From assembly GCF_003334315.1 (NCBI RefSeq), contig NZ_QOWR01000068.1: a stretch of 20,473 bases of DNA. The stretch is one strand, 5' to 3'. This DNA comes from Escherichia coli. GTDB taxonomy: Bacteria > Pseudomonadota > Gammaproteobacteria > Enterobacterales > Enterobacteriaceae. Both the position numbers and the translations under genes were made by a program. The notes under the pieces were generated by a model. The model was not told where the DNA came from. It saw only the letters and a list, made by a program, of their open reading frames with translations, and did no database searches. Within the stretch, counting starts at the first letter, position 1. The number at the start of each line of letters is the position of its first letter. Below are positions 1 through 20,473 of the stretch, one piece after another.

Positions 1-148
1 GGTTGAGAAGCGGTGTAAGTGAACTGCAGTTGCCATGTTTTACGGCAGTGAGAGCAGAGATAGCGCTGATGTCCGGCGGTGCTTTTGCCGTTACGCACCA
101 CCCCGTCAGTAGCTGAACAGGAGGGACAGCTGATAGAAACAGAAGCCA
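1..148 (-). CDS. insA: IS1 InsA, N-terminal part only (continues past window start)
   Basis: GTG start at 148-146 on the - strand; translation [49 protein letters not shown] matches InsA as I recall it. Confidence 0.85.
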
Positions 149-204
149 CTGGAGCACCTAAAAAACACCATCATACACTAAATCAGTAAGTTGGCAGCAT
201 CACC
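1..204 (-). mobile_element. IS1 left end (terminal inverted repeat plus start of insA), truncated by the window edge
   Basis: Reverse complement of 1-204 reads GGTGATGCTGCCAACTTACTGAT... which I recognise as the IS1 left terminus; the ~23-bp terminal inverted repeat is at 182-204 and the element continues beyond position 1. Confidence 0.9.
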
Positions 205-326
205 CGGGTTGTCAGTTCCGATTAGATAGAACCATGTCATCACGGTCAGAATTATGTTGATGGTGAGCGTCAACTTTGACAGGTATTTTGTTAAAAATGA
301 AGAATTCATTTCCTTTCTTGCTTTCC

Positions 327-1265
327 TTATTGGTTTTTCACGTCAAGATTAATTATTGTTGATGCATTTTTCGAAGGTGAGGGGAGACGAATGCCACTCA
401 ACCTGTTAATGATGGATTCGCAGAATACAATGTCATTATCTTTCTGACTTGCATCAAATGCAGATATGCCACCATAACCGTCTGCGAATATCCTGGCATG
501 ACACACCGCATCATTAGCACCATCGATTCCGGAAATGGCTTTTGATAATGCATCCGTAATTATTTTAGTGTCATGCACTAATTCCTTCTTGCTTCGTCCA
601 TCCTGAGTGGCGAATGAGTATTCTTTCTTTACAGTTTCATCACAATATAATGCTGCACTTTCAGGTGAGTACATTCTCAGTTCCAGCCAGCTTGAGCTTG
701 CACTCGAACCGGCGCTATTCACCCATGTCATTAACATGCTTTCTTTTTTGGCTACCCTGACGACGTACACATCCGTAGTATTCGGACCACCCGCTATGGT
801 TGAGCAGATTTTATGAAACTCAATGCCTCTCTTCGTGAGTGATGAGGCAGGATTGAATGTACAATTCTCATTCAGATAACCACCACATTTTGATGGTGCC
901 ATTGATATATATTCAGGGCCGAACTTGGCTGGCATTGACGTTCCAAGGGAAACCTCCCAGCCTAATTCTTTTTTCCTTTTCTCCAACACTGTTGATTTAA
1001 CGCCCATAACATTGATGCGAGCAAATCCAGTGCGGAGTGACATTCCGGAAGCTGTTTGCGTAACACCGTCAGCCCAAACAATATCTGAGTTTGACTGCCA
1101 GTCCCACGACAAGCCGTGACCAGCATCCGGCATTGCTGAATAAACAAAATCACCCAACTCAGAACTGGGCCTTCCCGAAAGAGATTCGGGGGAAATATCT
1201 TCAGCGGATATAGCGTAAGGCGGGAGCATCGCAACCATAACAGATAACAGTATTAATCCTTTCAT
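327..1265 (-). CDS. hypothetical secreted protein (312 aa), family unassigned
   Basis: 1008-nt open frame on the - strand (track ORF 327..1334). The likely start is the internal ATG at 1265-1263, preceded by AGGA about 10 nt upstream. N-terminus MKGLILLSVMVAMLPPYAISA-EDI is a classic Sec signal peptide with an AxA cleavage site. Stop TAA at 329-327. Several rare ATA Ile codons and roughly 44% GC by eye. Confidence 0.6.
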   Translation of the reverse strand: MKGLILLSVMVAMLPPYAISAEDISPESLSGRPSSELGDFVYSAMPDAGHGLSWDWQSNSDIVWADGVTQTASGMSLRTGFARINVMGVKSTVLEKRKKELGWEVSLGTSMPAKFGPEYISMAPSKCGGYLNENCTFNPASSLTKRGIEFHKICSTIAGGPNTTDVYVVRVAKKESMLMTWVNSAGSSASSSWLELRMYSPESAALYCDETVKKEYSFATQDGRSKKELVHDTKIITDALSKAISGIDGANDAVCHARIFADGYGGISAFDASQKDNDIVFCESIINRLSGIRLPSPSKNASTIINLDVKNQ

Positions 1266-1605
1266 TTGAATCAGTTCCTGAAGCGAACATTCAGAACATT
1301 CAACAAGCCCAGTGAAGGCCGCAAGACATTTCAACCGTTAGGCGAACCAACCAGACTCAGTACATCCATATTCTGCGAGAACAAGGATGCCCACAAATCA
1401 CTGGATTCTCCCTTGGTTTATGTTGGTGCGCATAATGTATATTATGTTAAATCATGTCTGAGTGATGCGAAGTGCTTTTCTGGTAGTCGTTATTCGTTCA
1501 GGGTTCAAGAACTTAAGCCTCTCCTCTTTCATAATTGGCCTGTGCATGGAGAAATAGCCTGGTTATTCCCTGCCCCATGCTAAGAGCGCAGTGTCTGTCG
1601 CATAG

Positions 1606-1860
1606 ACACTGCATACGAAAACACCAGAGGGTGCTGTTACTTATTTAAGGACGGATCAAGCGGGAATGAGTCCACTCCGGTATCAGAAATGGCTACGTCT
1701 CAATGAAGTCAGGCGACCGATGCTGAATGAACATTACGATGTCACCACAGCAGCCTATGCTGTCGGTTACGAAAGCTATCCCATTTCAGTCGGGAATATT
1801 CGCGGATGTTTGGAGAGTCACCCAAGAGAGATATTACCAGGTTAAGAAAGTCTGTCGGAC
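1606..1860 (+). pseudogene. AraC-family regulator C-terminal HTH remnant, frameshifted (possibly the K-12 yneL-type fragment)
   Basis: Frame 1 (open from 1606) reads ...GMSPLRYQKWLRLNEVRRPMLNEHYDVTTAAYAVGYESYP, which fits the AraC second-HTH pattern (G-x-SP..Y....RL...A...L......I..IA..VGY.S). The expected tail continues in another frame (FQSGIFADVWRVTQERYYQVKK, part of track ORF 1727..1948). No start codon or N-terminal domain. Confidence 0.45.
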
Positions 1861-2113
1861 AGCTTTAATAAACCCTGCACTTATCTGTTTAGAGCAATTC
1901 GGTGTTAGTTTCAGCAAGCAAACATTAACCATAGCTAATGATTTATAGCCATATTAACCATTGGTAGCTCTTGACCTTTCCTGACACTTCCCTTGTTCGC
2001 AATAATATTCTGTTTAGTCACGGTTTATAAATAACATGCATAATGAAATCGTCATGTTATTTAGCGACATAAAATGTTTTTGCAAATACTCTCTTCAACA
2101 AGTGCAGCAATAA

Positions 2114-3349
2114 ACTTGTTGTGGAACCAATATCCAGGTCGCAGGATATCGCTATTCTACGCAAGGTTTTTATAACTTATCCGACAGTGCATACAGTCGA
2201 ATGAGTGGTTACACCGTCAAGCCTCCTACCGGAGACAGCAATGAGCAGACACAATTTATTGATTATTTTAATCTGTTCTACAGTAAGCGTGGTCAGGAAC
2301 AAATAAGCATCTCTCAGCAGCTTGGAAATTACGGTACGACATTTTTCAGTGCCAGTCGCCAAAGTTACTGGAACACGTCACGCAGCGACCAGCAAATATC
2401 ATTTGGATTAAATGTGCCGTTTGGTGATATTACGACTTCGCTGAATTACAGCTATTCCAATAATATATGGCAAAACGATCGGGATCATTTACTCGCTTTT
2501 ACGCTTAATGTTCCCTTTAGTCATTGGATGCGTACAGACAGTCAGTCGGCATTTCGTAATTCAAATGCCAGTTACAGTATGTCAAACGATTTGAAAGGCG
2601 GCATGACCAATCTATCGGGGGTTTATGGCACTCTGCTGCCGGATAATAACCTGAATTATAGCGTTCAGGTCGGTAACACCCAAGGGGGTAATACATCGTC
2701 TGGCACCAGTGGTTACAGTTCTCTTAATTATCGTGGAGCTTACGGTAATACGAATGTCGGTTACAGTCGGAGTGGTGACAGCAGCCAGATTTATTACGGA
2801 ATGAGTGGTGGGGTTATTGCTCATGCTGATGGCATCACCTTTGGACAGCCGCTGGGCGACACAATGGTTCTGGTTAAGGCTCCTGGCGCTGATAATGTCA
2901 AAATAGAGAACCAGACCGGAATTCATACCGACTGGCGTGGCTATGCAATATTACCATTTGCGACAGAATATAGAGAAAATCGTGTCGCTCTTAACGCGAA
3001 TTCCCTTGCAGATAATGTTGAACTGGATGAAACCGTAGTCACTGTCATCCCAACTCACGGTGCTATTGCCAGAGCAACATTTAATGCACAAATCGGCGGG
3101 AAAGTATTAATGACGTTGAAGTACGGTAATAAAAGCGTTCCATTCGGTGCAATTGTCACACACGGAGAGAATAAAAATGGCAGCATTGTCGCGGAAAACG
3201 GTCAGGTTTATCTGACTGGACTTCCACAGTCAGGGAAATTACAGGTTTCATGGGGCAAAGATAAAAACTCAAACTGTATTGTCGAGTACAAGCTTCCTGA
3301 AGTTTCTCCTGGTACCTTACTGAACCAGCAGACAGCAATCTGTCGCTAA
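2114..3349 (+). pseudogene. ydeT: fimbrial usher (FimD-like), C-terminal ~410 codons only; 5-prime truncated
   Basis: Frame is open from the stop at 2111-2113 and FimD-like homology starts immediately (GYRYSTQGFYNLSDSAYSRMSGY... through ...LLNQQTAICR). No N-terminal plug or barrel start, no signal peptide. The track ORF begins at an internal ATG (2201). Confidence 0.85.
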
Positions 3350-3362
3350 GGAACAATAGATT

Positions 3363-3893
3363 ATGAAATACAATAACATTATTTTCCTCGGTTTATGTCT
3401 GGGGTTAACCACCTATTCTGCTTTATCCGCAGATAGCGTTATTAAAATTAGCGGGCGCGTCCTCGATTATGGCTGCACAGTCTCATCGGATTCGCTTAAT
3501 TTTACCGTAGATCTCCAAAAAAACAGTGCCAGACAATTTCCAACGACCGGTAGCACAAGTCCAGCCGTCCCTTTTCAGATTACGTTAAGTGAATGCAGCA
3601 AAGGGACAACGGGGGTTCGGGTTGCATTTAACGGTATTGAGGATGCAGAAAATAATACTTTGTTGAAACTGGATGAAGGAAGCAATACGGCCTCCGGTTT
3701 GGGTATAGAAATATTGGACGCAAATATGCGTCCGGTGAAACTGAATGATCTTCATGCCGGGATGCAGTGGATCCCACTGGTACCAGAACAGAACAATATT
3801 TTGCCTTACTCCGCTCGTCTGAAGTCAACTCAGAAGTCCGTCAATCCGGGACTGGTGAGGGCTTCGGCAACCTTTACCCTTGAATTTCAATAA
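3363..3893 (+). CDS. ydeS: fimbrial minor subunit (FimF-like), 176 aa
   Basis: Signal peptide MKYNNIIFLGLCLGLTTYSALSA, conserved Cys pair, pilin-like C-terminal strand; AAGGAA 7 nt upstream; 13-bp gap after the usher fragment. Confidence 0.85.
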   Translation: MKYNNIIFLGLCLGLTTYSALSADSVIKISGRVLDYGCTVSSDSLNFTVDLQKNSARQFPTTGSTSPAVPFQITLSECSKGTTGVRVAFNGIEDAENNTLLKLDEGSNTASGLGIEILDANMRPVKLNDLHAGMQWIPLVPEQNNILPYSARLKSTQKSVNPGLVRASATFTLEFQ

Positions 3894-3905
3894 TCAGAGT
3901 CAGAT

Positions 3906-4409
3906 ATGAAAAGACTTCACAAGAGGTTCCTGTTAGCTACGTTTTGCGCGTTATTCACAGCAACTCTCCAGGCCGCCGATGTCACTATCACTGTTAATGG
4001 TCGGGTAGTCGCTAAACCCTGCACTATTCAAACCAAAGAAGCTAACGTTAATCTCGGGGATCTTTATACGCGCAATCTGCAACAACCTGGTTCTGCATCT
4101 GGCTGGCACAATATTACTTTGTCATTAACCGATTGTCCGGTTGAAACAAGTGCAGTGACGGCAATCGTGACAGGTTCAACTGACAATACGGGTTATTACA
4201 AAAATGAAGGTACTGCCGAAAATATTCAGATAGAGCTGAGGGATGACCAGGATGCTGCGTTAAAAAATGGCGATAGCAAAACGGTTATTGTTGATGAGAT
4301 CACTCATAATGCACAGTTTCCACTTAAGGCAAGAGCTATCACGGTGAATGGAAACGCAAGCCAGGGAACGATCGAGGCGCTAATCAATGTGATCTACACC
4401 TGGCAATAA
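3906..4409 (+). CDS. ydeR: fimbrial minor subunit (FimG-like), 167 aa
   Basis: Signal peptide [23 protein letters not shown], pilin-like fold signature, tightly spaced after ydeS. Confidence 0.85.
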
Positions 4410-4467
4410 CGTCGATTCGATTTTCTTAGCCTTCTTTTTAAATCAATTTTTAACCTTAGGATATATC

Positions 4468-5382
4468 ATGGGTAAAACAATCAGTATAAAGGTCCTGTTC
4501 GGTATTTATCTTCTATTAATGGCAGGCAAAGTTTTTGCCTTCAGTTGTAATGTCGATGGCGGGTCAAGTATTGGAGCAGGTACAACCTCTGTTTATGTTA
4601 ATCTCGACCCTGTAATACAGCCGGGCCAGAATCTGGTTGTAGACTTGTCTCAGCATATAAGTTGCTGGAATGATTACGGCGGCTGGTACGACACTGATCA
4701 TATAAACCTGGTACAAGGCTCAGCTTTCGCAGGCTCCCTACAGTCATATAAAGGATCGCTGTACTGGAATAATGTGACCTACCCCTTCCCGTTGACGACA
4801 AATACCAACGTATTGGATATTGGTGATAAGACACCGATGCCATTACCGTTAAAACTCTATATTACCCCAGTTGGGGCGGCCGGTGGAGTTGTCATAAAAG
4901 CGGGGGAAGTCATTGCCCGTATTCATATGTATAAAATTGCAACATTAGGAAGCGGAAATCCGCGTAATTTTACGTGGAATATTATTTCAAATAACAATGT
5001 TGTTATGCCAACAGGCGGCTGCACCGTTGATAGTCGTAATGTCACCGTGGATCTCCCGGACTTTCCTGGAAGCGCAGAAATACCCCTTGGCGTATATTGC
5101 TCAAGCGAACAAAAGCTCTCATTTTATCTTTCGGGTGCCACCACTGACAGTAGCCGACAAGTGTTTGCTAACACAGCACCTGATGCAACAAAAGCATCGG
5201 GAGTGGGTGTCACTCTAATGCGTAATGGAAAAATACTGGCTACGGGAGAAAATGTCTCCCTGGGGACAGTAAATAAAAGCAAAGTACCTCTGGGTTTAAG
5301 CGCAACCTATGGACAAACAGGAAACAAGGTTTCAGCCGGAACCGTCCAGTCAGTCATTGGTGTCACTTTTATCTATGAATAA
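4468..5382 (+). CDS. ydeQ: FimH-like fimbrial tip adhesin, 304 aa
   Basis: Clear FimH-like similarity along the whole length (e.g. [46 protein letters not shown]); signal peptide; AGGA upstream. Confidence 0.88.
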
Positions 5383-5454
5383 TTGTGATTTTGACCTTAG
5401 TCTATGCGCTCCATTCACGAAAATTGCGCGGATAATTATTTTGTGAAGGCTATT

Positions 5455-5472
5455 AGCCTACACCTGTAAGAA
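5455..5472 (+). promoter_or_regulatory. EvgA-box-like dyad upstream of ydeP
   Basis: AGCCTACA-CC-TGTAAGAA against the 18-bp EvgA consensus TTCYTACA-N2-TGTARGAA as I recall it (right half perfect, left half 6/8). Confidence 0.6.
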
Positions 5473-5564
5473 AATCCGCGCACAATTGAAGCCAGAGTCT
5501 TATTTTTTATATTGAAAAATATGTTAATTTAAACACTATGAGAGATGATGCTTAACTTATCGTA

Positions 5565-5596
5565 TTTAATCTATTGTTTAACGATAATAGATTAAA
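5565..5596 (+). promoter_or_regulatory. perfect 11-bp inverted repeat with 10-bp spacer (candidate operator) upstream of ydeP
   Basis: TTTAATCTATT-gtttaacgat-AATAGATTAAA, about 120 bp upstream of the ydeP ATG. Confidence 0.35.
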
Positions 5597-5715
5597 AATA
5601 GAAAGAGAGTAGTCCCCTACTCTTATATATCCATGTTGGCGATAATCCCTTTGTATGTACTGTGCATCATCGCTATTACAAATCCTAATAATTCATTTCC
5701 ACACAGGATAAGTAG

Positions 5716-7995
5716 ATGAAGAAAAAAATTGAATCCTACCAGGGTGCTGCAGGTGGTTGGGGTGCTGTTAAATCCGTAGCGAATGCAGTACGTAAGCAGA
5801 TGGATATACGCCAGGATGTTATTGCCATGTTTGACATGAATAAGCCAGAGGGCTTTGACTGTCCGGGTTGTGCATGGCCAGATCCTAAGCACAGTGCGTC
5901 ATTCGACATTTGTGAAAACGGCGCAAAAGCAATCGCCTGGGAAGTCACGGATAAGCAGGTAAACGCCTCTTTCTTTGCTGAGAATACGGTTCAATCATTA
6001 CTTACCTGGGGAGACCACGAGCTTGAGGCTGCGGGGCGACTCACTCAGCCTTTGAAATATGATGCCGTCAGCGACTGTTACAAGCCATTAAGCTGGCAAC
6101 AAGCTTTCGACGAAATTGGCGCACGCCTTCAAAGCTATAGTGATCCCAATCAGGTTGAATTCTATACTTCGGGCCGCACTTCCAATGAAGCTGCCTTTCT
6201 TTATCAGCTTTTTGCCCGTGAATACGGGAGCAATAACTTTCCCGACTGCTCCAACATGTGCCATGAACCGACAAGCGTGGGTTTGGCAGCGAGTATCGGT
6301 GTAGGTAAAGGGACCGTGTTGCTGGAAGACTTTGAGAAGTGCGATTTAGTCATTTGCATTGGGCATAACCCTGGTACAAACCACCCTCGCATGCTGACTT
6401 CGTTGCGCGCTTTAGTGAAACGGGGAGCGAAAATGATCGCCATCAATCCTCTACAGGAACGTGGCCTGGAGCGATTTACCGCACCGCAAAACCCGTTTGA
6501 AATGCTGACGAACTCTGAGACTCAGTTGGCCAGTGCCTACTATAACGTGCGCATTGGTGGCGATATGGCGTTGCTCAAGGGGATGATGCGCCTGTTAATT
6601 GAGCGCGATGATGCTGCAAGCGCCGCAGGTCGGCCTTCATTGCTTGATGACGAGTTTATTCAAACGCATACCGTCGGCTTTGACGAGCTACGCCGTGACG
6701 TTCTCAATTCCGAGTGGAAAGATATCGAACGTATTTCTGGACTAAGTCAGACACAAATCGCCGAACTGGCTGACGCATATGCCGCTGCCGAACGCACCAT
6801 TATCTGTTACGGAATGGGGATCACTCAGCACGAACATGGTACCCAGAACGTACAGCAACTGGTCAATCTGCTGTTGATGAAAGGTAACATTGGCAAGCCT
6901 GGTGCGGGTATCTGCCCACTACGTGGACACTCTAATGTACAGGGCGACCGAACCGTCGGTATCACCGAGAAACCGTCTGCAGAGTTTCTGGCTCGTCTGG
7001 GTGAGCGCTATGGCTTCACCCCACCTCATGCACCTGGACATGCTGCAATTGCCAGCATGCAAGCAATATGTACGGGGCAGGCTCGAGCATTGATCTGCAT
7101 GGGGGGCAATTTTGCGCTGGCAATGCCAGATCGGGAAGCGAGCGCTGTACCGTTAACGCAATTAGATTTGGCGGTACACGTAGCCACTAAGCTTAACCGC
7201 TCTCATCTGTTGACCGCACGGCATAGCTATATTCTGCCGGTCCTGGGACGTAGCGAGATTGACATGCAAAAAAACGGTGCGCAGGCGGTAACCGTTGAGG
7301 ATTCAATGTCGATGATTCATGCCTCGCGTGGCGTGTTAAAACCCGCCGGTGTAATGCTGAAATCAGAGTGTGCAGTGGTCGCGGGAATCGCGCAGGCAGC
7401 ACTACCCCAGAGCGTGGTAGCCTGGGAGTATCTGGTGGAAGATTATGATCGCATTCGCAATGACATTGAAGCTGTGCTGCCAGAGTTCGCCGACTATAAC
7501 CAGCGCATCCGTCATCCCGGTGGTTTTCACCTGATAAATGCAGCTGCTGAAAGGCGCTGGATGACGCCGTCAGGTAAGGCTAATTTCATTACCAGCAAAG
7601 GGCTGTTAGAAGATCCCTCTTCAGCGTTTAACAGTAAGCTGGTCATGGCGACAGTACGCAGCCACGATCAGTACAACACGACGATTTATGGTATGGATGA
7701 TCGCTATCGAGGGGTATTCGGTCAACGAGATGTGGTCTTTATGAGTGCTAAACAAGCTAAAATTTGCCGTGTAAAAAACGGCGAAAGAGTTAATCTTATT
7801 GCGCTTACGCCAGACGGTAAGCGCAGCTCACGCCGCATGGATAGATTAAAAGTGGTCATTTACCCTATGGCTGACCGCTCACTGGTGACCTATTTTCCAG
7901 AATCGAATCACATGCTAACACTTGATAACCACGATCCATTAAGTGGCATTCCTGGCTATAAAAGTATTCCGGTTGAATTAGAACCATCAAATTAA
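5716..7995 (+). CDS. ydeP: molybdopterin oxidoreductase, formate-dehydrogenase-like; acid-resistance protein, 759 aa
   Basis: Recognised sequence ([25 protein letters not shown]...); N-terminal Cys cluster CPGCAWPD; AGGA upstream. Confidence 0.9.
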
Positions 7996-8010
7996 TGCCT
8001 CTTCTCATTT

Positions 8011-8037
8011 CTTCTGCTGTCATCCGCACAGCAGAAG
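8011..8037 (+). terminator. stem-loop after ydeP (10-bp perfect stem, no U-tract)
   Basis: CTTCTGCTGT-catccgc-ACAGCAGAAG, 16 bp after the ydeP stop. Confidence 0.4.
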
Positions 8038-8113
8038 AATTCCTCATTGACTATTATTTCGCAATTTGCTCACATGGATTAAATTAAACTACATACTATA
8101 AGATATAAACTTC

Positions 8114-8131
8114 TGCCTACAGCTGTAAGAA
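8114..8131 (+). promoter_or_regulatory. EvgA-box-like dyad upstream of safA-ydeO
   Basis: TGCCTACA-GC-TGTAAGAA; same architecture as the ydeP site. Confidence 0.6.
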
Positions 8132-8242
8132 ACTCCGCTCAGTACTGAAGCACCAGTCCTATTTCCTCTTTTCTCCAGCCTGTTATATTAAGCATACTGA
8201 TTAACGATTTTTAACGTTATCCGCTAAATAAACATATTTGAA

Positions 8243-8440
8243 ATGCATGCGACCACAGTGAAAAACAAAATCACGCAAAGAGACAACTATAAAGAAATCA
8301 TGTCTGCAATTGTGGTTGTCTTATTACTGACACTTACGTTGATAGCCATTTTTTCGGCAATTGATCAGCTGAGTATTTCAGAAATGGGTCGCATTGCAAG
8401 AGATCTTACACATTTCATTATCAATAGTTTGCAAGGCTGA
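8243..8440 (+). CDS. safA: small membrane protein SafA (connector between EvgS/EvgA and PhoQ/PhoP), 65 aa
   Basis: Recognised sequence MHATTVKNKITQRDNYKEIMSAIVVVLLLTLTLIAIF... with a single transmembrane helix. Confidence 0.85.
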   Translation: MHATTVKNKITQRDNYKEIMSAIVVVLLLTLTLIAIFSAIDQLSISEMGRIARDLTHFIINSLQG

Positions 8441-8514
8441 AAACAAACAGCAAATTATAAATATGAAATGTTAAAAAAGTATCGATAAAAACTTTATTGT
8501 TTTAAGGAGATAAA

Positions 8515-9276
8515 ATGTCGCTCGTTTGTTCTGTTATATTTATTCATCATGCCTTCAACGCTAACATTTTAGATAAAGATTACGCCTTCTCTGACGGCGA
8601 GATCCTGATGGTAGATAACGCTGTTCGTACGCATTTTGAACCTTATGAGCGGCATTTTAAAGAGATCGGATTTACTGAAAATACCATTAAAAAATATCTA
8701 CAATGCACTAACATCCAGACAGTGACGGTGCCTGTTCCTGCGAAGTTTTTACGTGCTTCAAATGTACCGACTGGATTGCTTAATGAAATGATTGCTTATC
8801 TCAACTCGGAAGAACGCAATCATCATAATTTTTCAGAACTTTTGCTTTTTTCTTGCCTGTCTATTTTTGCCGCATGCAAAGGTTTCATTACACTATTAAC
8901 TAACGGTGTGCTATCCGTTTCCGGAAAAGTGAGAAATATTGTCAACATGAAGCTGGCGCACCCATGGAAGCTGAAAGATATTTGTGACTGCCTGTACATC
9001 AGTGAAAGCCTGTTGAAGAAAAAACTAAAGCAAGAGCAAACGACATTCTCACAGATTCTATTAGATGCCAGAATGCAGCACGCAAAAAATTTGATACGCG
9101 TAGAAGGTTCAGTCAATAAAATTGCCGAACAATGTGGTTATGCCAGTACATCTTATTTTATTTATGCGTTCCGCAAACATTTCGGCAACAGTCCGAAGAG
9201 AGTTTCTAAGGAGTACCGTTGTCAAAGTCACACGGGTATGAATACGGGCAACACGATGAGTGCTTTAGCTATTTGA
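8515..9276 (+). CDS. ydeO: AraC-family acid-resistance transcriptional regulator, 253 aa
   Basis: Recognised sequence; C-terminal AraC HTH (AEQCGYASTSYFIYAFRKHFGNSPKRV); AAGGAG 7 nt upstream; 74-bp gap after safA suggests an operon. Confidence 0.9.
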   Translation: MSLVCSVIFIHHAFNANILDKDYAFSDGEILMVDNAVRTHFEPYERHFKEIGFTENTIKKYLQCTNIQTVTVPVPAKFLRASNVPTGLLNEMIAYLNSEERNHHNFSELLLFSCLSIFAACKGFITLLTNGVLSVSGKVRNIVNMKLAHPWKLKDICDCLYISESLLKKKLKQEQTTFSQILLDARMQHAKNLIRVEGSVNKIAEQCGYASTSYFIYAFRKHFGNSPKRVSKEYRCQSHTGMNTGNTMSALAI

Positions 9277-9324
9277 TTATTTGCTAACGAGTAGTCAACC
9301 ACGCACGCTACGTAAGAATTATAT

Positions 9325-9357
9325 GGGGCAGCCATTCCCTGCCCCGCGTTGTTTTTA
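9325..9357 (+). terminator. intrinsic terminator after ydeO
   Basis: GGGGCAG-ccattcc-CTGCCCC followed by a T-rich run (gcgttgttttt). Confidence 0.6.
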
Positions 9358-9677
9358 GGCGATATATTTATTGAAATAAATAAGTGACATCCATCACATA
9401 TTTATGCACTTGCATAACCTGTTGCATGATTATTTATGATCTCAATTCGGCATTTTGTCAGTAAAATGCAATAATTTATTAAATATCAATAAATTAGTTG
9501 TTTATCGGCGAGAAATTACTTAATAGAACAGAAAGTAATGTCAACGCTTTATGGACTGTTATTTCCCTTTTTTTAGCTAAATCTGCTATCTCTTTATGTG
9601 ACTAACTTCACTTACATCCACTTATTTCTCTTCGTAAAATTACTTCGGAATTAAGTACAATAAGAAGAGGAACATTT

Positions 9678-20473: not shown

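Follow-up and report, generated by a model that had tools for sequence, protein, structure and literature searches.

The contig and its two ends

The stretch of DNA that we analyzed (hereafter the window) is the entire contig QOWR01000068.1 of the draft Escherichia coli assembly GCA_003334315.1, 20,473 bp long, as established by an exact-protein look-up. Reading from the left, it carries one end of an IS1 copy, the first codons of an interrupted gene for a 119-aa protein, an intact gene for a 312-aa protein, a dif site, and the yneL and ydeT remnants (Table 1). The right end of the contig (window 20156-20473) lies inside the 5' part of gadB, a gene with a near-identical paralogue, gadA. Because both contig ends fall in repeats (IS1 and gadB), both look like assembly breaks, and the truncation of IS1 at position 1 would be a product of assembly and not of biology. 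A short-read assembler would be unable to pass a multicopy IS1, so that the contig would start there. Its first base lies 77 nt beyond the copy-specific base at position 78, a distance that would fit a de Bruijn assembler run with k=77. The reading of this DNA made beforehand from its letters (the sequence-only reading) had placed the partner end of IS1 and any target-site duplication outside the window; this is correct, since the window is the whole draft contig.

Table 1. Features of the window, and the plasmid copies of the module used for comparison. Sequences retrieved for comparison are designated by L numbers
Feature	Position	Strand	Basis or remark
IS1 left end	1..204	-	Identity to annotated IS1A/IS1B copies; cut by the contig end, not biologically
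insA 5' part, ~49 codons, zinc-ribbon region, GTG start 149-147	1..149	-	Translation and Pfam PF03811
IS1 IRL, 23-bp terminal inverted repeat, GGTGATGCTGCCAACTTACTGAT	182..204	-	No other match in the window; chance expectation 0
IS1/target junction	204..205		Every non-IS1 flank match starts exactly at 205
119-aa membrane-protein gene (putative), first 35 codons	205..309	-	Cut off by IS1
Predicted 9-bp target-site duplication, CGGGTTGTC	205..213	+	Expected from the 9-bp duplication of IS1; this 9-mer has a single occurrence in the window
Intact 312-aa cargo gene (the "strain-specific gene")	327..1265	-	Beta-rich N-domain and TolA-C-terminal-like domain
Element arm beside the XerC half-site; putative leader and promoter region of the cargo gene	1266..1424		Alignment A2, BLAST
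dif site, GGTGCGCATAA-TGTATA-TTATGTTAAAT; attR of the integrated element	1425..1452	+	Exact match, 0 by chance
yneL (AraC-family) pseudogene remnant	1660..1868	+	Common to K-12 and IS1-free strains
ydeT, truncated usher, C-terminal part; ORF 2201-3349 = 382 aa	2123..3349	+	Common to K-12
Plasmid module, C. freundii plasmid	L027 4001-7189		
Plasmid module, E. kobei pEk72-1	L028 4001-7254		

Identity of the IS1 end

Window 1-204 corresponds to nt 1-204 of IS1, its left end, in reverse orientation; the contig thus shows 204 nt of an element whose full form has about 768 bp and an insA-insB' programmed frameshift. A full-length match to this segment, with 99.5-100% identity, was present in 4,961 of the 5,426 complete E. 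coli genomes, in which IS1 is multicopy (median of 10 copies per genome), and the features matched carry the annotation "IS1-like element IS1A/IS1B family transposase". Among the records listed, only three matched at 100%, all of them from strain F11 (plasmid or unplaced).

The 23-bp imperfect terminal inverted repeat sits at the very end of the element. GGTGATGCTGCCAACTTACTGAT is the reverse complement of 182-204, and the window holds no second IS1-type terminal repeat. When aligned with a complete 768-bp IS1 of strain CFSAN051542 (L002), whose opposite end (IRR) reads GGTAATGACTCCAACTTATTGAT, the outer end of this IRL falls exactly on the end of that element. Over the 204 bases, the window differs from the CFSAN051542 copy at two positions, 78 and 160. 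The insA start lies about 56 nt inside the IRL and the gene reads inwards; the minus strand from 149 to 3 translates to the InsA N-terminus, ending in ...TYTASQ, and the partial gene call matches PF03811 (Zn_ribbon_InsA).

Window 1-204 is thus a genuine IS1 copy, seen at its insA-proximal (IRL) end. In repeat length and in the distance and orientation of the insA zinc-ribbon ORF it agrees with the IS1A and IS1B isoforms of E. coli; apart from two single-base differences from the IS1B reference copy, there is nothing distinctive about it. The sequence-only reading, which had the window begin inside IS1 with the terminal repeat ending at 204 and insA transcribed leftwards, was right on these points: the alignment check that it proposed covered 204 of 204 bases without failure, and the direction of insA follows from both the translation and the partial gene.

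The interrupted gene and the junction

As all flank matches other than those to IS1 begin at 205, the boundary of IS1 lies at 204/205. On the minus strand, window 309 to 205 translates to MNSSFLTKYLSKLTLTINIILTVMTWFYLIGTDNP, which is identical to residues 1-35 of WP_063078926.1, a protein of strains ET220 and 210221272. The intact 119-aa gene is annotated in the ET220 locus (L001) and in L007. Its product, judged from the sequence, would be a membrane protein with two hydrophobic helices. In the window, the residual ORF (178-309) has 43 codons, 35 of them native and eight encoded by IS1. The IS1 copy is oriented in the same transcriptional direction as the genes of the element described below, and the 312-aa gene upstream of the insertion is intact.

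ET220 is the closest complete genome, with 99.9% identity over window 205-10200. Its uninterrupted site (L001, 8000/8001) reads ...GAATACCATAT/CGGGTTGTCAG... In the comparison with empty sites suggested by the sequence-only reading, the uninterrupted site of the relatives ET220 and 210221272 was found inside the annotated 119-aa gene. The insertion is not the ancestral one that the same reading had set against its own proposal, as a query spanning the junction matched none of the 5,426 complete genomes at a coverage of at least 80%. The same junction was found in two Logan contigs (L004 and L005), independent of the window and 100% identical to it from position 178; they come from SRR1122540 (a contig found in 4 samples) and SRR3824135, and they stop 27 nt inside IS1. 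The exact allele of the 312-aa protein occurred on five contigs only, and the three shown (L003-L005, from independent assemblies) all end in IS1. Given the absence of the junction from complete genomes and the IS1 ends of all three contigs shown among the five with this allele, the IS1 insertion is recent and clone-specific.

A different truncation of the 119-aa gene was seen in L016, a 2.8-kb draft contig (GCA_050027275.1), which has a 44-aa C-terminal remnant of the gene at 2015-2149. This remnant lies nearer to the 311-aa gene than an intact copy would permit, which suggests an internal deletion unrelated to IS1.

An accessory element at dif

The sequence GGTGCGCATAATGTATATTATGTTAAAT, the E. 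coli dif site, is present without mismatch at 1425-1452, and the same sequence lies between hipA and yneL in K-12. An element of ~3.3 kb is integrated at this site, and window 205-1424 forms its right arm. Boundary alignment (A1) shows K-12 as the empty site, in the order hipA flank, dif, yneL flank. In the carriers, the hipA side has the order hipA flank, (G/A)GTGCGCATAA-TGTGTTGA-ACATGTTAAAT, element, and the distal side has the order element, perfect dif, yneL flank. The 30-bp hybrid Xer site beside hipA was present in all 14 element-bearing loci examined; the window, cut by IS1 and the contig end, stops short of that boundary. A canonical or one-mismatch dif was found distally in 12 of the 14 loci within the stretch fetched, the exceptions being L008 and L021, where a filamentous prophage comes next and no distal dif falls within that stretch. 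In ET220 the element is present twice in tandem, with the 30-mer, the predicted attP, between the two copies; the predicted circular junction of the element is GGTGCGCATAATGTGTTGAACATGTTAAAT.

The prophages of L008 (1-6400) and L021 (1-7600) adjoin the element at the same dif locus and encode Zot, Rep_trans or Phage_CRI, a coat protein, and a secretin. This stacking of prophages resembles the TLC-CTX arrays of V. cholerae.

The intact element, of ~3.3 kb, contains three minus-strand genes, in the order 312-aa, 119-aa, an 813-nt gap, and 315-aa. The 315-aa protein has no Pfam family and gave strong matches to PHROG "HNH endonuclease" profiles (phrog_2081, 9.5e-35). Searches of the three proteins against Pfam, NCBIfam, and PHROGs revealed no integrase or recombinase; PADLOC, NCBIfam, and Pfam returned nothing for them, and the matches obtained were to PHROGs only. 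No Rfam family was found in the window or in the intact element. The phage collection gave no DNA match to the element, and nothing assigns it to a known phage genome.

About 50 of the 5,426 complete genomes hold at least 80% of the element. The remaining matches that were sampled are confined to the final ~53 bases of the query (dif and the adjoining arm), as in K-12. Insertion sequences have also entered the element elsewhere. In CFSAN051542 an independent IS1 lies within the 312-aa gene (L002, 8683-9450), flanked by a clean 9-bp duplication, CTGTTGATT. L023-L025 have an IS3-family element between the 311-aa and 119-aa genes (about 7554-8767). Independent hits of this kind in other strains give the element the look of an IS sink whose insertions are tolerated.

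Next to the XerC half-site, ~190 nt and the first signal-peptide codons of the cargo gene are kept in both chromosomal and plasmid copies, despite their differing cargo. This conserved arm could be a shared promoter and leader, or a cer-like accessory sequence. The leader (1266-1424) showed no significant RNA structure (z = -1.1), and inspection by eye of the arm next to the Xer site revealed no ArgR box. The cumulative GC skew over window 1-8000, a short and noisy stretch, has its minimum at ~2000-2400, close to dif, and this position is compatible with the replication terminus.

The 312-aa cargo protein

Two domains make up the 312-aa protein: at the N-terminus a novel, beta-rich one (residues ~20-205), and after it one that resembles the C-terminal domain of TolA (~226-312). 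It has a hydrophobic, signal-peptide-like N-terminus, judged by eye, and is predicted to be secreted. Its family comprises 272 representatives that share the N-terminal domain of ~180 residues. The protein belongs to no Pfam family and did not reach the threshold of PF06519; a match to PF06519 was obtained for one of 80 relatives at E<=0.001. The fold, taken together with a weak profile-to-PDB match, would support calling the C-terminal domain "TolA-III-like", and only that. The phage collection gave no tblastn match, and the BFVD fold search returned nothing meaningful for the protein.

The C-terminal domain of TolA (TolA-III) is the co-receptor for g3p of filamentous phages and for colicins. 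The 312-aa protein differs from TolA in that it has a signal peptide, lacks TolA domains I and II, and carries the unrelated N-terminal domain. Two further relationships were rejected on comparison: the 312-aa and 315-aa proteins are not paralogues, and the 312-aa protein is not similar in sequence to the TolA-C cargo of plasmids.

The module on plasmids

The module was also found on plasmids of Citrobacter, Klebsiella, and Enterobacter. There it lies between two Xer-type sites, one of 30 bp, which has the unusual 8-nt spacer again, and one of 28 bp, which is dif/cer-like. The copies on large Citrobacter and Klebsiella plasmids are ~71% identical, and that on E. kobei pEk72-1 is 96% identical over the 62% of the query that is covered. 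In pEk72-1, an annotated protein with a TolA C-terminal domain replaces the 119-aa and 312-aa cargo, with 97% conservation of the HNH-like gene.

The yneL and ydeT remnants

In K-12, both the element and IS1 are missing from this place, and the sequence is collinear with the window from the dif region to position 10202, with 99.5% DNA identity. The same AraC-family remnant is annotated there as yneL, and in ET220 yneL is a frameshifted, partial HTH gene (L001, 9456-9664, equal to the window coordinate + 7796). The YdeT proteins of the window and K-12 are identical at 378 of 382 residues. Both pseudogenes are likewise carried by ET220 and 210221272, which lack IS1 here.

A full-length usher of 883 aa, with its chaperone, is encoded in L020 and L023, and homology with the window starts at 2123. 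No IS is present at this breakpoint. In these two loci, ~820 nt separate dif from sequence homologous to window 1443-1628 (86.5% identity), and window 1629-2122, the region of the yneL remnant, has no counterpart. From this lack of a counterpart, the state of yneL and ydeT is due to replacement or deletion without IS at the edges. Judging from these comparisons, the flank to the right of dif is itself polymorphic. The presence of the remnants in K-12 and in IS1-free strains, and the absence of an IS from the breakpoint, indicate that their decay is older than the IS1 insertion and independent of it.

A probable late insertion of IS1 into the element

We consider it very probable that IS1 is a late insertion in a dif-integrated, IMEX-like element, and that neither the occurrence of the strain-specific gene nor the state of yneL and ydeT has any connection with it. 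The accessory element would have been integrated first, between hipA and the chromosomal dif, by Xer-type recombination. Later, in a single lineage, IS1 would have transposed into the putative membrane-protein gene of the element, truncating it after codon 35 and sparing the cargo gene upstream. The segment is bounded by dif and the hybrid Xer site, and the corresponding site in K-12 is empty; its presence or absence thus follows Xer-type integration and not IS1.

The sequence-only reading had given IS1 a larger part. In its account, IS1 generated the local variability, bringing in or uncovering the strain-specific gene and degrading the AraC and usher genes, and the physical proximity of IS1 is the only observation that favors it. 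Against it, the same gene and remnants occur without IS1 in ET220, 210221272, and other strains, the segment ends at an exact dif and is bounded by Xer sites instead of IS ends, and the remnants exist in K-12, where the junction of hipA with dif is clean and bears no IS1 scar. IS1 consequently explains neither the gene nor the remnants, and we regard this account as highly improbable. The junction itself could in principle be an assembly chimera with no real insertion behind it, since misjoins are possible at a contig end that lies in a repeat. The identical junction was, however, assembled independently in SRR1122540 and SRR3824135, and at the break the IS1 terminal repeat is complete to its final base, which leaves this a negligible chance.

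A rival of more weight, and what is left of the rearrangement proposed by the sequence-only reading, is a loss of DNA on the left after the insertion. We favor a simple IS1 insertion with a 9-bp duplication (CGGGTTGTC) as the likely event. It would join the IRR of IS1 as ...GAATACCATATCGGGTTGTC/GGTAATGAC, and the 9-bp direct repeat would show as the IRR joined to ...ATACCATATCGGGTTGTC. A survey of the LTEE recorded five IS1 events, each of them a simple insertion with a duplication; duplications were missing only from events with deletions (PMC11708052). The other IS1 in the element, that of CFSAN051542, is a simple insertion as well. Adjacent deletions and IS-IS recombination are both known effects of IS elements, and neither leaves target duplications (PMC11708052); an adjacent deletion or IS1-IS1 recombination after the insertion might have eliminated the rest of the element or moved it elsewhere, possibly together with hipBA. 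The element has been hit repeatedly by IS elsewhere (IS1 and IS3 in CFSAN051542, IS3 in L023-L025), and the left flank was not recovered: exact-protein look-ups with three alleles of the 315-aa protein, two neighbours specific to ET220, and the 44-aa product expected from the truncated 119-aa gene returned no other contig of GCA_003334315.1 or SRR1122540. The contig L016, which matched the 44-aa query, was rejected as the left side, its truncation being unrelated. Yet a missing left contig is expected in any case, because such look-ups require exact protein sequences, and no positive evidence speaks for a deletion or a recombination, either of which we find rather doubtful.

In itself the IS1 end is of little consequence. 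IS1 is the commonest insertion sequence of E. coli, and this is a routine insertion, specific to one lineage, into dispensable DNA, encountered at a contig break. The variable segment between hipA and yneL should be read as an integration hotspot at the dif site and not as a product of IS-driven decay, and yneL and ydeT are old, shared pseudogenes.

A broader interpretation is offered tentatively, as a possibility that we would not call likely. The segment may belong to a so far undescribed family: small modules of Enterobacteriaceae that are bounded by Xer sites and move between plasmid Xer sites and chromosomal dif. Their exchangeable cargo might be a secreted mimic of TolA domain III that works in the periplasm as a decoy for filamentous phages, for which TolA-III is a co-receptor and which compete for the same dif site, or for TolA-dependent colicins; IS1 would here have knocked out the membrane-protein partner. 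The decoy function is speculative. If true, it would amount to a simple device against inoviruses or colicins. With its TolA-like cargo and its presence on chromosomes as well as plasmids, the small Xer-bounded module may merit a study of its own.

Comparison with known Xer-integrated elements

The element appears to have been integrated by Xer-type site-specific recombination in the manner of an IMEX, with XerCD as the recombinase suggested by the architecture of the sites. It has one boundary at the chromosomal dif, relatives such as K-12 have an empty site with a single dif, and no integrase is encoded by the three proteins of intact copies. The same architecture has been described for IMEX elements, CUS-1, and YpfPhi at the dif sites of E. 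coli and Yersinia (PMC5357621; PMC4266046). Like an IMEX, the element lies at an exact dif; one of its ends restores an intact dif, and in relatives an imperfect hybrid site marks the opposite end and the joint of tandem copies. It has no detected recombinase, and dif-integrating elements, including filamentous prophages, are stacked at its site. It differs in its size of ~3.3 kb, in having three genes with none for replication or morphogenesis, and in its attP-like site, which has an 8-nt spacer (TGTGTTGA) and a XerD arm (ACATGTTAAAT) with two changes. In the accessible portions of the full-text literature searched, no description of the element was found.

The pdif/dif modules of Acinetobacter offer a second comparison. 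They too are small gene modules bounded by XerC/D sites that occur on different replicons with exchangeable cargo. In an abstract from 2026, dif modules are described as unique to Acinetobacter (PMC13141974). The element analyzed here differs from them in its Enterobacteriaceae host, in its chromosomal copies, which sit at the true dif, and in its two bounding sites, which are both in direct orientation.

Follow-up and report, generated by a model that had tools for sequence, protein, structure and literature searches.

Integrative mobile elements exploiting XerCD (IMEXs) have been described as VGJ-phi, CTX-phi and TLC-phi in Vibrio and as the gonococcal genetic island, all of which share a dif site paired with a degenerate copy, the lack of a recombinase of their own and the formation of tandem arrays, with the crossover placed on the XerC side of the central region and with filamentous phages as the classical dif-integrating elements (PMC6744903). 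The experimentally confirmed 28-bp dif of E. coli is GGTGCGCATAATGTATATTATGTTAAAT (as quoted in PMC3025954), and it adjoins hipA (PMC5638614). The periplasmic domain III of TolA is the docking point of the filamentous-phage protein pIII (g3p N1) and of group A colicins, both of which bind by beta-strand augmentation (PMC7391070), and the same domain is described as a phage and colicin docking site in PMC4339652. In the host protein, domain III (PF06519; PDB 1TOL, 2X9A and 1S62) follows a transmembrane anchor that couples TolA to TolQR and a long helical domain II, and the gene is located in the tol-pal operon. Saturation of one side of the interaction between TolA and pIII or colicins blocks entry, as in the superinfection immunity given by Ff pIII (g3p) or with a dominant-negative periplasmic TolA III, and toxin-carrying phages are found among the dif integrators that enter via TolA domain III. 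Levengood-Freyermuth and colleagues are said to have reported (J Bacteriol, 1993) that TolA III alone, when exported to the periplasm, renders E. coli colicin-tolerant and leaky. T5 Llp and phi80 Cor, small exported or lipidated proteins borne by mobile elements, act against an entry receptor, in their case by masking FhuA in the outer membrane.

The window, that is, the whole stretch of 20,473 nucleotides from E. coli contig NZ_QOWR01000068.1 that was analysed, carries beside its dif site a minus-strand gene for a 312-aa protein that brings these two subjects together. The features of this region are as follows.
1-204, no strand assigned: IS1 end (terminal 204 bp), a secondary insertion into the element; the window begins inside IS1.
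205-309, minus strand: first 35 codons of a truncated gene for a 119-aa membrane protein (WP_063078926 in other strains), cut by IS1.
327-1265, minus strand: intact gene for a two-domain protein of 312 aa, predicted to be exported (stop codon at 327-329; dN/dS against Kluyvera; AF2 model).
330-614, minus strand: C-terminal domain, residues ~218-312, a TolA domain III homologue (alpha-beta-beta-alpha-beta, Cys255 and Cys282).
630-1202, minus strand: N-terminal domain, residues ~22-212, of an uncharacterised beta-rich envelope-domain family with two conserved Cys pairs.
1203-1265, minus strand: predicted signal peptide, residues 1-21 (MKGLILLSVMVAMLPPYAISA), from hydropathy, low pLDDT and the N-termini of relatives.
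1266-1424, minus strand: element-internal leader from dif to the start codon, presumed to be the promoter region; 1400-1424 resembles the K-12 flank of dif.
1425-1452, plus strand: chromosomal dif, with XerC arm GGTGCGCATAA, centre TGTATA and XerD arm TTATGTTAAAT (exact 28/28 match, 0 expected by chance).
~1660-1868, plus strand: yneL remnant, an AraC-type HTH pseudogene by the annotations in ET220 and K-12, in host DNA outside the element.

The minus strand runs for 336 codons without a stop from 1334 to 327 (ORF from a TTG), and the ATG at 1265 gives the 312-aa product, whereas the longest open run in 2000 shuffles of 205-2113 averaged 98 codons (SD 21) and never exceeded 221. Against the Kluyvera orthologue dS reaches ~1.6 yet dN is only 0.16 (dN/dS 0.10); a frame far longer than chance and so few replacements therefore make this a real, constrained gene under strong purifying selection. 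Differential constraint was observed along the protein, dN/dS being lowest in residues 22-212 (0.06), higher in residues 213-312 (0.13) and highest in the signal peptide (0.39). The sequence AGGA lies 9 nt 5' of the ATG, no consensus sigma-70 site was found upstream of the ORF in a promoter scan, and rare codons are enriched in the gene (ATA in 8 of 21 Ile codons; AGA or AGG in 7 of 11 Arg codons). A preliminary description of this DNA, made from its letters alone, had judged the long frame improbable by chance and preceded by a plausible ribosome-binding site, both of which are borne out, and had set the gene apart by its codon usage and lower GC content; the codon bias stands, whereas the GC content of the ORF (44.0%) is close to that of the adjacent yde fimbrial genes (44.5-44.8%), so that low GC as a mark of foreign origin was dropped.

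The frame is intact in the window and uninterrupted in most of the 55 genomes holding a place that covers at least 80% of it, and wherever the same ORF was found annotated it is called a hypothetical protein. A decaying or functionless passenger gene might be suspected from the loss of the downstream partner to IS1 in this window and from copies elsewhere that are frameshifted or IS-interrupted, but the low dN/dS over so large a dS, the prevailing intactness of the ORF, a very confident structure model and a two-domain architecture kept down to ~30% identity make this reading scarcely credible.

The dif site at 1425-1452 represents the right-hand boundary of an element of ~3.4 kb, with the crossover at ~1435-1438. 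Similarity to K-12 restarts at position 1400 of the window and everything from there to hipA is absent from K-12, which has between hipA and yneL a single dif, no element and thus the empty site. The dif site had escaped the preliminary description, and the cumulative GC skew of the window turns nearby, between about 2000 and 2600. The element junctions have a 39-bp repeat in common, the core of which is the canonical 28-bp dif; the idea that the repeat serves some undetected integrase as its att site gave way to a reading as dif plus 25 bp of shared flank. In ET220, YZ22MPE6, QL57EC and E. coli C, a hybrid pseudo-dif, GGTGCGCATAA-TGTGTTGA-ACATGTTAAAT, lies on the hipA side and dif on the yneL side; the far-end pseudo-dif is GGTGCGCATAATGTGTTGAACATGTTAAAT in L001, L002, L013, L014 and L003; and this same pair of dif and pseudo-dif bounds the element at 7 loci, with E. 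coli and Kluyvera both represented. The ~3.4-kb element is likewise present at the dif of Kluyvera, with dif-distal flanking genes that differ among contigs, and it forms tandem arrays of 2 copies in ET220 and 6 in ET791. Another copy, on the IncF plasmid pEk72-1 of Enterobacter kobei, lies between GGTTCGCATAA+TGTGTTGAACATGTTAAAT and GGTGCGCATAA-CAAAGA-TTATGTTAAAT, and at these junctions the arms are swapped exactly at the border of XerC arm and centre, with no homology in the central region; the crossover is thus on the XerC side, as in the known IMEXs.

The element contains three genes, including that of a 315-aa backbone protein, as well as an 813-bp non-coding stretch that is conserved as well as the backbone gene and holds no other conserved ORF. 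It is a mosaic between E. coli and Kluyvera, with 85-100% identity in the backbone and only 60-80% in the cargo half. At ~30% identity, the 315-aa protein resembles phage HNH-homing-endonuclease/wHTH proteins; the possibility that it is an active HNH nuclease or integrase was considered and rejected, its HNH motif looking degenerate by eye and no significant Pfam match being obtained (best E 0.028, Thioester domain), and no DUF3653/XafT homologue was detected in this protein, the one element ORF scanned. No recombinase was found among the element genes, no replication initiator was recognised in the element, and an Rfam search of it gave only a sub-threshold RsmY match. Because the element is bounded by dif and a hybrid site, has an empty counterpart in K-12, forms arrays and lacks a recombinase, it fits the defining features of an IMEX, its Xer dependence being putative and read from sequence, and the 312-aa gene is in all likelihood IMEX cargo. 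It differs from the IMEXs known so far in being only ~3.4 kb long, without phage morphogenesis genes or recognisable replication genes, and in carrying the degenerate HNH/wHTH-like gene together with swappable TolA-like cargo. The gene had been taken for strain-specific, horizontally acquired cargo, and it is indeed real, acquired and strain-variable; its vehicle is the Xer-site element and not IS1.

The same features bear on a satellite filamentous phage, in which the 312-aa protein would be a virion or adsorption component in a gIII-gVI-like gene order and the element would be packaged like RS1 or TLC-phi. Location at dif, tandem arrays and the lack of an integrase are those of filamentous-phage IMEXs, a secreted protein is followed by the hydrophobic 119-aa protein, and the conserved 813-bp stretch would suit an origin or packaging signal. 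On the other hand, the 312-aa protein has no pIII-like C-terminal membrane anchor, neither PHROGs nor the structural searches linked it to pIII, pVI or another inovirus protein, no relative was found in IMG/VR or among GenBank phages, a replication initiator is missing from the recognised content, and its fold corresponds to the receptor (TolA) rather than to the ligand, all of which render a satellite phage very improbable. The analogy of the 312-aa and 119-aa pair with pIII and pVI, having neither PHROG nor fold support, was discarded.

On the left, IS1 is the annotation of more than 5000 plasmid records that match positions 1-~226 at 96-99%; its terminal inverted repeat reaches to 204, similarity to element-bearing genomes begins at 205, and this IS1 junction occurs in no complete E. 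coli genome of the collection. The ORF at 178-309 corresponds to the N-terminal part of a 119-aa gene that is intact in ET220 and YZ22MPE6, and the intact product has 2-3 hydrophobic segments; the 119-aa gene is kept beside the 312-aa gene in Kluyvera, with a dN/dS of 0.12. The truncated gene at 205-309 had likewise escaped the preliminary description. The loss of the partner gene to IS1 may have left the module impaired in this window. The IS1 terminus and the AraC-type remnant had both been recognised from the sequence, the former placed here at 1-204 by its inverted repeat and the plasmid matches and the latter being yneL. The view that the gene occupies the position of hipBA, or stands in its stead, did not survive comparison across E. 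coli: the insertion point of the element is dif, between hipA and yneL, K-12 has dif at this position, hipBA is retained intact just beyond the element in 5 of 5 annotated E. coli genomes that carry it (ET220, YZ22MPE6, QL57EC, E. coli C and ET791), and IS1 hides the DNA further left in this window. A replacement of hipBA by the 312-aa gene was accordingly rejected for these genomes.

By hydropathy, the N-terminus of the product, MKGLILLSVMVAMLPPYAISA|EDI, shows the n, h and c regions expected of a Sec signal peptide, and residues 1-20 are of low pLDDT, in agreement with the canonical signal peptide noted in the preliminary description; at the same position relatives have signal peptides, lipoboxes or lipoprotein annotations, or transmembrane anchors. 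The protein is thus predicted to be Sec-exported and periplasmic. The AF2 model of the 312-aa protein is of high confidence (pLDDT 93.9, pTM 0.87), and the six cysteines of the protein represent three conserved pairs, with three predicted disulfides.

Pfam, NCBIfam and PDB sequence searches with the single 312-aa protein gave no match, Pfam returning nothing even at E <= 10; a word-indexed homologue search, profile included, returned close relatives only; the search of AFDB50 returned only uncharacterised proteins; and a BFVD fold search gave nothing at E <= 0.001. No relatives were found in GenBank phages by tblastn or in IMG/VR by scanning, and PADLOC defence models matched none of the 312-aa, 119-aa and variant B proteins. 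The preliminary description could not place the product in any family by eye, and single-sequence searches of Pfam, NCBIfam and PDB agree with this; however, homology to TolA domain III is seen in its C-terminal third, and its N-terminal two thirds fall in a sizeable uncharacterised family.

This second family emerged from a HMMER search that covered all of 1.84 billion cluster representatives and gave 272 relatives of the 312-aa protein, most of which are ~210-240 aa long and aligned to residues ~22-205 only, while a few of 320-350 aa match end to end at ~30% identity. The N-terminal domain corresponds to phrog_24752 in PHROGs (E 1.7e-20), which has no assigned function there. Nearly invariant in the family are W54, W64, R78, G80, R83, E100, W103 and a GSGG motif, as well as four cysteines (C127, C135, C154 and C208). 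The best structural neighbours of the domain form one fold class, PsbP/Mog1/DcrB-like (PDB 2XB3, 6E8A and 5YFG), with 100-110 aligned residues. Relatives are fused to J-domain, zinc-ribbon, Imm_superinfect, PDZ, Sel1, PG_binding_1 and TolA modules, and because they bear signal peptides, lipoprotein annotations and transmembrane anchors together with these fusions, the sequences point to an envelope location of the family. The neighbourhoods of distant homologues, known from five contigs, include a prophage-like region (L011), a primase/resolvase element (L009) and a place beside KwaA of Kiwa (L008).

Since the N-terminal domain is more conserved than the TolA-like domain (dN/dS as given above) and is common without it, it could be the real effector, a Trp/Arg/Glu-rich, disulfide-bonded module that acts much as superinfection-exclusion or immunity proteins do, by binding or inhibiting an envelope component, an incoming enzyme or a toxin (peptidoglycan hydrolases of phages or of the T6SS are examples, as are receptors), with the TolA-like domain merely positioning it. 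Its stand-alone occurrence in mostly ~220-aa exported proteins or lipoproteins among the 272 cluster representatives, the mobile and defence contexts of the homologues, its membership of a PHROG family and its fusions elsewhere to PG_binding_1, Sel1, PDZ and Imm_superinfect are in keeping with such a role. Nevertheless, the domain is dispensable in the dif element, where cargo variants B and C lack it and keep the TolA domain, and no inhibitor or immunity family was matched in Pfam, NCBIfam or PADLOC; an N-terminal effector is accordingly regarded as unlikely.

In the C-terminal domain, the modelled alpha-beta-beta-alpha-beta fold is superposable on the solved structures of TolA III, a profile built from 13 C-domains of the family finds E. 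coli TolA III at E 3.5e-6, and C255 and C282, invariant in the family, are aligned with both cysteines of E. coli TolA III; a periplasmic location, predicted here, is also shared. PF06519 (TolA) matches 2-4 of 137 relatives, and pairwise BLASTP of the 312-aa protein against E. coli TolA gave no match. Unlike TolA, the 312-aa protein is coded by a mobile element and has an unrelated globular domain in front of the TolA III-like one, which retains 18% identity to E. coli TolA III and has lost 4 residues ahead of the last strand. The protein cannot be counted as a TolA orthologue, because the true tolA of the host resides elsewhere, in the tol-pal operon, and because the membrane anchor and the long helical domain II are both absent, a signal peptide and a globular beta-rich domain being present instead. 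The product is very probably an exported, TolA-III-like two-domain protein.

The 315-aa backbone gene was detected in 95 of 5426 complete E. coli genomes, chromosomal in all, and three cargo versions were found behind one common leader and MKRLI start.
Variant A: 312-aa and 119-aa (2-3-TM) proteins, in 56 of 5426 complete E. coli genomes; the version of this window.
Variant B: 134-aa and 220-aa proteins, predicted to be exported, in 27 genomes.
Variant C: a 363-aa protein, predicted to be exported, in E. coli C and in the plasmid copy.
The 220-aa protein of variant B and the 363-aa protein of variant C carry the annotation 'TolA C-terminal domain-containing', and their BLASTP matches to E. coli TolA have E values of 1e-12 and 1e-14, respectively; variant C has in addition a Lys/Ala-rich stretch resembling TolA domain II, and variant A has the most diverged TolA domain of the three. 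Recombinants between cargo variants exist (L002 and P0007). All three versions thus encode a TolA-III-like protein that is anchor-less and, by prediction, exported.

As TolA III docks pIII and colicins, and a free, un-energised copy would be expected to titrate them, a decoy or entry-exclusion function of the 312-aa protein, argued by analogy, is possible rather than probable. The exported protein would be a soluble TolA mimic uncoupled from the proton-motive force and TolQR; this free periplasmic copy of TolA III would capture pIII or group A colicins before the TolQR-energised TolA does, entry would be blocked, and both the host and the element's own dif integration site would be protected against filamentous phages, with the 119-aa membrane protein as a conserved partner of the 312-aa protein. 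When compared with Ff pIII immunity, the component in excess would be the receptor domain and not the ligand, and the source a natural gene and not a laboratory construct; when compared with T5 Llp and phi80 Cor, which have no sequence or fold relation to the 312-aa protein, it would mimic a periplasmic co-receptor where those proteins mask an outer-membrane receptor. Several points speak against a decoy: with 18% identity, no pairwise match and the 4-residue deletion, variant A may no longer bind TolA ligands; a free TolA III that binds TolB would harm the host envelope; the N-terminal domain is under the stronger constraint and is common without a TolA domain; and neither the PADLOC search nor the promoter scan gave a match.

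Another reading is a modulator of host Tol-Pal, whose TolA III-like domain would bind the TolB N-terminus or CpoB, with outer-membrane vesiculation, leakiness or altered division-site remodelling as outcomes and the element or an extruding helper filamentous phage as beneficiary. TolB(22-33) and CpoB are the physiological partners of TolA III (PMC7391070), any binding would be dominant-negative since the anchor for TolQR coupling is missing, and the domain II-like stretch of variant C agrees with such a role. Yet interference of this kind is costly to the host, the element is stably carried, in one strain as six copies, and the marked divergence of the domain from its host counterpart speaks against kept TolB binding, so that a Tol-Pal modulator seems distinctly unlikely. 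Taken as a whole, the best explanation is an IMEX-borne exported TolA-III protein acting as a TolA decoy, which we regard as plausible while holding it tentatively. That a family of tiny Xer-mobilised elements at dif and plasmid Xer sites supplies exchangeable soluble TolA mimics, with a different TolA-dependent invader as the target of each, is a more doubtful extension of the decoy reading.

Full-text literature searches gave no paper on the 312-aa protein, on 'TolA C-terminal domain-containing' cargo or on the element; IMEXs and TolA III are both known, whereas a 3.4-kb dif element with a recurrent yet exchangeable cargo in the form of an exported TolA mimic has apparently not been described. 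Whatever its function, the cargo belongs to an apparently undescribed small IMEX of E. coli (including the laboratory strain E. coli C), Kluyvera and Enterobacter, with a conserved backbone and cassette-like cargo. With it the range of Xer-exploiting elements is no longer confined to phages and large islands, and Xer-mediated integration at chromosomal and plasmid sites gains a simple model. For the uncharacterised envelope-domain family to which the N-terminal domain belongs, with its 272 or more sequence clusters, the PsbP/Mog1/DcrB-like neighbours give a tentative first structural placement. These results are of relevance to the Xer/IMEX, inovirus and Tol-Pal fields. If true, a mobile exported TolA mimic would represent a new type of entry-blocking protection and a tool for dissecting Tol-dependent import, a receptor-mimicry defence uncatalogued among known defence systems, and a way for one dif-integrating element to exclude its filamentous-phage competitors.

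The host side of the element is marked in the window by the 28-bp E. coli dif site, present without a mismatch about 160 bp upstream of the start of the ORF (the exported 312-aa protein gene); the window thus covers the terminus of replication. Along the window, the cumulative GC skew is lowest at about 2000–2600 and then climbs. From yneL/ydeT onward the sequence is 99.5% identical to K-12 across window 1400–6000, and the ORFs past 6000 keep the K-12 gene order. At the other end the element is cut by IS1, and the 813-bp region, the 315-aa gene and hipBA cannot be seen in the window; the IS1 junction at the 119-aa gene had no match among the complete E. coli genomes of the collection, so this DNA may come from a lineage rich in IS1, for example Shigella. 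The features concerned, including those of the element-bearing locus L001, are as follows.

Features of the window and of the element-bearing locus L001
Window 1–204: IS1 end
Window 205–309, - strand: remnant of the element's 119-aa membrane-protein gene, interrupted by IS1 past codon 35
Window 1425–1452: dif, 28 bp, exact copy of the E. coli site
Window 2123–3349: ydeT, usher pseudogene with N-terminal truncation, in the same state in K-12
L001 5985–6932: 315-aa backbone gene
L001 6933–7745: 813-bp stretch in the element interior, with the 119-aa gene on one side and the 315-aa gene on the other; absent from the window

The 813-bp stretch holds no conserved ORF and has no Rfam match, and it is as conserved as the backbone gene, with 86–100% identity between E. 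coli and Kluyvera. Candidate roles for it are an origin, Xer accessory sequences or a regulatory region. The 315-aa protein is about 30% identical to phage HNH homing endonucleases/wHTH proteins (phrog_2081, E 3e-35), its HNH motif looks degenerate by eye, and a comparison with Pfam gave nothing significant (best E 0.028, Thioester domain); it perhaps has a role in Xer-site integration as an Xer activation factor.

In K-12, which is without the element, dif is flanked on its XerC side by 25 bp that read ACTGGATTCTTCCTTGGTTTATATT, and the element's own terminal 25 bp (window 1400–1424) are nearly identical to this flank; the start of the same 25 bp, CTGGATTCT, is also common to the plasmid-borne element copy. 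The K-12 flank could be the scar of a past insertion, or the element could have captured host flank.

The element also occurs in multiple copies, as in E. coli ET791 (L015 12300–31800), where six copies stand in tandem at dif, one with variant A cargo (312 aa + 119 aa) beside hipA and then five with variant B cargo (134 aa + 220 aa); in ET220 there are two copies, both with variant A cargo, and one carries a frameshift. A distant full-length relative of the ORF product, P0010, comprises a TM anchor, the N-domain and a TolA-like domain. In L008 608–3213, a gene for KwaA of the Kiwa defence and a 295-aa gene stand directly upstream of the P0010 gene, a single case on a short contig.

The Enterobacter kobei IncF plasmid pEk72-1 (L016 4501–7770) bears a copy with variant C cargo (363 aa), which is inserted at a Xer-type site with the centre CAAAGA and adjoins a GNAT/DUF1778 toxin-antitoxin pair. 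Since the same element is found in an IncF plasmid, it moves between chromosomes and plasmids.

Follow-up and report, generated by a model that had tools for sequence, protein, structure and literature searches.

The hipBA-f9-ydeP locus of the Escherichia coli strain analysed here hosts, almost certainly, two independent and inherited gene wrecks, both identical to alleles of K-12, yneL and ydeT. The window (the whole stretch of DNA analysed, 20,473 nucleotides) features the standard K-12 ydeT/yneL configuration, a broken F9 (Yde/Fml) pilus operon that had been annotated and published before; the original prediction had not recognized it as such. No observation made here speaks against this structural reading. 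F9 is a core-associated operon found at one locus, intact or disrupted (PMC3559732). Its disruption in K-12 and phylogroup A is already known (Wurpel et al. 2013, 2014), disrupted copies having been described in every phylogroup A genome examined, K-12 and B strains among them (PMC3966885).

The locus was identified by megablast against 5426 complete E. coli genomes, which assigned positions 1-6000 of the window to the hipBA - fimbrial - ydeP - safA - ydeO locus. The window is colinear with the DNA of strain MB46 from 205 to 12001 (99.4% identity), and with the MG1655 chromosome from 1400 to 10202 (99.56% identity, zero gaps), the deletion junction described below being included in the latter alignment. 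The features found correspond to K-12 yneL (b1506, pseudogene) and ydeT (b1505), followed by ydeS, ydeR, ydeQ and ydeP. In MB46, J-8 and K-12, all colinear with the window, hipBA lies upstream and ydeP-safA-ydeO downstream, and the fimbrial genes occupy the F9 site between hipBA and ydeP; the same hipBA and ydeP sides are given as f9 flanks in PMC3966885.

The deletion was mapped against strain J-8 (locus L002), which has a complete operon of six genes, encoding a FimA-like major subunit, a chaperone, an 883-aa usher, YdeS, YdeR and YdeQ. Positions 205-2123 of the window match L002 6001-7919, and positions 2123-12000 match L002 11199-21076, both without gaps. At the junction, which reads …AACTTGTTGTG|GAACCAATATCC…, the G at 2123 can be assigned to either side, a microhomology of 1 bp. 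The gap begins 178 bp before the ATG of the major-subunit gene and ends at usher codon 475 (11199-9774 = 1425 nt = 475 codons); lost with it are the 5' UTR from +74 onwards, the genes for the major subunit and the chaperone, and the first 475 codons of the usher gene. The same junction is found, gap-free, in MG1655, and the allele is that of the K-12-type ydeT deletion. By alignment to an intact operon, a check that the original prediction had proposed, the loss is resolved into a single clean deletion of 3279 bp, joined at 2123|2124. Homology to the chaperone, to the major subunit and to the N-terminal half of the usher was not detected anywhere in the 20.5-kb window by tblastn with J-8 queries (E<=1e-3). 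The predicted absence of the chaperone and major-subunit genes is borne out by these searches, which were empty for both, and the window has neither an intact usher start nor an in-frame chaperone that would shift the predicted 5' boundary. As it has lost chaperone, major subunit and the first 475 residues of the usher, the locus is a disrupted member of the F9 group. Pilus assembly from it is impossible, because the cognate chaperone and a complete usher are absent. The coordinates of all features are reported in Table 1.

Table 1. Features of the disrupted F9 locus and of its upstream flank (positions refer to the window)
Feature	Position	Strand	Description and evidence
yneL pseudogene	1660-1868	+	3'-terminal ~68 codons, covering just the second HTH motif, of an AraC_N + HTH_18 regulator of ~310 aa; own stop at 1866-1868
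f9 promoter, retained	2015-2051	+	-35 TAGTCA (2015-2020), 18-bp spacer, -10 CATAAT (2039-2044), start G at 2051
f9 5' untranslated leader, first ~73 nt	2052-2123	+	gap-free alignment to L002 6001-7919, junction read base by base
Deletion junction	2123-2124		base-by-base reading against J-8; L002 7920-11198 (3279 bp) absent
ydeT, 3' part of usher gene	2123-3349	+	final 408 codons and stop codon of the gene for the F9 usher (residues 476-883; distal barrel and PapC_C)
ydeS, FimF-like adaptor pilin, 176 aa, intact	3363-3893	+	NCBIfam FimF NF052362, 239.7 bits (cut-off 200)
ydeR, FimG-like minor pilin, 167 aa, intact	3906-4409	+	NCBIfam FimG NF052363, 255.8 bits (cut-off 220)
ydeQ, two-domain tip adhesin = FmlH (F9 adhesin), 304 aa, intact	4468-5382	+	matches to FmlH 6aow and FimH

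At the deletion endpoints neither IS ends nor direct repeats were found beyond the 1-bp overlap. The lack of IS remnants and of longer repeats points to a simple illegitimate deletion as origin of the junction; a single non-homologous event, which started at +74 of the leader and reached usher codon 475, removed pilin, chaperone and the front part of the usher at once. It is extremely improbable that the truncation of the usher reflects an assembly or sequencing artefact, or a deletion mediated by an IS. An IS1 end is found at window 1-204, and IS elements are common at the f9 locus in other strains; however, this IS1 is located 1.9 kb from the junction, in an unrelated gene, neither IS sequence nor traces of an inverted repeat are found at the junction, and the identical junction was found in one piece, by using a 200-bp query centred on it, in 1375 of the 5426 complete genomes (25%), all independently assembled and MG1655 among them. 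An artefact of sequencing or assembly was rejected on account of the latter finding.

The simple deletion is one of the several, independent f9-inactivating alleles found in E. coli. The deleted segment is present, with at least 80% of its 3279 bp covered, in 3538/5426 genomes (65%), and the ydeSRQ segment, by the same 80% threshold, in 5139/5426 (95%). In B strains a different deletion has left the HTH of yneL joined to the C-terminal end of the major pilin (P0067; the BL21-type YneL-FimA' chimera, PMC9308461). Other alleles feature a 5' deletion by which the segment has lost its initial 446 bp, or IS3/ISVsa5 insertions in the usher gene (H36, H46). In PSS-04, which carries the same junction as the window, an IS1 resides inside ydeQ (L004 8988-10679).

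The usher remnant is found in the frame that opens after a TAA at 2111-2113 and stays open through 3349, with zero internal stops in its 408 codons. The 408-aa translation of 2123-3346 matches the Pfam Usher model PF00577 (E 2.5e-85) at model positions 259-549 of 549 only, and also matches PapC_C (E 8.6e-22). Similarly, the match to the NCBIfam usher model NF011740 spans positions 470-877 of 877, and its score (459.8) is below the cut-off of 995. Identity to the J-8 usher, over residues 476-883 of the latter, is 98.5%; in this J-8 protein of 883 residues, PapC_N (43-195), Usher (213-795) and PapC_C (804-868) domains are recognized. A complete usher has a signal peptide, PapC_N, a whole barrel with plug, and PapC_C; signal peptide, PapC_N and the proximal barrel, 475 of 883 residues (54%), are missing here. 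A usher truncated at its 5' end, opening right after the stop at 2111-2113, with homology starting mid-protein (at model position 259) and with more than half of the protein gone, is what had been originally read from the sequence, and both the position and the extent of the loss agree with the present data. In MB46, PGAP annotates the span corresponding to window 2123-3349 as 'ydeT fimbria/pilus outer membrane usher protein, missing N-terminus'. The first in-frame ATG, at 2201, opens an ORF of 382 aa, the one that the K-12 annotation lists as b1505; no obvious Shine-Dalgarno sequence is seen upstream of this ATG. Lacking a signal peptide, the YdeT' product would be inert in the cytoplasm, if translated at all.

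The second wreck, yneL, is what remains of an AraC-type regulator. Its sequence is read in two frames, the first (window 1660-1776) encoding AGMSPLRYQKWLRLNEVRRPMLNEHYDVTTAAYAVGYES, the second (1776-1865) encoding LSHFSREYSRMFGESPKRDITRLRKSVGQL, followed by the stop. The frame-repaired peptide matches Pfam HTH_18 (E 1.3e-16) at model positions 16-76 only. The frameshift is due to the deletion of 1 nt at about 1776-1778, as evidenced by comparison to unframeshifted E. coli fragments, which read …GYESLSHFSREY…. PGAP denominates the same span in MB46 (window 1660-1868) 'helix-turn-helix domain-containing protein, frameshifted, missing N-terminus', and the remnant is colinear with K-12 yneL b1506. 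An AraC-type HTH readable across two frames had been predicted from position 1606 onwards: the reading is sound for 1660-1868, where the HTH_18 score rules out a chance match, and fails for 1606-1659, a tract that shows no AraC homology and is merely an extension of the open frame.

Homology to AraC-type proteins begins at window 1660, which corresponds to residue ~240 of a 310-aa relative, and tblastn with full-length relatives (P0124, P0139) detected no N-terminal AraC homology in window 1-2300. AraC/XylS proteins carry two HTH motifs in a single frame and an N-terminal sensing/dimerisation domain (AraC_N, PF06719). In yneL the first HTH and AraC_N are absent, and the second HTH requires repair of the frameshift. 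The remnant cannot act as a regulator. No full-length yneL ortholog was found by a word-indexed search and an HMMER scan of 1.84 billion representatives, and the close relatives retrieved from the same two protein collections are all fragments of 162 aa or less, so that none can be placed at this locus as the complete ancestral gene. The nearest full-length relative is a protein of 310 aa (P0124), which features AraC_N (residues 33-184) and HTH_18, and aligns with the window at residues 240-300 only (73% identity). Unframeshifted yneL fragments, 82-162 aa long and with varied N-terminal ends, are found in some E. coli and in other Enterobacteriaceae. As these fragments have different N-terminal ends, decay of the yneL regulator seems to have taken several routes in different lineages. 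The 5' flank of f9 has been described as variable, hosting hypothetical regulators of no known link to f9 (PMC3966885).

The yneL and usher remnants are on the same strand and only 254 bp of DNA separate the yneL stop codon from the deletion junction at 2123. According to the original prediction the HTH remnant was fused to the usher at one degraded junction, and a single rearrangement, a deletion running from inside the AraC regulator gene into the usher and fusing the remnants, would give such an arrangement. A genuine fusion of this kind is known in another lineage, the BL21-type chimera mentioned above. For the window a single event is nonetheless hardly credible. The yneL remnant retains its natural C-terminus and its stop codon; the 254 bp that follow align colinearly with the DNA that hosts the promoter in intact operons, and represent the native f9 upstream region, promoter and start (2015-2051) included; finally, the identical yneL remnant, frameshifted and truncated at the N-terminus, is found in J-8 upstream of a complete six-gene operon. 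These three observations together indicate that the two lesions are independent, and the predicted fusion has to be abandoned. The yneL remnant, a separate and probably much older relic, cannot be younger than the f9 deletion, and was not made by it. The view of yneL and ydeT as products of a single event is corrected accordingly.

The f9 promoter escaped the deletion. In CFT073 the f9 start was mapped by 5' RACE to a G located 251 nt upstream of the major-subunit ATG, and is preceded by a CATAAT -10 and a TAGTCG -35 hexamer separated by an 18-bp spacer (Wurpel et al. 2014, PMC3966885). The mapped start falls in J-8 at L002 7847, which corresponds to window 2051, also a G; the window position is assigned by homology with the CFT073 mapping. 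A promoter scan of the window retrieved TAGTCA-18-CATAAT at 2015-2044, the -35 hexamer being one base off the CFT073 one as reported in the text of PMC3966885. H-NS binds and represses f9, and f9 is expressed at 20 C (PMC3966885). Since the promoter and ~73 nt of the leader are retained, the ydeT'-ydeS-ydeR-ydeQ genes probably remain a weakly transcribed unit under the old H-NS and temperature regulation. The surviving promoter explains how K-12 data can still show the ydeT-ydeQ remnant as a transcription unit subject to regulation.

The genes located downstream from the usher remnant have no internal stops, and their products differ by 2-3 residues from those of J-8 and by 0-1 from those of K-12. 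YdeS shows 2 substitutions relative to J-8 and none relative to K-12, and YdeR is full length with 3 substitutions relative to J-8. YdeQ is a FimH-like, two-domain protein and represents the F9 tip adhesin FmlH: residues 25-184 match the lectin domain of FmlH, a solved structure (6aow; E 5e-107), and the protein aligns to FimH over its full length (E 1e-81). The early reading of ydeS, ydeR and ydeQ as intact genes, the last encoding a FimH-like adhesin, was correct on both counts. If made, the three products would be exported by the Sec pathway and then most likely degraded in the periplasm, because their chaperone is missing.

The orphan YdeS-YdeR-YdeQ/FmlH module might alternatively have been kept as functional, being expressed from the f9 promoter and assembled on another pilus, for example by the type 1 FimC/FimD proteins. 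The promoter and the transcription start are still present, the three genes are intact both in the window and in K-12, YdeS exceeds the curated cut-off for FimF, YdeR exceeds that for FimG and YdeQ aligns to FimH throughout its length, and ydeSRQ is more frequent than the deleted segment (5139 against 3538 of 5426 genomes). A stop-free usher remnant of 408 codons and the presence of ydeSRQ in 95% of the genomes might be signs that some selection persists, as opposed to decay alone. However, nothing in the present analysis supports heterologous assembly of the tip module. In chaperone-usher systems recognition of subunits by the chaperone, and of the adhesin by the usher, is generally specific. 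Moreover, decay has gone further in some carriers of the junction, as indicated by the ydeQ insertion in PSS-04 and by IS elements in other genomes, and the f9 deletion is maybe too recent for point-mutational decay to be visible. Maintenance of a functional module is on balance very unlikely, and there is just as slight a chance that K-12-type strains express YdeQ and its adaptors at low temperature, or upon relief from H-NS, and display them via a heterologous machine such as FimC/FimD. Should the orphan module work, these strains would gain a conditional second adhesin. The reading favoured here is that of an operon inactivated by deletion, the tip proteins of which would be lost in the periplasm.

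The DNA upstream of yneL differs among strains. Window 1-204 corresponds to the terminal 204 bp of IS1, and is 98.6% identical to the end of the IS1B annotated in PSS-04. The element interrupts a small hypothetical gene; in MB46 and J-8 this gene is uninterrupted and encodes 119 aa. Because of this IS1 end, the 6-kb query matched every genome many times; window 1-6000 is covered for at least 80% in only 47/5426 genomes. An island of ~3.4 kb, hosting three hypothetical genes, is found between hipA and yneL (window 205-1399; L001 3789-7195). One of its genes (327-1265, minus strand) encodes a 312-aa protein with a signal peptide, for which NCBIfam gave no match. Imperfect direct repeats of ~39 bp (L001 3750-3788 and 7196-7234) lie on either side of the island, and K-12 has at this site one copy of the repeat and no island. 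The f9 junction is found both with the island (window, MB46) and without it (K-12), and J-8 has the island next to an intact operon. Such a distribution suggests recombination near the locus, or repeated gain or loss of the island.

For the decay of fimbrial operons in commensal and laboratory E. coli (phylogroup A) this locus is a textbook example, and it has little import beyond annotation hygiene. The additions made here are modest, and consist of base-level deletion endpoints, of the survival of the mapped f9 promoter along with 73 nt of leader, and of population counts.

Intact F9 (Fml/Yde) operons, such as CFT073 c1931-c1936, UTI89 fml and that of J-8, share with the window chromosomal position, promoter region, the C-terminal half of the usher (98.5%), both minor pilins and the FmlH adhesin. 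In contrast to them, the window has neither major subunit nor chaperone, and is missing the leader from +74 on as well as residues 1-475 of the usher. The K-12 MG1655 genes ydeT (b1505), yneL (b1506) and ydeSRQ (b1504-b1502) share with the window the locus, the deletion junction and the yneL frameshift. YdeS and YdeQ are identical in the two, and YdeR differs at 1 residue. K-12 lacks the ~3.4-kb island (three hypothetical genes and an IS1 insertion) that the window has upstream of position 1400. Divergence from K-12 is highest in the usher remnant (2123-3349), where 17/1227 nt (1.39%) and 4 amino acids have changed; it amounts to 0.1% in ydeSRQ and to 0.35-0.41% in the flanks. The peak could correspond to a recombination patch, or to locally relaxed constraint.

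Compared to AraC_N + HTH_18 regulators, which are ~300-320 aa long, yneL is devoid of ~240 N-terminal residues, corresponding to AraC_N and the first HTH, and what is left is split by the 1-nt frameshift. Type 1 fimbriae (fimAICDFGH) are paralogous to F9, the usher of which resembles FimD; YdeS, YdeR and YdeQ are the counterparts of FimF, FimG and FimH. Type 1 genes sit at a different locus, and the window has no equivalents of FimA, FimC or of the N-terminal part of FimD. The reported receptor of the adhesin also differs from that of type 1 fimbriae: Gal-beta1-3GlcNAc glycans have been described as ligands (PMC3966885), and the best match to YdeQ is the solved FmlH lectin domain.

Follow-up and report, generated by a model that had tools for sequence, protein, structure and literature searches.

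The window, which comprises the entire 20,473-nucleotide stretch of Escherichia coli DNA analyzed here (contig NZ_QOWR01000068.1 of RefSeq assembly GCF_003334315.1), includes the ydeQ–ydeP–safA–ydeO locus as known from E. coli K-12, where safA is b1500. The ydeP gene begins with an ATG at 5716 and safA with an ATG at 8243. Upstream of each are an 18-bp inverted repeat (dyad) and a set of putative promoter elements, and the two promoter copies, which have the same orientation, are separated by 2.66 kb, with the safA-ydeO copy starting 119 bp past the ydeP stop codon. Their features are as follows:

5455..5472, + strand: EvgA box of ydeP, the 18-bp inverted repeat AGCCTACA-CC-TGTAAGAA (consensus match, cross-lineage conservation, literature)
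5473..5506, + strand: post-dyad block of ydeP, at about −65 to −32 (24/34 identity to 8132-8165)
5522..5530, + strand: extended −10 element of ydeP, consisting of TG (5522-23), T, and TAATTT (5525-30) (conserved in four copies)
5538..5562, + strand: putative ydeP transcription start site (TSS), A5538, with the first ~25 transcribed nt (leader probe, similarity to safA)
8114..8131, + strand: EvgA box of safA-ydeO, TGCCTACA-GC-TGTAAGAA (consensus match, cross-lineage conservation, literature)
8132..8165, + strand: post-dyad block of safA, paralogous to 5473-5506 (alignment)
8181..8189, + strand: extended −10 element of safA, consisting of TG (8181-82), T, and TATATT (8184-89) (same register as ydeP, conserved in lineage L006)
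8196..8222, + strand: putative safA TSS at ~8196-8197 and early transcribed region (register of the alignment with ydeP)

The ydeP dyad, AGCCTACACCTGTAAGAA (5455-5472), and the safA dyad, TGCCTACAGCTGTAAGAA (8114-8131), match at 16 of 18 positions and conform to the consensus TTCYTACA-NN-TGTRAGAA at 14/16 and 15/16 positions, respectively; scanning with this consensus also picks up the boxes of frc, yfdX, yegR, and emrK/evgA. The ydeP dyad is kept in eight E. coli lineages and in the divergent Escherichia lineage L006, with variation mostly at position 2 and at the central positions, and the safA dyad is likewise kept across lineages. The G common to positions 5456 and 8115 belongs to the K-12-like haplotype; at ydeP position 5456, L006, seven further E. 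coli lineages, and 53 of the 81 metagenome copies carry a different base (T, except for one C), and the dyad then reads ATCCTACA.

EvgA is reported to activate both ydeP and safA-ydeO directly and to bind inverted repeats of this type, and safA expression is likewise reported to depend on EvgA; for yfdX and yfdW, EvgA binding to repeats of this kind is described in a secondary source. According to the part of PMC3720670 that cites Masuda & Church (2003), an 18-bp inverted repeat is situated upstream of ydeP, b1500/safA, yegR, emrK-evgA, yfdX, and yfdW/frc. The dyads at 5455-5472 and 8114-8131 are the EvgA boxes already published for ydeP and safA (b1500), with direct contact taken from secondary statements and inference. 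Both the boxes and EvgA-dependent acid induction are established, and to this extent our finding largely re-derives known biology.

Extent and specificity of the similarity

The first-pass annotation of this DNA had matched 5456-5506 to 8115-8165 at about 40 of 51 positions, and our alignment reproduced this figure (40/51 identical, ungapped). Its view that the likeness continues past the 18-bp dyads also stood, but the end that it set, at 5506/8165, did not: the similarity runs on to 5562/8222 and covers ~107 bp (5455-5562 versus 8114-8222; 73/108 identical, one 1-nt gap), within which the longest exact run between copies is 10 bp. On the 5′ side of the dyads, the similarity stops abruptly (9/35 positions match upstream), an edge that would fit either a duplication boundary or the decay of unconstrained DNA.

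When the whole intergenic regions are compared, the local alignment score is 50, against 19.4 ± 2.5 (maximum, 31) for 1,000 dinucleotide shuffles (z ~12). If the dyads are used to set the register, 24 of the next 34 bp are identical (binomial P = 5e-8), as are 52 of 84 bp (P = 2e-11). When 34-mers were drawn in random pairs from the intergenic DNA of this window and of other EvgA loci, they matched at a mean of 9.3 ± 2.7 positions, and only ~1e-5 of such pairs equal the observed value, these probably being the true pair resampled (both regions are in the pool). A chance likeness between stretches of AT-rich promoter DNA next to two genuine EvgA boxes could appeal to the low G+C content of the intergenic DNA (36.5%) and to nothing else. 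Because shuffles, binomial probabilities, and random pairs agree, this null is excluded, and the extended similarity exceeds what AT-rich DNA would give, as the annotation had supposed; with the same paralog similarity also present in L006, we assign chance a vanishingly small probability.

The similarity is particular to this pair. With the dyad excluded, the ydeP and safA flanks align at z = 8.9, compared with z ≤ 4.1 for the 20 remaining pairings among EvgA-box promoter flanks, or z ≤ 2.9 once emrK-evgA (which have one box in common) is set aside. The flanks of the EvgA boxes at frc, yfdX, yegR, emrK, and evgA, five in all, lack similarity of the ydeP/safA kind, for which reason a generic EvgA-promoter architecture was rejected as its cause. 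Two marginal resemblances, one between the ydeP and yegR flanks (the 12-mer ATTTAAACACTA; p = 0.037) and the other between safA and emrK in register (p = 0.017), are lost after correction for 21 comparisons. Like other promoters of the EvgA regulon, those of ydeP and safA have dyads that fit the consensus upstream of reported direct EvgA targets, but these two alone also have in common the linker, extended −10 element, start, and early transcript.

In BLAST searches, the sequence was located at a median of one place in each E. coli genome. Of 152 full-length matches in metagenomes, 81 are of the ydeP type and 71 of the safA type (one of the latter with a 1-nt deletion); the two types lie ~2.66 kb apart whenever both occur on one stretch. 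No third copy was found in the E. coli genomes by BLAST or among the 152 metagenome matches. A dispersed repeat or mobile element was rejected given that neither the E. coli genomes nor the metagenomes hold more than two copies or any copy at an unrelated locus. For 5300-8600, neither strand gave a match to an Rfam covariance model at E ≤ 1.

Core promoter and linker

Both copies possess an extended −10 element, with TG one base upstream of a hexamer that has T1, A2, and T6. The form TGY-TAWWTT is present in all four copies from K-12 and L006, reading TGT-TAATTT (ydeP) and TGT-TATATT (safA) in K-12 and TGC-TAATTT and TGC-TATATT, respectively, in L006. The interval between the dyad and the −10 element contains no indels in 18 aligned sequences, and its length is identical in all. 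A published probe for the ydeP 5′ leader starts at −178 from the ATG (a coordinate given without a stated basis), which corresponds to 5538 (5716 − 178), 8 nt past the −10 hexamer; a putative ydeP start at A5538, read from the probe, would fit the extended −10, for which a start 6 to 8 nt past the hexamer is expected. Relative to this presumed start, the dyad spans about −83 to −66, with its center at approximately −74.5. By its register with ydeP, the safA start would fall at ~8196-8197. In its supplementary tables, the GadEWX study gives expression values, and neither the ydeP nor the safA start site is listed there.

A simple −35/−10 scanner favors another pair at ydeP, TTGAAG-16-TATATT (5486-5513), which was rejected as the common promoter, its −10 not being conserved in safA or in L006. 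The corresponding scan of the safA intergenic region returned no canonical promoter, as would be expected of a promoter that depends on an activator and lacks a good −35. Class I activator-dependent sigma-70 promoters with extended −10 elements have comparable layouts, with CRP sites, for example, at −72.5. The ydeP and safA promoters resemble them in having an activator site about seven helical turns upstream, a poor −35, a TGn extended −10, and strict spacing; they differ in that the −74.5 center depends on a presumed start and that contact with the alpha subunit's C-terminal domain is putative here. From this arrangement, we infer a class-I-like activation position.

The annotation had also seen in the ~30 bp downstream of each dyad a second conserved element, perhaps the core promoter or another factor site. 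The former applies only to the 3′ end of the post-dyad block, the sole part that reaches the weak −35 position; the actual core is the extended −10 farther downstream, which the paralogs also have in common. As for the latter, neither of the searches described below, for EvgA half-sites and for RcsB boxes, supported a discrete site. The block does contain islands that do not vary between the paralogs or between the two lineages (T5475, CGC at 5477-79, CA at 5481-82, GTC at 5497-99, and TATTT at 5501-05).

RcsB is, like EvgA, a response regulator of the NarL/FixJ family, and the RcsB/RcsAB box has the 14-bp consensus TNRGA-N4-TCYNA. BvgA is the Bordetella homologue of EvgA. A possible but doubtful reading, which is compatible with duplication, is that the post-dyad block is conserved as a discrete binding region for a further protein, be it low-affinity cooperative EvgA dimers, RcsB, or an EvgA-RcsB complex. 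Such a region would accord with the invariant islands (T.CGC.CA, GTC, and TATTT) and with reports that RcsB is necessary alongside EvgA for the acid induction of ydeP and also for the regulation of safA; a heterodimer of EvgA and RcsB is a published speculation. There is also a precedent in fhaB of Bordetella pertussis, where BvgA uses a high-affinity inverted repeat and adjacent low-affinity sites that bear little likeness to the consensus and continue down to the −35. The ydeP and safA modules share with fhaB a NarL-family regulator, a far-upstream repeat (−88.5 in fhaB, ~−74.5 here), the lack of a good −35, and conservation of the DNA from the repeat to the −35; unlike fhaB, they contain no recognizable secondary half-sites, and the ~30 bp between dyad and −35 would fit one extra dimer rather than two.

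Several results tell against a second-factor region. With an EvgA half-site matrix made from four other boxes, the best secondary half-site in the post-dyad block scores 2.9 to 3.5 bits (P about 0.5 versus shuffles). Known BvgA secondary sites are likewise poor matches to their consensus, and weak half-sites may thus escape a search by sequence. None of the four copies has an RcsB box that matches the consensus at 7/8 or more positions with the canonical 4-bp (or a 5-bp) spacing. The nearest candidate, a 13-bp TAAGAAA(A/C)TCCGC that overlaps the right half of the dyad, reaches 7/8 of an RcsB-type box when a spacer shorter by one base is allowed. Thus, the modules resemble RcsB-dependent promoters in the reported need for RcsB and in a TAAGA...TCC-type sequence adjoining the dyad, but the candidate differs from a true box in its 3-bp spacer, its overlap with the EvgA half-site, and its weakening in the ydeP copy of L006; by this sequence test, membership among RcsB/RcsAB boxes was rejected. 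Moreover, some natural ydeP haplotypes have TAACG in place of TGAAG, the block is missing from all five other EvgA-box flanks, and positions shared by the paralogs are only weakly enriched among those invariant in orthologs (odds ratio of about 2, p = 0.12 to 0.17, dyad and pattern-forced positions excluded). Signs that the linker may have a sequence-specific function beyond spacing are weak. When the module was inspected by eye for a PhoP box and a YdeO box (an ATTTCA inverted repeat), nothing beyond single poor half-sites was seen.

That the 30-bp linker could dock a second regulator layer, whether an EvgA dimer that binds cooperatively with low affinity or a complex of EvgA with RcsB, we regard as unlikely. 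If true, such docking would explain why both promoters need RcsB as well as EvgA, and the duplicated module would be a two-input composite element instead of a simple EvgA site.

Origin of the two copies

Both copies are present in L006. Between K-12 and L006, the modules differ by 13% and 22%, versus 24 to 50% for the flanking intergenic DNA; a megablast search of complete E. coli genomes with the L006 promoter gave no match. The two copies are real and pair specific, their spacing is strictly kept, and conservation is higher within the module than in the DNA around it. In Edwardsiella, whose YdeP has 84 to 85% amino acid identity, the region upstream of ydeP is unrelated and the dyad is absent; therefore, the promoter was acquired within Escherichia. 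The contig scan for ydeP was nonexhaustive, in that the E. coli species representative is itself missing from the matches, and ydeP may thus also occur in Escherichia species beyond those matched.

The segments are very probably paralogous copies of one complete, ~107-bp EvgA-dependent sigma-70 promoter. An independent origin of the two, by convergence on the same proteins and spacing and with no duplication, would be suggested by the response of both promoters to the same regulators and by the coincidence of variable sites in the two copies, which shows a common map of constraint (seven sites differ between K-12 and L006 in both, with 3.1 expected; P = 0.0125) and also accords with duplication. 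Convergence does not predict, however, that the paralogs match at 23 of 43 strain-variable positions (53%, versus about 27% by chance; P = 2e-4), and this agreement therefore points to common descent; added to this are the continuity of the similarity over ~107 bp, including ~25 transcribed bases, and its absence from other EvgA-dependent promoters, leaving convergence improbable. Still less probable is that ongoing gene conversion between the copies, 2.66 kb apart in direct orientation, keeps or renews their likeness. Two of the seven cochanged sites show the same change between K-12 and L006 (C to T at 5492/8151 and T to C at 5524/8183), and the K-12-like G5456 brings the ydeP dyad closer to that of safA; yet, these two concerted sites are the only ones, and one of them varies within E. 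coli as well. The copies share no long identical tract (10 bp at most), and in every lineage orthologues (78 to 87% identical) are far closer than the paralogs within a genome (58 to 68%). The overall pattern of similarity points to common descent of the two promoters. The annotation's idea of a copied regulatory cassette that places both units under the same response regulator is sustained by the pair-specific flanks, the EvgA inverted repeats, the EvgA literature, and this signature of descent.

Under promoter duplication, four parts make up each copy: the EvgA inverted repeat of 18 bp, which spans about −83 to −66; a fixed 49-bp linker without a good −35; 3′ of the linker, an extended −10 (TGn plus TAATTT or TATATT); and a putative start together with the ~25 bases transcribed first. 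When the pH is mildly acidic, EvgS would phosphorylate EvgA, and an EvgA dimer on the dyad would recruit or activate RNA polymerase at the weak core promoter, such that the ydeP and safA-ydeO units would be switched on together.

The promoter paralogy is a modest addition to the known regulation. To our knowledge, the primary EvgA papers set aside, the whole-promoter paralogy of ydeP and safA has not been highlighted in the literature. It would mean that the effector ydeP and the head of the acid-resistance cascade EvgA > YdeO > GadE came under EvgA control through the copying of an entire promoter, rather than by de novo evolution of a binding site, after ydeP had reached Escherichia. The locus would then offer a clean natural case of regulon growth through promoter duplication, and its map of invariant islands versus free positions may guide mutagenesis of what EvgA- and RcsB-dependent promoters need beyond the dyad.

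Two copies of one promoter

The window, read as the reverse complement of MG1655, carries the K-12 region ydeT-ydeS-ydeR-ydeQ-ydeP-safA-ydeO-ydeN..., with 100% identity over 5383-8260 to K-12 derivatives (e.g., BW25113 and MC4100). Of the two segments paired by the first-pass annotation, 5456-5506 falls between ydeQ and ydeP, and 8115-8165 between ydeP and safA.

Genes and promoter copies in the window
5455-5562: promoter copy upstream of ydeP (dyad 5455-5472, linker 5473-5506)
5716-7995: ydeP
8114-8222: promoter copy upstream of safA-ydeO (dyad 8114-8131, linker 8132-8165)
8243-8440: safA
8515-9276: ydeO

The segments are identical at 40 of 51 ungapped positions, and their 18-bp dyads at 16/18. 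Local alignment of both entire intergenic regions scores 50, against 19.4 ± 2.5 (maximum, 31) in 1,000 shuffles preserving dinucleotides. The fair test of an extended similarity fixes the register by the dyads: here, 24/34 positions following the dyad are identical (binomial P = 5e-8), as are 52/84 over a longer span (P = 2e-11), and random intergenic 34-mer pairs from the window and other EvgA loci share 9.3 ± 2.7 matches on average. The resemblance is therefore better than expected for AT-rich promoter DNA; the observation is right, and its statistics are strong. The copied cassette proposed at first pass holds, but its length of ~50 bp does not: similarity reaches from the dyads to 5562/8222 (73/108 under softer scoring, with one 1-nt gap), making the whole promoter of ~107 bp the copied unit. 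Within this unit, TGTTAATTT (5522-5530) and TGTTATATT (8181-8189) stand equally far from their dyads, to the nucleotide; upstream of the dyads, similarity ends at once (9/35).

A scan with the consensus TTCYTACA-NN-TGTRAGAA finds both dyads and, in the fetched K-12 loci, equivalent dyads before frc (yfdW), yfdX, and yegR and between emrK and evgA. EvgA-bound inverted repeats have been published for these genes (Masuda and Church 2003, as cited in PMC3720670), ydeP is reported to be under direct EvgA regulation (PMC7174508), and safA-ydeO to be transcribed from an EvgS/EvgA-regulated promoter (see also PMC11210196). What had been called EvgA-box-like dyads are therefore known EvgA boxes, and the placement of both transcription units under one response regulator is supported. 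H-NS reportedly binds both promoter regions, safA is under negative feedback from PhoP and YdeO, and ydeP is under indirect negative feedback from YdeO; inspection of the modules by eye for PhoP and YdeO boxes showed just poor single half-site matches.

The left half of the ydeP box in the window (AGCCTACA) carries G at 5456, an allele that belongs to the K-12-like haplotype. It is missing from seven further E. coli lineages, the locus of a divergent Escherichia lineage (L006), and 53/81 metagenome copies, which have T (C in one), giving ATCCTACA. With an EvgA half-site matrix, the ATCCTACA form scores 10.6 bits versus 5.8 for the K-12 form, and G5456 may weaken the K-12 box.

Several complete genomes have the locus split by insertion sequences (window 5622-5626, 5681-5689, and 8409-8417; loci L183, L185, and L184): IS5 in strain RR1 and IS903B in EC-129 occupy the ydeP 5′ leader, between promoter and ATG, and IS1A in SCPM-O-B-7615 occupies the 3′ end of safA. 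ISApl1, IS1203, and another IS1 are also listed for the ydeP/safA region. One contig (JARKOR010000108.1) is K-12-identical across ydeP-safA yet binned in a “Candidatus Nanosynbacter” MAG, of which it is almost certainly a contaminant.

Specificity and descent of the pair

Flank similarity could be a general trait of EvgA promoters. Six EvgA boxes supplied seven promoter flanks, which we compared in fixed register, oriented to the regulated gene: the ydeP-safA pair shares 24/34 and 36/73 post-dyad positions, and the remaining pairs share 6-16/34 and 15-27/73. In dyad-free local alignment, ydeP-safA stands at z = 8.9. Next come emrK-evgA at z = 4.1, which are both sides of one box, then safA-emrK at 2.9, in register, and ydeP-yegR at 2.5; neither safA-emrK nor ydeP-yegR is significant after correction for 21 comparisons. 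Across these seven flanks, the similarity is specific to ydeP-safA. In these two marginal pairs, safA and emrK both carry AGTCCT at dyad offset +24 to +29 (AGTCTT in ydeP) and align in register down to the -10 (P = 0.017; emrK side of the emrK-evgA locus, 3514-3531 flank, versus window 8155-8193); ydeP and yegR have in common a 12-mer, ATTTAAACACTA, plus GAGAG near the -10 and start, at a 5-bp offset (P = 0.037; window 5527-5544).

Nor do the modules belong to a repeat family. In BLAST, the median number of places per E. coli genome is one, and a metagenome search for the invariant dyad plus the adjoining T(Y)CGC.CA island matched 120 stretches, whose 152 full-length matches are just 81 ydeP-type and 71 safA-type copies (a single safA-type copy has a 1-nt deletion), spaced ~2.66 kb apart wherever one stretch carries both types. 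A 92.6-kb plasmid (NZ_CP147132.1, 29818-29878) carries 61 bp identical to window 5510-5570, which holds the -10, the start, and the beginning of the leader of ydeP; six plasmid places in total match this region.

Among species-representative genomes, a YdeP scan (window 5716-7995) recovered two E. coli-like loci, then loci in Edwardsiella (L007, L008, and L010; 84 to 85% amino acid identity) and in Yersinia rohdei (67%), followed by distant homologues; that no other Escherichia, Salmonella, or Citrobacter was returned suggests horizontal transfer of ydeP, the scan not being exhaustive. The region upstream of Edwardsiella ydeP is short and unrelated and has no dyad. L006 retains the synteny hipA ... 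ydeP-safA-ydeO ... yddA at 84% DNA identity (YdeP, 96%; SafA, about 60%) without the fimbrial ydeS, ydeR, and ydeQ or the ydeN-ydeM sulfatase pair (window 3446-5344 and 9401-12545), and it has both promoter modules. These differ from K-12 at 14/108 (ydeP) and 24/109 (safA) positions; upstream of the dyads, the differences are 29/72 and 52/118, and in the leaders 37/153 and 10/20. Dyad and -10 are separated without indel in 18/18 aligned sequences. In every lineage, orthologues (78 to 87% identical) are much closer than paralogs (58 to 68%), which places the duplication before the split of the E. coli lineages and L006, with largely independent evolution of the copies.

Under common ancestry, the copies should agree even where change is tolerated, which convergence on protein-binding sites would not predict. 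Among positions that the metagenome search pattern leaves unforced, the paralogs agree at 23/43 haplotype-variable ones (53% versus ~27% expected; P = 2e-4). Seven sites differ between K-12 and L006 in both copies at once, versus 3.1 expected (P = 0.0125), and the copies therefore share one pattern of constraint and freedom. The change itself is identical at just two of the seven sites, and gene conversion need not be invoked.

Promoter anatomy and the linker

Positions invariant in both paralogs across nine lineages per promoter (eight E. coli and L006), in ydeP coordinates
Dyad cores: CCTAC and TGTAAGAAA
Linker island: T5475, CGC 5477-79, CA 5481-82
Linker island: GTC 5497-99, TATTT 5501-05
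-10 region: TG 5522-23, TA 5525-26, TTAA 5529-32
Start region: TGA 5539-41, GAT 5547-49

The resulting TGY-TAWWTT is an extended -10. The TTGAAG-16-TATATT (5486-5513) picked by a simple scanner was rejected, being kept in neither safA nor L006, and the same scanner finds no canonical promoter upstream of safA. A published ydeP leader probe begins 178 nt 5′ of the ATG, at 5538, 8 nt past the hexamer. With 5538 as +1, the dyad would span -83 to -66 (center, -74.5) and the linker -65 to -32, with similarity between the copies running on to about +25; by register, safA would start at ~8196-8197. The most economical model would be a class-I-type, activator-dependent, extended -10 promoter, with phosphorylated EvgA bound at the dyad ~7 helical turns 5′ of the start and making up for the absent -35.

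The putative ydeP start is also the ATG of a 5-codon ORF (ATG AGA GAT GAT GCT TAA; 5538-5555), kept in L006 and not in the safA copy, which may be coincidental. Further into the ydeP leader, an 8-bp stem-loop (5605-5624; -9.4 kcal/mol, z = -4.0) raises a terminator-like flag on the minus strand. Another hairpin (8009-8039; -17.5 kcal/mol, z = -4.5) lies 14 nt past the ydeP stop; L006 keeps its stem (5293-5325) with a replaced loop, TCATCCGCA versus TACGGATGA, a near-inversion. As this hairpin has no U-tract after it and no terminator turned up in the scan, ydeP transcription may read through into safA-ydeO.

The first-pass annotation had also taken conservation of the ~30 bp downstream of each dyad to suggest a second conserved element, perhaps a core promoter or a site for another factor. 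Low-affinity BvgA dimer sites beside a primary repeat offer a precedent for such sites, RcsB is a candidate because the induction of ydeP and the regulation of safA reportedly both depend on it, and there has been speculation about an EvgA-RcsB heterodimer. A matrix from four other EvgA boxes finds no secondary half-sites in the linker above chance (P about 0.5), and the module has no RcsB box with canonical spacing; an RcsB-type variant one base short, TAAGAAA(A/C)TCCGC, overlaps the right half of the dyad. The TGAAG island is changed in natural ydeP haplotypes. In a small sample, positions that the paralogs share are over-represented among those invariant between orthologues (P = 0.002 with the dyad, 0.03 without); a larger sample limited to unforced positions gives only P = 0.12 to 0.17. 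No discrete factor site was found in the linker, whose conservation is thus that of a promoter under constraint; a separate element within it is a hypothesis that we consider rather improbable.

Nothing here points to an unusual mechanism. That ydeP and safA have EvgA boxes and are controlled by EvgA is already known; the paralogy of the two promoters, of which we found no mention in the accessible literature, adds modestly to the evolutionary picture.

Follow-up and report, generated by a model that had tools for sequence, protein, structure and literature searches.

The perfect 11-bp dyad in front of ydeP has, in our assessment, about an even chance of being the DNA image of a structural stem-loop that the sense strand forms in the 5′ leader of the ydeP mRNA. 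An activator site is excluded, and a sequence-specific protein operator is improbable. The changes observed between lineages tend to keep the pairing and not the sequence of the half-sites, as is expected of a nucleic-acid hairpin and not of a protein operator.

The dyad and its surroundings

The window, i.e. the whole analysed stretch of 20,473 nucleotides, represents an E. coli K-12-type locus with the gene order ydeT′-ydeS-ydeR-ydeQ followed by ydeP-safA-ydeO-ydeN-ydeM. Among the main outputs of the EvgS/EvgA acid-resistance cascade is ydeP, which widely serves as its reporter. Discussions of how ydeP is regulated are usually limited to EvgA and H-NS. The 333-bp spacer between ydeQ and ydeP (5383-5715) was found in 5,328 of 5,426 complete E. 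coli genomes and is 100% identical in many E. coli chromosomes. The following features are needed at this point:

5565-5575, plus strand: left arm of the perfect dyad, TTTAATCTATT
5586-5596, plus strand: right arm of the perfect dyad, AATAGATTAAA
5716-7995, plus strand: ydeP coding sequence, 759 amino acids, with the Shine-Dalgarno sequence AGGA at 5705-5708

The perfect 11-bp inverted repeat that a sequence-only reading had reported at 5565-5596 was verified with its exact arms, spacing and coordinates, and so was its location between the EvgA box (5455-5472) and the ydeP ATG (5716). The two 11-nt arms are 100% complementary and enclose the 10-nt spacer GTTTAACGAT. In MG1655 (NC_000913.3) the equivalent stretch is found on the complementary strand at 1,586,606-1,586,637 (window position x converts to 1,592,202 - x). 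Outward extension of the dyad in the DNA is blocked by A5564 facing A5597. Inward, a G.T and then a T-A follow and nothing more, which as RNA gives a stem of 13-14 bp.

Also the statement that the dyad is long even for AT-rich DNA holds. When the 333-bp spacer was shuffled with its dinucleotides preserved, 0.4% of the shuffles contained a perfect inverted repeat with arms of 11 bp or more and no more than 20 nt between them; for its 18%-GC core the share was 0.35%. In the 20-kb window three perfect repeats of at least 11 bp were observed compared to 0.11 expected. By extrapolation, a few dozen chance dyads of such size would be found per genome, so that the ydeP dyad is locally unusual but not extraordinary. 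The second repeat of this kind, TAAATAACATG-N14-CATGTTATTTA, lies at 2028-2063 upstream of the ydeT remnant, and the third, TTCTTCTGCTGT-N7-ACAGCAGAAGAA, at 8009-8039, 14 nt past the ydeP stop codon, where it is probably the stem of the ydeP terminator. An origin as repetitive or mobile element (REP/BIME, ERIC, MITE or IS end) is not supported, with a median of one place per genome for both a 333-nt and an 86-nt query.

Several peculiarities of the locus were noted in passing. In K-12-type genomes ydeT, an F9 fimbrial usher gene (window 2201-3349 and upstream), is annotated as a 5′-truncated pseudogene, and the remnant of a frameshifted HTH gene is annotated between hipA and ydeT. In strain Z503 an IS1 is located just upstream of the equivalent of 5627 (~5626); promoter, dyad and ydeQ are gone. 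The metagenome contig L103 carries unrelated DNA upstream of ~5500 and hence has no EvgA box. A contig of a ‘Candidatus Nanosynbacter’ metagenome-assembled genome (JARKOR010000108.1) contains the ydeP locus with a YdeP 100% identical to that of the window, which is almost certainly a contamination of this bin by E. coli.

Promoter and transcription start

Upstream of the dyad, the following elements were assigned:

5455-5472, plus strand: EvgA box AGCCTACA-CC-TGTAAGAA, its right half matching 8/8 positions of what we take to be the EvgA consensus
5486-5513, plus strand: alternative sigma-70 promoter-like site TTGAAG-16-TATATT with an implied start at ~5520, from a promoter scan and an RpoD-SELEX listing
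5521-5538, plus strand: probable EvgA-dependent core promoter, with the extended -10 element TGTTAATTT at 5521-5529 and A5538 as the start of the published leader RNA

In most lineages position 5456 of the EvgA box is T, and the match of the left half is thereby improved. The box is flanked by a 9-bp G+C-rich perfect inverted repeat, TGCGCGGAT (5425-5433) and ATCCGCGCA (5474-5482), with a spacer of 40 nt; in divergent Escherichia loci its right arm reads ATTCGCGCA, a change of the G.U type on the plus strand. The sequence TGTTAATTTA at 5521-5530 overlaps the probable -10 element and resembles what we take to be the ArcA half-site, WGTTAATTAW. Since ydeP encodes a putative oxidoreductase of the anaerobic type, this likeness may be relevant.

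According to literature, EvgA acts directly on ydeP. A 2024 study in J Bacteriol used an in vitro ‘ydeP 5′ leader’ RNA that extends from -178 to +10, counted from the ATG. The T7 primer, GGG-ATGAGAGATGATGCTTAACTTATCG (first letters ATGAGAGATGATGC), sets the start of this RNA at window position 5538. TTGAAG-16-TATATT, the only consensus-type sigma-70 site, is listed for ydeP in a genomic SELEX study of RpoD.

Additional evidence for the start comes from safA. The region upstream of ydeP (5454-5558) is paralogous to that upstream of safA (8113-8217), and the two align without any indel from the EvgA box through TGAAGC and the -10 region to TGTTAATTTAAACA in ydeP and TGTTATATTAAGCA in safA. At the place of TGTTAATTT (5521-5529) in ydeP, safA has the good extended -10 element TGTTATATT. 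This homology places the extended -10 element of ydeP at 5521-5529 (to 5530), in accordance with a start at about 5537/5538. The similarity stops at ~5558, just 5′ of the dyad, indicating that the long structured leader is peculiar to ydeP.

Judging from this secondary source for the start and from the promoter homology, the dyad is transcribed and occupies +28 to +59 (start at 5538) or +45 to +76 (start at ~5520). On the same basis, the leader is ~178 nt long and contains the dyad, downstream of every plausible start. The sequence-only reading had regarded the location as typical of a repressor or second activator. The latter is contradicted: at +28 to +59, past all plausible starts, an activator site is excluded. 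For a repressor the promoter-type location is likewise lost, and repression would be possible only as a roadblock downstream of the start.

Predicted fold of the leader

Folding of the leader as sense RNA predicts two hairpins inside a closing helix:

5541-5551, plus strand: 5′ strand of helix P1 (hairpins A and B lie within this helix), AG.GAUGAUGC, invariant in 18/18 leader haplotypes
5565-5596, plus strand: predicted RNA stem-loop A, 5565-5578 paired with 5583-5596, loop UAAC at 5579-5582, dG -11.4 kcal/mol, z = -5.1
5605-5624, plus strand: predicted RNA stem-loop B, GAGAGUAG-UCCC-CUACUCUU, dG -9.4 kcal/mol, kept in all haplotypes
5664-5674, plus strand: 3′ strand of helix P1, GCAUCAUC.CU, paired with 5541-5551

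The stem of hairpin A, which corresponds to the dyad, comprises 14 bp, namely 11 Watson-Crick pairs followed by G.U, U-A and U.G; hairpin B begins nine nt 3′ of the dyad. With -11.4 kcal/mol, hairpin A is favoured in the sense RNA compared to -7.0 kcal/mol in the antisense RNA, and as single-stranded DNA it reaches -6.4 and -6.0 kcal/mol on the two strands. The whole leader (5538-5730) has a minimum free energy of -40.5 kcal/mol (z = -3.85), and none of 200 shuffles was equally stable. Thus both the hairpin and the leader pass the composition-matched folding control.

In the context of the full leader, hairpin A shows pair probabilities of 0.82-1.00 in 16 of 18 haplotypes, with values of 0.30 and 0.68 in two rare ones, while P1 reaches at least 0.89 and hairpin B 0.72-0.99. 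The K-12 fold has an extra helix, P2, formed by 5557-5563 and 5639-5645. Position 5639 is polymorphic (G/A), and its pairing with U5563, G.U or A-U, occurs in this fold only. CGATAA hexamers occur in the leader at 5558-5563 (minus strand), 5582-5587 and 5641-5646, and two of them form P2 in the K-12 fold. An Rfam scan of 5383-5800 with E values up to 10 returned chance snoRNA-like matches alone (E = 5.9-8.3), far under the gathering scores.

A coding function of the leader was rejected. The mini-ORFs starting at ATG5538 (MRDDA*) and at ATG5545 (16 codons, through the hairpin) have no usable Shine-Dalgarno spacing and shift in length or frame in other haplotypes (13 codons, 7 codons).

Variation among Escherichia lineages

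In a scan with one genome per species, ydeP with the present leader was confined to Escherichia. Among close relatives outside E. coli-like records, only Edwardsiella (~85% amino acid identity) and Yersinia rohdei (67%) were found, and their upstream DNA is unrelated to the E. coli leader. This precludes a deep comparison, and the diversity within the genus was used instead. The set of 100 Escherichia loci is non-random, as some genomes were picked for divergence. It was drawn from seven complete genomes across the identity range, the divergent Escherichia record L010 with a 96% identical YdeP, and 90 metagenome stretches retrieved by a pattern anchored in the conserved flanks. In these 100 loci, 15 haplotypes were distinguished for the hairpin region and 22 for the leader. 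The forms of the hairpin are as follows:

K-12-type arms, 50/100 loci: perfect 11 bp
TACTCTATTAT-TTAACG-ATAATAGAGTA (N6 spacer), 28/100 loci: a different perfect 11-bp stem in another register
8-bp core only, TCTATTAT/ATAATAGA with imperfect outer pairs, 11/100 loci
A-to-T variant, 8/100 loci: uncompensated internal U.U mismatch
cryptic-clade loci, 2/100: outer stem bulged, core including a U.G pair
L114-type, 1/100 loci: 11 bp including one U.G

The second haplotype, TACTCTATTAT/ATAATAGAGTA, differs from K-12 by the exchange of one A-T for C-G and by an A-T in place of the G.T of K-12. In the set of 5,426 complete E. coli genomes, the 86-nt K-12 stretch is matched with at least 99% identity by 2,567 records and the second haplotype, at the same threshold, by 1,011. 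The perfect 11-bp dyad of the K-12 type is therefore lineage-specific, and what is universal is the 8-bp core TCTATTRT/ATAATAGA. The outer 3-5 bp of each arm vary, including a 5-bp indel, while the inner 8 bp are kept in 100/100 loci. Poor conservation, which the sequence-only reading had named as an argument against a regulatory site at the dyad, thus applies to the hypervariable outer arms and not to the core. With 9 of 16 variable columns the outer arms are at the top of the leader, compared to 59/195 overall and 0/22 in P1. Nevertheless, a hairpin is predicted at the dyad position in 18/18 leader haplotypes, with sense-strand energies of -5.7 to -12.1 kcal/mol. In the cryptic-clade loci P1 is three pairs longer (UUA/UAA) and the segment 5625-5663 is heavily diverged.

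The consensus structure predicted by RNAalifold contains P1, hairpin B and the core of hairpin A. Counted over the haplotypes, 160/162 cells of the hairpin A core are paired in the sense RNA in comparison to 133/162 in the antisense RNA; for hairpin B the values are 144/144 and 125/144. All of the six or seven transitions in the stems convert A-U to G.U, a change that is tolerated solely in the sense RNA. A rough binomial estimate, with random direction and events assumed to be independent, gives p of about 0.02 for this one-way wobble pattern. At the ninth pair from the loop (alignment columns 37/60), K-12 has A-T where the second major haplotype has C-G. Starting from the ancestral state, taken as the 8-bp form because it is shared with the outgroup, random changes of equal number and kind yielded a hairpin as stable as that of the second haplotype in 0.08% of the trials and one as stable as that of K-12 in 0.3%. 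Two-sided covariation was not found within the nine-pair core of these close relatives from one genus, for which the shuffle control was uninformative. Two further points speak against a stem-loop of functional importance: the region of hairpin A shows no sequence constraint, with hypervariable outer arms, and A-U stems arise easily in A/T-rich DNA.

Alternative readings

The same variation could also result from mutation alone. In E. coli, quasi-palindromes are known to be corrected by template switching, a mutational route to a perfect repeat that requires no selection. The dyad could accordingly be a neutral quasi-palindrome in AT-rich, horizontally acquired DNA that was perfected by intra-strand template switching, with an RNA hairpin that may form but stays idle; we consider this the main rival, possible if unlikely. 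Within the leader, polymorphism peaks in the dyad region, the local GC content is 18% and the single-stranded DNA hairpin is stable on either strand. Moreover, the clustered changes in the left arm (CATTCT to TAATCT and CATTCT to TACTCT) are all directed towards the reverse complement of the right arm, and likewise the K-12 left arm, with a 5-nt deletion plus T to A, has moved towards the right-arm complement, a pattern typical of template-switch mutation. However, template switching predicts perfect complementarity of the DNA, whereas the commonest haplotype retains its G.T, and the C-G pair of the second haplotype requires a change in both arms. One-sided changes in the core are all wobble-compatible, specifically in the sense strand. 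Furthermore, even the divergent cryptic-clade loci retain the 8-bp core, hairpin B and P1, despite the heavy divergence of the adjoining segment 5625-5663.

Low GC content is also in line with binding of H-NS. The dyad would then be part of a nucleation or bridging site 3′ of the promoter, comparable to the downstream regulatory element of proU, and would help to silence ydeP until EvgA counteracts; its symmetry would be incidental. We assign a small probability to this explanation. The stretch 5500-5599, with 18% GC, is the regional minimum, and the three CGATAA motifs resemble the core of TCGATAAATT, the high-affinity motif of H-NS, with matches at 6-8 of 10 positions. In published competitive gel shifts H-NS prefers the ydeP promoter fragment, and the ydeP-ydeQ spacer is marked ‘HNS’ in a published genomic SELEX table. 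The dyad may well lie within H-NS-bound DNA. On the other hand, the published H-NS-bound fragment is not mapped to 5565-5596, H-NS needs no dyad, and pair-preserving substitutions are not favoured by this protein. Since H-NS binding to the DNA is compatible with a stem-loop in the RNA, the two are not exclusive.

Still slimmer is the chance of an operator, to which a dimeric DNA-binding protein would bind at +28 to +59 and serve as roadblock or repressor. To our knowledge, the dyad resembles no consensus of an E. coli regulator. A perfect palindrome with a fixed axis would suit an operator, and so would the inner half-sites TCTATTRT/ATAATAGA that are common to all lineages; operators downstream of start sites do exist, as for gal OI and for PurR at purB. 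According to the literature, too, protein binding near ydeP is possible, as induction of DicC raises ydeP 20- to 47-fold and ydeP is discussed among the ‘binding target genes’ of DicC. In contrast, the sequence of the outer arms and the length of the perfect repeat vary by lineage, with symmetric positions changing together, and the symmetry of the DNA is broken by G.T in the commonest haplotype. The half-site is also not enriched in the window: five matches with at most one mismatch were found compared to 2.5 expected, and 14 of 100 shuffles were as good. Two particular proteins were tried and rejected. The DicC motif TT[ACT]G...C[GAT]AA is absent from the dyad, and the paper on the YdeO regulon makes no mention of ydeP. 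No report of a factor binding at the dyad was found in the literature.

A terminator or attenuator that includes the dyad, whether for attenuation in the ydeP leader or for an antisense transcript that ends at hairpin B on the minus strand, is hardly credible: on the minus strand hairpin B does score as an intrinsic terminator (7 pairs, 3 G-C, tail CTTTCTATTT), is the only site of this kind in 5383-6300 and takes part of its T-rich tail from the right arm of the dyad, but a scan of 5383-6300 revealed no antisense promoter-like site, the searchable part of one 3′-end mapping supplement contains no ydeP 3′ ends, and hairpin A, with one G-C pair, is rejected as terminator due to the lack of a U-tract on either strand, the letters next to the stem being AAAAAUAG (plus) and AUACGA (minus).

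Proposed role of the leader stem-loop

Returning to a structural stem-loop in the ydeP leader, we infer that hairpin A forms in vivo and has an effect on the fate of the mRNA. In the very AU-rich leader, P1 together with hairpins A and B would give the first ~140 nt the shape of a compact domain. In this domain the hairpin could act as a passive structural element that keeps AU-rich leader RNA double-stranded while the 5′ end is tied down. Attack by RNase E and loading of Rho on the long untranslated leader might thereby be limited, and transcripts started by EvgA could then reach and express ydeP. Published literature on ydeP in connection with UTR, Hfq, Rho or hairpin contained nothing that concerns the dyad element, and processing of the ydeP mRNA was likewise not found in the searchable part of the 3′-end data set.

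A more active function is conceivable. The ~140 nt of P1 around A and B could constitute an Escherichia-specific cis-regulatory RNA domain that gates stability or translation of the ydeP mRNA as a second layer of control beneath EvgA, which we regard as improbable. Candidate signals may be pH, Mg2+, temperature, an sRNA or an RNA-binding protein. For CsrA, the 2024 J Bacteriol study observed no binding to the ydeP leader RNA. For Shigella, an effect of RyhB on ydeP was published with its mechanism unexplained, and this effect could run through the ydeP leader. No pairing of RyhB at the hairpin was found. The best duplex between RyhB and the leader region starts at 5739, in the early coding sequence, and its -20.3 kcal/mol lies within the range of the shuffles (mean -16.0, minimum -22.6), hence this pairing was rejected.

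Another observation concerns MazF. ydeP is listed with the value 13 in a published table of the MazF regulon. On our reading, this value denotes an ACA cleavage site 13 nt 5′ of the AUG, in CACACAGG (5700-5705) just before the Shine-Dalgarno sequence. If MazF cuts there, the whole structured leader would be removed.

For experimental work on ydeP, two points bear on the interpretation of reporter fusions (transcriptional against translational) and of strain differences: the leader is long and strongly folded, and its main hairpin comes in different versions in K-12-type and other lineages. A search for a ‘second activator’ at the dyad is unnecessary; the element otherwise looks like an ordinary leader stem-loop.

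Comparison with known systems

In terms of DNA-level control, the ydeP dyad shares with the downstream regulatory elements through which H-NS acts at proU and bgl the extreme AT-richness, the place just 3′ of a promoter and the H-NS-repressed, horizontally acquired gene. Unlike the dyad, those sites are not defined by dyad symmetry. gal OI, the PurR site at purB and lac O2 are operators downstream of a start site and have in common with the dyad a palindrome 3′ of the start of the regulated gene. Their half-sites are conserved in sequence and the protein is identified, whereas the ydeP arms vary in a pair-preserving manner and have no known protein.

Similar to thyA, the E. coli hotspot for template switching at a quasi-palindrome, the ydeP leader shows an imperfect inverted repeat with clustered changes in one arm that restore complementarity. 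Hotspots of the thyA type reflect a mutational process and not a function, and they leave the sense-strand wobble pattern unexplained.

Among structured leaders, the pH-responsive leader (PRE) of alx and the cis-regulatory leaders in Rfam are related to the ydeP leader by a structured leader in front of a pH-regulated E. coli gene. In contrast to them, the ydeP leader has no Rfam match and no alternative-structure switch is evident. The hairpins of the ompA leader are the classic stabilising stem-loops of enterobacterial 5′ UTRs. As in ompA, a ligand-free hairpin in a long untranslated leader 5′ of the ribosome binding site would limit access of RNase E. The protective hairpin of ompA is located at the extreme 5′ end, whereas that of ydeP starts from +28, with the 5′ end tied by the separate helix P1.

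Follow-up and report, generated by a model that had tools for sequence, protein, structure and literature searches.

The 401-bp gap between ydeO and ydeN of Escherichia coli very probably comprises the 3′ untranslated region (UTR) and terminator of ydeO (9277-9357), followed by the control region of ydeNM (about 9360-9677), and contains neither an RNA gene nor a peptide gene. Positions refer to the window, i.e., the whole stretch of 20,473 nucleotides analysed here (contig NZ_QOWR01000068.1, assembly GCF_003334315.1). The components of the gap are already in the literature: a NagC site list, occupancy by CRP, GadX, and AraC, and repression by GadX and AraC have been published. Because it holds these published sites and the ydeO terminator, we regard the gap as an ordinary regulatory spacer with no hidden RNA gene. 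Its AT-richness is the look of stacked AT-rich operators and promoter elements.

The ydeO-ydeN gap and the ydeO terminator

Open reading frame (ORF) translations give the gene order ydeP-safA-ydeO-ydeN-ydeM, that of the E. coli chromosome, with all five genes on the + strand of the window. With the last base of ydeO at 9276 and the first of ydeN at 9678, the gap spans 9277-9677; the layout in K-12 is identical, with a gap that is also 401 bp. A 601-bp query spanning the gap has a match in 5382 of 5426 complete E. coli genomes, and RefSeq annotates the flanks as ydeO and ydeN. A reading of the window made from its letters only (the sequence-only reading) had described about 400 bp without a credible ORF, unusually long and strongly AT-rich. 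The first part holds: we find no credible small ORF on either strand, and the sole wholly internal ORF of at least 30 aa is a 35-aa ORF with a TTG start. The length is not exceptional, since the gap is the longest in the window (others are 333, 311, and 254 bp) but an arbitrary, unrelated 45-kb stretch of K-12 has gaps of 332, 365, 379, 396, and 576 bp. The GC content is indeed low, at 32.7%, but does not stand out from the 32-36% of the neighbouring spacers.

ydeN is the gene of a periplasmic S1-family sulfatase and ydeM that of its radical-SAM maturase: YdeN matches S1 sulfatases, and the ydeM product scores 505 bits against an anaerobic sulfatase maturase model. The two genes form a cassette of patchy distribution across Gammaproteobacteria and Fusobacteria. 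Several observations concern their annotation and integrity. The start of ydeM is a TTG at 11397 in the mechanical ORF list and an ATG at 11412 in RefSeq, and a gene for the 40-aa YneP lies antisense to the ydeM 3′ end (12535-12657). An intragenic PhoB ChIP site of ydeN (TGTCAAAAATCAGTAATG) is found at about 10233-10250; the PhoB ChIP paper classed most intragenic sites of that kind as transcriptionally inert. In E. coli JX21CE8, a deletion leaves a 5′ ydeN fragment adjoining yddA (L021, 1504-2339), and E. coli Z1324SEC0014 carries IS1 copies in the ydeO 3′ end and in ydeN (L027, 1098-1795 and 2786-3378). On contig JARKOR010000108.1, from a metagenome-assembled genome labelled 'Candidatus Nanosynbacter', the products of ydeP-safA-ydeO-ydeN-ydeM are 99-100% identical to the E. 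coli proteins; it is all but certain that an E. coli contig was mis-binned.

The intrinsic terminator that the sequence-only reading had placed at 9325-9357 is present, at 9324-9357 on the + strand. Specifically, a G+C-rich hairpin lies on the coding strand 3′ of the ydeO stop codon (9274-9276), with a stem of 8 pairs (9324-9331/9339-9346) and a 7-nt loop, followed by the T-run TTGTTTTT at 9349-9356. The hairpin has a folding energy of -13.7 kcal/mol, and its 63-nt context one of -22.4 kcal/mol (z = -2.9); a terminator scan of 8000-10000 gives it as the sole terminator-like site. A G+C-rich stem of 7-8 bp, a 7-nt loop, and a T-run, starting here 48 nt past the stop codon, are features shared with Rho-independent terminators; unlike the canonical ones, the ydeO terminator has an interrupted T-run (GCG-TTGTTTTT), and its efficiency may therefore be moderate. 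The ydeO 3′ UTR occupies the 47 nt between stop codon and terminator (9277-9323, + strand). Nucleotide diversity of 9277-9360 within E. coli is 0.037, and the 3′ UTR is therefore unconstrained. The 3′ UTR is missing, and the terminator absent, from Escherichia albertii, a genome without ydeO, and the terminator is kept together with a ydeO remnant in Escherichia sp. MOD1.

The ydeNM control region

Published K-12 positions were placed in the window by the relation that window position equals 1590226 minus the U00096.2 coordinate, obtained from the gadB start site of Seo 2015 and K-12 gene spacing; the positions of three FITBAR sites confirm the map exactly. The proximal ydeN promoter has the -10 hexamer TAAAAT at 9635-9640 on the + strand, reported by the promoter scan as CTTACA-18-TAAAAT, and this hexamer is invariant in E. 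coli, E. albertii, and MOD1. The distances that Seo 2015 gives for two GadX peaks both converge on coordinate 1580578, which is window position 9648. From these distances and the -10 spacing we infer a transcription start near 9648 (9647-9649, + strand), 7-8 nt past the -10 hexamer, giving a 5′ UTR of ~30 nt. This short 5′ UTR has no unusual folding stability. The Shine-Dalgarno region GAAGAGG (9664-9670, + strand) precedes the ATG at 9678, and E. coli, MOD1, and E. albertii share, unchanged, the block AATAAGAAGAGGAA at this region.

Two NagC operators on the published list map to the control region. In particular, 'ydeN1 proximal' (CTTATTTCTCTTCGTAAAATTAC; FITBAR Table 1, and position 1580605 in Table 2) lies at 9621-9643, and 'ydeN2 middle' (GTTGTTTATCGGCGAGAAATTAC; FITBAR Table 1, and position 1580729 in Table 2) at 9497-9519, both on the + strand; the sources that FITBAR names for its NagC sites are El Qaidi & Plumbridge 2008 and a personal communication by J. 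Plumbridge. With a NagC matrix made from 8 characterised operators, both ydeN sites left out, the proximal operator scores 15.1 bits and is the top match in the 20-kb window (P = 0.007 against AT-rich random 401-mers). It covers the -10 hexamer of ydeN. Its matrix match, its overlap with a promoter, and its conservation upstream of orthologues mark it as a strong candidate NagC operator. The middle operator scores 9.1 bits with the same 8-site matrix (P = 0.35) and is therefore not significant on sequence alone; counterparts at equal distance from the ATG score 9.5 bits in Escherichia sp. MOD1 and 8.8 bits in E. albertii. For both operators, presumptive NagC binding rests on the published list. 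FITBAR also gives galP and the nag operon as NagC targets, and in a gut-adapted mutant ydeM is up along with nagABE and galP, which fits the proposed control by NagC.

The FITBAR label 'middle' implies a further 'distal' NagC site, and a matrix scan of the gap for such an operator placed none. A third copy of a repeat family (D1/D2), at 9348-9370, was considered for this role and rejected, as it scores -0.6 bits and overlaps the terminator T-run; an ancient tandem duplication of a ~149-bp module, which the same repeats had suggested, was likewise rejected (local alignment P = 0.08). Elsewhere in the window, an operator-like 23-mer (CTTATTTTTTATATTGAAAAATA) upstream of ydeP, at 5499-5521, is the second-best NagC match, with 14.6 bits; FITBAR Table 2 lists this site as reported for ydeP by other scanners also, and ydeP might share a NagC input with ydeNM. 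Another NagC-like 23-mer (GTTATTTAGCGACATAAAATGTT; 12.9 bits) lies at 2056-2078, in the spacer that precedes ydeT, a truncated usher gene.

Two matches to the CRP core with at most one mismatch occur in the 20-kb window, and both are inside the gap, where 0.009 are expected; none of 20000 composition-matched random 401-mers gave two. CRP site 1 (9383-9398, AGTGA-CATCCA-TCACA) lies ~257 bp upstream of the ydeN transcription start. It is identical to the ydeN-assigned site TGTGATGGATGTCACT of CRP ChIP-seq in ETEC H10407 and to a site of Footprint-seq with an estimated Kd of 1.8 nM, and CRP genomic-SELEX has ydeN among its targets. Its pentamers are invariant in ten E. coli strains, variation being confined to the N6 spacer. 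The published CRP occupancy of the spacer concerns this distal site, which is real; it is too far from the proximal promoter for direct activation, given the ~257 bp to the start, and could serve an upstream promoter or a loop.

CRP site 2 is a predicted site at 9597-9612 (TGTGA-CTAACT-TCACT) with a 9/10 match, invariant in the ten E. coli strains and also 9/10 in E. albertii and MOD1. Its centre is 42.5-43.5 bp before the start and 30.5 bp before the -10 hexamer, so that it would lie near -41.5, in place of a -35 element, as a putative class II site. The ydeN promoter thus resembles class II promoters such as galP1 (CRP at -41.5) in having a 9/10 core and no recognisable -35; the distance from the CRP centre to the first base of the -10 is 30.5 bp, against 29.5 bp expected for class II, i.e., 1 bp above the canonical spacing if the start is at 9647-9648. 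malE, malM, xylF, and treC, genes of sugar uptake or catabolism, are cAMP-CRP-dependent. At pH 4.4, ydeN is reported down by about 5 log2 units, alongside malE, malM, xylF, and treC, as would fit the proposed CRP control.

GadX and AraC have been mapped to the same region. Supplementary Table 3 of Seo 2015 lists a distal GadX ChIP-exo peak at 1580799-1580824 (labelled -233.5; 9402-9427 in the window) and a proximal one at 1580632-1580662 (labelled -69; 9564-9594), and GadX at the ydeN promoter reduces the ydeN transcript. A 7+2+7 dyad, TTATGCA-CT-TGCATAA (9402-9417), sits exactly under the distal peak, and a TTGCAT direct repeat (9410-9415 and 9422-9427) follows it; GadX may recognise this dyad. 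Binding of AraC upstream of ydeN requires arabinose, as shown by ChIP-qPCR with an amplicon at 9540-9634 (primers JW393, 9540-9558, and JW394, 9613-9634), and ydeMN is over-expressed in a delta-araC strain. An AraC site was taken to be two direct-repeat 17-bp half-sites of the TAGC-N7-TCCATA type. The best half-site, TAGCTAAATCTGCTATC at 9574-9590, is inside the amplicon and has 3 mismatches to the araI1-type pattern; such matches are at chance level, and the exact AraC site is therefore not placed.

A second promoter may exist, since the promoter predicted by Shimada for ydeN, in the RpoD holoenzyme genomic-SELEX table, is elsewhere, at 9455-9482 (TTGTCA-16-TATTAA, + strand). The promoter scan gives an overlapping candidate, TCGGCA-17-AATAAT, at 9447-9475, and RpoD, RpoS, and RpoH holoenzymes bind the ydeN spacer in vitro. 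E. coli strains differ at 9458 and 9459, in the -35 of the predicted upstream promoter, and E. albertii does not retain the element. The distal half of the gap (about 9360-9490) combines sigma-70-like hexamers with a GadX site and the high-affinity CRP site. That it forms a second module, with an upstream class I-type promoter or a third NagC operator, seems to us doubtful. If it did, the upstream promoter would have CRP ~92 bp before a start near 9482 and would give ydeNM a 5′ leader of ~195 nt; a third, 'distal' NagC operator would instead allow alternative repression loops that tune how a mucin-related sulfatase responds to amino sugars.

The sequence-only reading had also pointed to short dyads such as TTTATT-GA-AATAAA at 9367-9380. 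This dyad exists, with a full extent of 8+2+8 at 9365-9382 (TATTTATT-GA-AATAAATA), but the enrichment is mild: 1.5 perfect 6-bp dyads would be expected in the gap, and the 6 observed (P about 0.02) are nested and reduce to 3 independent ones. The dyad named above varies among E. coli strains at 9369 and 9370 and is not retained by E. albertii; it is probably incidental, close to chance. As a NagC site it was rejected, because overlapping 23-mers score 5.4-6.6 bits, at chance level, and its arms are 2 bp apart as against about 9 bp in NagC operators.

Conservation within and across genera

Within the species (ten E. coli strains aligned, about 96-100% identity), the gap has a nucleotide diversity of 0.033, compared with 0.024 at third codon positions of ydeO and 0.029 at those of ydeN; the last 87 bp of the gap are quieter, at 0.021. 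The spacer as a whole, for which the sequence-only reading had named conservation as a check, varies within E. coli at about the rate of third codon positions; across genera, a module of a CRP site and a NagC operator is kept.

In seven further genomes (E. albertii, Escherichia sp. MOD1, C. werkmanii, Cedecea, Mixta, Leminorella, and Grimontia), the highest NagC-matrix score within 400 bp upstream of ydeN falls on a 23-mer that is 37-46 bp away from the ATG in 7/7 cases, with P = 0.003-0.06 for the match in each genome. A random top match among ~380 positions would land in a 10-bp window with a frequency of ~0.026 per genome. Since the five non-Escherichia upstream regions have no blastn match to the E. 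coli spacer, the chance of the positional coincidence is, by our own arithmetic, about 1e-8. In Escherichia, C. werkmanii (8/10), and Leminorella (9/10), a CRP-like site precedes the operator with a centre-to-centre distance of 26.5-27.5 bp; Mixta has a degenerate version at this spacing (6/10). The module of CRP site and NagC operator at fixed distance from the ydeN ATG is thus found in Escherichia, Citrobacter, Leminorella, and Mixta, and the operator alone in Cedecea and Grimontia (Vibrionaceae); the matrix scan found no NagC operator upstream of ydeN in Anaerobiospirillum, Psychromonas, and Fusobacterium.

E. albertii (L005, 1804-2500) lacks ydeO and has an opposite-strand autotransporter-like gene upstream of ydeN, yet retains the two NagC operators as well as the two CRP sites, which are 218 bp apart; the ~300-bp control region is therefore that of ydeNM rather than of ydeO. 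MOD1-EC7003 (L006, 1908-2111 and 2040-2500) lacks the fimbrial genes, ydeP, safA, and the greater part of ydeO; there, hipBA adjoins a ~50-bp 3′ remnant of ydeO with its terminator, and the full ydeN control region is kept.

Alternative readings and proposed regulation

The sequence-only reading had offered two explanations of the gap, an unannotated small RNA and a promoter region silenced by a nucleoid protein of the H-NS type, in preference to simple spacer. A small RNA would be either a processed ydeO 3′ UTR or a transcript from a promoter inside the gap. The 47-nt 3′ UTR before the terminator suits the former, and the sigma-70-like hexamers at 9447-9482 together with holoenzyme binding in vitro suit the latter. 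A small-RNA gene should, however, have its own promoter and terminator and above-neutral conservation or a family match, and these are not what we find. A permissive Rfam search of 7900-10000 returned noise only, with nothing better than E = 5; the gap has no second terminator, in particular none downstream of the candidate upstream promoters, so that any transcript from them would run into ydeN; the fold of 9489-9700, a possible long leader, equals that of shuffled sequences (z = -0.5); diversity is 0.037-0.038 in the 3′ UTR and mid-gap, at least that of third codon positions; and the upstream hexamers vary in E. coli and are lost in E. albertii. The small RNA is therefore unsupported, and we consider it highly improbable. 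A small protein, encoded by the 35-aa TTG ORF (9498-9605) or by a 12-aa ATG ORF (9538-9576), has still less in its favour and is hardly credible. The 35-aa frame is open in 10/10 E. coli strains, but it has no upstream Shine-Dalgarno sequence, its substitutions alter 8 residues among the ten strains, and it overlaps the middle NagC operator and the AraC/GadX region; the ATG of the 12-aa ORF is lost in E. albertii. Among the supplementary-table entries covered for one ribosome-profiling study, none has coordinates in the gap, a weak negative.

H-NS filaments on an AT-rich spacer could silence a horizontally acquired ydeNM, in which case the specific regulators would act mainly as anti-silencers. 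The spacer is 67% AT within an AT-rich locus of patchy distribution, and the gap has a single 9/10 match, at 9486-9495, to TCGATAAATT, which we take to be the H-NS nucleation motif; the whole window has 7 such matches against 2.6 expected, however, so that the matches are not specific to the gap. The GC content is that of neighbouring spacers. Expression of ydeN is low under standard conditions (FPKM about 8-13), and H-NS sites are recorded for the nearby ydeP/ydeQ spacer. In these respects, i.e., AT-richness, an acid-resistance neighbourhood, and low basal expression, the gap resembles the H-NS-silenced gadA/gadX, hdeAB, and ydeP regions. It differs from them in that the genomic-SELEX table, an in vitro data set, leaves the ydeN/ydeO spacer unmarked while marking ydeP/ydeQ, and in that its conserved parts are discrete operators and not general AT-richness. 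A paper on extended protein occupancy domains (EPODs) makes no mention of the ydeN-ydeO locus. ydeN is, moreover, clearly under specific factors. The sequence-only reading was thus right in seeing a repressed promoter region and not plain spacer, but the documented repressors, NagC, GadX, and AraC, are sequence-specific. Silencing by H-NS as the main mechanism is in our view unlikely; H-NS may add a further regulatory layer.

Regulation of ydeNM by specific factors, the reading that we prefer, could work as follows. The core promoter would consist of the -10 TAAAAT and a poor -35, with a start near 9648. CRP site 2 would replace the -35, and, given this position, activation by cAMP-CRP is most likely of the class II kind. 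NagC bound to the operator over the -10 would block RNA polymerase, and the two NagC operators, 124 bp apart, probably loop with CRP between them, by analogy with nagE-nagB. GlcNAc-6-phosphate, from what is established for NagC, would release it and lift repression. GadX, from its two peaks, and AraC with arabinose further reduce expression, arabinose-bound AraC perhaps by interfering near CRP site 2.

The closest known system is nagE-nagBACD. Both regions have 23-bp operators with ends of the TTATTT...AAATAA type, one of them overlapping a promoter, and both have a CRP site between two NagC operators. The second operator is 95 bp away, start to start, at nagE-nagB and 124 bp away at ydeN. Whereas nagE-nagBACD drives divergent operons, the ydeN region drives a single operon in one direction. 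At ydeN, unlike at nagE-nagBACD, a CRP site in a class II-like position directly adjoins the proximal operator, and an extra distal CRP site and GadX and AraC inputs are present; looping at ydeN is our extrapolation from nagE-nagBACD.

The reading has little consequence past the hygiene of annotation: the gap is a dense, multi-input promoter whose parts are scattered in the literature. The CRP and NagC footprint across genera supports the proposal of a role of YdeN and YdeM in the scavenging of amino sugars (mucin or GlcNAc-sulfate), and it provides a concrete lead to the substrate of YdeN.
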